DNA of 62,948 bases, counting the filler. It is 14 parts of 14 records of this genome, joined end to end, with 100 filler letters (N's around TTAATTAATTAA, not from the genome) between each part and the next. Parts side by side here need not be neighbours in the genome. Positions count along the whole stretch, not along the records: positions 59,787 to 62,948 come from SRR15195285_7723; 13 more parts are not named here. The stretch is one strand, 5' to 3'. Position 1 is the stretch's first letter; the number at the start of each line of letters is the position of its first letter. The notes under the pieces were generated by a model. That model was not told the DNA's origin, did no database searches, and saw nothing but the letters and a program-made list of their open reading frames with translations. Positions 1 to 62,948 of the stretch are shown here, one piece after another. Both the position numbers and the translations under genes were made by a program.

Positions 1-775
1 GACTTTTCAGCACAAAGCGCAAGTCGGAGGAAAAGTTAAGTACTGCTTCACCGTCAATCACCGAAACATCACTGTATTTTAGCAAACGGAAGTCGCTGCG
101 GCGCTGGGGACAATGATCAGAGCTTGTTCCCCAGCAGAGCAACGCCAAGATAGCGTGCTGTGCTTGTTGAACGCAATCTCTAGATTGAACTTTCTACTTT
201 TGCTGGCAAACATGCCAGATTGAGCAGCAAATCGCCTGTTTGTACTAGTGCCTGTTTGAAGCGCACGCACAAAGCCTCTCACGCAAGCAATGCAAGCCGA
301 CCGATCGCTGGCAACCGAAAAGACTCCAACGTCGAACCTAGCTGCCATGGACGTGTATCATCAGGACGTGTATCGACAGGACGATGCCTCGACGGGCAGC
401 GACGTCAAGCCGGTGTGGATGCAGCCAGTACAGGTGATGTGTTCGTCACGTAGGCAACGCATCTGGTGAGACTGTATGGGTGTGCCGTGATGCGTTCATC
501 AATGTTCGGTGGTTCGGTGAGCTGATGGATCACTCGAGGTGGGAGAATGGGTGTGTTGCTGCCAAAACGGCGAAGTGCGGCTGATCAAATGAGGCGTGCG
601 AAAGCTTGCAGGTGATAGCAGTGTCATGTATGATTTGGCCAGCGTATACCTGCTGACCTACGCAGAGCCGCGCGTCCACTGAAGCACTTAGCATGTCACC
701 ATACTCGGCTTCGGATCACTGTTCCAGTGTCTGTCCATCTGTCTCTACTTAATCCTCCACATGCGGTCGTGCACA

Positions 776-1741
776 TCACTGCAGTCGTGCAGCAATCTTG
801 GCAGCGAGTCCTTGCAGAGCATCCTCGGCCTCCCTCTTCAGATCGCGAAATTTCTTAATCTCGCGCTCAGCCTCTGCCTTGTCCTTGCTCCAGCATCGGC
901 CAAGGGCAGCAGTCTCCTCGGCGTATCGTTGGTCAAGGGCAGCTCTATCCTCGTCGAAGCGTTTGCGCTTCGTGTGGAACTCGGTCTGCGCAGCTTTGAG
1001 CTTCGCATCAAGCTGCGTTAGCTGACAGGCCGCACCATCAATCACATTGTTGCGGGTGGACTGCCTGCCTCCAAACGGTTTCTGTTTTTGTGGTGGCTTC
1101 TTTGAGATGGTTCGTTGCACTGCACGGGCCGTGTCGACGATCCATTTGCCGCGGACGTCGTCCCAGACCTTGCCCTTCGGTGCACGACCTTGTGGGCGCG
1201 TGTGTGTGCCAGCTGACCGACCTGCCGCTGCCGTGCCAGCAGATGCAAATGCATCCAACGGTCCTGACAGGTGGCCAGGTTGGTTTTTCTTGCTGCAAAT
1301 GCCCTTTCCCTTTTTGCATGTGGGGCAGGTTCTTGCTGTGTCGTCCTGAAGTGCTGGGTCATCGACCCATTTGCCATGAACAGAGTCCCAGACCTTGTCC
1401 TTCGGCGGGCGTCCCGATGGCCGCGGAATACCAGCCGGCTCATCGGAGTTGTCATCGTCCTGCTTCTTCTGCAGCAGGTCATAACGACCGCGGCACGCAT
1501 CTCCGTTCACCAGATGCTGTGGCTCGGGGAGGTTGCGCTCCCTGAGGTTGTCGGTCAGTGCAGCGGCGACGACCACCCAGTTGCGGCGATAGGTTTCAAC
1601 CAGCTCCCAGAGCATGTCATCCTCCAGCGCTGTCCAGCCTCCGCGGCGTTCCGGCTCTGAATCCTTCGTGTTACCCACCCCGACAGGAAGCCAGAAGTCA
1701 CGACCTGAGTCAGAGCGTGCGGTCTGCATCGTCCGTGCCAT
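776..1741 (-). CDS. Myb/SANT-domain protein with two RPxGRxPKxKVWD repeats, a CxxC..C..H motif and a C-terminal coiled coil
   Basis: 321-aa ORF. GGWTALEDDMLWELVETYRRNWVVVAAAL...CRGRY matches the Myb/SANT W-W-(Y) pattern. The C-terminus is heptad-rich. Confidence 0.75.
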   Translation of the reverse strand: MARTMQTARSDSGRDFWLPVGVGNTKDSEPERRGGWTALEDDMLWELVETYRRNWVVVAAALTDNLRERNLPEPQHLVNGDACRGRYDLLQKKQDDDNSDEPAGIPRPSGRPPKDKVWDSVHGKWVDDPALQDDTARTCPTCKKGKGICSKKNQPGHLSGPLDAFASAGTAAAGRSAGTHTRPQGRAPKGKVWDDVRGKWIVDTARAVQRTISKKPPQKQKPFGGRQSTRNNVIDGAACQLTQLDAKLKAAQTEFHTKRKRFDEDRAALDQRYAEETAALGRCWSKDKAEAEREIKKFRDLKREAEDALQGLAAKIAARLQ

Positions 1742-1789
1742 GCTCGCACGCCGTCACCCACTGCAGCCTCCCTGCTCCCCCTCCCCCTG

Positions 1790-1862
1790 TCGGTTGCTGC
1801 TGTTGTTGTTGGTGGTGGTGGTGCGGCGTAGTTGTAGTTGTAGTTGTAGTTGTGGTTGTGGT
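1790..1862. repeat. Compound microsatellite (TGT/TGG)n and (GTAGTT)n
   Basis: Directly visible tandem repeats upstream of the Myb/SANT ORF. Confidence 0.9.
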
Positions 1863-2437
1863 GTGCCGAGAGGGCAGGGTGTGCTGCTGCAGCAGGATCA
1901 CCGTGGGACCTCGGCATCGATCGCACCATCACTGGCAAATCGACTACCGCCAACGCGTTCCGTCGCCGCTGCGCACAGAAGAAACTCCGATTACTTTTAG
2001 TAGGAATTCCTGGTAATTCAGGCATTAATCCGGATTCAAATGAGATGATAATGCAAAATTGTAAATTCGGGTTGAATGCGAATCGCGGACACATTCTTCA
2101 TCTTCGACAGTTCGACTCAGTGCCCGTGAGACCTCCGTGAAGAAGACGGCGAGCACTGAGCCACTGACGGGTCGTGATAAATTCCAGCGTCACTGAAATA
2201 GTCTTGTAGTGTCCCGAAAATGCCGGTTTCTCGTGGGGGTCAACAGTTTTGGGCCGTTTTCCGGGCTGGCTCCACAGAACCTTCTACTAGCAGGGTCGGG
2301 GGCGGTGGCAGTCTAGTCTCGTCTAGGCCGCCTGCGAGAGCTGAGAGCGTGAAGAGATGACATTGCGAGGTGTTTAGTGGCAGAAGAAGGAAAACCTCGG
2401 TGTCACAAAATTGACATTGACATTGGCATGCGACGAT

Positions 2438-3172
2438 TTACTGTTCAGGTGGCTCGCCCTCTTCCGCTGTGGGCGCGGGTGGCACCTCCGCCCCTCCCTC
2501 ACTCGCACCAGCTCCCGCCTCCTCCGCGGCCGCCTCCGGCTCGGTCTCTGACTCGGTCTCCGGTTCGGCGGATGACTCAGGAAGCTCCAGGCCCATCAAC
2601 ACAAAGTCCTGCTCGATGTTCCCTGTGAACGATCGATGGCAACGCAAGGGCATAACAGGACGGCAAGGTCAGGCGCAGCAAGATAGAAAGACTAGCGCGC
2701 AGGTTTGGCTGTCCTCACAGTCCTAGCTGTCCTAGCAGGCAGGCCTGGCACGCCGGCACGAGGACAGGCTGTCCTAGCAGACAGGCAGGCATGCAGGCGG
2801 GCAGGTGGGCGATTGGCGCACGCACCCATTTTGAGGTCAACATAGACCGCGAGCAGCTGCTGCTGGTTGATCCCTTCCCTCCCAGTGGAGCCGACCTGCA
2901 TGCAGACTGTCACGTACTCGTCCTCTGTCACCGAGCCGCCAGTCTTACGCGCAAGCTCCTGCACCTCGTGGCAGAGCAGCACGCCGTCCCTGCGAACCAA
3001 ACAAACGCAGCAGCCCTCTCTTTGCTTAGAGCTGTCGAAACGAAACTGCCGTCTGTAAAACACGATTAGTTGCCCAGGTAGGCTCGGGACAAAAAACATT
3101 TAGGCGTGCATTGAAAGCAAAACATGGTGCTGTGTTTCGCACCGGTCCTGATCCAATGCATCGAACATCACC
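2438..3172 (-). CDS. EF-hand protein, 3' part (5' end lost at contig edge)
   Basis: Exons 3172-3143, 2989-2826 and 2622-2438, joined by GT-AG introns, give VMFDALDQDRDGVLLCHEVQEL (canonical EF loop)...LLAVYVDLKMGNIEQDFVLMGLEL, followed by an acidic PE-rich tail. Confidence 0.75.
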
Positions 3173-3229
3173 CTGTTGCGCACCACACACAAACGCCGCG
3201 TGTCATGAATGTGACGGGAAGGGCCGTCG

Positions 3230-3274
3230 TGTGTGTTTGTGTGTCTGTGTGCCTGTGTGCCTGTGTGCCTGTGT
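3230..3274. repeat. (GTGTGCCT)n-like simple repeat at contig end
   Basis: Visible tandem repeat running into the linker. Confidence 0.85.
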
Positions 3275-3374
3275 NNNNNNNNNNNNNNNNNNNNNNNNNN
3301 NNNNNNNNNNNNNNNNNNTTAATTAATTAANNNNNNNNNNNNNNNNNNNNNNNNNNNNNNNNNNNNNNNNNNNN
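3275..3374. other. Artificial contig linker (N44-TTAATTAATTAA-N44), first of 13
   Basis: The identical 100-nt spacer, with stops in all six frames, also occurs at 6493-6592, 10128-10227, 13361-13460, 19074-19173, 23815-23914, 33642-33741, 37033-37132, 41773-41872, 47777-47876, 51256-51355, 55864-55963 and 59687-59786. Confidence 0.99.
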
Positions 3375-3667
3375 GGTTGCTTAAGGTAGGTTCTTTACAG
3401 TACCCGCGCGGGCGCGCGGGGAACAAACGCGACGTACGCGAAGACGCGCGGTCGGCGGCCGCGGCGCCGGGCCGGCGGGCGCCCCCGAACGCGCAACGCC
3501 GCGAGGGGCCGAGGCGCGGAACACGTCGGGGTGACTCGCCGGCTTGCTTGGGGTGATATCACACCGCCACATCAATTGTCATATCAATTGAACTGTCACT
3601 GTCTCGTCGAAGAGTGATCGCGTGCCGGCTTGAGCTCGCAGCAGGGCGGATCGCTTGTACAGTACGT

Positions 3668-5940
3668 ATGTCGTCGTGGAAGAATACAAGGGACCTGTAC
3701 AGCCCTGTGCACCGCACCATTAATGCGGCGCCCGCGGAGGCGGTGCGATTGTCAGCCTTTTGTCTTCTTCTTTGTTGCGTGTGCAGGCTGTGCGGCCGTC
3801 GCAATTGTACATCAATACACGGTGGTGCTCAGTGTAAATGTGTGGCTCTGTCGCCTGTTGACCACTCACCGCAGCGCAAAGAAAAGGTCGATGTGATGTG
3901 GGTGATGGTGATCGGTGTGGCCTTCATCGGGATCTTCACGTCGTGGTTCGGCACGCAGTCCTTTGCGGTCAAACTACTCAACACGGGTACGCAGGACGCA
4001 AGAAGAAAATCGCCGGAGTGCTCGCAGAAAAAACAAGCGCGCCTCTCGGCCGGCAGCCCACTCACGGCCAGCGTGTGTCCTTGTGTGTGCGCTGCAGGTG
4101 GGAAGCAGCTCGGCTCCTGGCTGATCGGCATCGTGTACGTCGTCTTCATCCTCTCCAACCAGGTCGCGCCGTCCATTGTCGGGCTAATCGGGGCCAAGTG
4201 GACGATGGTTGCTGGCTCCGTTGGGTATTTCCTCGTGGTGGCTGGCACGGCCAGTCAGAATGCTCACCTCACGCTGGTCGGCGGTGCGTGCGTGGGGTTC
4301 GGGGCCGGCTTGCTGTGGTCTGGCCAGGGTCGGATGGTCACAGACCTGTCGACTGATAGTACGCGCGGCTTCTGCTGGGGAATTTTCGACGCGCTGATGA
4401 TGGGCGGAAGCGGGTACGCCCTGCACCGTTGCTGCTGCTGCGCGCGCCCCCGCCAAAACGATTCCATCGGCATGCCTGCGTTTCTCAATTCGTTCGTCAA
4501 CAGGCTGGTTGGCAACGCGATTACGATCAACTTTGCCCCAAGCTCCAAAATGCCGGATGCAAGCAGCAGCTCATCAGGCAGCGCGGGCGCCAGCGACCAC
4601 GAGTTCGACGAGGAAGTGCGCAAGTACTTCACAATCCTGTGCATCCCGGTCTCCATCGCGATCATTGTCCTGATGTGCATCCCCAACCTCCCCAAGCCAA
4701 CTGAGCAGCTCTCCGTCAGCGGTCGCATGCAGAAGGTGCGGAAACATGCTGCACGCGCAATCTGGGTCTTGCTACCCAGGTGTCTGGTGGTAGCGCCTCG
4801 CGCCTGATCAGCCTTGACGGCGTGCGGCACTGCTGCAGACCTGGGAGGTCGCGACAACGCGAGAGATGCTGATTATGGCCCCGTATTGTTTCCACATCGG
4901 CATCGCCATCGGCTTTACAATCTGTGAGAGCAAATGGGTAGCTGTTCGGAAGTCATGGATTGATCAGCAATTTGATTGTACGTTCGTTGACTCGATCCTG
5001 CGCTGTCTTCGATCAACTGCAGACATGAACACAATCATTCACGACAACAAGGCACTGGGGGTGATTGGCCTGTACAACTGCATCGGTGGATTTCTCGCGC
5101 TACCGATAGGCCGTGTCTCAGACACAGTACGTACATACTAGCATCTGCGGTCTCAACTGCAATTTCGCGTGACCTGCGCATGCGCCAACAGGTGGGGCGT
5201 CGTCCTGTTGCTCTGTTTGCCATGGCGATCGATCTCGTCGCGTACTTCTGCGCCAACATGGCCGCGCAAACGGAGCACCAGCCACACTGGCATGGTGATC
5301 TGGCCAGCTCTTTTGCACCCTCCGTGTGTGGATACGCATGCCTGGCAGGCCTTCTAGATGGTGAGATTCCGTCACAAAATCTGAACTATAATGGAGCTAG
5401 CAGCATGCGATCGACAATGCCTAGTGCTGTGGCTGCTGCTCTTTGAGTGGTGTGTTCACGCGCACCGTTGCTGCTTGCACCTGCCTTCTCGTTAGGTGGT
5501 GCGCGGTCTTTGATCCAAGTGATTCAAGCTGCAACCATATCTACACTTTTCAGCACGAAGGACTCCGAAGCCGCGTTCGCCATGCAAGAGACATGGTTAT
5601 CTGTCTCGTCAATCCTCATCTGTTGTGTGCTTACGCAAGTTCTACCGACCGTTCATGTAGACATTTCCACGTAAGCATTAATGACGATCCCAGGGTGCCA
5701 CTGACGCATATGCCTGTGCTGCCATCTTACTGGATCGCATGTTGATATCGCAGGGCGCTGGAGAATTTCAAGATTGTGATGGGAGTATGCGCTGCGAGTC
5801 TAATCTTCTCCACAGGTTGCTACTGCGTGGCCGAACCCTCGCCGATGATGTGCCTTGGAGACAGCAGCGGCAAGAGCAATCCTCCCATCGCAGGCTGGCG
5901 CAAGGCACGCAAAAGCTATAGCGAGGTCCTCGTCCAGTAG
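3668..5940 (+). CDS. UNC-93-like MFS membrane transporter, multi-exon
   Basis: Spliced hydrophobic helices with UNC-93 hallmarks (APSIVGLIGAKWTMVAGSVGY, GACVGFGAGLLWSGQG, GRVSDTVGRRPV, SEAAFA). About 8 GT-AG introns; stop at 5938-5940. The start exon is inferred. Confidence 0.8.
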
Positions 5941-6164
5941 CAGTAGCGCCACCGGGATGGTGCAAACTCGATTGTGTGAACTTGAGTTTGTCCTGTTGTA
6001 TCACATTGTTGGGCCAGTGCTTCTGTTGAGTTCATGCCTACCGTTGCCATCCATGCTTGAGTGATGTCGAATCAGAGGAACGCGCTGCGAAGTTGTAGGG
6101 CTATTTCTGAGTACGTATCAGACTTCTAGCACTCGCAACAGAACACAGAAGAAGACGAAGGAAT

Positions 6165-6492
6165 TCATTTTCCTCGAACTCGTCGTCCGTTGCCGGCACT
6201 TACGTCCACTGTGCGAAACGCGATGCCACCTGCGAGGCTAAGGCCCGCAGACACTGCTAAAGGGGCAAGAGGGTGTAAAGGCCACACTGGCATCACTCGA
6301 ACGCCAGCCACCAACGCCGCAAGGCCAAACCCAATGCTGTGGACGACACCTGAGATCAAGCCTATTTGAGCTATGCCCTTTTGCGCTGCGAGCTCTATGG
6401 TCTGCAGCACGACCTCGTTGGTCGCAACCGTTGTGGAGACTACTGCGCATGCCTGCAGCACACCAGCAGCTGCCTGCACAGTCTGTGCTTCA
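6165..6492 (-). CDS. 3' end of a hydrophobic membrane protein (possibly MFS), truncated by contig edge
   Basis: About 105 aa with 2-3 hydrophobic segments, convergent with the UNC-93-like gene. Confidence 0.45.
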
Positions 6493-6682
6493 NNNNNNNN
6501 NNNNNNNNNNNNNNNNNNNNNNNNNNNNNNNNNNNNTTAATTAATTAANNNNNNNNNNNNNNNNNNNNNNNNNNNNNNNNNNNNNNNNNNNNGGGATTGG
6601 AGACTTTCCCGCCCGTGAGCCGCCACTGTAATCGATCCTGTTCGCTTGGCAGTGTTCCTCCTAACTCTCCCTTGTAAACATC

Positions 6683-7180
6683 AGGTGTCGATTCTTTAGA
6701 CCAGCGCGCGATAGCGCACACGAGTGCACATGTGAAGACGGAAAGCTCCGCATTACATGGAACGAAGGAGACGAACCACTGGTTGTCGATGCGCTGAACA
6801 CCGAGGGCAAGCACATTTATGTCCGTAGCGAACACTGTCTCTGGCCTCCAAGCCTGAAAGTGAATTCAGATGGTTCATGGATGGATGATTCGAGTCGCTG
6901 TACAACTCCAGACTTTGGGTGGAAATACTTGCATGTGGTTGACGCTACCGTTCGTAGCCTCGACGAGGCCTACAAATGCGTTATCGACGGCGAAAGGCTT
7001 CTGGTGAAATGGAACAAGAGAGACCCGCCGCAGGTTTGTCACCCCTACATTATTCAAGATCAGTCCAACGGCGTCGATGACATGGATTCTGCGTTCGGTG
7101 ACCACGCACAAGACCCTGACCAGTCCAACGAAACAGAATCACTATGTACTGTACGTACGGTACCAGCTCTGATGGAGTAA
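6683..7180 (+). CDS. Hypothetical protein fragment with an internal repeat
   Basis: The reading frame is open well upstream of the listed ORF. It contains ECTCEDGKLRITWNEGDEP and KCVIDGERLLVKWNKRDPP. Confidence 0.4.
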   Translation, partial: RCRFFRPARDSAHECTCEDGKLRITWNEGDEPLVVDALNTEGKHIYVRSEHCLWPPSLKVNSDGSWMDDSSRCTTPDFGWKYLHVVDATVRSLDEAYKCVIDGERLLVKWNKRDPPQVCHPYIIQDQSNGVDDMDSAFGDHAQDPDQSNETESLCTVRTVPALME

Positions 7181-7395
7181 TGGTAGTACCGCTCCGAGAG
7201 CCTAGTGTATTGACAGCTCCCGAAGCCAGTTCTGCTCGTCGCAATCCCAGTCAGCTTGCGCGCCTGTAAATACAAAGAAAGGTCTGCCAGCTACGCCATC
7301 GGGCAACGGTTCGTTGAGACATATCGGCATGATTGTGTCCGCTCCGAGTACACAGTGAAGCACTCGGGCGTCTGGAGAAAGACATTCTGAGAATG

Positions 7396-10127
7396 TCACG
7401 GCATCGCCCCAGGCAGGTCGGCATCGCCTTCGGATGGGGCCATCCGTTGTATTCGGGTGTGTGGCTGCAACTTATTGGACCGCGAATGGACAGTCTCAGC
7501 CGTCTGACCTTGATGTTGCTCCACTGCTACACCACGATCGCTGACGGAACGTGGAGCACGGGACATATGCGACGGTGAGCCCGAAGGTGGCTCAGGTTGC
7601 CACATCCGCTGATTTGGTGCGACAGGCTCAGAATCGCGCACTTCCTCCAGTTGACTGTCGCGTCTTGCCAGCCCATTGTTTCTCTCCTGCCATGAATCCA
7701 GCGTTGTTCTCCAGCTCGCCAGCTGGCTGATCTGGTCGCTGTGTGTGTCAATCTGGTCGCCGTGGTTCTGAATCCATCCAGTCACTGTCTCTTGCCAGCT
7801 AGCGAATGTACTCTTCCAACTAGAAAGTTCACTTGCCATCTCTCGATCTCGTTCTTCTAATACCTGTAGGTCAATAGCCACCTCTCGTTCTCGCTCTTCT
7901 AAGACCTGCAGCCTGTCCCGTAGATCAGCCTCAACAACCGGGCTGCTGTTTTGCTCTTCCAATGCTTGCAGCCGATTCTGAAGCTCGGTCAATTGGCTCA
8001 CCGCAGAACCACGTTCGCCACGCGAATCTATAGCTGCAAGTTGGTCCTCTAGCTTGTCCAGCCTCTGATTCCAACAGCAACGCAAGTCTAGTGAGCACCA
8101 AACTATACCGAAAGCAAACGTTGTTCAGAAAGTTCGAACGCACATTACTTCGACTCAGACAAGCAGTGGCGTAGCGAGCAAACACCTACGTGTGAAGAAG
8201 CAAACGTGGTCAGTGACATCTCCACCGCACCAGCATACAATACTGTCCGACCATCGGAGCACAATTTCGCTATGCATTCGTATGTCAACTTACACCAGCA
8301 ACAAATTGAAGGGCACCAAAAATGATGGAAAACTTCAGTGAAAAATCCAGCTCGCCAACAGAAATGCGTGTTGCGGTAAGAACCCGGTTGATGTGAATGA
8401 TCTGGATAGCAAGCTGCGGGACTGTCTCTAGCGTGGCCGCAGCACTGCAGAACACTGCGGCCTGTAGTGACGGGAGCCCATCATACATCTTCGCGGCCGC
8501 AACGTCCTTCCAAGGAAGCAGCACAAGAGTCTCAGGGTTCGTGGCGCTAATAAGGATCAACAGGCCGTAGAGCAACTTTCCCTCGCGAAACTTGTCTTTG
8601 TCAAGCAGATGACTCGTGCCATCCGTTGCAAAGCAGACGAAGTAGAATAGCAAGATTATCCCAAATGTGAGAGACAAGAAAATGGACATGATTGACCAAG
8701 CTCGGAGGGACATGAAGTACAAGTTAGCCTCAGCTATGGGGTCACTTGCGTATGTGATGAACGCTACCGTACAATCTGCGTAAAAGTCACTGATGGCCAG
8801 GATAGCGGCAGTCATTGGCCACTTGTCCTGTGCTTGCTGTTTCAACCTGATATGCCAGGGTTCCAATGCCGAATGAATCATGGGGTATGTCGAGAACAGC
8901 TCGCGCACGATCTCGATCTTCCTGTCTAGGTCACTTGCACCGGCATCATCTAGAATCTTGTGAAGCGTCGGCCTGGTAATCTGGCTGTAAAATTGTGGGT
9001 CGTTGTAGTCGTCCAGCAACGCTCCACCCTTCGTCGTTCCTTCTTTGGTGTGCAGGTCGCTAAATGCTTTCTCAAGAGATTCTCTCGGGGCGACGTTAGC
9101 TTGCGCTGAACTTGTCTCGCTCAAATCATGCTGGTCTGTTTGATCTTGCATCAGCAACTTCTGCACCACATTCTCAATGGTCGGCGCCTGCTCTGGATGT
9201 AGTTGCTCCAAAGACTGGAAACCGAGGAAGCCACCTGAACATAGAATCAAAGTTGTTGCCACAGCAGCTGCAATCACGATCACGAGCTCCACCTGTGCTT
9301 GATCAGGAATGCAGCACGTCTCCGCAGCTGCCTGTGCGGGCGCAATGGTGCCACCTGCGTTGTACATTATCATTGCAGGGTCGGTGAAAAATGTGTTGCA
9401 GTCGTTGGCCTCGGCCCACGTGGCGCAGCTGTCAAGGCAGCACATTTGTTCACTCTTGATGCCGTCTGACGCCCCGGAGTTAATTGTGCCGGCATGGCAT
9501 GCAAACACGTCGCAGCCGAAGCTCAGTGGAATGGAAGCACTGGGCACCAGCACGTGGAAGAGGTCCTCCAGCTCCTGTTGCTCCGTCTCCGCGGATCCTT
9601 GAAGCGCAGGAGCAACGACAAAATCGACAACCACGCTACCGGCAGACAGCGATATGATGATGATGCGGTCAGACGTTGTGCCGAGCATCTGAGCGATTTG
9701 CAACGGGAGGTCTGCTTCTAGTACCGCCAGTTCTGCACTTGTTGCAGGAAACGGTTGATCGAGCATCAACTGAAGTATTGCTTCGCATTTTGCATCTCCT
9801 ACTGCGGAAGGGCAGGACGTGCTGCTAGACTGGCGCATTTTGTTGGCTTTCCCGTCCGGGCAAGCAAGGCAGTGAGTCGCTCCTCGAGACACCCCGACTC
9901 CAGTGACTGCCGAGTCACTGCTAGTGAAGTGATCCTCTGGACAAATGTCACACCTACCAAGAACGCTTGAGGTGCTGTACATCCCCACAGGGCACAAGGT
10001 ACAGCGTGTCGCTGCATTTTCAGCTGAAGCTCCACACGAAGAGTTCGATGGTGCCCCCACAGACGTAAAACCACGAACACATGGTGCACAAGCAACTGTC
10101 GAGTCAGAGCTGTACCGGCCAGCAGAG
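7396..10127 (-). CDS. Cys-rich/SEA-like ectodomain, TM helix, XK-like multi-pass domain and coiled coil; 5' partial
   Basis: The frame is open from the contig edge: CxxCPxGxY repeats, LSAGSVVVDFVV, a TM helix, then SDFYADCTVA and LETVPQLAIQI. A GTAAGT donor at 8293 and a short exon plausibly splice into the 7396-8085 coiled-coil ORF. Confidence 0.7.
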
Positions 10128-10227
10128 NNNNNNNNNNNNNNNNNNNNNNNNNNNNNNNNNNNNNNNNNNNNTTAATTAATTAANNNNNNNNNNNNNNNNN
10201 NNNNNNNNNNNNNNNNNNNNNNNNNNN

Positions 10228-10256
10228 GTGGGTGTGGGTGTGGGTGTGGGTGTGGG
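10228..10256. repeat. (GTGTGG)n simple repeat
   Basis: Visible at the contig start. Confidence 0.85.
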
Positions 10257-10842
10257 CTGTTGCGGGCGGCGGCGGTAACGGCGATGGGATGAGTGATCTA
10301 GGGCAGGAGAGGGAGGACTGCGGATCTGTGGCGATAGGGTGCGGTACAGAGGAGGTAGTGCAGCCGTCGACGATGAGTTGTCAATGTCTTCAGCAGCCGG
10401 TGAAGGGTGAGCGGGAGCGGACGAAGCGATGTCGACCGAAGAGCTTGGTCGGCGACTGTTTTGGTCGGTGCAGCGCGGGGCGGCGCTGGTCAGAGCATTG
10501 CCACACTGGCGGGTCGTGGTGAAAAGGCGACGTGTGCAGTCGGGCGGCGGTGTTTGGGTTCTGAACTCTCCGGGCCTGACGCTATGTGCACAGTCTTGAC
10601 AGACATGATGCGGCAGTAGGTTGTGTGCTGGCCGGCAGTTGCGTGAGAGAAGGGACAGGGGAATCGGATGCGATGCGTGCGCATGTGCGCCTTGTTAGCT
10701 GGCGGTTGTGAGTGATCGTTATTCAAACAACGACAGCATTCTTCGGGTCCAACGTTCCTTGCTCTGTCTTGTAATCCCTGTGCGCTGGTCAACGAGTGCA
10801 ACAGGCAGCTCGATTCTCGATTTGCGGGAGCTCAGTGATGGC

Positions 10843-13098
10843 TCATTTGTTCGCAACGCACACCACCTGACTGCTGGGAGAATGCATCAGCTGCTGCTTC
10901 GCAGCGCCAGCTGTTCTTAATACCTCTAGCCAGGCGAAAAATCTCGCAAAAATCTCGCAAACGGCTTCAGGAACAACGAAGGACACGCCCAGCGTATTCA
11001 ATGCGATCGCCTTGGTAGCGCAGCCTGTTCGCAACTTGGCGCAGCTACACATTTCCAGACACGGCATCGCGCCGGCAACAACTCTCACCACCTCCCCAAC
11101 GATCGCCCAGATGCGTGCTGCGAGTCACCAGCAGTCCTGGCTCGAACGCCGGTTGCTGCAATTGCGAGAGGAGGGATTGCGACGCCCGTACCTCCTGGCT
11201 GGCAACCACCTGCGAGACCTCATTGGCCTGCATGTATGCCTGCACCTCTTTGGCCAGCTCGTGATCGGTCGGACTCTTGGGATTATCAAGCAGCGTGCTC
11301 GAGAGTGCGAGGTTGGATGTCCACGCTTGCTCGTTCCCTTTGCTTGTCAGGCTCGTTTGTTCGTGTCCATCCTTGTAGCGCTGGCGCTTTGCCACCGGCA
11401 CTGCGCTGCTGGTTGCCGTAGCGCTGTGGCTGTCGGAAGACCTCTTTTGTGAGTTGCACACGTTCTCCTTGTTGCTGCTACACGTTCGGTGTTCGATGTA
11501 ACTCGCACCAACCACGGTTGGCCGAGATGCAATATCTGGTTGCATGGGCACCATCGGTGATGTCATTCTCTGCAATTCCTTAGAGTGCATTTGCTGGTCC
11601 TGCATCTGCGTGACAATCCTCTGCATGCTGGGCAGCGACATAATGGGCGAAAACAAGGCAGGGTCCAATTTCAGTGTCGGGGCTAGCGTCCGTTCAGGTG
11701 ACTCAGGCTTGTCCATGATATCTTCAATCAGTGCTGTCGAGCCATCGCGTACAGCGAAGACCACACGCAAAGCCCACACATGATAAGTCAGCAGCTGGCA
11801 TAGCAGATTCACCGAACGTTTCTGCGGGGCAGAACCTCACGTTTGTCGGCTTTGTCCCTGGCTCTAGCGTCAGTCGGTGGCCCAAACAACGGAATCGGCA
11901 CAAACATCTGCATGGATCTAGATTCTAGACCGCTTTCCTCCCATGGCTCCTCATCACTGCTTTCCTCGGAACATTCCGCTTGTTCTACTGGTGAGGGCAT
12001 CGGCTCCACGGCGGTTCGGGCAGATTGGTTCGTTGCCACGACAGGGGCACCTTCGATCGTTGGCTCGTTCACTGTGTCCGTCGTGGGATCCTCGACACTC
12101 AGGGAATCGATAGTGGGAGAGTTGTAGTGGTTTTCGCACTGTTTCCACTTCAGATGCTCTACTGTGGCAGTAGCTACCCAGCGGCAGCCGCAGCTTTGAT
12201 CCCCTGCTCGTTTTCCCAGACTACAAAAGCAGAGTCGCTGCAGTCAGCACGCATGCCCCGACCCGAACAATGCTTGAAGTGCATACCTTGAGTTCCAGTG
12301 ATTCTTGATTGCATTGTCACAGCGGCCAGGTAGCAGCTTGGCAATCTCTACCCACTTGCTTCCCATCCTCCTGCGTGTGAGAACCGCACGTGCGGCGGTG
12401 CATGTGAGTAAGGGATTTGATGTCAGTGCATGACTCAAGTCGTGCGTCTGTGACCGTACGCATGGGCGCGAAGCAGCTCCTCCTCCTCAGCTTCGGTATA
12501 TGGCCCCTTACGGATGTCTGGGTCCAAGTGATTGAGCCATCTGCAATGACAGCGAAGGCTCAGTCAAGAGCGCGCAACGCGCGCTCAGCAACGAAGGGTC
12601 AGCGCTGCATTCAGCGCGCACCGCTCGCGGCACTGCTTGCCGAGTCTGCCGGGCAGGTGTGACGAAATGAATGACCATTTCTTCGCGCCATGCATTGCGA
12701 TAACCCCCCGCAGCGTGTCATCCTCTTCTTTGCTAAAGGGACCCTTGACAATGTCCGGGTCGAGCACCTGTGGCAAATCAGACATCGACAAAAGTGGCCT
12801 GTGTGAGCCCGGCGGCATTCGTTCTTCCCAGCGTGGCCCAGCCGTGTACCTTCTTCCAGCGATGCAGGCACTGGATGGCAGTCTTGCCGGGCAGGCTCTT
12901 TGCGATAATCTTCCATCCGCACGCGCCCTGAAGCTTCACCATGGCGCGCAGCTGCTCGTCCTGCGCGCAGAGTGGCATGTGGCGCAGCACCGGCGTCAGT
13001 GCGGGCTGCTGCAGCCGCCTGCAGGCACGCGAAGCAATCTCGGCGAGGACAGGCACCTCCTCCGGGGCCCAGCACGTCATCCACCGCCCGCCCGGCAT
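10843..13098 (-). CDS. MYB3R: Three-repeat (R1R2R3) MYB transcription factor, multi-exon; 3' end uncertain (may run to 10228)
   Basis: Exons 13098-13057, 12960-12850, 12767-12622, 12540-12460 and 12370-12287 give WAPEEDEQL...[24 protein letters not shown]...[19 protein letters not shown]...[23 protein letters not shown], collinear with c-Myb R1-R3. Confidence 0.9.
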
Positions 13099-13716
13099 TG
13101 GTGTCTGGCTCCGTGGCACGCAGATCGATCAGGCTGCTGCTGCTGATGTTGGTCAACAGTGGGCCGACCACTCGTTGTTCATCACTGGCACGAATGCTCG
13201 CATTGCTGAATTCGATGAATGAATCTTCCCTTCAGGCGCCGGAGAGTATTGCGCAGGCTTGGGTTACAAAATACGCCGAGTCCCGAGTGGTTTTGTTTCC
13301 CATTGGTGATTTGGTGTTCCCAGGTTGGTGGCAAGACAAGACAAGACAAGACAAGGTAGCNNNNNNNNNNNNNNNNNNNNNNNNNNNNNNNNNNNNNNNN
13401 NNNNTTAATTAATTAANNNNNNNNNNNNNNNNNNNNNNNNNNNNNNNNNNNNNNNNNNNNTCGGCGAGAGGTTTCTGGCGCTGTACGACTCGGCTAGGGG
13501 GCCCTCCGCTAGCCCTAGAGCGGGGTCGGAAAAGCCGTTTGCGATTAATATGATACGGAGTAGGTACGGTACTATACCCCTTGTGGTCGCCGGCATTTCG
13601 GTGATAGTATAGCAATCTGCGCTTTGTGGCGGTCGCTGCTGGCTAGTTGCGAGTCAGGGCATCAGCAGGCACGCCCCAGGGGGGAGGGCCGCGTTGCCCA
13701 CGCTGGCCGCGGGGTG

Positions 13717-16700
13717 ATGGAAGATGCGGGTTCTAGCCCCGAAGGTGGCCTTAGCGAGTGGAAGCCCTACGCCCGAGTTTTGCGCTGCGACGACGCCTCA
13801 GAGCCGATCTTCGCCTGCGAGGCGTTCCAGGCGCCGGGAGGGGGGTGGAAGCTGGCGACGGGCGGCAAGGACGGCAAGCTGCGCGTGTGGTGCGCTGAGA
13901 CTGGCAAATGCGATGTGGAAGAGGATGCGCACGATCGAGCGATCAGCGCGACGTGTGTTGTGCACGTCGACACAAGCCACCCGATCCGGTTGGTCACCGC
14001 TGGCGAGGACGGAAAAATTCTGCTGTGGGTGCTAGAAGGGCTGCCGGCGGAGCCAGTGGCCAAGCGCACAACTACCGTGAACATTGGTGGCGATAACGCG
14101 ATCACAGACTGTTGTCTACTTCCGATGCTCAGTGATGGTCATGTCAGAGTCTTGTGCGCGACGAAAAGCGGAAAGATCCAAGCGGTTGATTTGACAAAAG
14201 AGGGCGCAACGCTCGCCAGCGTCGAGACTCCACAGCATAATGCCATTTTCACCATCTCGACCAGCAAAGCATCCACAGAACTGCCACAGCTGGAAGGTTG
14301 GGAGGGATCCGAGGGTTGCACACAAGAAGTCCGTGTCGCCGGCGGGGGGCGGGACCCACAGGTGCGGATCTGGCGATTCTCAGCCGATGGCAAGGTCGCT
14401 GCTGAGGAGAGTCAAACACACAAGCACAACGGTGATGTTCGCGGCGTGGTCATCTTGGACGATGGGCTACAAGTGCTGTCTTGCTCGGGTGACCGCACGA
14501 CCGTGCTATCGCACATCGACAGTGGCTCTGCCATTGCTACGTTCGAGTGTGGAGCTGACGTTCACAGTTGCCGATTTATGAGTCGGGCTGAAACTGACGA
14601 GTTAGCCAGATACGGTTCGGGTCTGGTTCTGACATGCTCAAAGCAAGGTGCAATTCTGTGGGACATTGATACAACTGAGAAGCTCATGACGTACTGTGAT
14701 GCGCACGACCGGTCGATCGTCGCCAACTGCTGTACAATGCTTCAAGACGACAGCAATATCGCGCTTGGTAAGCCCGATGGCACTACGACGCTTGTGGACT
14801 TGCGAACTGGCCCCTCTGGCATACGTCTTGATCAAACGGACGGAGCACCTGGCGCCCAGAACGGCGTCTGCAAAGAGATCTGTGCGTTTACCGGTACAGA
14901 TGGAGATACCATGGCGTTGTCGTGTTCATATTCTGGTGTGCTTTCGGTCTGGAATGTATCGAAGGCGCAGCTGGTGCGAGAATACGAGGTTCTTACAGGC
15001 GAAAATTCCCAGCTGATGGACTGCGGCGTGCTTCCTACTACGGCAGGAGGCAGGGCTCGGCTGGTGACATGCGGAGGCGTAAACCAGGTCCTCTTCTATG
15101 GTGGCGAGGATTGGTCCACGCTTGATCAGGAATGGGTGTACAAAGGCCATGCGGACATTCCTCGAGGCGTTGCTATCTGCGCGAACGGAGAACGCGTAAT
15201 TAGTTGCTCCAAGGACAAAACCATTCATGTCATCGACGTGACAACAGACGAGCAAGGCCGAGTAACAGGTGGAGAGTGCGTGCGAATGCTCAAAGGTCAT
15301 GCCAGCCTAGTGGACCGGTGTTGCCTGTTTGAAGATGACAAGAAACTTCTTAGCGCTTCATGGGACAAAACCGCAAAGGTGTGGGACCTAAGTTCCGGGC
15401 AATGCATTCAAACCTTGGAAGGAAATGGCGACAAGCTGAGAGGCTGTGCAACGTTCGAAAACGGCATGCGGGCCGTTGCTGTCGGATCGGGCAGTACCAT
15501 GTGCGTGTGGGACCTCGACCTGCAAGGTTCACAGGACAGCATCCAGCCCAAGGTGCAGATTCCAACGGGACATACGAGCACAATATGGGGATTGGTATTG
15601 AAAGAGCGCGAAAACTTTGATGCTCCGCTGGTCATCACCTACAGCAACGACCGCACCATCAAGTGCTGGGATCTGACACCTGGCAAGGAGCACGAACTCG
15701 TTGGGGGTCGGCGGGCCTTAGAGAACCAACCGATGTGCGTAGCTGCCGTTGAGCCGGCGTTTCTGCACGGTCAGTTCTGCATCCTGGCTGGGTCCGTGGA
15801 CGAGATTTGGATGATCGATCAGAGCAGCATTCACACAAACCCATCTGCTGGCGCGGTCTGGGACGCACGAACCAGGGTCTCGCATGCCGACTTTGTGAGA
15901 TGGATCGCAGACTCGATCAAGGAATTTTCAGGGCATTGGCTGTACACGAGATGGCGAGATGATGGCTTTACGTTCGTCCACAAATTGACCTGTACCGGTA
16001 AGGATGAACACTCTGATAAATTCGGGCCTGAAGACGCCGTGCGCGTGCTGAAGGGGATAATGGAAGTGTTTGATACTGAGCGTGACGCGCTGACGGTCGG
16101 GGAGTACATTGGAGACAAATCTGACAAAGCTTTGTCGACGATTGGGCTACTGTCACGCTCTGGAAACGCAGATGGATATTGTGAAGAGACCGGCTGCCCA
16201 GTCTCTGCATTGACACTGGCCATTCTAGACGGTAACGAGGATATGGTCTCGCTTCTGCTCGATGACTACCGCCTTCAGATCGTTGTCGCGAACACTGACC
16301 TCCCGGCGATACAGTACAACTATAGGTCGGTCACGGAGCTCAGAGAAGCTGTGCTTGTGCGCCTATTCGAGAAGTTCCCGTCGCTCGCATCGGAGTTTCT
16401 CTGTAACCTCCAGCTCCTACGCACGGAGGATCTAGTGATGCGAGGAAGCAAGTGCTCGTTTGACTCAGACCCAAACAGCGCAGACGAGCAGCTCATGATC
16501 GGGCAGCTGTCTGGGGACAAGGTGCCATCGCCTGGGGCTAATCGGTCATCGAAGTGGTTGGACGACTGCATAGACACTATTTGGGCGGAATCAGGGAGGA
16601 AAAGCAGCCGGATACAAACTCGTCAACAGGATTCAGCTTGGGGCGAACGCGTCTGGTCGCACATGGTGCCTATTAGAGGGACCTTGGACAAACGAGAGCG

Positions 16701-18368
16701 GAAAGCGCTGCTCAGCCGTCATGCTGAGAACGCGGGAAATCAGCAGGCAGCACCAACAGAAAACAGCTGCAAGAGTTCGGAGCAGAACCCCTGTCGTAAA
16801 CTTGGCTATACGAGCGTCGCAGACACAATAAGCGATGAGCAGAACGAGGAGGAACAAAGGGAATCATCGCTATGTGGGTGGTGCTCCAAAGCATCTCACT
16901 GGGATGAGAACCACCAGCCACCCTTCACCCGCCTTTTAATCGCCGTTTTAGAGGCCGACCGGGCCAGCGGTGGACACAGCGGCGTCTTGTCTGCGCATGT
17001 GATTTATCAAATTGTCATGTACAAGTGGACTCCCCGTGGCGAAAAGGTGGTAGAGATGATCCACGCGATGTTTGCATCTTACGTCATCTACGTCATCCTT
17101 CTGACGGGTACCCTGATTTTCTTCCTGGATTCTCACGACGTGTCTATGCACGACGAGCCTGACCTGTGCGCTGTCGTTTCGTATTACGGGGTGTGGGGCT
17201 CTTTGGCTTTCTGCTCTGTCTACGTCTGCCTTCAGCTTTGGCATGAAGTGCTTCAGCTGCAAATCCTCGGGCGCGCATACTTCTCTGATCCGTTTAACAT
17301 TATCGACTGGTTAGCCGGCCTGCTTGGATTATTCTCCTTCGTTGCGATCTATCTACATACAAAGTTCCCGATGACAGTGGATCAGATTAATCTGCTGGAA
17401 ACGTGCGCCTCACAAGGTTTGCTCCTCTCGTGGGTTAAGGTTCTCTATTTTCTGAAAGGTACGCTGACAGTCGCGTCCTGCTACCTACATTGCAATTGCC
17501 TGCTGGTGCTGCCATCGTTCTGCCCTTGTGCTGCTGACCCCAACGCGCCGCGGCAGGTATGGACAGCACCACCTGGATCGTGCACATGCTTTTCTCCATC
17601 ATTTCAAACATTAAGACCTTTATCATGGTCTTATTCATCATCTTATTTGCGTTCGGGGCATCCTTTCATCTGCTCTTGAGACAGAGCGACGCGGTCGTTG
17701 CGGGTGGTGACAATGCCAACGTTGCTGGTCAGGCTGGCAACCAGAGTGCCGTGTCTGGATTGACCGTGTATGATGATACTGCGTTAGCTTTCGTGGGCGT
17801 CTACAACATGATGTTCGGACAATTCGAGTATGAAGATTTTACAAGCGCCCCCAAATACCCAGCAGTCGCAATCATGAACTTTGTCGTGTTCATGCTGCTT
17901 GTCCCCACGGTGATGCTCAACGCACTGGTCGCCTTCATGAATGGCATGTACGATCAACTCAAGTGCGGGCAGGCAGGGGTGATCCTAGAGGAGAGGCTGT
18001 CCTTGATCCTCGAGTTTGAAGCTAACATGCGCTTCAATGAGCACTGCGCCGAATACTCGACCCGGTGGAAGCAGCTCTATACGATTTTGTCGCTCCAGAT
18101 TCCCTTCTCTACCAGGCACCCCTATCTCCACCTGATTGGTCCGCAGATGTCGGCTACTGCCGCGGTGACTCAGTCCCAGCGCAAAAACCGAAGGGAGCGT
18201 GACATGCAGCGCGAGGTGACGCACCTCTTGGATGAGCATATTGCATTAGCAGAGCAAGTCGTAACTTTGCAGAACGATATGAAGGAGATGCAGAAGTCTA
18301 TTGTGACTGATATGCATAGCATGCAGGCCGACATCGTCGACATCAAGACACGTGGAACAAAGACGTAG
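13717..18368 (+). CDS. WD40-repeat / TRP-type cation channel fusion
   Basis: Many GH...WD repeats (e.g. LKGHASLVDRCCLFEDDKKLLSASWDKTAKVWD) and an ankyrin-like SALTLAILDGNEDMVSLLL. The 6-TM region has YFSDPFNIIDW, pore MMFGQFEY and S6 VMLNALVAFMNGMYD, followed by a coiled coil. One intron, 17459-17556. Confidence 0.88.
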
Positions 18369-19718
18369 CGAACCCCAAGTGTCGACATGAATGTTGCCGA
18401 TTGAGCAGGCTGGAGCATGAAATGGCACACACGCCACACACGCGTTTCCAAAATGTTTGTGCCCCCGTGTGTGGCCTGGAAGTGCAGAGTTCTTGCAGCA
18501 ATCCCTGTTGAATATCTGATTACACAAATATACAGGACTGTGTCGATACCAGTACGCGCCATGCCCACAGACACTACATACATTCACATACATCACATTC
18601 ATATGCTGCCACTTCAGGGGAATCGATTGCGCCGCGAGGGCTCCGTTATGCTCCTGACTAAGCTAGCATAGTAGGGAGGCGTGCAACAAGGTGGATGTAG
18701 CAACATGCTGTTCCCGGTGGGCTAAGTCGGAACGCTCAGCATGCGCAAGCAATCTGGGTCCCAGATGACTTCTCACTTAGCAACCCCTGCTGTGGCTCTC
18801 TCTCACAATATACACTCCTTAACCTCTTCTATTAAGTACTCCACCACGCATTCCAAGCTTGCTCTTTAGACGATCAACTCCTTCCGAAATCCCATCTCCA
18901 GTCACTATACTCGAGGGTCGCATGATTTTCAAGTTGTGAAAATATAGATCTTGCGGAGGAATCCGTCAGCTCGCGGGTGTGGCGCCGTGTGCGTCTGCGC
19001 TCTTTCTGTGGCAGCTGTCTCTGTTGACAGCCTAGCCTATCCTATAAAGCCCCAAGCTTGTGTTTAAGCTCTGNNNNNNNNNNNNNNNNNNNNNNNNNNN
19101 NNNNNNNNNNNNNNNNNTTAATTAATTAANNNNNNNNNNNNNNNNNNNNNNNNNNNNNNNNNNNNNNNNNNNNCAGTGACCAACCCATCAGAGTCTCCCC
19201 TTGCTCTGTCCACGACTCCGAAATGCTGACCATCTGCCCCTGCACACTCGTGCAGGTCGGGAGAGAGAATTCGACCGTTCCTCGGTGACGTAAGTGCGCG
19301 CTAGCTAGGGATCCCTACTATGAATTGCAAACTGATTTGTCTGTTTAGCCACAGGAAGGAATAAACTCATCGATCCCTAGCCCTTCCTGTACGGTAGCAC
19401 GCGTGTACCGGAACACTACGGTAGACTACCGGTATCCATTGTACAGCTGTACGCGGTGTGGTATGGTACCAGGTACCAGGTACCTTGTCATGAACAGTAC
19501 TCTGAGTACGGTAGACGTTCTCGGCTTGCAGTGCTGAAGGTGGCATTTACGGTAGCGAACCACAAGGCGCCCGCGTTGTCGCCGTGCAACAAGCTGGTCG
19601 CCCTGTTTTTGATCACAGAGTGTGGACTGCAGGCGCGGTGGTGGTGCGTGGGTGCGGAGCTGCTGCTGCGTCGTCTCGTGTGGCGGTTGGCTGGCTCCCT
19701 GCGGGCGCTGGGTTCGGG

Positions 19719-20753
19719 ATGGACAACGACGCGGAGCTCCAGCTTGCGTTGATGCTGTCGCTGCAGCAGTCGGACGAGAACACAGACCCGGCGGCGCTGC
19801 CCTCCTCGGGCTCGGCGACGGCCACGTGCCAGCAAGGGCAGCCGAACGGCAGCCCGACGCCTGTGGCGGACGACGACGACACCCCAGTCGGGCGCAACAT
19901 CATGCCCGCGGACTCGCCGCACTTTCATGCGCCGCAGAAGTCCAACAAGCGCTCGCACCTCGGAGACGTCTCCGGGCCGTTGCAGATGAAATTGCCGAAG
20001 GCGGCCAAGCTGAACAACGCGTCTGCAGACACTGCAGAGGTCTTCCGGCAAGCTGTCGCGCGTCGTTGGGGCTCGTACCTCGTTCAGATGGGCGAGCACG
20101 AGCTGGCTTCGGCGTGTGTCGACGCACGCCAGGCCAGTGGCCAGCCCATGAGCGCAGCCGAGCGCGCGCAAAGCCTCGCGGCGTGCCGCGAGCTGCTGGG
20201 CTCAGGCGCTCTGCCGATGTCACCCTCCGGGCTGCACTTCAGCCGACAGCTGACGCACCTGTGTAGCGCGGACGGCGCAGCGCAGCTCGAAGCATTGCTG
20301 CGGCCAACGGTCACTGCCATTGTTGCTCCGGCGGAGCCGTCGGAGCCTGACCCACGTGACTTTGCGCTGTCCGACGCCGAACGTGGCGAGGCTGCCCTAC
20401 GCGAAGACGCGCAGCAGCAAGCGGCTGTGGCAGCCGAGGCCGCGAAGGCGTCGCGTGCGCAGGACGCTGCCCCTGCCTCCCTGGCTGGCAGCGGAGCCGG
20501 TGGCGCTGGCGACAAGCCGACCAAGAAAAAGCCGAAGAAGCGGAACCGGTGCGAGTTCTGCCGCAAGAAGGTCGGGCTCCTCGGCTTCGACTGCCGGTGC
20601 GGTGGAGTGTTCTGCGGCGCGCATCGGATGACCGGTGCCCACTCCTGCACTTTCGAGGCGCAGCGCAAGGCAGAGCAGAAGGCACAGCTGCAGAAAAACC
20701 TCGACTCGGCGGCGGCGAACATTGACGTGGAGCACCGCTTCGAGAAGATCTAG
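19719..20753 (+). CDS. AN1-type zinc-finger protein with N-terminal UIM-like motif
   Basis: N-terminal DAELQLALMLSLQQ (UIM pattern); C-terminal NRCEFCRKKVGLLGFDCRCGGVFCGAHRMTGAHSC (AN1 finger). Confidence 0.88.
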   Translation: MDNDAELQLALMLSLQQSDENTDPAALPSSGSATATCQQGQPNGSPTPVADDDDTPVGRNIMPADSPHFHAPQKSNKRSHLGDVSGPLQMKLPKAAKLNNASADTAEVFRQAVARRWGSYLVQMGEHELASACVDARQASGQPMSAAERAQSLAACRELLGSGALPMSPSGLHFSRQLTHLCSADGAAQLEALLRPTVTAIVAPAEPSEPDPRDFALSDAERGEAALREDAQQQAAVAAEAAKASRAQDAAPASLAGSGAGGAGDKPTKKKPKKRNRCEFCRKKVGLLGFDCRCGGVFCGAHRMTGAHSCTFEAQRKAEQKAQLQKNLDSAAANIDVEHRFEKI

Positions 20754-20775
20754 AGCACCGCTTCGAGAAGATCTA
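20730..20775 (+). repeat. Perfect 23-bp tandem duplication across the AN1 stop codon
   Basis: GAGCACCGCTTCGAGAAGATCTA occurs twice in tandem. Confidence 0.95.
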
Positions 20776-20874
20776 GACGCGCGTTCGCACGGGCAGTGGG
20801 CCCACAGCGCTGGTAAGGCCTGTTGGCGGCGGCTTGATGCAGTTAGGCTCAACCGTAGAATGAAAGGGTCCAAA

Positions 20875-23590
20875 TTACTTGGACAGCAGTGCGATGACCT
20901 CTTCTCTGCCAAAGCGCTTCGCAACCTGCAACACGCGCCACGCGACACAGACCTCACAGCACCGCCAGTGAAAATAGAGGCCTACTCTGTGGCTATAATT
21001 TCGCGAAGCCAATTGCACAGGTGTACGCACGTCCAGCGGGGTTTCCTCGCAATCGTCTTGCAGTGCTGGGTTAGCTCCTGCCTCGAGCAGCAGCGCTGCC
21101 GCTTCTGCTTGGCCGTTAGCTGCTGCTGAGTGCAGTGGTGTCGCATCAGAGTGGTTGGTGCAGGACACCAGCTCTAGACCTACCCCTCTGCCCTCAGCAA
21201 GCAGCCAATCGACGCATTTCATGTGGCCCTTCGCAGATACCCAATGCAGAGCTGTGTTCCCTGTGAATGAGTACGAGGTGCCTTTGCCTTGGCTGCTTAG
21301 GACAGCCGTTGCGTCGCCTCTCTTGTCTTCGATCCATGCGCGCAGCAATTCTTGCATTTGTTCGAGCTCGCCAGCTTTCGCCGCGTCCAACCAGCGCTTC
21401 CCGTCGCCTTTGGGAAGCGTCTGGGCAGTTTCCGTCTGATCAGATGCATTCGCTGAACCATTCGCCTCACCCGCACCCTTCTCTTTGGCTCTGTTGCTGC
21501 TATCGAGAGACGTCGATGTGGCAGCGAGGAGCGTTGCTGGAAGGCCAGCATCAAGATCGTACCACTGTTGGTGCATGAGCAGGCTTCGTGCGATGAGGCT
21601 GAAGCGCTCTGGAAGGCTTAGCTTCATCGCTCTCTCTCGAGTGAGCAGCTGCTCGCCGGAAACATCGTGGACGCTCTTGACGTCTGCTCGACAGAATGTC
21701 ACCTTCAGAAATATCATCGGTGGCAGCCACAATCACGAGCACAGCGACATGACATCAGTCAGCGAGCACGCCCGCAGATTAGCACTGCTGGATTGGACTG
21801 TGCACACGTGTGCGTACAGCTATAGAGGCGCGTGGTGGAACCTTTGAATCTGCAGATGCTCGAGCACCCCTGTACGTCTCAGCGTGGAATCGTGTAAACA
21901 CGTAGATGCGATTCGAGATTTAGCTTCGTGGTGATGGTCTGGCACGTACTCACCAGTGAATCGAGTTCCCTGCCCACATACACACTTCGCCTGGTTCGAC
22001 TGGGGCAAGCGGGCGTGCAGCCGTTAGATCAAAGCGACACTCGGTCACGACGCTGGCAGCTACAGTGTCCTCATCCTCGTCTGCACGGGCTGTCGCAGCA
22101 CGCAAGTGGGAGAAAGCCCCAGATTTGTCGAAGCAAGAGTCAAACTCTGCGGGAACCACATCTGTTCGCACATCCATACAAATCAGCGCACCCAGCATTA
22201 GATCCAATTTGCACATGAAAATGAGAATCGTTCCCATGACTACGATAATTATGTGCGTACACATGCAGCCGTTGTCGGTGCGAACAGGAGTCAGCGGCAT
22301 CCAGGTGCTTAGAACACGTGGAAGCTGTCCACCCGCACTGCCTACTGTTCCTTCTCTCGCTGAATCTGGCAGCATATTCGATACGTCATTGTTTCTCTCC
22401 ACCTCGCTACCATATGCCTCGTCGTAGGAAAAGTCACGGTGAGGAAGCCCGAAGTTGCCGCCGATGTAACCCCGCTTGCCTGTCACTCCCTTGCCTGAGT
22501 TGGCGGGGGCAGTGCTTGACTGTTCTGCACGTCTTGCAGCGACAGGGTCTGCCCCAACCCATCAACACACAGTCGGTCACTCCGCAAATGGCTCGCTTCC
22601 GCTTGATTGACAAATGCTTGAGTGGCATGGTGCACAGAGAGAACCCATAGATCAAGATCAGCAGTGGGACTACGTACCTAGAGCCCATGCGAAGACGGAC
22701 GGTTCGAGGACACAGCCCGGACCAAGCACCTGTTCAGCTACCCCCCACATTCCATCTAACAGCTCCCATGCTTCGTCAAACACAAAGCAGAACGCTGCGG
22801 GCCAGCCGGAGCTTTTGAGCTGCCTCATGAGCACCTGGACCGTCCCCAGATTCGACCGCCCTGAGCAGCTCCACGACGGTGAGTGCGCTATAGCATACCC
22901 CGGTCCACACAGTGCGCCAATAACCCGTTCTGCTTCAACGGAATCGACACGTACTCTGCCGTCTCCTACTGATCCCCAGTGCTGGGACCCGGGTGCGAGG
23001 ATAGCCGCGCTCAGCGCCAAGATGGTGCCGACCCAGGGCAGATGTGGAGTGGGCACCAGCCGGTGCACCGCGAAGGATGCCGCCGCGGCGATCCCAAACG
23101 GCACGCCAGAAGACGGCTCCGGTGATGTGGTTGTTGGCATTCCTGCTCCCCCGGAGTCACCGCAGACCTTCACACCGATAGTGGCGGAGAGCCTGAGCCA
23201 GAACTCCGGAGTGAGGAGCTCACTGTTCAGTGGAGAAGATTGGCGTTCGTGTTTCCTGCCGACCCCTCCCGGTAGGTACTGGTCAACCACCCAGCGAAGC
23301 GCAGACGCGGCGCCTGCAGGAGCATCTGCAGCCTTCCGACTGTCAGCTGCAAGTATTCGGGTGTAGGCCTGCCCCGCGTCCGCGGTCGCAGCGATCTCCT
23401 TGAGCTGGCCAAGACGTTGGTCGATGACCGCCATGACCTCGGGCTCACTCGTGACGCTCCGGATCAGCTCGAGCGTCCGCCGCTCATCCTGCTGCGCTGC
23501 TGAGCCGCCTCCGTCCGCCTTTGCGAAGAGACTCGCGAGCTTGCGAACCGCTGCCGCCTGGCGCTCGCGCTTTCGCGTCTCCTCGGCCAT
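20875..23590 (-). CDS. PhyH-like Fe(II)/2OG dioxygenase fused to C-terminal ankyrin repeats, multi-exon
   Basis: GWPAAFCFVFDEAW...PHRD...STWMPLTPVRTDNGCM...MWAGNSIHW (HxD...H), then GNTALHWVSAKGH, TPLHSAAANGQ and ETPLD|VAKRFG. The single-gene model is inferred from the splice sites. Confidence 0.72.
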
Positions 23591-23914
23591 CGATCGCGCT
23601 GCCGTGTCCGAAGTCGCCCTGCTCTGTCCGCGACGAGCGACTCGTCGCCGGACTCGCCGTCCGGCGTCCGGCGCGCGCGCGGAGTCGCGCCGCCGCCGGT
23701 AGATCATAGATCAATATAATATAATGATATATAGGACAATGTATGTATCGCGCGCTCGCCCGCGCGCGCCCCGCGGGGTCGGTTTATGATACTCAGGCAG
23801 TACCCAGGTTGAGGNNNNNNNNNNNNNNNNNNNNNNNNNNNNNNNNNNNNNNNNNNNNTTAATTAATTAANNNNNNNNNNNNNNNNNNNNNNNNNNNNNN
23901 NNNNNNNNNNNNNN

Positions 23915-49390: not shown

Positions 49391-51255
49391 TCATTCTGTT
49401 GACGAGAAAGGCGTTCGACCTGGCTGGAGCTCATGACCGGGCTGCCGCCAGGCTCTCTCTTCAACATACGGTCCATCTTCCTCGAACAAGTCGCACGACG
49501 CGCTGCATGTGTAGCACGCGACGACCGCCCAGTCCAGATTATCACATGGCCCACTCCCTCCGTTCATCGTTAGGTAGTGCAAGAGCTGTGGCTGAACCTG
49601 AAACTCGTACTGGCGCGGTGCACCACACCGATCGCAGCTGCAGTTTGCAAACAACAAGGCCCGGCACAAGAGACACACAGAAGGAGAGAAATCATGGAGT
49701 TGTACACGGCAGAAGAGAGAAGAGAACCAGAAAAGAAGAACGAGTGGCACATGCAATGACATCATGTTGGGGCAAGATGTGCTGTTGAGTCGTACGGCTG
49801 CAGCGTGGGACCACCAGCTCCTGTATCTCCTCCTGCTGCTGTTGCTGCCTTGTCTTCCTGAATTGGTCGGTGCTGCCGATGCTGCCTGCCTGCCCACATC
49901 GGCGGCCCCCCGAGTCGGTACCGCACAACCTGATAACACGCGGCACAAATGAGTCTGAAACAACATCGGTATTGAGGAAAAGTACCGGCGAAACGTGGGT
50001 TCATTGCAGCAGAACGGACCTGGTCTGGGGCACGTGCAACCCGAAGCTGGAATTGCAGTAGCGCAGGGTCACGAGCTGGGTCATCTGCGCGCAGCCCTTC
50101 CATATCGCGCTGGTCTTCCTCGGTCAACTCATCACCCATCGCACCTGTGTCTGATTTCTTCTTGGTGTTGTACTGCCGGAGCTTCTCGCGTTCTGCAGCT
50201 GAGAGCGACTTTTCGTCCGGTTCACCTGGAAATGTCCAGCAGTCCGCACAAAAGAGGGACGACAGAGCAGATCACAATGATTCAGTAAGATAGTTCGTGA
50301 GCAGGGGAATGAGCGATGCGCAGCATTGCAGAGACTAACTTTCGACGACAAGCTCCCACTCCAACAGCGACCATTTGCAGCGCTTCTTGTATACATCTGC
50401 GGCTCCGAGCGGCGGGGCCAGCTGCCTCGACTTCGAACACCGGCAAACAAGCTTGTGCACAAGCCGCCAATCTTCTTTCTGGTGTTCCTCACACTAGTAG
50501 CCGACCAAACAAGTACAAGAACTCAGCGCGCAGCAGCGCGATGTACCCCCATAGTCTATCTGTTGCATGTGAACAACTGTATGGAAACTCACGCAGTAGA
50601 CCACTTCTTTGCAGCCCGAACAGCGCTTCGTTGCAGGGTTGCCGCACAGCGCACATGGGAGCGCCGCTCCGGTGCTGCCAATCGTCTCTACGCCACCCGC
50701 CGCGGCTGCCTTTGTCGGACTGGCCAGTTCCTCGATTGAGATTGGTGGCCGATGGACGCCATACGCAGGAGCTTTCGAAGAGTAGAACCTGTTGTTAAGG
50801 GGCAGCTGTGAGCGCCACAGCCGAAACGGAGCTGGATCCTGCAGCACACAAGGCGGAGGTGAGTCGGTGCAACGGTGGAACAAGTGAGGGCCCCATTGCT
50901 GTCGACGGCATATCGAGGCCATGAATCGAAGGCAGTCCAAACACTGAGAGCGCACCGGCGGTTTGCGCGCATGGCACGCAGAGGAACGGCAAGTGAAGAG
51001 GAACAGCGTGCGATGAAAAGCACCAGGCTGCGTGAACGCCCGACCCGGTCCACCCGTATAGATCTGCAGCAAAAATGTCATCGGCGCAGCGCAGTGTGGG
51101 CACCGGTTTTTGTCGACTGGAATGCCCATTGGGTGAAGCCACGCTGGGTAACCGCCGATCTTCGACGGGAAGTACTCTGGCTCAAGCTCGTGAGGGAAGT
51201 CGTCGCATTTCTCTGCGAAACCCAGGGCGACAGGGGTATCTAAGGCGTCTGCAGC
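49391..51255 (-). CDS. PDCD2: Programmed cell death protein 2 (MYND finger + PDCD2_C), multi-exon, 5' end at contig edge
   Basis: FPSKIGGYPAWL, CPHCAAPMTFLLQIY, AFHRTLFLFTC, RSQLP, CALCG...CSGC...YC, QVVRY, CDRCGAPRQYEFQVQPQLL, LDWAVVACYTCSASC. Confidence 0.92.
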
Positions 51256-51355
51256 NNNNNNNNNNNNNNNNNNNNNNNNNNNNNNNNNNNNNNNNNNNNT
51301 TAATTAATTAANNNNNNNNNNNNNNNNNNNNNNNNNNNNNNNNNNNNNNNNNNNN

Positions 51356-51378
51356 GGGCATAAGGGCCCCTTATGCCC
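51356..51378. repeat. Perfect inverted repeat (11-bp arms, 1-nt spacer)
   Basis: GGGCATAAGGG-C-CCCTTATGCCC at the contig start. Confidence 0.9.
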
Positions 51379-51939
51379 GGTGTCAGCACTGGGAACTACT
51401 ATATACATGTAGTAGCATTCTTAGGCTATAGCTAGTAAGCGGATTGAGAATATTATAGTGGGTACACACAATTTGATCATACGTTCGATTCGAATACTCG
51501 TATTCATAATCATATTCATAACATGTACACGCTGTACAAGTTCCACGCGCGGCGGATCTCAGGCTCACGCGTGGCGTTCGGAACGCCGCGCCGTTGTGGC
51601 ATCAAGGGGAGACTCGCCTTGCCCTCGGTGGTATGTCGCATGGCGCTGCATTTTGCGTAGGCCACCAAACCGGGCGCCCAAGTGCACTAGGGCTAGGGGC
51701 GTCGTCTTACGCCAAGTGTGGCCACAAACGACGAGAATGTATATACCGTGTTTTTTTGAGCTTTTAAAAAATGGGTTGTGCGCGGGTAAGCTCGACTTAT
51801 GGGGCCGCTCATTGTAACGTAGACACAAGAAATGTGGTCGGGTTTAGTACACCCGCACGCGACCGCTTCGCATACATTGACTTTTGAGCTGGTAGTTGCA
51901 TCAGGCGAGCCTGCCTGACCAAAAGCTCTCGCCTGCGCG

Positions 51940-54900
51940 TCAATGCGTGTCCGGCGAGAAGTGATTTGCGCAGCCATCTTGGCAACTCGCAACCCCCTCG
52001 CACCCACCTTTCTTAGAACACTCTTGCGGCGGTGTCACGCTCGCGCACTGATCGCACATTTGCAGCGTGACATTCTTGAGCTTGTAGTTGCAGTGTCCAC
52101 CAGCTGCAGCACAAGCAGCTTTGCATGTGGCGAGGTTGGTCGACACCTGCGCGAGAGCGCAGCCTTGATAGCATGATGGTTGGTTGCAACCACTGACCAT
52201 GTTGGCACAGCAGTGGCCCTCGCGCCAGCAATGTCCAATGCACGTGTCTGGAAATGTCGGTGGTGGCTGAGGGGGCAGTGGAGCCGGAGGTGGTGGTGGT
52301 GGAGCTGGAAGCGGTGGCAAGTCTAGCTTTTCTCGGGCCCAACCGATCAAAGTATCGTCATCCGGAATCTCGTAAACAGCGCTCCCAGCATCGCTCCCAC
52401 TCGCAAGCCACGTCGAGGCAAGCACAGGACCCGCGCAGCTCATAGTCATGTTCCCAGGAATCTTCGGATCGCCGAAGTACTCGTTATCGTGCATTGTCAG
52501 CCCACACACAGTCGAGGGAGCAACTCCCAGACCTGGGGATGGTTTGCCACGGCCTGGGCAGTCGCAGCCTCCGGTACTGCCGATATTCTTCGAAGCGGTT
52601 AGAACACACTTGTTCTTATACCACCCGACGCCATGTCCAGCTAGGAAGCCTCCGGCATTTACACAATTCTGTCCATCGCTGTCTCCGACATAGACGATGT
52701 TGTCATGAAATGCACTGTCGTGGCCGCCGTAGTCCATCTTCCAGCCTGTTGGGCACGCCCAGAAAATGGCGCCGTCAAACTTGTTGCGAATGTTCCGTCC
52801 TGATAACGATGTGGAAGCTACGTCAAACTTACCATCGGCCATGAACATGAAGTTATCGTGTATATCATACCAGCTGCTGCCATCGTCGGTATCAAACCCC
52901 TGACGAAAAAAATACGCTTGTTATTGTGCTGAAAGTTTTACCTGATATGTGGGTTGAAGCGTTTACCTGACTCGCTCCATAATTGGCAATAATCATATTG
53001 TGGCTGACGTGATTCATCTCTGCAGTATAGGATGGGTACCCATACTTGACGTCCGAGATGAAAGCGTTGCGATCCCAACTGTTAATTGGGCCTAGCAGTC
53101 AGTCACACAGCATGGTATTACACAAACAAGATGGACGCTACAGACGGCCAGCAGCCTCGGTACACTTCTTGTCATCTCACCGTGGTCCCCTGAGAGTCAG
53201 CCACACAACTGGTTACGATTCGTGGGAGTACAAAAGGCTCGTCTGCTAACAGTTATGAGATATTGATCATACCAGTCTCACGACACGTATTAAACCTGCG
53301 AACGTGCAGGCAGGTAAGTCCAGTGAACAGGCTTAATGCACAGGCGTGCTCACAGTAAACAATGTGGCGGGAGGGGGTAACGTTTAATGCACAGGCGTGT
53401 TCACAATAAGTTTCGACTGGCGTTCGTCCCCCCCCCGAATCCATCTGCGCAGTTAGCACACTTAGTCAGAGATAGTCAAAGTTGACCTGACGTAGGGATG
53501 ATAGTGACAAGTATCACCGTTGAAGTTGATCGCGGCCCTGAGTTGCAAAGGCACGGCTGGGTCAGGATCACATTTGCCCTTGCCCTCAATCACATTAGTG
53601 TACAATTCGACTCACCTTGGCTGGTTGAACGCCACATTTGAGTCAATGTTGGTCAAGCAAGTCTTAGCCTGAAACCACATTGAGCTCTGCTTCTCGATGA
53701 TTCCAATTTCACGTACGTAGTTGCGCTCAATGGAAGTATACCGAGGCTGCTGCCCGTCTGTACCGTCCATCTCGTTTGTGTAACCCCAGCCTGCCATCGC
53801 GCTCAGCCCGAGCCAGGCGAACTCGTTGTCGGCAAATGTCGTGTATCGATTGTAGCCGCTGACAAACAGTGCGTTGTTGTCGACCCGCAAAAATGAGCAG
53901 TGCTTTACAACACATCCTTCAGTCCCTTCAAAAAATACGGCGCCACCCCGATATAGCCCCCAGTCACCTCCACTCGGGACGCCCCAAGGTTCCATTGTGG
54001 TGTCAGCAGCATCCCTGAATTTGATCCCTTGGATCGTTACGTTCTTGATCGGGTCTGACATTGTTGAGTTGATCGAGATGAGAGTTTGCAGCTTCCCAGC
54101 CACAAGTCTGAAACACCAGAGCACCCTTGTCAGACACACAGCAGTTGCACTGGAATGCAGCATTCTCAGGACGTACCTTATCTTTGGGTCCGGTGGTGCA
54201 GGCTGACCATGCAGGGTCGCGTTCGGGATCATGTACAGCTTGTGTGTAGCCACATCGTAGAAGTACTCGTTTGGTGCATCTAGAGCCTCGCTGTAAGCAA
54301 ACGGAGCGCCCAGACCAATACACAAAACGTGACTATTTGCCCCTGAAAACAGGCTAATCCACGGCTGGACACACTTACCGGACGTTCTCGATCATCCACT
54401 TTCCCGCGAGCAGATAGTTGTCTGTCGTTGAATTGATGTTTTCGTGATTAACCTGCCACCCTCGCCCTCCTTGCCACCCGCCTTTCACCCACCCCCCAGC
54501 TGTCTTGGCAAACTCCACTGAATTGCCCTCCTTCTTTGCGATTTCAAACATGTTAACAAACCAGCCTTGCGCGCGCCAGACGTGCATGACTCCTCCCGCC
54601 GGATCCGTCCACTCTGCGATGTCTGGGTGCTGCTCAGGATCGAAGTCGAAGCCAACAGGCAGTGCAGGGGAGAGCCCTTGCGCTTCGTTGCCTTGGCGTG
54701 GATCATCGTAGCCGACCCAGCCACCAGCACTCGAGTTGCCGCAGAAATAATTGCCCATCGGGCCATACGGGCTCGCGTCACCCGACCAAGGGCTGCAGCA
54801 GCCCCCATGCCCGTTTGAGTAGGTATTGTAGCTGTCCCACATCGCTGAGTCGTTCTTGCATGGCGTTCCATCAGGCAGCTCGTGCTGCGAGTTGCAGTCG

Positions 54901-55733
54901 ACTAAGTTCTTGTACACGACTCGAGCTTTGCCGATGCACGACAAATCCTTATGCCATAGCTTCGGAGCGCCGTCGTTCCAACAGTCCGTGCACAGCTCTG
55001 GATTGCCGTTCGGATACCTTGAGCGCGTGATTCGAGTGTGGGGCTCCAGAGTCTGCAGGCCGGCAATGACCGGTGTCGTGCTCGCAGGTAGTTCGGCAAC
55101 GTATGCCCCGTGCTTATCGCCGGTGACCTTTGTCCACGTGAGCTCGGGCAGCAGCTCTCCGCCGCTGATATATGCCTCCTCCTCGCCGCTGGGGACGCCA
55201 CTGATGGTCAGTCCGGAATCACTTGGCGTCAGGTCTAGCGTTTCTTGTAGGTAATGCACACCGCCACGTAAGATCATGGTGCGCGGTCCCGGCGACTTGC
55301 GCAAGACGGCGAGCGCACCCGTGATCGTGGCAAACGGGGCTTTCGCACCGCCAGCTGCTGATCCATTATTGTCACTGCCCTTGGCAGGGTCCACGAAGAC
55401 TGTCGTGCCGGCAGAGCTTACGTTGAGCTTGATTGGCGGCAGCGGCGTATTGGCTGGACGCGTGATACCGCAGCTCTCCAGCTCCAGTGCGTCGAACGAT
55501 TCGATCTGCGGGGCGCGCAGCGGGATGAGCGACAGACCAAACTCATACGCCAAGAGGCGTCCGTGGCATTCCGTAGTGTTCAGGATGCTGCCCTCGGTCG
55601 TGTTCGAGTGCTTCCGGCACTCGCCTCGCGCGCAGGCCGCCTGCAGCTCCGAGCGCATGCGTGGGATGGAGTCGACTGCAGCGTCGCTAGCAGCGGCCAG
55701 GTGGATGATCAGAAGCAGGCAGCGGGCCTGCAT
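51940..55733 (-). CDS. Secreted right-handed beta-helix (pectin-lyase fold, GH141-like) protein with Pro linker and Cys-rich C-terminal domain
   Basis: Signal peptide; VFVDPAKGSD...PFATITGA, ILRGGVHYL, RSRYPN, GGWQGGRG, EALDAPNEYFY, SGGDW, NQPRAAINFNDGFGGG, FNTCRETGDHGPINSWDR, DTDDGSSWY. It includes micro-exons of 20, 40, 23 and 9 nt between 53181 and 53537. Confidence 0.8.
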
Positions 55734-56163
55734 CGAGCAGCCAGCCACGCCACGCCTGCACTGACCCGGGCGCGGTGCTACGCGCGCCGCGCATACGTAC
55801 GTCGCGCGCGCCGACGCGCGGCGATACCGCACCCATTGCCCAAGTCCGTGGGTTATGAACCCGNNNNNNNNNNNNNNNNNNNNNNNNNNNNNNNNNNNNN
55901 NNNNNNNTTAATTAATTAANNNNNNNNNNNNNNNNNNNNNNNNNNNNNNNNNNNNNNNNNNNNCGCAATATCAGTCCCGACGGTGGGCTGGGTATCAGTG
56001 AGTTTTCCGAATCCCAAGCGAATCCAACCCAGCCTGATGCCTGTGACGATGATGGCCAAAAGAGGTCGCCCCAATTTCGGCCTCATAGTGTTGAGTGGGG
56101 CGTGTACGCACTAGCAGGCGGCGGCTCAGCTCGCAGCGGCCAGGGAGAGTGAGGCTCGTGCGG

Positions 56164-59100
56164 ATGTCGATCACGGTGGACGACTGGGGCTCGGCTGTGG
56201 TTGGGCTGAAAGCGGAGGGGGCGGAGGGGGCTGAGGCTGGGTCTCGCACTGAGCATGAGGGGTCTCCTCCGCACCCGGCGCTGCTGCTGGAGCTGGTCGA
56301 GGAGAACAGCTCGACGATGGGGGTAGATGGCCTGCATGTCACATTCTACCAGATGGAGGCGCGGACGGGGCAGTCAGATTTCTTTGGCATCGAATTTGCA
56401 GTGCAGCCGGACGAGGCTGACCCCGACGCCACGCTCAAGGTCATCCGTCGCATCAAGAGAGACTCTACCGCTGCGAGTTTCGAGCCCCCAAACCAGATGC
56501 TCGCGCCAGGCATGGTCTTGAAAAGGGTCCAGGGCGAGGATGTTCAGGCCGAAGATCTGGCGACCACCTTGGGACGCATCGAGATGGCGCCGTTGCCCAT
56601 TGAGCTCGTGTTTGCCTCTGGTGTAGACGGATCGATGCCGCATGTCGTCGCGGTCGAGACGCCGCGCGACGCGTACGGCTTTCCGTTCGCCGTCGGGCGT
56701 GGCACTGGATCTGGGTACTTCCACACGTCACCGCGGACCCACCGGCGCATCGATGCCGAAGTACAGTCGAAGTCTGTATCACGGAAAGCGCGAAAACGAG
56801 TCGAAACACAGGAGAAGAAGTGGCAACGATGGCTGGAGCAGCCGCACCGCACCGATGCAATTAAAATTGCAAAGCTGGGCGTGCCTGAGCTGATGCGCCG
56901 TGATGTGTGGCCCAAACTTGCGGGGCTGGAAGAGATGAAGGCCAAGTGTGGTGATGACGCCACGTTCGTCGCACTGCGCAAGGCCGGTGAAGACGGCGCA
57001 GTGCCGCAGTCACCAGCCCGAACCGAGCAGGCCGTACAATTTGACCTAGACCAGATTGAGAAAGACCTACTTCGAACCTTCCCATCGCACCGACTCTTCG
57101 ATTCTAGCAGTGCGTCTTCTGGTGGGGTTGGTGTCGACGTTCTGCGTCAGATGCTCACTGCTTTCGTGCACCGGAATCCCACTACAGGCTACGTGCAATC
57201 AATGAATTACGTTGCAGCGACGATCATCATATGCCTGCTGCAGCGGGTGGACGACGCGAGCGTGAAAGACGAGGAAAGAGAGAATTCGTTCTGGCTATTT
57301 TCTGCTATAGTGGAGAACATTATGCCACAGTACTACGTCTCAGATCTCTTCGGTGTGCAGCGCGACATTCAGTGCATGGTCCTTTCACTGCGCAGATTGC
57401 TGCCGCAGCTATATGCTCACCTGGATCAACTGTGCATGCTGGAGCGCCTCAAAGTACAATTTTTCACTCCGTGGCTAATGAAACTCTTTGTCAATGCATT
57501 GCCGGTCTCGACAGTGCTCAGAGTGTGGGATCTAATGCTGGCAGAGCTGTTTGCAGGCGGCGAGCCGACCGAGCTGCTTGTGCGGGTCGGCCTGGCGGCA
57601 CTGGCTGAACACGAAGATGTACTTCTTAAAGTGCAAGACTCCGAAGTGTTCGCAGAGGAGCTGCACAGAGTATGCGCACAAACGACTGACGTGGACGCTT
57701 TGCTCAGCAGAGTTTGCTCGCGGCGCTGGGTGCGGATAGTGACAGAGGAGCAGGAGTCCGCGGTTCAGGAACTAAGGCCAACACGTCCACCTGAGCCAGA
57801 GCCGGAGCCCGAGCCGGCGCCGGAGCCGGAGCCTGAGCTCATCCTACAGCCAGATGCTAAAATAGAGCCTGCTACTAGAACAGCTGGTACTCTGGCTCGT
57901 ACAGCGTCTCTGCCGTTGTCACGCACACGATCTGCAGACAAACAGACCAAGCAGGTCCTCACCGCGATGCCGCCCGCATCTGCTTCAGCTTGCCACTATT
58001 ACATTGTGGTGTGCAAACGTGCGAACGTGCGCGAAAAGAAGTCGAAGGGGTCCGACTCTTGCGGTGTTCTGCAGGAGGGTACGGTGGTGGCTGCGCGACG
58101 CGAGGTGGAGAATATGGCAGGTCGGCTACGCATTCAATTTGAGTACAAAGGTGACGATGGTGCTGTGAAGCTTGGTTGGGTGAGCGTGATATCAAAAGCT
58201 GGTCGAGTGCTGCTCCGGCGATGTTCTTCTTGGGAAGCCTCCCCAGCAACGCGGAATAACCTGTTGCTCGATCGGACAACGTCCCCGATGATCTGCAGTT
58301 TTTGGTGCTGCGACCGGGTTGAGGTGTTTTCGAGCCCTGCGCTCAAGGAAAGCATTGCGTGCCTTGAGGCTGGGGTGATAATCGATGGCTTGGAACGTAG
58401 GCCGAAGCAGAAAGCGCCACGTCTCAACTTCTCTGCGCTTCTTCCTGCGAACAAAGCTTTAGGGAGCGCTCCTGGGAGCCAGGTCGCGGCACGTGCCCAT
58501 GTAGTGCGCTTCGAGCTGCCAGATCTGCGGATGGGCTGGGTGTGCACTCACGACCAGTTGACCGGTCAGCTGCAGCTTCTCGATACCTTCATGCGAGCCG
58601 AAAGCTTCCAGACGGAAGGGCATGAATCCGACGCACAATGCACCCAAATGGAGGACGGTGTACCTGTACCCCCATCACTGCAGGAGCAGCAACATCGTTG
58701 CGATATGGAGCTGGCCGAAATCGCACGACTGAAGAAGGAGTACGATATTGCGATGCGTGCTGATGAGTCGCCAGTGATTCGGTCTGACTTAGACGAGCAG
58801 CTTGCAGCGTGGAAACAGGCCAAGATGCGTGTTGATAGTGAGCTTATCAAGCAGGACCCGCAAGTGGTACAGGCTAAGGCACAGCAGACAGCGGCGGCGC
58901 CTGAACCTGCAGTGGTCGCAGAAGCACTAGAGTTGCCTCCGTTGCCGTTGCCAAGTGCAAACAGCACAGGTAGCAGCAGCGCGACTGACACCTCTACCCC
59001 ACGTCAGTTGCCCCAGCGCACACTATCATTTGGCGACTGGGTGTACAACACGCCCAGAGCAGAGGAGGCAGAACCGCCCTTCGACCAGTGGGGGCGCCCA

Positions 59101-59259
59101 CGAGGGCACATTGACTACGGTGTTGACCCATCTCAGCTGCTGATCGAGAACAGTGATGGCGACAGCTCAGAGGATGACGTGAGCACTGGATCTGATGATG
59201 ATTACGATTCCGACGAGGATGACGAGGAGGACCAGGACGCAGATCATCGGGCAGAATGA
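56164..59259 (+). CDS. TBC (Rab-GAP) protein with N-terminal PDZ-like and two SH3b-like domains
   Basis: FGIEF...LAPGMVLKRVQGEDV...PIELVF (PDZ); QIEKDLLRTFP, GYVQSMNYVA and LRVWD (TBC); VRE...LQEGTVV...GWVS (SH3b-like); a PEPEPE tract and an acidic tail. Confidence 0.88.
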   Translation: MSITVDDWGSAVVGLKAEGAEGAEAGSRTEHEGSPPHPALLLELVEENSSTMGVDGLHVTFYQMEARTGQSDFFGIEFAVQPDEADPDATLKVIRRIKRDSTAASFEPPNQMLAPGMVLKRVQGEDVQAEDLATTLGRIEMAPLPIELVFASGVDGSMPHVVAVETPRDAYGFPFAVGRGTGSGYFHTSPRTHRRIDAEVQSKSVSRKARKRVETQEKKWQRWLEQPHRTDAIKIAKLGVPELMRRDVWPKLAGLEEMKAKCGDDATFVALRKAGEDGAVPQSPARTEQAVQFDLDQIEKDLLRTFPSHRLFDSSSASSGGVGVDVLRQMLTAFVHRNPTTGYVQSMNYVAATIIICLLQRVDDASVKDEERENSFWLFSAIVENIMPQYYVSDLFGVQRDIQCMVLSLRRLLPQLYAHLDQLCMLERLKVQFFTPWLMKLFVNALPVSTVLRVWDLMLAELFAGGEPTELLVRVGLAALAEHEDVLLKVQDSEVFAEELHRVCAQTTDVDALLSRVCSRRWVRIVTEEQESAVQELRPTRPPEPEPEPEPAPEPEPELILQPDAKIEPATRTAGTLARTASLPLSRTRSADKQTKQVLTAMPPASASACHYYIVVCKRANVREKKSKGSDSCGVLQEGTVVAARREVENMAGRLRIQFEYKGDDGAVKLGWVSVISKAGRVLLRRCSSWEASPATRNNLLLDRTTSPMICSFWCCDRVEVFSSPALKESIACLEAGVIIDGLERRPKQKAPRLNFSALLPANKALGSAPGSQVAARAHVVRFELPDLRMGWVCTHDQLTGQLQLLDTFMRAESFQTEGHESDAQCTQMEDGVPVPPSLQEQQHRCDMELAEIARLKKEYDIAMRADESPVIRSDLDEQLAAWKQAKMRVDSELIKQDPQVVQAKAQQTAAAPEPAVVAEALELPPLPLPSANSTGSSSATDTSTPRQLPQRTLSFGDWVYNTPRAEEAEPPFDQWGRPRGHIDYGVDPSQLLIENSDGDSSEDDVSTGSDDDYDSDEDDEEDQDADHRAE

Positions 59260-59335
59260 CGACAATGCCGATGCCAACTAGGGTGTACGCGAGTGCGAAC
59301 AAGCTAATGACGGACAAGTCAGCCAACGCATCAAT

Positions 59336-59601
59336 TCAGTCATCAGAGCTCTCTTCCGTGTCTTCTTCTTCGTCGTCGTCGTCGTCGCCCTTGTCATACC
59401 CTTCAGCTCTGCTCCCGTCTCCTTCAGCCTCACTAAGACTGTCGTCTTCATAATCGCTCTCCTCGTCCTCATCATCTTCGCTCGCGTCTTGTTCACCTGT
59501 GCCAATTCGTACCACATGCACAGCATTTTTTGCCTTCGGGATACGTGACCAACGGCCGAGCCGATGCTCCTGCCCCGTAGCAGCAACGAGCACCGATCCA
59601 T
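59336..59601 (-). CDS. RRP9: Last exon of U3 snoRNP WD40 protein RRP9 (U3-55K)
   Basis: DGSVLVAATGQEHRLGRWSRIPKAKNAVHVV matches the diagnostic GQEHRLGRW C-terminus of RRP9, followed by an acidic tail. Confidence 0.8.
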
Positions 59602-59661
59602 CTACGCATGTATCGGACCACCACCTTTGTTAGATGTGCCTTTCGAAGCTGCAGAGAGAAC

Positions 59662-59686
59662 GGGGGGGGGGGGGGGGGGGGGGGGG
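59662..59686. repeat. Poly-G tract at contig end
   Basis: About 25 consecutive G; real intronic run or sequencing artefact. Confidence 0.8.
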
Positions 59687-59786
59687 NNNNNNNNNNNNNN
59701 NNNNNNNNNNNNNNNNNNNNNNNNNNNNNNTTAATTAATTAANNNNNNNNNNNNNNNNNNNNNNNNNNNNNNNNNNNNNNNNNNNN

Positions 59787-62633
59787 TGCAGATGGCCTGG
59801 AATGTACGGCTTGTCCCGCTGGAAAGCAGCCAGACAATAGCAAGGAGAGGTGTGATGGTTGCCACGACTCTGGTCCTAATGCCTATTCACCCGACGGTAT
59901 TGAGTGCAAAGCCTGCCCCACAAGACACACCCCTAGCTACGACCGAACTCGCTGCTTTTGCCAAACCAACACGTACAGTGCAATTGCTTTGGGCACTATT
60001 CGCTGCAGAGGCGAATCGTTCAGGTATACTGGCATAGACGAGGACGAATGTGCTGTATGTCCGCCCTGCATGGATTGCACCAAATCGGGGGAAACAAAGC
60101 TGAAGAGTGGATGGACTTTCTTCGGAGCGCAGGGTGATGCATACCACTGCCCAGGGGCAGACACGTTCGAAGCCTGCCCACCTCTTTTGCTCAACAGCTC
60201 GACCACCTTGGATGAGAGCACGTGCGCCAAAGGGTACGACGGCCCGTTGTGTGGAAACTGCGACGTGGACTGGAACCATTTGAAAACTGGGAATGAGTGC
60301 AGCGCTTGCAGCGATGGTGTTATCAATGTCCCTCTCATGTTCGTCCTGTTTTTAGCAAGCATCATCATGGCGATAGCAACGGTTAGCGGCGGTCTCAGTA
60401 TTTTATCAGACAATGGTGTCCTCACCGATCTTCGGATCATCATTGGCTTTTGTAAGTTGCTCAACGTCATCCGCGTCTCTCGTTGCCAACTGCGATTTTG
60501 AAGTCAATTACTGACCAGGCTTTCTGCATCATCACCCACAGATCAAATTTTGGGCCAAGCTGGTACAGTCCTCGATTTGAACTTTACCTACCCGATTTCA
60601 AATCTCATTAGCCTGGTCAAGCTGCTGTTCCTAGATGTTCGAAACATCATTCGCCTAGACTGCTTTGAAATGGGCGGATTTGGTGGAAAGCTCGCGACAA
60701 ATCTAGTCGTTGTGCCCGCCATAATTGGCGGCATATGCCTCTTAGTTTACATGCAGCAGCGACGCACACTGACAGCACTTATAGCAGCAGGTGCATCCGA
60801 TGAATCTGGACTCCATGTCTTGCAAGTAGAACTGAAGCACCGGCTAATGATTGGCATATTCTTAGTCTGTAAGCGACCACTCCGTGCTTTTCAATTTTCA
60901 TGCCTATGGTTTATCCGTACTAATCCAGCGCTATGGCGTAGATCCCACCATTTGCACGACTCTCTTCCGGGTTCCGCAGTGCAAAGACTACGGAGATTTC
61001 TCTTTTCATGAAGACGATTACCGGATCGACTGCTCGACGACATATTTCAAGCTAGTGTCGGCATTTGCTATATGCACGATTATACTGATCCCATTCGGAG
61101 TGCCAGCTTTGTTCATGTACTTCATGCTGCGAGCCAAACAGAGGCTTGGTGGCACTGTGAACGAGACGCAGCTAGGCGGAGCAAAGCTCGTGGCAGACGA
61201 TGTAGACGACGAATCTGATGTGTACGGCTTCCTAATTGCCGACTGTAAGTTACTCCACATCGACCGCATCTCTCGTTGCAAATCGCAATCTTGACATCGA
61301 TAATCTGACACGGCTTACGCTGCATCATCACAGATCGACCAGATTCGTGGTACCATGAGATTGTGGTCTACTCAAGAAAGCTCATGCTCGGTGGCGTTTC
61401 CATCATCATGGGAAGAGGCACGATGGCCCAAACATGTAAGCCACTCCTGCTCGGTCTGTCTGTCGACCATTTGTCCTAATAATATGACCCATCAGGCACG
61501 GTTGGTGTGCACAGATTTTATAATTTGCGTAGAGGCGTGCTACCTGATGCATCACATGAGAACATTTCCATTCATCAGCTACAAACACAACGTTATCGAA
61601 GGGATTGGTCACGTGGCGTTGATGCTACTGTACACGGTCACGCTGATCATGCGCGTTGACAACCCAGAATATTGGGGCGCTGAGTGGTTCCCGAAGACCG
61701 GTGAGAGCATTTCAACGGTGGAATTCCACAACTGCCACACATGGTGCTCACCTCAGTTAGGAAATTTTGCGCTAAACGCTGGTGCCTTATTTGCTAGGAT
61801 ATTCGTGGTTTATCGTCTTCATGTTCGCTGTTCTGCTGCCATTTCCCACGATCTGGTATCAGTACAAGCAACGTAAGGTGACGCGTAATCAGCAAGACGA
61901 AAAAGAATTCGGTGAGACGAACAACCCGCTCGCCGATGACTTGGGTACTGCCTCTCCACCGCACGAGACCAACGTGGTGAAGATGGCTGCGCGTGCGAAT
62001 CAAGCCAAGATGCAGCGCGAAGCGCAGAAGGCAGAGGCGGATAATCGAAAACTACGCGCTCAAGTGGAACTGCTACAAAATAAGTTGCGTGCGGCAGTTG
62101 CTTCCACGCCAACTCCAGCCTTCTCTGAAGGTCTATTTGATGGCCACAACGACTCCGAGGACCCCACACCAAGCATACCGACACAGGAATTGATTGTGAA
62201 GAAGCTAGTAGAGGATGAAATGCTGAGCGACGAGACTCGAGAATCTGCAAAGAAAGCTCTCGATGTGCTCGCAACATCAACGATTCAGTCTCTTGAGGCT
62301 CAATTCGTGACGCGAACGTCACTGGCCCAACAAGACCTCGAGATCGCCAAGCAGAGGCAAGCGATCGTGGCGGAGAAACGCTCGGAGGTCGAAGCCTCTG
62401 CCACAAAGGAGATGACAGAATGGCTCGCACACCATCGCTTGCTACGGTTCGTGGACGTGATAGCTAGGGTCGCCGGGCCAGATTCTTCCCCGGGGGACCT
62501 GCAGTACCTCACCGAAAGCGACGTCCAAGAGATCGGTAGCGAAATGACTAACATTGAGAAGCGTCGAATGCAAGAGGGGTTGCGAGCCCTTGCGCCGACC
62601 CTACAACCACAGCCGGAGCCACAGGCTGAGTAA
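59787..62633 (+). CDS. Cys-rich ectodomain, multi-pass TM region, coiled coil and SAM domain; 5' partial
   Basis: Removing introns 60452-60541, 60869-60941, 61245-61333, 61436-61514 and 61701-61797 restores a continuous frame (IIGFYQIL, FLVYPTIC, IADYRPDSWYHEIVVYSRK). C-terminal EWLAHHRL...DLQYLTESDVQEIG...IEKRR is SAM-like. Confidence 0.85.
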
Positions 62634-62794
62634 CCGATCACTCCTCATATCGGCCGTGAACTTTCTACACAATTGTAGTTGTTGGGATCGTCCGTAGCAC
62701 TGACGCAAAGCAACGAACAAAGCAACGGAATGCTGATGTGAAAATGGTTCGAATAAATCACTTGTGTATCTATTTTCCCGACCCAAAGATATAC

Positions 62795-62948
62795 ATGGAA
62801 GAGTTTACCTTGGGCGAGTTAGGTGTGTTTCTGGGAGTGGTTGGCGGTATTATGAACAGCGTGCTCCTGATCTTTCAGAAGAGTAAGTGTGCAAACATGA
62901 CCCATTACATGACCCATTTGAAAGGCGCGAGAACGTTCTACGGCTCCA
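62795..62948 (+). CDS. Small single-TM ORF (MEEFTLGELGVFLGVVGGIMNSVLLIFQKSKC...), runs off the window
   Basis: ATG in an AT-rich context, a hydrophobic helix, then KSKC. Not in the supplied ORF track. Confidence 0.35.
   Translation, partial: MEEFTLGELGVFLGVVGGIMNSVLLIFQKSKCANMTHYMTHLKGARTFYGS

Follow-up and report, generated by a model that had tools for sequence, protein, structure and literature searches.

Intron 7 of a beta-helix gene (positions 53092–53180, minus strand, 89 nt) contains an antisense copy of part of exon 3 of the same gene, and the intron is best read as the footprint of fold-back or template-switch DNA repair; we lean, tentatively, towards the view that this repair event created the intron. 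About 60% of intron 7 is exon-derived, and its interior is best explained as a neutral, decaying inverted DNA copy of 51–61 nt of exon 3. The window, the whole stretch of DNA analysed (62,948 bases), consists of 14 short contigs with spacers between them, and the contig at 51356–55863 (4508 nt) holds a single minus-strand gene (51940–55733), comprising 10 exons and 9 introns of 67–109 nt and encoding 1016 aa. The gene model was built by homology, and its protein is 69.5% identical to P0001, a protein derived from a transcript, in an alignment of 1006 aa that contains 11 gaps. Judged by its sequence, the product is a secreted-looking right-handed beta-helix protein; the sole Pfam match is a weak, sub-threshold Beta_helix (PF13229) in the exon 3 region, and the Protein Atlas matches are exclusively bacterial GH141/DUF1565-like beta-helix clusters. 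The host of the gene is an uncultured marine protist.

Exon 3 (53616–54107, minus strand, 492 nt) is assigned to the beta-helix region by the weak PF13229 match and the homology model. In the same model and on the same strand, it is followed by micro-exon 4 (53518–53537, 20 nt, AAINFN), micro-exon 5 (53405–53444, 40 nt, DGFGGGTNASRNL), micro-exon 6 (53273–53295, 23 nt, FNTCRET) and micro-exon 7 (53181–53189, 9 nt, GGGACCACG, parts of G-D-H-G), the four micro-exons that the sequence-only reading had placed between the repeat arms and that the model confirms, and, beyond intron 7, by exon 8 (52967–53091, 125 nt, GPINSWDRNAF...ANYGASQ). The exon arm of the inverted repeat (53733–53793, minus strand) lies within exon 3 and codes for (A)GWGYTNEMDGTDGQQPRYTS, a peptide conserved in all homologues; the intron arm (53108–53168, minus strand) is the antisense copy. 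A repeat search delineates arms of 61 nt, 87% complementary and 564 nt apart, and direct comparison gives 53 identities in 61 positions, with no similarity past either arm end. The core (53118–53168 against 53733–53783) contributes 47 identities in 51, confirming the inverted match first noticed over more than half of the intron, and the adjoining 53108–53117 is weaker (6 of 10).

The repeat lies far beyond chance similarity. In a self-BLAST of the 4508-nt contig, the arm pair has E = 3.1e-15 and the runner-up, a palindrome, 3e-6; the score of intron 7 against antisense exon 3 (82) is reached by none of 300 shuffles. None of the other eight introns matches exon 3 on either strand (lowest shuffle count 15/300). 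Intron 6, considered as an older exon 3 copy, was ruled out, 297 of 300 shuffles scoring as well. No second inverted repeat of this kind occurs in the 14 contigs of the window, and across 80 related loci totalling 229,778 nt the only comparable one is a contig-end repeat in L071. Furthermore, the repeat is not an assembly artefact. A contig from another study (X2, 1338 nt) spans 52864–54202 in the same order and orientation and differs from the present contig by 11 substitutions and one gap, none of them in intron 7 or the exon arm; in a third study (X3), both arms are covered, on two contigs, and are unchanged. The chimera or misassembly that had been named as a possible refutation does not apply, both sets of contigs reproducing the arms.

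The direction of copying is legible in the substitutions. Over 63 positions, the copy is identical to its own exon at 52, to L001, the closest relative found (protein identity 85% and 77% over two blocks), at 45, and to five other relatives at 36–41. Four differences unique to the copy would alter residues that are conserved (G>Y, E>K, G>A). The copy also agrees with L001, L016 and L019 at two synonymous sites (GGC, TAC) where the exon has since changed, and the exon arm is the ancestral coding sequence. Because the copy combines unique nonsynonymous changes with retained ancestral synonymous states, exon 3 is its source, and the copying postdates the split from L001. The initial proposal of a recent intron gain or remodelling by templated inverted capture holds for the nearby template in the same gene, now identified as exon 3, and for an event younger than that split; the word "recent" needs qualifying, as the copy diverges by about 8–13%.

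Intron 7 itself is best explained as a lineage-specific spliceosomal intron, probably spliced. In the homology model, it is a GT..AG intron of phase 1 that interrupts a Gly codon between DH and GPINSW, with GTGAGA at the 5' end, a branch-point-like CTGAC 10 nt before the end and TAG at the 3' end, so that it has both U2-type features, the terminal dinucleotides and a motif like a branch point close to the 3' end. Removal of the intron restores the frame as CRETGDHGPINSWDR, the same as in P0001 and 50 of the 80 loci, and its retention gives a frameshift and a stop (ORF 53092–53196). The model requires intron 7, and the gene would still work only because the 89 nt are spliced out. Contigs of X9, a run called RNA, are unspliced across introns 8, 7 (5' end), 6, 5, 4 and 3, with 53097–53140 uncovered, and are therefore uninformative on splicing; the RNA run X15 covers 7 of 30 bins and contains the intron 9 joint alone. 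A joint skipping 53092–53180 is absent from the contigs of two DNA runs, from which rare variants get dropped.

Outside the copy, the first 12 nt of intron 7 (the 5' splice site) and the last 16–26 nt (branch point and 3' splice site) are not exon-derived and resemble the ordinary intron ends of the same gene. This non-copy part amounts to 28–38 nt, and the shortest intron of the gene is 67 nt. The motif TGTGTGNCTGAC has exactly three occurrences in the window, which coincide with the 3' ends of introns 2, 6 and 7, and may represent a branch-site context. A derivation of the intron 7 3' end from intron 6 was considered, none of 1000 shuffles equalling the score of the tail against intron 6; it was dropped, other intron pairs scoring about as high (local scores of 23 for introns 6 and 7, 22 for 1 and 5, and 20 for 2 and 4) and the global score of introns 6 and 7 being no outlier.

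Among the relatives, the site is predominantly read through. L001 reads CRETGDHGPINSW uninterrupted, with no intron at the intron 7 site, and GDHG is contiguous in 50 of the 80 related loci. In a 20-row clade (support 96) that includes the present gene and in which about 10 rows are genomic, intron 7 occurs in the present gene alone; visual inspection of introns covered L001, L010 and L017/18, and tblastn gaps alone were the guide in L002, L003, L007, L014, L015, L019 and L027. The suggested comparison with orthologues has therefore a divided answer: the relatives with genomic rows in the clade, L001 included, read through, and two distant relatives, L042 and L053, have an intron at the identical position and phase, ending GC–AG in L053. 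L010 and L017/18 lack intron 7, although they have retained an intron lying 9 or 5 nt upstream of its site; a precise secondary loss in these loci is unlikely, since an intron only 5–9 nt away was kept. L001 is without eight of the nine introns of the present gene, and its lineage may have lost introns, because the position of intron 6 is common to L010. The gene family of the lineage shows swarms of lineage-specific intron positions. Several apparent correspondences were rejected: a homology of intron 7 extended to an L001 intron by BLAST is a scoring artefact, the introns of L011 and L080 lie 5 and about 3 codons upstream of intron 8, and the L016 intron near intron 1 is 13 nt apart from it.

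In the preferred scenario, DNA broke or replication stalled at the codon boundary CACG^GCCC, leaving a 3' end that would fold back on, or switch template to, exon 3, located on the same strand about 565 nt upstream; exon 3 would then be copied in reverse orientation and the product joined to the other end, an event that would most likely create intron 7. As expected of a templated insertion, the copy is the reverse complement of a nearby cis template (53/61, some 565 nt upstream within one molecule). Creation is supported by a repeat that is far beyond chance, absent from the relatives and present in independent assemblies, and the 28–38 nt outside the copy, fewer than the 67 nt of the shortest intron of the gene, also speak for it. 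The junctions carry no flanking direct repeats beyond G|G; at one end of the copy, CAA may match TTG if 2 nt are skipped, and the opposite end has the 6/10 tail, both blurred by the approximately 10% divergence, and neither offers clean microhomology. Against creation stand the splice signals outside the copy, the introns of L042 and L053 at the same site, the possible intron loss in the L001 lineage, the junctions just described, RNA contigs none of which has intron 7 spliced, and a loop that, at about 565 nt, far exceeds the 41 nt of the loop studied in yeast.

The first two of these points bear equally on a plausible, if somewhat doubtful, alternative, in which a pre-existing intron, ancestral or gained earlier in this lineage through the same unspecified process as its other lineage-specific introns, broke and an inverted exon 3 copy replaced most of its interior, sparing the splice ends. 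Splice signals that are not exon-derived fit an older intron with its middle replaced, the ends being no more alike to those of other introns than other pairs are to each other (23 for introns 6 and 7 against 22 and 20), and the L042 and L053 introns occupy the identical position. Insertions within introns are presumably neutral and easily fixed, and seven other introns of the gene are also missing in L001, without a visible source. Remodelling, however, presupposes that a single branch underwent two events at the same place, and also a simultaneous deletion, because only 28–38 non-copy nt are left; moreover, the other members of the 20-row clade have no intron at the site, including L010 and L017/18 with their retained neighbour. 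It is quite unlikely that the copy was instead captured in trans, with a fragment derived from the gene's own transcript via cDNA or antisense RNA, or a loose piece of DNA, being ligated inverted as end-joining filler. The copy lies inside one exon, so a cDNA origin is possible, and new Daphnia and Drosophila introns are described as containing mitochondrial or rRNA-derived filler DNA in the available text of PMC4202315 and PMC3296678; a fragment caught at random, however, would seldom originate in the same gene at a distance of 565 nt, and this proximity points to cis templating.

Least probable of all is the reading that the intron is a copy of an introner or MITE whose match to the exon is fortuitous, or that the inverted repeat is a chimera produced during amplification or assembly. 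Intron-generating elements do exist in hosts of this gene family, since the L011 gene has two 90%-identical copies of an element of roughly 170 nt, but the core has no further copy in the window or the 80 loci, the ends of intron 7 have neither terminal inverted repeats nor a target-site duplication, and the exon arm is ancestral coding sequence. What a chimera looks like is illustrated by the L071 repeat, 54 nt long, 100% identical and placed at a contig end, whereas the present repeat has 87% identity, lies within its contig and recurs in contigs of two other studies.

Templated repair would also leave the two arms complementary in the pre-mRNA, and the long duplex suggested by the sequence-only reading is strongly predicted in silico. 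Over 61 positions, the arms would form 53 Watson–Crick and 3 G–U pairs with 5 mismatches (about 56 bp predicted), and the predicted fold of a 731-nt stretch uses this duplex (-295.7 kcal/mol, z = -9.5). The duplex energy is -108 to -112 kcal/mol, against a median of -39.6 among the other 76-nt segments along the transcript. A maintained duplex between exon 3 and intron 7, looping out the four micro-exons and controlling splicing or yielding dsRNA or small RNAs, is nevertheless improbable. Beside the depth of the predicted fold and the duplex energy, such a function could draw on the two transition differences between the arms, both of which give G–U pairs, and on the unchanged arms in the X2 and X3 contigs; the last point is uninformative, because at the observed rate of 11 per 1338 nt a stretch of 122 nt should hold about one difference. 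The pairing, by contrast, is missing in L001 and all 80 related loci, without conservation or covariation, and the arm differences, with five true mismatches, look like neutral decay. Skipping of the four micro-exons would remove 92 nt and shift the frame. Intron 7 alone has no unusual fold (z = +1.4) and no Rfam match, one at E = 0.72 being ignored. The exon–intron complementarity is best explained as a by-product and not an adaptation.

Known intron gains offer partial parallels. Daphnia pulex neointrons, in the available text of PMC4202315, average 77.7 bp, are break-repair gains and include parallel, unrelated introns at identical sites, with 4–12-bp flanking direct repeats in 33 of 90; a source can hardly ever be identified in these cases, those given there and in the available text of PMC3296678 being weak matches for four of the 90 introns and some matches to mitochondrial or rRNA sequence. 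Like such Daphnia and Drosophila introns, intron 7 is short (89 nt), sits seamlessly in conserved coding sequence and is read through in close relatives; unlike them, it has an identified source, an inverted exon of the same gene, and no flanking repeat. In yeast, fold-back inverted insertions at breaks measure 2 to about 150 bp, one end priming and the other being captured by end-joining, with a 41-nt loop (PMC11724301, available text). Fold-back or MMBIR-type templated insertions are somatic or experimental and mostly shorter than 34 bp, with templates only tens of bases from the break, according to the parts available of PMC11724301 and PMC8421209. The intron 7 copy is likewise inverted, in cis, nearby, tens of bases long and at a single site, but it is fixed in a natural population, its template lies about 565 nt off and it forms the body of an intron. 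Symmetrical stwintrons have dsRNA-capable terminal inverted repeats of 45–55 nt, and introner families are multi-copy with repeats inside the intron (PMC8469720, PMC9860276, in the text available). Intron 7 resembles both in being lineage-specific and seamless, in an organism with fast intron turnover, and in its long complementary stretch; it differs in being single-copy and in having an exon of the host gene as its pairing partner. In the tandem-duplication model, an exon segment with AGGT is duplicated directly and adjacently and supplies the splice sites of the new intron. Intron 7 shares with this model the origin of its sequence in an exon of its own gene, whereas its copy is inverted, 565 nt away, and supplies neither splice site. 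A literature search of article texts returned no report of an intron made from an inverted own-gene exon copy, and the words "inverted", "antisense" and "same gene" are absent from the text of a 2012 review.

The origin of new spliceosomal introns is a long-standing question, since the sequence from which they derive can hardly ever be recognised. In intron 7, about 60% of the sequence is traceable to a specific exon, and the direction and relative age of the copying are readable from the letters themselves. The value of this example is bounded by its being a single case from an uncultured organism, with splicing deduced from the gene model and a tentative case for creation set against a smaller, though real, chance of remodelling. 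Intron 7 nevertheless gives concrete support for repair-templated intron formation, or at least turnover, and defines a search, in any intron-rich protist genome, for introns that match nearby exons in antisense. On the preferred but still tentative reading, it would record the birth of a spliceosomal intron with a legible source, in which fold-back repair wrote an inverted exon into a Gly codon in a form spliceable from the start. If true, the same event created a 9-nt micro-exon, and local templated repair would be, besides transposons, a working source of new introns in this lineage.

Intron 7 (89 nt, 53092–53180, minus strand) carries at 53108–53168 the reverse complement of an arm of exon 3 (53733–53793), with 53 of 61 bases matching across a gap of 564 nt. 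The 47/51 match of the core (53118–53168) described in the sequence-only reading was reproduced and extends to these 61 positions. In a self-BLAST of the 4508-nt contig, the arm pair has an E value of 3.1e-15, and none of 300 shuffles of intron 7 matched its score against antisense exon 3; the other eight introns gave no match to exon 3. Palindromes aside, the 14 contigs of the window contain no second inverted repeat at E ≤ 1e-3. The sole further inverted repeat in 80 related metagenome loci (229,778 nt) is 54 nt long and 100% identical (1–54 and 288–341 of locus L071), touches the contig end and, in contrast to the intron 7 case, looks like an amplification or assembly chimera. A chimera or misassembly, named earlier as the explanation that could overturn the finding, did not hold for intron 7: the repeat lies in the interior of the contig, it is 87% identical rather than 100%, and gene and homologues stay colinear through the region. 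Furthermore, a 1338-nt contig from X2, a metagenome run of a different study, covers 52864–54202 and differs there by 11 substitutions and one gap, all of them outside intron 7 and the exon arm, and both arms are covered, on two contigs, in run X3 of a third study. The repeat is real, reproducible and unusual, and is not an artefact. The same contig also contains an imperfect 50-nt palindrome in coding exon 8 (53013–53062, 76%) and a 23-nt near-perfect palindrome at its start (51356–51378).

The window consists of 14 separate contigs of 3.1–9.7 kb with N(44)-TTAATTAATTAA-N(44) spacers between them (3275–3374, 6493–6592, 10128–10227 and so on to 55864–55963 and 59687–59786); hence, apparent linkage across any spacer is not real. 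A single minus-strand gene occupies the contig at 51356–55863 (4508 nt), which derives from an uncultured marine eukaryote and is frequent in marine metagenomes, with at least part of it in 19 of the 23 listed runs and at least half of its sampled words in 10 of the 23; the runs come from 16 studies. Exon 1 as query retrieved 15 relatives of greater length; P0001, a transcriptome-assembly protein of 1028 aa, ranked first with 68% identity. The gene model, obtained by tblastn with P0001 and two further homologues (P0002 and P0009) and then by explicit junction placement, comprises 10 exons, nine GT..AG introns (67–109 nt) and a 1016-aa product, which aligns with P0001 over 1006 aa at 69.5% identity and with 11 gaps. 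In this homology model, exons 1 to 3 are located on the minus strand at 55733–54379, 54290–54177 and 54107–53616, followed by four micro-exons in a row (53537–53518, 20 nt; 53444–53405, 40 nt; 53295–53273, 23 nt; and 53189–53181, 9 nt) and by exons 8 to 10 at 53091–52967, 52899–52833 and 52745–51940. The micro-exons build a highly conserved motif, spliced as NQPR|AAINFN|DGFGGGTNASRNL|FNTCRET|GDH|GPINSWDR, and this block is kept in 10/10 inspectable homologues; micro-exon 7, situated between introns 6 and 7, reads GGGACCACG. A Pfam match below the cut-off and Atlas leads hint at a right-handed beta-helix of the GH141/DUF1565/Pel9A-like kind. Intron 9 is confirmed by one contig of RNA run X15, which skips 87 nt with GT..AG ends. 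Intron 5 contains a direct repeat (53333–53358 and 53384–53409; 26 nt, 24/26, 51 nt apart), and its first 21 nt, including the 5′ splice site, recur internally as GTGAGCACGCC..; the second 5′ splice site would, if used, lead to a stop, and the arrangement suggests growth of intron 5 by tandem duplication.

The peptide encoded by the exon arm, GWGYTNEMDGTDGQQPRYTS, is conserved throughout the protein family. Compared codon by codon, the copy agrees with its own exon at 52/63 positions, with the closest relative found (L001) at 45/63 and with five other loci at 36–41/63. Four differences are confined to the copy and would alter conserved residues (GGT>TAT, GAG>AAG, GGT>GCT), changes that selection would have ruled out in an exon. 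In addition, the copy has the state of L001, L016 and L019 at GGG/GGC and TAT/TAC, two synonymous sites, so the exon changed after copying. Taken together, these copy-only residue changes and retained synonymous states show that exon 3 was the template, in line with the templated inverted capture of nearby DNA proposed earlier, and that the copy was made on the window lineage after the L001 split. The neutral divergence since copying is about 8–13% and the nucleotide identity to L001 is 72–77%; the copy is thus not very recent, yet far younger than the L001 split, and the earlier term "recent" has to be qualified.

The 80 loci were collected with a profile of exon 3, and L001 is the closest, with protein identities of 85% and 77% in two blocks. 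L001 is uninterrupted at the positions of introns 1, 2, 3, 5, 6, 7, 8 and 9, has one intron 2 nt off the intron 4 position and another, private one that interrupts the Arg codon of TCRET, and no inverted repeat was found in it. The DH|GP site of intron 7 is uninterrupted in 50 of the 80 loci, many of which are probably spliced transcripts and uninformative on introns, and also, by eye, in L076; about 10 read-through rows in the 20-row clade of the window are genomic. For L001, L010 and L017/18, introns were checked by eye, and for L002, L003, L007, L014, L015, L019 and L027 by tblastn gap flags only; about 23 remaining loci stop short of the site or were left unresolved by the search patterns. 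An intron of identical position and phase exists in L042 (205 nt, 2984–3188, with three tandem copies of a ~24-nt unit) and in L053 (about 925–1010, apparently with GC-AG ends), both ~45% identical to the window and placed in other clades, while introns lie 2 nt upstream of the site in L061 and 5 nt upstream in L017/18. On a quick tree of 70 rows, in which L054 took its label from L053, the intron-site character needs three changes. The window groups with L001, L004 and L016 (support 99) within the 20-row clade (support 96), where intron 7 occurs in the window row only; L001 and the other genomic rows of the clade lack it. An intron sits exactly at the intron 6 position in L010 and 4 nt away from there in L017/18, and all three loci are without intron 7. 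Loss 5–9 nt from a kept intron would demand an improbably precise deletion, so intron 7 was more likely absent originally from these loci.

Family-wide, intron positions form clusters a few bases apart, which suggests frequent independent gains or sliding. Around the INFN|D codons, introns are located within 3 nt of each other in L001 (AA|C), L016 (AAC|) and the window (AACG|), an arrangement that would indicate sliding or repeated hot-spot gain. In L011, a 61%-identical relative, the same gene contains two copies of an element (2029–2195 and 2793–2970; 167 and 178 nt, 90% identical), both flanked by AACCA and GTGC; the element looks introner-like and has no match in the window or the other related loci. 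L011 reads CRESGAMNAWDR at ~2200–2215, lacking precisely the 9 nt (G-D-H) of the window's micro-exon 7; an intron lost imprecisely could have left this gap as a scar.

That the copying event created intron 7 is close to an even call. It is favoured by the phylogenetic distribution, by the age of the copy and by the size of the part foreign to exon 3, only 28–38 nt, which is less than the shortest intron of the gene (67 nt). These same nucleotides also speak for a possible, if doubtful, remodelling, in which the copy rebuilt an intron already present: all splice signals lie in the first 12 nt (GTGAGATGACAA) and the last 16–26 nt (..TGTGTGACTGACTGCTAG), and these ends do not come from exon 3 and resemble ordinary intron ends of the same gene. 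In particular, TGTGTGNCTGAC occurs exactly three times in the 62,948 bases, always at an intron 3′ end of this gene on the minus strand (53098–53109, intron 7; 53196–53207, intron 6; 54129–54140, intron 2), and may reflect either branch-site context or shared ancestry; the tail of intron 7 is similar to that of intron 6. Remodelling also draws on the same-site introns of L042 and L053 and on the intron 6 position common to L010, by which the L001 lineage may be one that loses introns. Copying of the intron 7 tail from intron 6 was rejected, since other intron pairs are about equally similar.

On the pre-mRNA, the arms are predicted to pair over 61 positions with 53 Watson-Crick pairs, 3 G-U pairs and 5 mismatches, which supports, as a prediction, the earlier proposal of a ~50-bp duplex looping out the four micro-exons. 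The duplex energy is predicted at −108 to −112 kcal/mol, compared with a median of −39.6 and a next best of −54.7 for other 76-nt transcript windows, and the predicted minimum-energy fold of the 731-nt stretch includes the duplex (−295.7 kcal/mol, z = −9.5; equally stable shuffles, 0/20). Intron 7 alone is unstructured (z = +1.4), and Rfam contains no matching family. The predicted loop encloses introns 3–6 and the four micro-exons together with the final 117 nt of exon 3. The comparisons give no sign that the pairing is under selection: no relative has it, the arm differences resemble decay, skipping the four micro-exons would remove 92 nt and shift the frame, and the zero arm variants in X2 and X3 are compatible with about one expected difference. 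Conservation persists in the ~330 residues downstream (identity of 55% to P0001 and of 77% to L001), so intron 7 would have to be spliced out efficiently despite the predicted duplex. Every intron crossed by the contigs of RNA run X9 is unspliced in them, which makes these contigs uninformative on the removal of intron 7.

Under creation or remodelling alike, the inverted copy would be best explained by fold-back or template-switch synthesis that used exon 3, 565 nt away in cis, as template while a break was repaired or replication restarted. Yeast experiments have shown inverted insertions of 2 to about 150 bp made in this way (PMC11724301), and for human genomes templated insertions of the MMBIR type are described (PMC8421209). 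The copy junctions of intron 7 show no demonstrable microhomology, and the intron has no flanking direct repeats. Daphnia is an established case of intron gain by break repair: a study of 90 new introns (mean 77.7 bp) describes flanking repeats for 33 of the 90, parallel gains at identical sites and a recognisable source for a handful at most (PMC4202315). For Drosophila, break-repair gain with mitochondrial filler DNA is proposed (PMC3296678). Introners and symmetrical stwintrons are multi-copy elements (PMC8469720), whereas intron 7 is single-copy within the searched sequence. No intron body that is an inverted copy of its own gene's exon was found in the literature covered by full-text searches and a review. 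Intron 7 is best read as having a repair-templated, exon-derived body, which probably marks its origin, and would represent a variation on processes already known, not a new type of system.

Follow-up and report, generated by a model that had tools for sequence, protein, structure and literature searches.

A homologous pair of introns in an uncultured marine protist suggests a probable old same-gene intron duplication

Two of the five introns in a single gene of an uncultured marine protist are homologous over their whole length, and the exons around them are unrelated. We refer to them as intron A (60452-60541, + strand) and intron B (61245-61333, + strand). Because the introns share ancestry and their exons do not, intron sequence has been copied to a new site in this lineage. 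We favor the reading, at a probability of roughly 0.55, that A and B represent an old non-segmental same-gene intron duplication, an intron transposition in cis in which exon junction sequence guided one intron to a look-alike site. Documented traces of the origin of new spliceosomal introns are few and come mostly from fungi and green algae, with a few from animals. An earlier note on this DNA had attributed the pair to a mobile introner family. Its view that an intron was copied to a new site holds, since the introns are kin and the exons are not, but the family is unsupported, with no third copy in the data searched.

The window analyzed here, a stretch of 62,948 bases, is made up of 14 contigs with an identical linker (44 N, TTAATTAATTAA, 44 N) at each of the 13 joins. 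The linkers lie within positions 3275-59786 (for example, 13361-13460), so neighboring pieces need not adjoin in the genome. Several contig ends are microsatellites or homopolymers, including poly-G before 59687, (GTGGGT)n after 10227 and (ACAAG)n before 13361. Both introns lie in the last piece (59787-62948), parts of which are present in 19 metagenome and metatranscriptome runs from 15 studies of marine plankton and seawater. The closest protein matches of the host, an uncultured marine protist, bear a Picozoa-style label. The rest of the window contains very long uninterrupted frames of 2942, 1371, 1080 and 1054 codons (23871-32699 on the + strand, 13564-17679, 44590-47832 and 56095-59259, respectively). 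The sampled genome outside the host gene therefore looks intron-poor; the host gene, by contrast, carries five introns in 1.35 kb. An intron finder based on strict ORF continuity recovered only five introns elsewhere in the window, not enough to derive a background consensus. The 2942-codon frame carries calcium-binding EGF-like repeats.

The host gene occupies 59788-62633 on the + strand and is 5'-partial, its contig starting at 59787. It comprises six exons and five introns. Removing the five GT-AG segments leaves a frame of 805 codons whose sole stop is the terminal one (62631-62633). The encoded protein has Cys-rich repeats resembling those of TNFR and ephrin receptors, a multi-pass membrane domain and a coiled-coil tail, and it belongs to a large family that combines Cys-rich TNFR-like repeats with a membrane domain. 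Pfam hits of its homologues give the membrane domain a weak likeness to TRP (PF06011). Exon 3 as a query retrieved 19 homologous proteins. Twelve of these are labelled eukprot:COSAG04, and one related genome holds at least 12 paralogues. The closest relatives are 72% identical over exon 3 and 53-64% identical overall, and tblastn searches with the homologues as queries matched all main exons. Elsewhere in the window there is no paralogue of the membrane domain; the only match is to the Cys-rich repeats, at 25-31 kb.

Introns A and B have the features of ordinary introns. Intron A is 90 nt long and interrupts a Tyr codon in phase 1 (...GGCTTTT/ATCAAA..., where the slash marks the splice junction). 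It has a GTAAGT donor, a TACTGAC branch motif, a CAG acceptor and an in-frame TGA at 60499-60501. Intron B, at 89 nt, likewise lies in phase 1 of a Tyr codon (...GCCGACT/ATCGAC...) and has a GTAAGT donor, a CTGAC branch motif and a CAG acceptor. Both lengths fall inside the range of the other introns of the gene (73-97 nt). Intron I2 (60869-60941, + strand, 73 nt) is in phase 1 of a Tyr codon at T/ATC and, beyond its 5' motif GTAAGCGACCACTCC, has no detectable similarity to A or B. Intron I4 (61436-61514, + strand, 79 nt) is in phase 1 of a Tyr codon at T/ATT, and its 5' end, GTAAGCCACTCC, is similar to that of B. Intron I5 (61701-61797, + strand, 97 nt; GTGAGA...TAG) lies in phase 1 of a Gly codon and is unrelated to the other four.

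The homologues read without a gap across every junction that they cover: 12 of 12 at A, 15 of 15 at I2 (where three further homologues cover only part of the junction), 17 of 17 at B, 14 of 14 at I4 and 12 of 12 at I5. At site A, the 12 covering homologues read LRILVGFYQILGQ. Removing the five segments thus restores sequence that is contiguous in homologues, which identifies all five as introns by homology. The earlier note had proposed that splicing be confirmed with RNA. For B this is borne out: a contig from metatranscriptome X15 covers 61092-61244 and continues with nine letters that correspond to 61334-61342 rather than to the intron, joining 61244 directly to 61334. No RNA contig bridges intron A. 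Five RNA contigs were placed, none overlapping any intron, and the one nearest to A starts at 60554. DNA contigs from two different runs span both introns (for A, record 2 of run X1 and record 14 of run X2), so neither intron is an assembly artefact. Judged by their sequence, A and B are ordinary U2-type GT-AG spliceosomal introns, with splicing of A predicted from homology.

The similarity between A and B is far beyond chance. The earlier note had placed both introns exactly, and each has the form GTAAGT...CTGAC...CAG. We reproduced the 39 ungapped identities that it counted over the first 50 nt and found its common blocks, CTGAC..GGCTT and CTGCATCATCAC, in both introns. An end-to-end gapped alignment has 67 identities in 88 positions (76%), with 11 transitions and 10 transversions, for a K2P distance of 0.29. 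The global alignment score of 39 compares with a mean of 1.7 and a maximum of 10 among 2000 shuffles of B in which the splice-site ends were fixed. In local alignment, A scored 41 against B, and the next best score was 13 among 176 GTRAG-starting segments of 110 nt from both strands of the window. Comparing the introns with 20-nt flanks by blastn gave one HSP with a pairwise E of 2.5e-14. This HSP opens 1 nt ahead of the intron and stops 6 nt short of its 3' end; the similarity thus follows the extent of the intron. By our own estimate, about one run of 11-12 identities is expected by chance at 76% identity over 90 nt, and the common blocks therefore call for no special explanation. The reverse complement of CTGCATCATCAC has a box-C-like GTGATGA but lacks a D box to match, and the idea of a small RNA hosted by the introns was dropped.

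As had been claimed for this pair, the exons around the introns are unrelated. The protein segments around the two sites gave a local score of 34, compared with a shuffle mean of 29.7 (sd 4.3), and an internal protein duplication was rejected on this ground. The exon DNA is nearly unrelated as well. Nine of the 15 bases upstream of A (60437-60451, + strand) match those upstream of B (61230-61244) in the pattern ATTG.C....T (binomial P 0.004, post hoc), and four of 15 match downstream. On weak evidence, the upstream match may be a remnant of junction-guided targeting.

We compared the intron sites with those of relatives. Six homologous loci from JGI metagenome contigs (L001-L006) encode proteins with 37-53% identity to the host protein. 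These loci are rich in introns, and L001-L005 are genomic because they carry other introns. Among the loci covering site A (L001, L002 and L004), none has an intron there, and none of the five covering site B (L001-L005) has an intron at B. The I2 site is common to L001 and L002. The I4 site is common to L004 and L005, with introns within 2 nt of it in L001 and L002, and the I5 site is common to L005. COSAG names denote co-assembled Picozoa single-cell genomes, with Prodigal ORFs called on genomic contigs, in the account of PMC8599508 that describes them. If the eukprot:COSAG04 homologues are ORFs from that source, they are unspliced genomic frames that lack all five introns. Within about 15 codons around site B (61230-61380), six homologues have introns at six different positions: at D/Y in the window, after K in P0022, after RPE in L001, after YY in L005, after EI in L003 and after EIV in L004. 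This scatter could reflect a hot spot of independent gains or intron sliding.

A sister lineage places a bound on the age of intron B. The ORF P0021, from an independent assembly with 87% identity, reads ...FLIAD and then CKLLHVDRISRCESRS, where reading through into B in the window gives CKLLHIDRISRCKSQS. Intron B is thus older than the split from the sister lineage. Of the 16 residues read through from the first 48 nt of B, 13 are the same in the sister lineage, and exon 3 has about 89% identity, counted by eye. Of the three residues that differ, one matches intron A in the sister copy, which is what a common ancestry of A and B predicts. Intron I2 is also present in the sister lineage, as read-through at the N-terminus of P0021. 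A search for a close relative that would show site A of the sister lineage gave only relatives with 47-63% identity. One protein, P0027, ends at ...GFY, possibly just a contig end. The K2P distance of A and B, together with a duplication that predates a sister lineage already carrying B, indicates that the event is old.

The two introns also share their junction context. Both have the same orientation, and both lie in phase 1 of a Tyr codon at T/ATC, with 210 codons between the sites. Four of the five introns in the gene are in phase 1 of conserved Tyr codons at T/AT, three of them at T/ATC (60451/60542, 60868/60942 and 61244/61334; I4 is at 61435/61515). The spliced coding sequence has eight T/ATC sites among 2414 positions, and two random insertions would both fall on such sites with P of about 1e-5. 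The motif GTA[AC]G.{0,6}ACTC[CT] occurs three times on the two strands of the window, each time at the start of an intron: I2 (60869), B (61245) and I4 (61436). It also stands at the intron starts L001_2075 and L004_1627 in distant homologous loci. The five other introns found heuristically in the window lack both the T/AT context and the motif. This 5' motif may be a remnant of common origin or an undescribed splicing signal.

We looked for internal features that mark mobile elements or functional RNAs. Reading the junctions of these two copies, a sample without statistics, revealed no direct repeat across the ends of A or B that would represent a target-site duplication. In neither intron do the 20 nt at one end complement the 20 nt at the other, so no terminal inverted repeats were found at that length. 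Neither a stable nor a common fold was predicted (z-scores of 0.68 and -0.23 against shuffles), and no Rfam family lies inside A or B. Models of archaeal C/D-box snoRNAs gave sub-threshold matches in exon 1 (60404-60447, - strand) at 18.5 and 17.3 bits, against gathering thresholds of 39 and 45, and these matches are most likely due to chance. In I2, B and I4, the first four to five bases of the downstream exon recur 3-5 nt upstream of the branch motif (60915-60918, 61296-61300 and 61469-61472). At this position the difference between A and B (TCAA versus TCGA) mirrors the difference between their exons. An exon-start 4-mer upstream of the branch site was found in three of 26 introns (permutation P 0.029, post hoc).

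L004, which is a distant homologue from another organism, has a same-gene pair of its own, independent of A and B. Its introns at 1156-1265 and 1627-1724 align with a global score of 24, compared with a mean of 3.2 and a maximum of 12 among 2000 shuffles, and 20 of 23 positions are identical in a non-repetitive block. Both introns are in phase 0 at GAT/nTT. The partners thus again share phase and junction, which makes this pair like that of A and B. The second copy lies 6 nt after another intron, and the micro-exon between them, TGGGAT (1621-1626), restores a conserved Trp-Asp. When 25 introns were compared in 300 pairings, the two same-gene pairs ranked first and second. That both pairs join partners with the same phase and the same junction suggests that the copy is aimed by junction sequence, acting through RNA (reverse splicing) or DNA (microhomology).

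Searches for further copies were negative. A profile of A and B run with nhmmer --max found no third copy in the 62.9-kb window (next best E 1.7) and no match in L001-L006. We placed contigs on the window at a likeness of at least 80% from X1, which is the best-matching run (30,709 contigs, 4.86 Mb), from the metagenome X2 (2.36 Gb) and from two RNA runs. No extra contig fell on either intron in any of these runs. At other positions in the gene the placement picked up partial matches of only 36-44 nt, which shows that it can find short pieces. It did not pair A with B, as no contig was assigned to two places in the window, and copies that are 76% alike would escape it. Copies as diverged as A is from B were detectable inside the window; elsewhere, detection required 80% likeness or exact blocks. 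Three patterns built from conserved blocks of A and B each had zero matches in JGI metagenome contigs, IMG/VR and GTDB genomes. These collections did not return even the original locus; they probably lack the organism, which makes the negative scans weak. A protein-guided search for the locus in GTDB genomes and IMG/VR also found nothing.

We propose the following model for the same-gene duplication that we favor. A complete intron would have been copied in the same orientation, without flanking exon, to a second T/ATC site in phase 1 of a Tyr codon. The likeliest route would be RNA-mediated: the excised intron would reverse-splice into its own transcript at a look-alike junction, and the product would be reverse-transcribed and written into the gene through a short recombination tract. 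Intron I2, which lies between A and B, was not lost, so if cDNA was the route, the conversion tract must have been short or the template only partly spliced. Where PMC3443670 treats ectopic reverse splicing, it describes the process as lacking an in vivo demonstration. A DNA route could yield the same product if an intron-bearing fragment were pasted in by microhomology at ATTG.C....T/ATC.A. We infer copying within the gene rather than from an outside source, an RNA route and guidance by junction sequence. With both sites free of introns in every homologue compared, either A or B could be the parent, and an outside third source is as parsimonious as a copy made within the gene.

The main rival to this model makes A and B part of an introner-like family, either of low copy number or old and decayed, with copies elsewhere, a preference for T/AT(C) and the 5' signature GTAAG(N)ACTCC. 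We consider this unlikely, although several observations favor it. Both sites look like gains with no parent identified, targeting is clearly non-random, and intron positions are very scattered across the gene family. The 5' motif is confined in the window to the starts of I2, B and I4 and recurs at L001_2075 and L004_1627. In the survey figures of PMC9860276, 39 of 230 aquatic species (17%) carry introners. Other findings speak against such a family. The other contigs of the same assembly yielded zero further copies in 59.8 kb, and the five introns found heuristically there have neither the motif nor the T/AT context. At 80% likeness or above, X1 (4.86 Mb of contigs) and X2 likewise yielded none. 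The pair has no target-site duplication, inverted terminal repeat or stable fold, and the rest of the window, with its frames of 2942, 1371, 1080 and 1054 codons, is intron-poor. Two members also compare with the at least four similar introns per genome that define a family in the pipeline section of PMC9860276, and two are all that we found in the window, X1, X2 and the three collections. The similarity of A and B starts within 5 exonic or 10 intronic bases at both boundaries, in line with the boundary rule of that pipeline. The pipeline also requires dissimilar host proteins for similar introns; because A and B lie in one protein, the pair would be filtered out, although the local exon segments are unrelated. 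On present evidence, the pair does not reveal a new introner family. A more far-reaching version of junction guidance is doubtful and, in our judgment, a weaker candidate still: introns of this protist lineage would multiply by re-inserting at repeats of their own exon junction (T/ATC here and GAT/nTT in the L004 pair), in what would be the spliceosomal equivalent of group II intron homing. Four of the five introns (T/AT, phase 1, Tyr, common GTAAG..ACTCC 5' end) would then be products of serial copying, which would also explain the scatter of positions in the family.

Two further explanations fare worse. Candidate sources of the similarity are a segmental duplication within the gene, a transfer between paralogues and gene conversion acting on two introns that already existed; it is improbable that any of these accounts for it. 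In their favor, the family is rich in paralogues (one related genome has at least 12), the exon bases upstream agree at nine of 15 positions, and half of the fungal same-gene duplications are segmental in the tally given by PMC3609843. A segmental duplication is nonetheless largely refuted here, because the flanking protein segments are mutually unrelated and no exon is duplicated, each flank being conserved and collinear with intron-less homologues. The window contains no membrane-domain paralogue, and conversion would need prior homology between introns at sites that are intron-free in all compared homologues. It is more improbable still that a common functional element (a small RNA within the introns, for example, or a sequence acting in splicing or regulation) has kept A and B alike in place of a recent copy. 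In the sister lineage, B (13 of 16 residues) is not obviously evolving faster than exon 3 (about 89%), as such constraint would have it. Neither intron, however, contains an Rfam family, the only matches being sub-threshold, exonic and on the minus strand. The introns have no stable or common fold, and 76% identity from end to end would still need a common origin.

We compared the pair with known cases of intron multiplication. Fungal genomes have yielded same-gene intron duplications, half of them free of exon duplication, and C. elegans has added a few (Collemare et al. 2013, PMC3609843, in its account of these events). The pair A and B resembles the non-segmental cases of that account: the homologous introns lie in one gene, the flanking exons are not duplicated, length and fold stability are those of ordinary introns, and copies in other genes were not seen in our limited data. 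The published pairs are near-identical, whereas A and B are 76% alike, so the event reported here is much older. The host differs too, being an uncultured marine protist and not a fungus. The portion of PMC3609843 that describes these duplications makes no mention of sites with phase and exact junction motif in common. The intron transpositions attributed to reverse splicing in Mycosphaerella and Oikopleura, as presented in PMC3443670, likewise involve a complete intron that carries its own donor, branch site and acceptor to a new site without a target-site duplication. The mechanism is inferred in those cases, as it is for A and B. Most suspected events in that presentation are at former intron positions; sites A and B are intron-free in all compared homologues. 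The L004 copy, however, is separated from another intron by only 6 nt.

The comparison with introners is mixed. Like the introners of Micromonas, Aureococcus, fungi and others in the description by Gozashti et al. (2022, PMC9860276), A and B are similar over the whole intron, the similarity stops at exon boundaries, the host is aquatic and the insertion can be spliced. Unlike the elements described there, they are two copies in one gene, have no target-site duplication, inverted repeat or stable structure, and are not longer than neighboring introns. Fungal introner-like elements occur in hundreds of copies, exceed regular introns in length and have an unusually stable predicted fold, according to the passages on them in PMC3609843; A and B lack the copy excess, the extra length and the stable fold. 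The absence of a target-site duplication and of inverted termini also separates them from DNA-transposon introners. A full-text literature search found no paper that joins 'introner' and 'Picozoa'.

We conclude that A and B add a case from an unstudied marine lineage to a type of event that is already known, probably same-gene intron duplication, with the matching of their junctions as a notable feature. Homology over the whole intron, unrelated exons, sites that are both empty in relatives, and identical phase and junction make A and B a clean pair that attests to intron copying in an uncultured marine lineage. The matching of junctions, in suggesting a copy aimed by sequence, is relevant to whether introns are transposed by way of RNA or of DNA.

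Follow-up and report, generated by a model that had tools for sequence, protein, structure and literature searches.

Introduction

The origin of new spliceosomal introns is a long-standing question. The well-documented intron gains are those of transposon-derived introners, which are recognised by target-site duplications (TSDs). For the reverse-splicing route of intron gain, we know of little direct evidence and of no target signature, nor of any preference for a T|A site (the bar marking the exon-exon junction).

Among the closest described systems are near-identical or similar intron pairs residing in the same gene, known from fungi as non-segmental same-gene intron duplications (SGD) and from Oikopleura; in the portions of the reports drawn on here they are attributed to reverse-splicing transposition within the same transcript (PMC3609843, PMC3879977). 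Introners that lack both TSDs and terminal inverted repeats (TIRs) include, according to a figure legend, the ascomycete ILEs and the "direct insertion" type of Alternaria (PMC9860276, Fig. 2A legend). Introners derived from DNA transposons are described, in the parts of the sources used here, for Micromonas, Aureococcus, Symbiodinium and Polarella (PMC9860276; 10.1101/2020.10.14.339549). Our search for literature pairing intron gain with a tyrosine codon returned none, and for the pairing with a TA dinucleotide nothing was related by title among the matches listed.

A membrane-protein gene with four split tyrosine codons

The window, meaning the whole stretch of 62,948 nt that was analysed, consists of 14 small contigs strung together with artificial linkers between them. 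An apparent 39-copy "repeat" (D1) proved to be the linker itself, N44-TTAATTAATTAA-N44. The gene of interest encodes a membrane protein of an uncultured marine protist and lies on a single contig, with the 5' end of its first exon truncated at the contig/linker boundary (59687-59786). Its parts, all on the plus strand, are as follows.

59788..60451, plus strand: exon 1, open frame; the spliced model is collinear with homologues
60452..60541, plus strand: intron I1, 90 nt, phase 1, T|AT (Tyr222), GTAAGT..CACAG
60542..60868, plus strand: exon 2, 327 nt, AT at its start and T at its end; homologue collinearity
60869..60941, plus strand: intron I2, 73 nt, phase 1, T|AT (Tyr331), GTAAGC..CGTAG
60942..61244, plus strand: exon 3, 303 nt; homologue collinearity
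61245..61333, plus strand: intron I3, 89 nt, phase 1, T|AT (Tyr432), GTAAGT..CACAG; removal seen in RNA
61334..61435, plus strand: exon 4, 102 nt; homologue collinearity
61436..61514, plus strand: intron I4, 79 nt, phase 1, T|AT (Tyr466), GTAAGC..CACAG
61515..61700, plus strand: exon 5, 186 nt; homologue collinearity
61701..61797, plus strand: intron I5, 97 nt, phase 1, G|GA, GTGAGA..GCTAG; homologue collinearity
61798..62633, plus strand: last exon, coiled-coil-like tail; stop codon at 62631-62633; open frame, homologue collinearity

The spliced coding sequence has 806 codons and zero internal stops. Exon 1 encodes a cysteine-rich extracellular part and the first membrane segments, with a weak DUF7630 match, and its final base is the T of the Tyr222 codon. 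A Pfam search gave no name for the membrane exons; the precomputed families of the homologues are PF06011 and PF23091.

The sequence-only reading had proposed four consecutive phase-1 introns with GTAAG donors, each splitting a tyrosine codon as T|AT, within 60451-61516, an interval that runs from the first split T through the last AT. Reading of the junctions bears this out: GGC TTT T|gtaagt..cacag|AT CAA for I1, GTC T|gtaagc..cgtag|AT CCC for I2, GAC T|gtaagt..cacag|AT CGA for I3 and ACA T|gtaagc..cacag|AT TTT for I4. The spliced product is moreover collinear with 19 homologues, with no indel at any junction covered, and the homologues that cover a given junction carry tyrosine there in 12/12 (I1), 16/16 (I2), 16/17 (I3) and 14/14 (I4) cases. 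I5, with its conventional G|G junction, offers an internal contrast; it is missing from one related metagenome locus (L003).

RNA contigs covered one of the four junctions, that of I3, where a metatranscriptome contig, record 5 of run X15 (on 61092-61244), stops at 61244 and jumps to 61334; its loose end beyond 61244, ATCGACCAG, is identical to 61334-61342 over 9 letters. Record 1 of run X14 maps inside exon 2 (60554-60761). At the DNA level, contigs from an independent marine metagenome run (records 9 and 11) span I1 and I3 with 0-1 differences. Minor, U12-type introns have a conserved RTATCCTT 5' splice site, and the donors of I1-I4 read GTAAGT or GTAAGC instead. I1-I4 are genuine U2-type spliceosomal introns.

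I1 and I3 as copies of one sequence

The sequences of I1 and I3 show them to be copies of each other, with 76% identity over 87 nt (E 1.4e-12, z 9.2) and homology that extends from GT to AG. Their exon flanks match at 11/30 nt on the left and 6/30 on the right, which is not significant, and similarity ends within about 15 nt. Since the flanks are dissimilar beyond that point, a segmental duplication of exon plus intron is rejected as the origin of the pair, and similar introns between unrelated flanks are what defines a non-segmental same-gene intron duplication. Each copy is also a complete, precisely spliced intron, as is expected of an introner, given the GT-AG homology, the RNA junction of I3 and the collinear product.

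Beyond this pair, I2, I3 and I4 share a 5' signature, GTAAGY..ACTCC, found nowhere else in the window; the pattern GT[AG]AG[CT]N0-4ACTCC has three matches in 63 kb on both strands, and these are I2, I3 and I4. The ACTCC motif lies at intron position 11 in I2 and at position 8 in I3 and I4, and occurs in 4/5 T|AT introns vs 0/16 other introns. The common start of I2 and I4 pointed out in the sequence-only reading is real, but it amounts to a 12-nt patch (E 1.2), and full-length comparisons of I2 with I4 and of I4 with I1 and I3 gave no significant homology. I2 and I4, which have only the 5' signature in common with it, may belong to the same small lineage as earlier-born members. The one kinship link of I2 and I4 is the 5-nt motif.

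An introner family, also put forward earlier, would show itself by many near-identical copies serving as introns in unrelated genes of a genome; the approximately 79 kb formed by the window and seven related metagenome loci (L001-L007) contains two clear copies, both in the same gene, and no others. In one marine metagenome run, the contigs showed no other intron copies at >=80% likeness, a cut-off that would miss copies diverged as far as I1 is from I3. A scan of the viral_contigs collection with the exact I1/I3 pattern gave 0 matches, and a protein scan of the same collection found no relatives of the gene. Two pattern matches in genome_contigs (L008 and L009, both prokaryotic MAGs) are put down to chance, about one being expected by a rough estimate. 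In I1-I4 neither a conserved fold nor inverted termini were found, with fold z-scores from -0.6 to +0.7.

Empty and filled sites in related loci

Comparison with the related loci indicates which positions are private to this gene. Introns in L001-L007 are those predicted by RNA-free spliced alignment, the least certain being the L003 micro-exon and the q214 intron, and the locus tree is built from 132 columns and places the split-tyrosine gene on a long branch in a polytomy. At Tyr222, the I1 site, an uninterrupted TAC is present in L001, L003, L004, L005/6 and L007; at Tyr432, the I3 site, the codon is intact in L002, L004, L005/6 and L007. Both positions are thus an unbroken TAY in every related locus that covers them. 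For I3 the empty site can be read directly, as L002 has GAC TAT CGC (GACTATCG) where the filled site here is GACT[I3, 89 nt]ATCG. A candidate descent of I1 from a G|GT intron lying 6 nt upstream in L005-7 was discarded, their similarity not being significant.

The other two positions have a longer reach. In L002, L003 and L005 an intron interrupts the I4 position too, as T|AC, and in L001 and the ORFs P0037 and P0041 the position is uninterrupted; as it is common to three diverged loci including the outgroup L003, I4 may be an old intron. The I2 position is interrupted in L004, again as T|AC, so that it is possibly shared with a diverged paralogue. Introns are found close by, 4 nt upstream in L002 and 5 nt downstream in L005-7, while L003, which is outside the clade of L004, has none. 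That the clade-mates of L004 lack that split and L003 has no intron there suggests that the splits of Tyr331 in this gene and in L004 are parallel hits. Of the four positions, those of I1 and I3 are thus private to this gene, and those of I4 and I2 are also split, as T|AC, in diverged loci. Outside the split-tyrosine gene, a lineage-specific T|AY gain is seen in L002, which alone has an intron at GGF[Y]GK; the TAT is intact there in the sister loci L004, L005/6 and L007.

Enrichment of T|AY junctions

Within the coding sequence, 10 TAT codons stand against 2417 possible sites, and 4/5 introns at T|AT have a chance probability of 1.5e-9. I1-I4 all split TAT, even though tyrosine is more often encoded by TAC (p about 0.01-0.02). 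Across the gene family, 7/15 distinct intron positions are T|AY vs 535/29244 coding sites (1.8%), an excess of about 26-fold (p = 3.9e-9). Tested against background, as had been proposed, T|AY is thus commoner within the family than coding sites lead one to expect, and together with the empty TAY found in relatives at I1 and I3 this supports an insertion selective for T|AY. It is not the sole intron route here, because ordinary G|G junctions make up 5/15 of the distinct family positions.

The tyrosine codon as such is not needed as the target. Five of the seven T|AY junctions are in phase 1 and two in phase 0, a split that follows motif frequencies (p = 0.19), and the nucleotide motif suffices without any codon-aware, tyrosine-specific targeting. 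Two catalogues of introns in the window proved unreliable and enter no count: one by open-frame rules, with 152 candidates and many alternatives, and one with added codon-usage scoring, with 8 candidates and three known introns missed.

One further junction, suspected earlier near 4924, is located in an UNC-93-like gene, unrelated to the split-tyrosine gene and on another contig of the window.

4924..5022, plus strand: probable intron of the UNC-93-like gene, 99 nt, phase 1, T|AC; HMM and Pfam evidence

The junction reads ATC T|gtgaga..ctgcag|AC ATG, the intron is in frame and stop-free, and the exon upstream of it has an UNC-93 Pfam match. A family HMM, for which every listed homologue with a length of 380-520 aa was used (P0067 and later), gives the spliced form 172.5 bits vs 167.4 bits for the retained form, and the junction tyrosine aligns with the conserved ..GVY.. 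of the family. Being predicted from sequence and favoured by the HMM, the intron is probably one more T|AY junction, in an unrelated gene.

Proposed origin and alternatives

What was inserted is the intron itself, from GT to AG, and at the target nothing was duplicated or lost; the interrupted tyrosine codons are old and conserved. We propose that these introns belong to a recurrent class in this lineage, inserted exactly between the T and A of an existing TAY and leaving no footprint, possibly by reverse splicing, and give this reading roughly an even chance (about 0.5). The phase of I1-I4 would follow from the fact that coding TAY is mostly a tyrosine codon. The I1/I3 lineage would have reached additional T|AT sites without leaving its gene: an excised intron may have entered, by reverse splicing, another position of a transcript from that gene, which would then have been reverse-transcribed and recombined into the locus. 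Intron transposition of this kind is the most likely route of spread. So far T|AY-selective propagation is seen within one gene only.

More tentatively, the host may represent a protist lineage with footprint-free intron propagation at T^AY, which would have struck repeatedly and, in this gene, would have copied a single intron lineage to as many as four sites. Different paralogues would probably have been hit independently at one and the same conserved tyrosine codon. Were the T^AY process true, it would constitute a new class of site-specific intron gain with a readable target signature, such as guided reverse splicing or a novel enzyme that inserts without a TSD. If the enrichment extended genome-wide, it would provide a testable signature that sets one class of gained introns apart and narrows the mechanism, and part of the phase-1 bias would be explained by motif frequencies.

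Several observations weigh on the other side. Against the main reading, the unambiguous copies number two, in one gene, the kinship of I2 and I4 depends on a 5-nt motif, the I4 position recurs in three diverged loci, and ordinary G|G junctions occur alongside T|AY. Against the reverse-splicing route, reverse splicing is not known to prefer T|A, and the neighbouring introns were kept, although a long cDNA recombination tract would tend to remove them. The retention of I2 and I4 is better suited to a short DNA patch, as supposed by the strongest alternative, copying at the DNA level. Here a break or stalled replication end at TAT would have been repaired by microhomology template switching from a nearby intron, the source being 793 nt away on the same strand with microhomology of T on the left and ATC on the right; or a T^A break would have captured intron-derived DNA. 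In either case only copies matching a complete intron would survive selection in this conserved coding region. Source and copy do share gene and orientation with no TSD, and I1 and I3 share T|ATC exactly at the exon edges along with a weak 9/15 match just upstream. The left microhomology is nonetheless minimal, at 1 nucleotide, the base-exact coincidence with GT..AG has no explanation here other than selection, and copying by itself leaves the T|AY junctions of sequence-unrelated introns in other loci unexplained. We consider it unlikely.

Less likely again is that these are ordinary old introns, T|AY reflecting an exon-context or splicing constraint specific to this lineage, or ancient history, instead of targeted insertion, and I1/I3 a one-off same-gene duplication. 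The I4 position recurs in L002, L003 and L005 and the I2 position in L004, introns that occupy a shared position no longer resemble one another in sequence, a hint that they are old, and no multi-copy family was found in the window and seven loci. The private T|AY positions (Tyr222, Tyr432 and GGF[Y]GK of L002) nevertheless have an intact TAY in relatives, a 26-fold enrichment is hard to obtain by retention alone, and these genes also contain G|G introns of the conventional kind. The usual U1 pairing does not favour a T at exon position -1, which also counts against this explanation.

An origin of the family as a non-autonomous cut-and-paste transposon of Tc1/mariner type turned introner, in keeping with the TA-targeting DNA-transposon mechanism that the sequence-only reading had inferred, is highly improbable. 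Tc1/mariner elements target TA, duplicate it and have TIRs. Here TA is indeed the junction dinucleotide at all four sites, but the flanks read T|GT..AG|A, so that exon edge and intron edge share no base. A TSD in a codon-restoring GT..AG intron needs an upstream exon ending in G/AG or a downstream exon starting with G/GT, and such edges occur at 0/4 sites. A GT..AG intron with a T|A junction and a restored codon can therefore have no TSD, and the analogy with TA-duplicating transposons fails; the comparison of filled site and empty L002 site shows a single TA, split and not doubled. DNA-transposon introners are well documented in marine protists, to judge from the parts of two sources used here (PMC9860276, 10.1101/2020.10.14.339549). 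Against that precedent, I1-I4 have no TIR and no stable fold, no other copies were found in the window, the seven loci and the viral_contigs scan, and collinear homologues exclude that insertion made the conserved tyrosines. A Helitron inserts between A and T and has 5' TC, 3' CTRR and a sub-terminal hairpin. The present introns do not fit this type: they separate a T from an A, their termini read GTAAG../..CACAG or, on the other strand, CTGTG../..CTTAC, and I1-I4 contain no stable hairpin.

Least probable of all is an artefact, with mis-called introns or a gene that is a pseudogene or assembly chimera, for although the window is 14 contigs with artificial linkers and RNA supports 1/4 junctions, the gene is on one contig, independent metagenome DNA contigs cover I1 and I3, and 19 homologues are collinear.

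Comparison with known systems

The locus combines filled and empty sites one intron apart, a same-gene pair of source and copy, and a roughly 26-fold T|AY motif across paralogues. As far as the portions of the fungal and Oikopleura reports go, I1 and I3 resemble SGD in being a similar intron pair with unduplicated flanks, ordinary length and no special fold. They differ in being older (76% identity), in their identical T|ATC junctions in conserved tyrosine codons, and in belonging to a wider T|AY excess across paralogues, a site signature unseen in those portions of the SGD literature. In relation to Tc1/mariner elements, the TA at the insertion point is a likeness, and the missing TA duplication and TIRs are a difference.

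With the ascomycete ILEs and the Alternaria type, as they appear in the excerpted source, this locus has in common a unit that brings both splice sites, lacks TSD and TIR and is precisely removed. Those elements form families whose near-identical copies number from tens up to hundreds and occupy unrelated genes, against two clear copies here; fungal ILEs are also longer and stably folded, whereas the fold z-scores here are unremarkable and the target is a specific T|AY. The introners of Micromonas, Aureococcus, Symbiodinium and Polarella, by the portions of their descriptions used here, share with these introns a marine protist host, short length and a phase bias driven by the insertion site. 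They take one or both splice sites from a TSD of 3-9 nt (GHNN, AGGH etc.), whereas here a TSD is impossible and both splice sites travel with the unit.

Gene model and splice sites

On the + strand of the last contig of the window (59787-62948) lies the 3' portion of a gene encoding a cysteine-rich protein that spans the membrane several times and whose homologues belong to the precomputed families PF06011 and PF23091. Its exons and its five introns, I1 to I5, are listed below.

Exons and introns of the membrane-protein gene
59788-60451, + strand, exon 1
60452-60541, + strand, intron I1, 90 nt, phase 1, T|AT, GTAAG start
60542-60868, + strand, exon 2
60869-60941, + strand, intron I2, 73 nt, phase 1, T|AT, GTAAG start
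60942-61244, + strand, exon 3
61245-61333, + strand, intron I3, 89 nt, phase 1, T|AT, GTAAG start
61334-61435, + strand, exon 4
61436-61514, + strand, intron I4, 79 nt, phase 1, T|AT, GTAAG start
61515-61700, + strand, exon 5
61701-61797, + strand, intron I5, 97 nt, phase 1, G|GA
61798-62633, + strand, exon 6

Splicing of exons 1-6 gives 806 codons with no internal stops, and the product is collinear with 19 homologues without a single indel at the junctions. The residue at the I1, I2, I3 and I4 junctions is tyrosine in 12/12, 16/16, 16/17 and 14/14 of the homologues covering each. I3, the one T|AT junction with RNA coverage, is seen directly in a contig of RNA run X15 that matches 61092-61244 with 0 differences and continues with ATCGACCAG, equal to 61334-61342; I1 and I3 are also traversed by DNA contigs of run X2, a marine metagenome. 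T|AT in four of five introns has p = 1.5e-9, given 10 TAT codons in 2417 possible sites; TAT is the split codon in every one of the four cases, despite TAC being the more frequent codon (p about 0.01-0.02). The sequence-only reading of four consecutive phase-1 introns with GTAAG donors, each splitting a tyrosine codon at T|AT, is borne out.

Sequence links among the introns

I1 and I3 are copies: aligned from GT to AG, they are 76% identical over 87 columns (E against the window 1.4e-12; z against shuffles 9.2). Their exon flanks are dissimilar, matching at 11/30 nt on the left and 6/30 on the right, and the pair is therefore no duplicated gene segment. The two insertion sites have nothing in common but a left-hand T and a right-hand ATC, plus a weak 9/15 match just upstream. 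BLAST and an nhmmer profile detected no third copy, either in the window or among seven related loci. The start that I2 and I4 were said to have in common does exist, as a 12-nt patch only (E 1.2). On both strands of the entire window the pattern GT[AG]AG[CT]N0-4ACTCC has three occurrences, namely in I2, I3 and I4; the homologous stretch of I1 reads GCTCA. In a comparison of 21 introns, ACTCC lies near the 5' end in four of five T|AT introns versus 0/16 others.

Corresponding sites in related genes

A protein-guided scan of metagenome contigs provided seven loci, L001 to L007 (L005 and L006 being the same gene), whose introns are predicted by spliced alignment, without RNA support.

State of the tyrosine codons in related loci
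Tyr222 (I1): this gene, T|AT intron; L001, L003, L004, intact TAC; L005/6, L007, intact TAC with a G|GT intron 6 nt upstream; L002, not covered
GGF[Y]GK: this gene, Gly, no intron; L002, T|AC intron; L001, L003, intact; L004, L005/6, L007, intact TAT
Tyr331 (I2): this gene, T|AT intron; L004, T|AC intron; L001, L003, intact TAT; L002, TTG|GTA intron 4 nt upstream; L005/6, L007, CCT|ACT intron 5 nt downstream
Introns around Tyr331: L002 383-487; L004 955-1043; L005 585-679; L007 873-952; window 60869-60941
Tyr432 (I3): this gene, T|AT intron; L002, intact TAT (GAC TAT CGC); L004, L005/6, L007, intact TAC; L001, L003, open frame continuous, codon not read
Tyr466 (I4): this gene, T|AT intron; L002, L003, L005, T|AC intron; L001, intact TAC; L004, L007, not covered

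L001 has no introns anywhere, and the uninterrupted open frames P0037 and P0041 have none at Tyr432, Tyr466 or Gly528. In a tree of 132 columns, L002, L004, L005, L007, P0037 and P0041 form one well-supported clade (100/99), this gene falls in a polytomy with COSAG04 paralogues, and L003 and L001 branch outside. By this topology I1, I3 and the GGF[Y]GK intron of L002 are lineage-specific gains. Two hits account more simply for the split of Tyr331 in both this gene and L004 than a single gain and several losses would, and the Tyr466 position may be old.

Near Tyr331 the paralogues have three intron positions within 9 nt (TTG|GTA, T|AY and CCT|ACT), and near Tyr222 there are two, 6 nt apart; this clustering looks like a regional hot spot of intron gain, or intron sliding. 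The L002 intron at 383-487 is 105 nt long, in frame and stop-free, and tblastn reads through it as a 35-residue insertion. L003 has a probable 6-nt micro-exon (TGGGAT, Trp-Asp) between two introns at 1492-1724, the second of which begins GTAAGTACTCC and splits T|AT in phase 0. L004 carries a one-base frameshift against all relatives at about 800-840, in a membrane segment, to be explained by an assembly error or by pseudogene status. P0047, P0049 and P0052, metagenome-derived proteins encoded on separate contigs, share an unrelated C-terminal tail, ..SLIHI, which is probably adaptor or linker sequence translated where the contigs end.

Excess of T|AY junctions

Within the compared region the family has 15 distinct intron positions: seven T|AY (an intron between T and AY of TAY), five G|G and three other. 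Across the window's long open frames TAY accounts for 535 of 29,244 sites (1.8%), distributed over the phases as 166/255/114; against this background, T|AY at 7/15 positions has p = 3.9e-9. Five of the seven junctions are phase 1 and two are phase 0. Since five of seven is what motif frequencies predict (p = 0.19), what is targeted is a nucleotide motif, with tyrosine and phase 1 as its consequences. The pattern is drawn from small data, about 79 kb and two gene families.

An unrelated UNC-93-like gene on another contig probably carries one further intron of this type.

4924-5022, probable T|AC intron of the UNC-93-like gene, 99 nt, in frame, stop-free

The family HMM favors the spliced form (172.5 bits vs 167.4 retained), so the T|AC junction proposed near 4924 is kept as probable; since the intron is in frame without stops, retention would add 33 residues rather than truncate the protein.

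Composition of the window and source organism

Artificial linkers, each consisting of TTAATTAATTAA between two runs of 44 N, connect the 14 small contigs of the window, and inference across any linker is invalid.

3275-3374, 6493-6592, 10128-10227 and ten more, artificial linkers

A 39-copy repeat family returned by repeat finders is this linker and not genomic. The source organism is a eukaryote; its closest proteins come from EukProt, under the labels COSAG02 and COSAG04, and from marine metagenomes, and parts of the window are present in marine metagenome and metatranscriptome runs. One open frame (23916-32696, 2927 codons), rich in EGF-like repeats (DVDEC..PC.N; repeat families D2-D6), and several others of 1000-1400 codons have no introns; genes thus differ greatly in intron density. 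A TBC/RabGAP-domain gene (56095-59259, 1054 codons) has none either, and after a COSAG02 record its closest relatives are green-algal and plant proteins.

Proposed mechanism of intron gain

Filled and empty sites differ by exactly one GT..AG unit, and the intron would have inserted as a whole, leaving no footprint. Site-selective, footprint-free intron propagation is given a probability of about 0.5. Its likeliest route would be transposition within the same transcript by reverse splicing, an enzymology that is put forward tentatively. According to PMC3609843, non-segmental intron duplicates within a gene are attributed to this process, as are the Oikopleura intron pairs cited in PMC3879977.

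The main rival is copying at the DNA level, by template switching at the T/ATC microhomology common to the two sites or by capture at a break, and is unlikely. More doubtful still are ordinary old introns plus one duplication, a reading that the possibly old Tyr466 position would suit and under which I1 and I3 would be the duplicated pair. A TA-targeting DNA transposon, as the sequence-only reading had proposed, would fit the T|A setting and is very improbable. If a target-site duplication (TSD) were present and the codon restored, either the upstream exon end would repeat the intron end (..AG) or the intron start (GT..) would repeat the downstream exon start; as the intron is preceded by T and followed by A, not even one base of TSD is possible. 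The T|GT..AG|A geometry therefore contradicts this mechanism and rules out a TA duplication of the Tc1/mariner kind. The introns also have neither inverted termini nor a stable fold (z-scores -0.6 to +0.7). An artefact, finally, is hardly credible. None of these readings accounts for the choice of T|AY.

Comparison with known systems

According to PMC9860276 and 10.1101/2020.10.14.339549, the introners of Micromonas, Aureococcus, Symbiodinium and Polarella obtain splice sites from TSDs, whereas no TSD is possible for I1-I4; the T|A geometry rules out mechanisms of that type here. The I1/I3 pair belongs to a known kind, the same-gene intron duplication. The wider pattern, in which a defined T|AY insertion motif goes together with the absence of a footprint and with recurrence in several paralogues, one codon probably having been hit twice, was not found in the literature passages searched.
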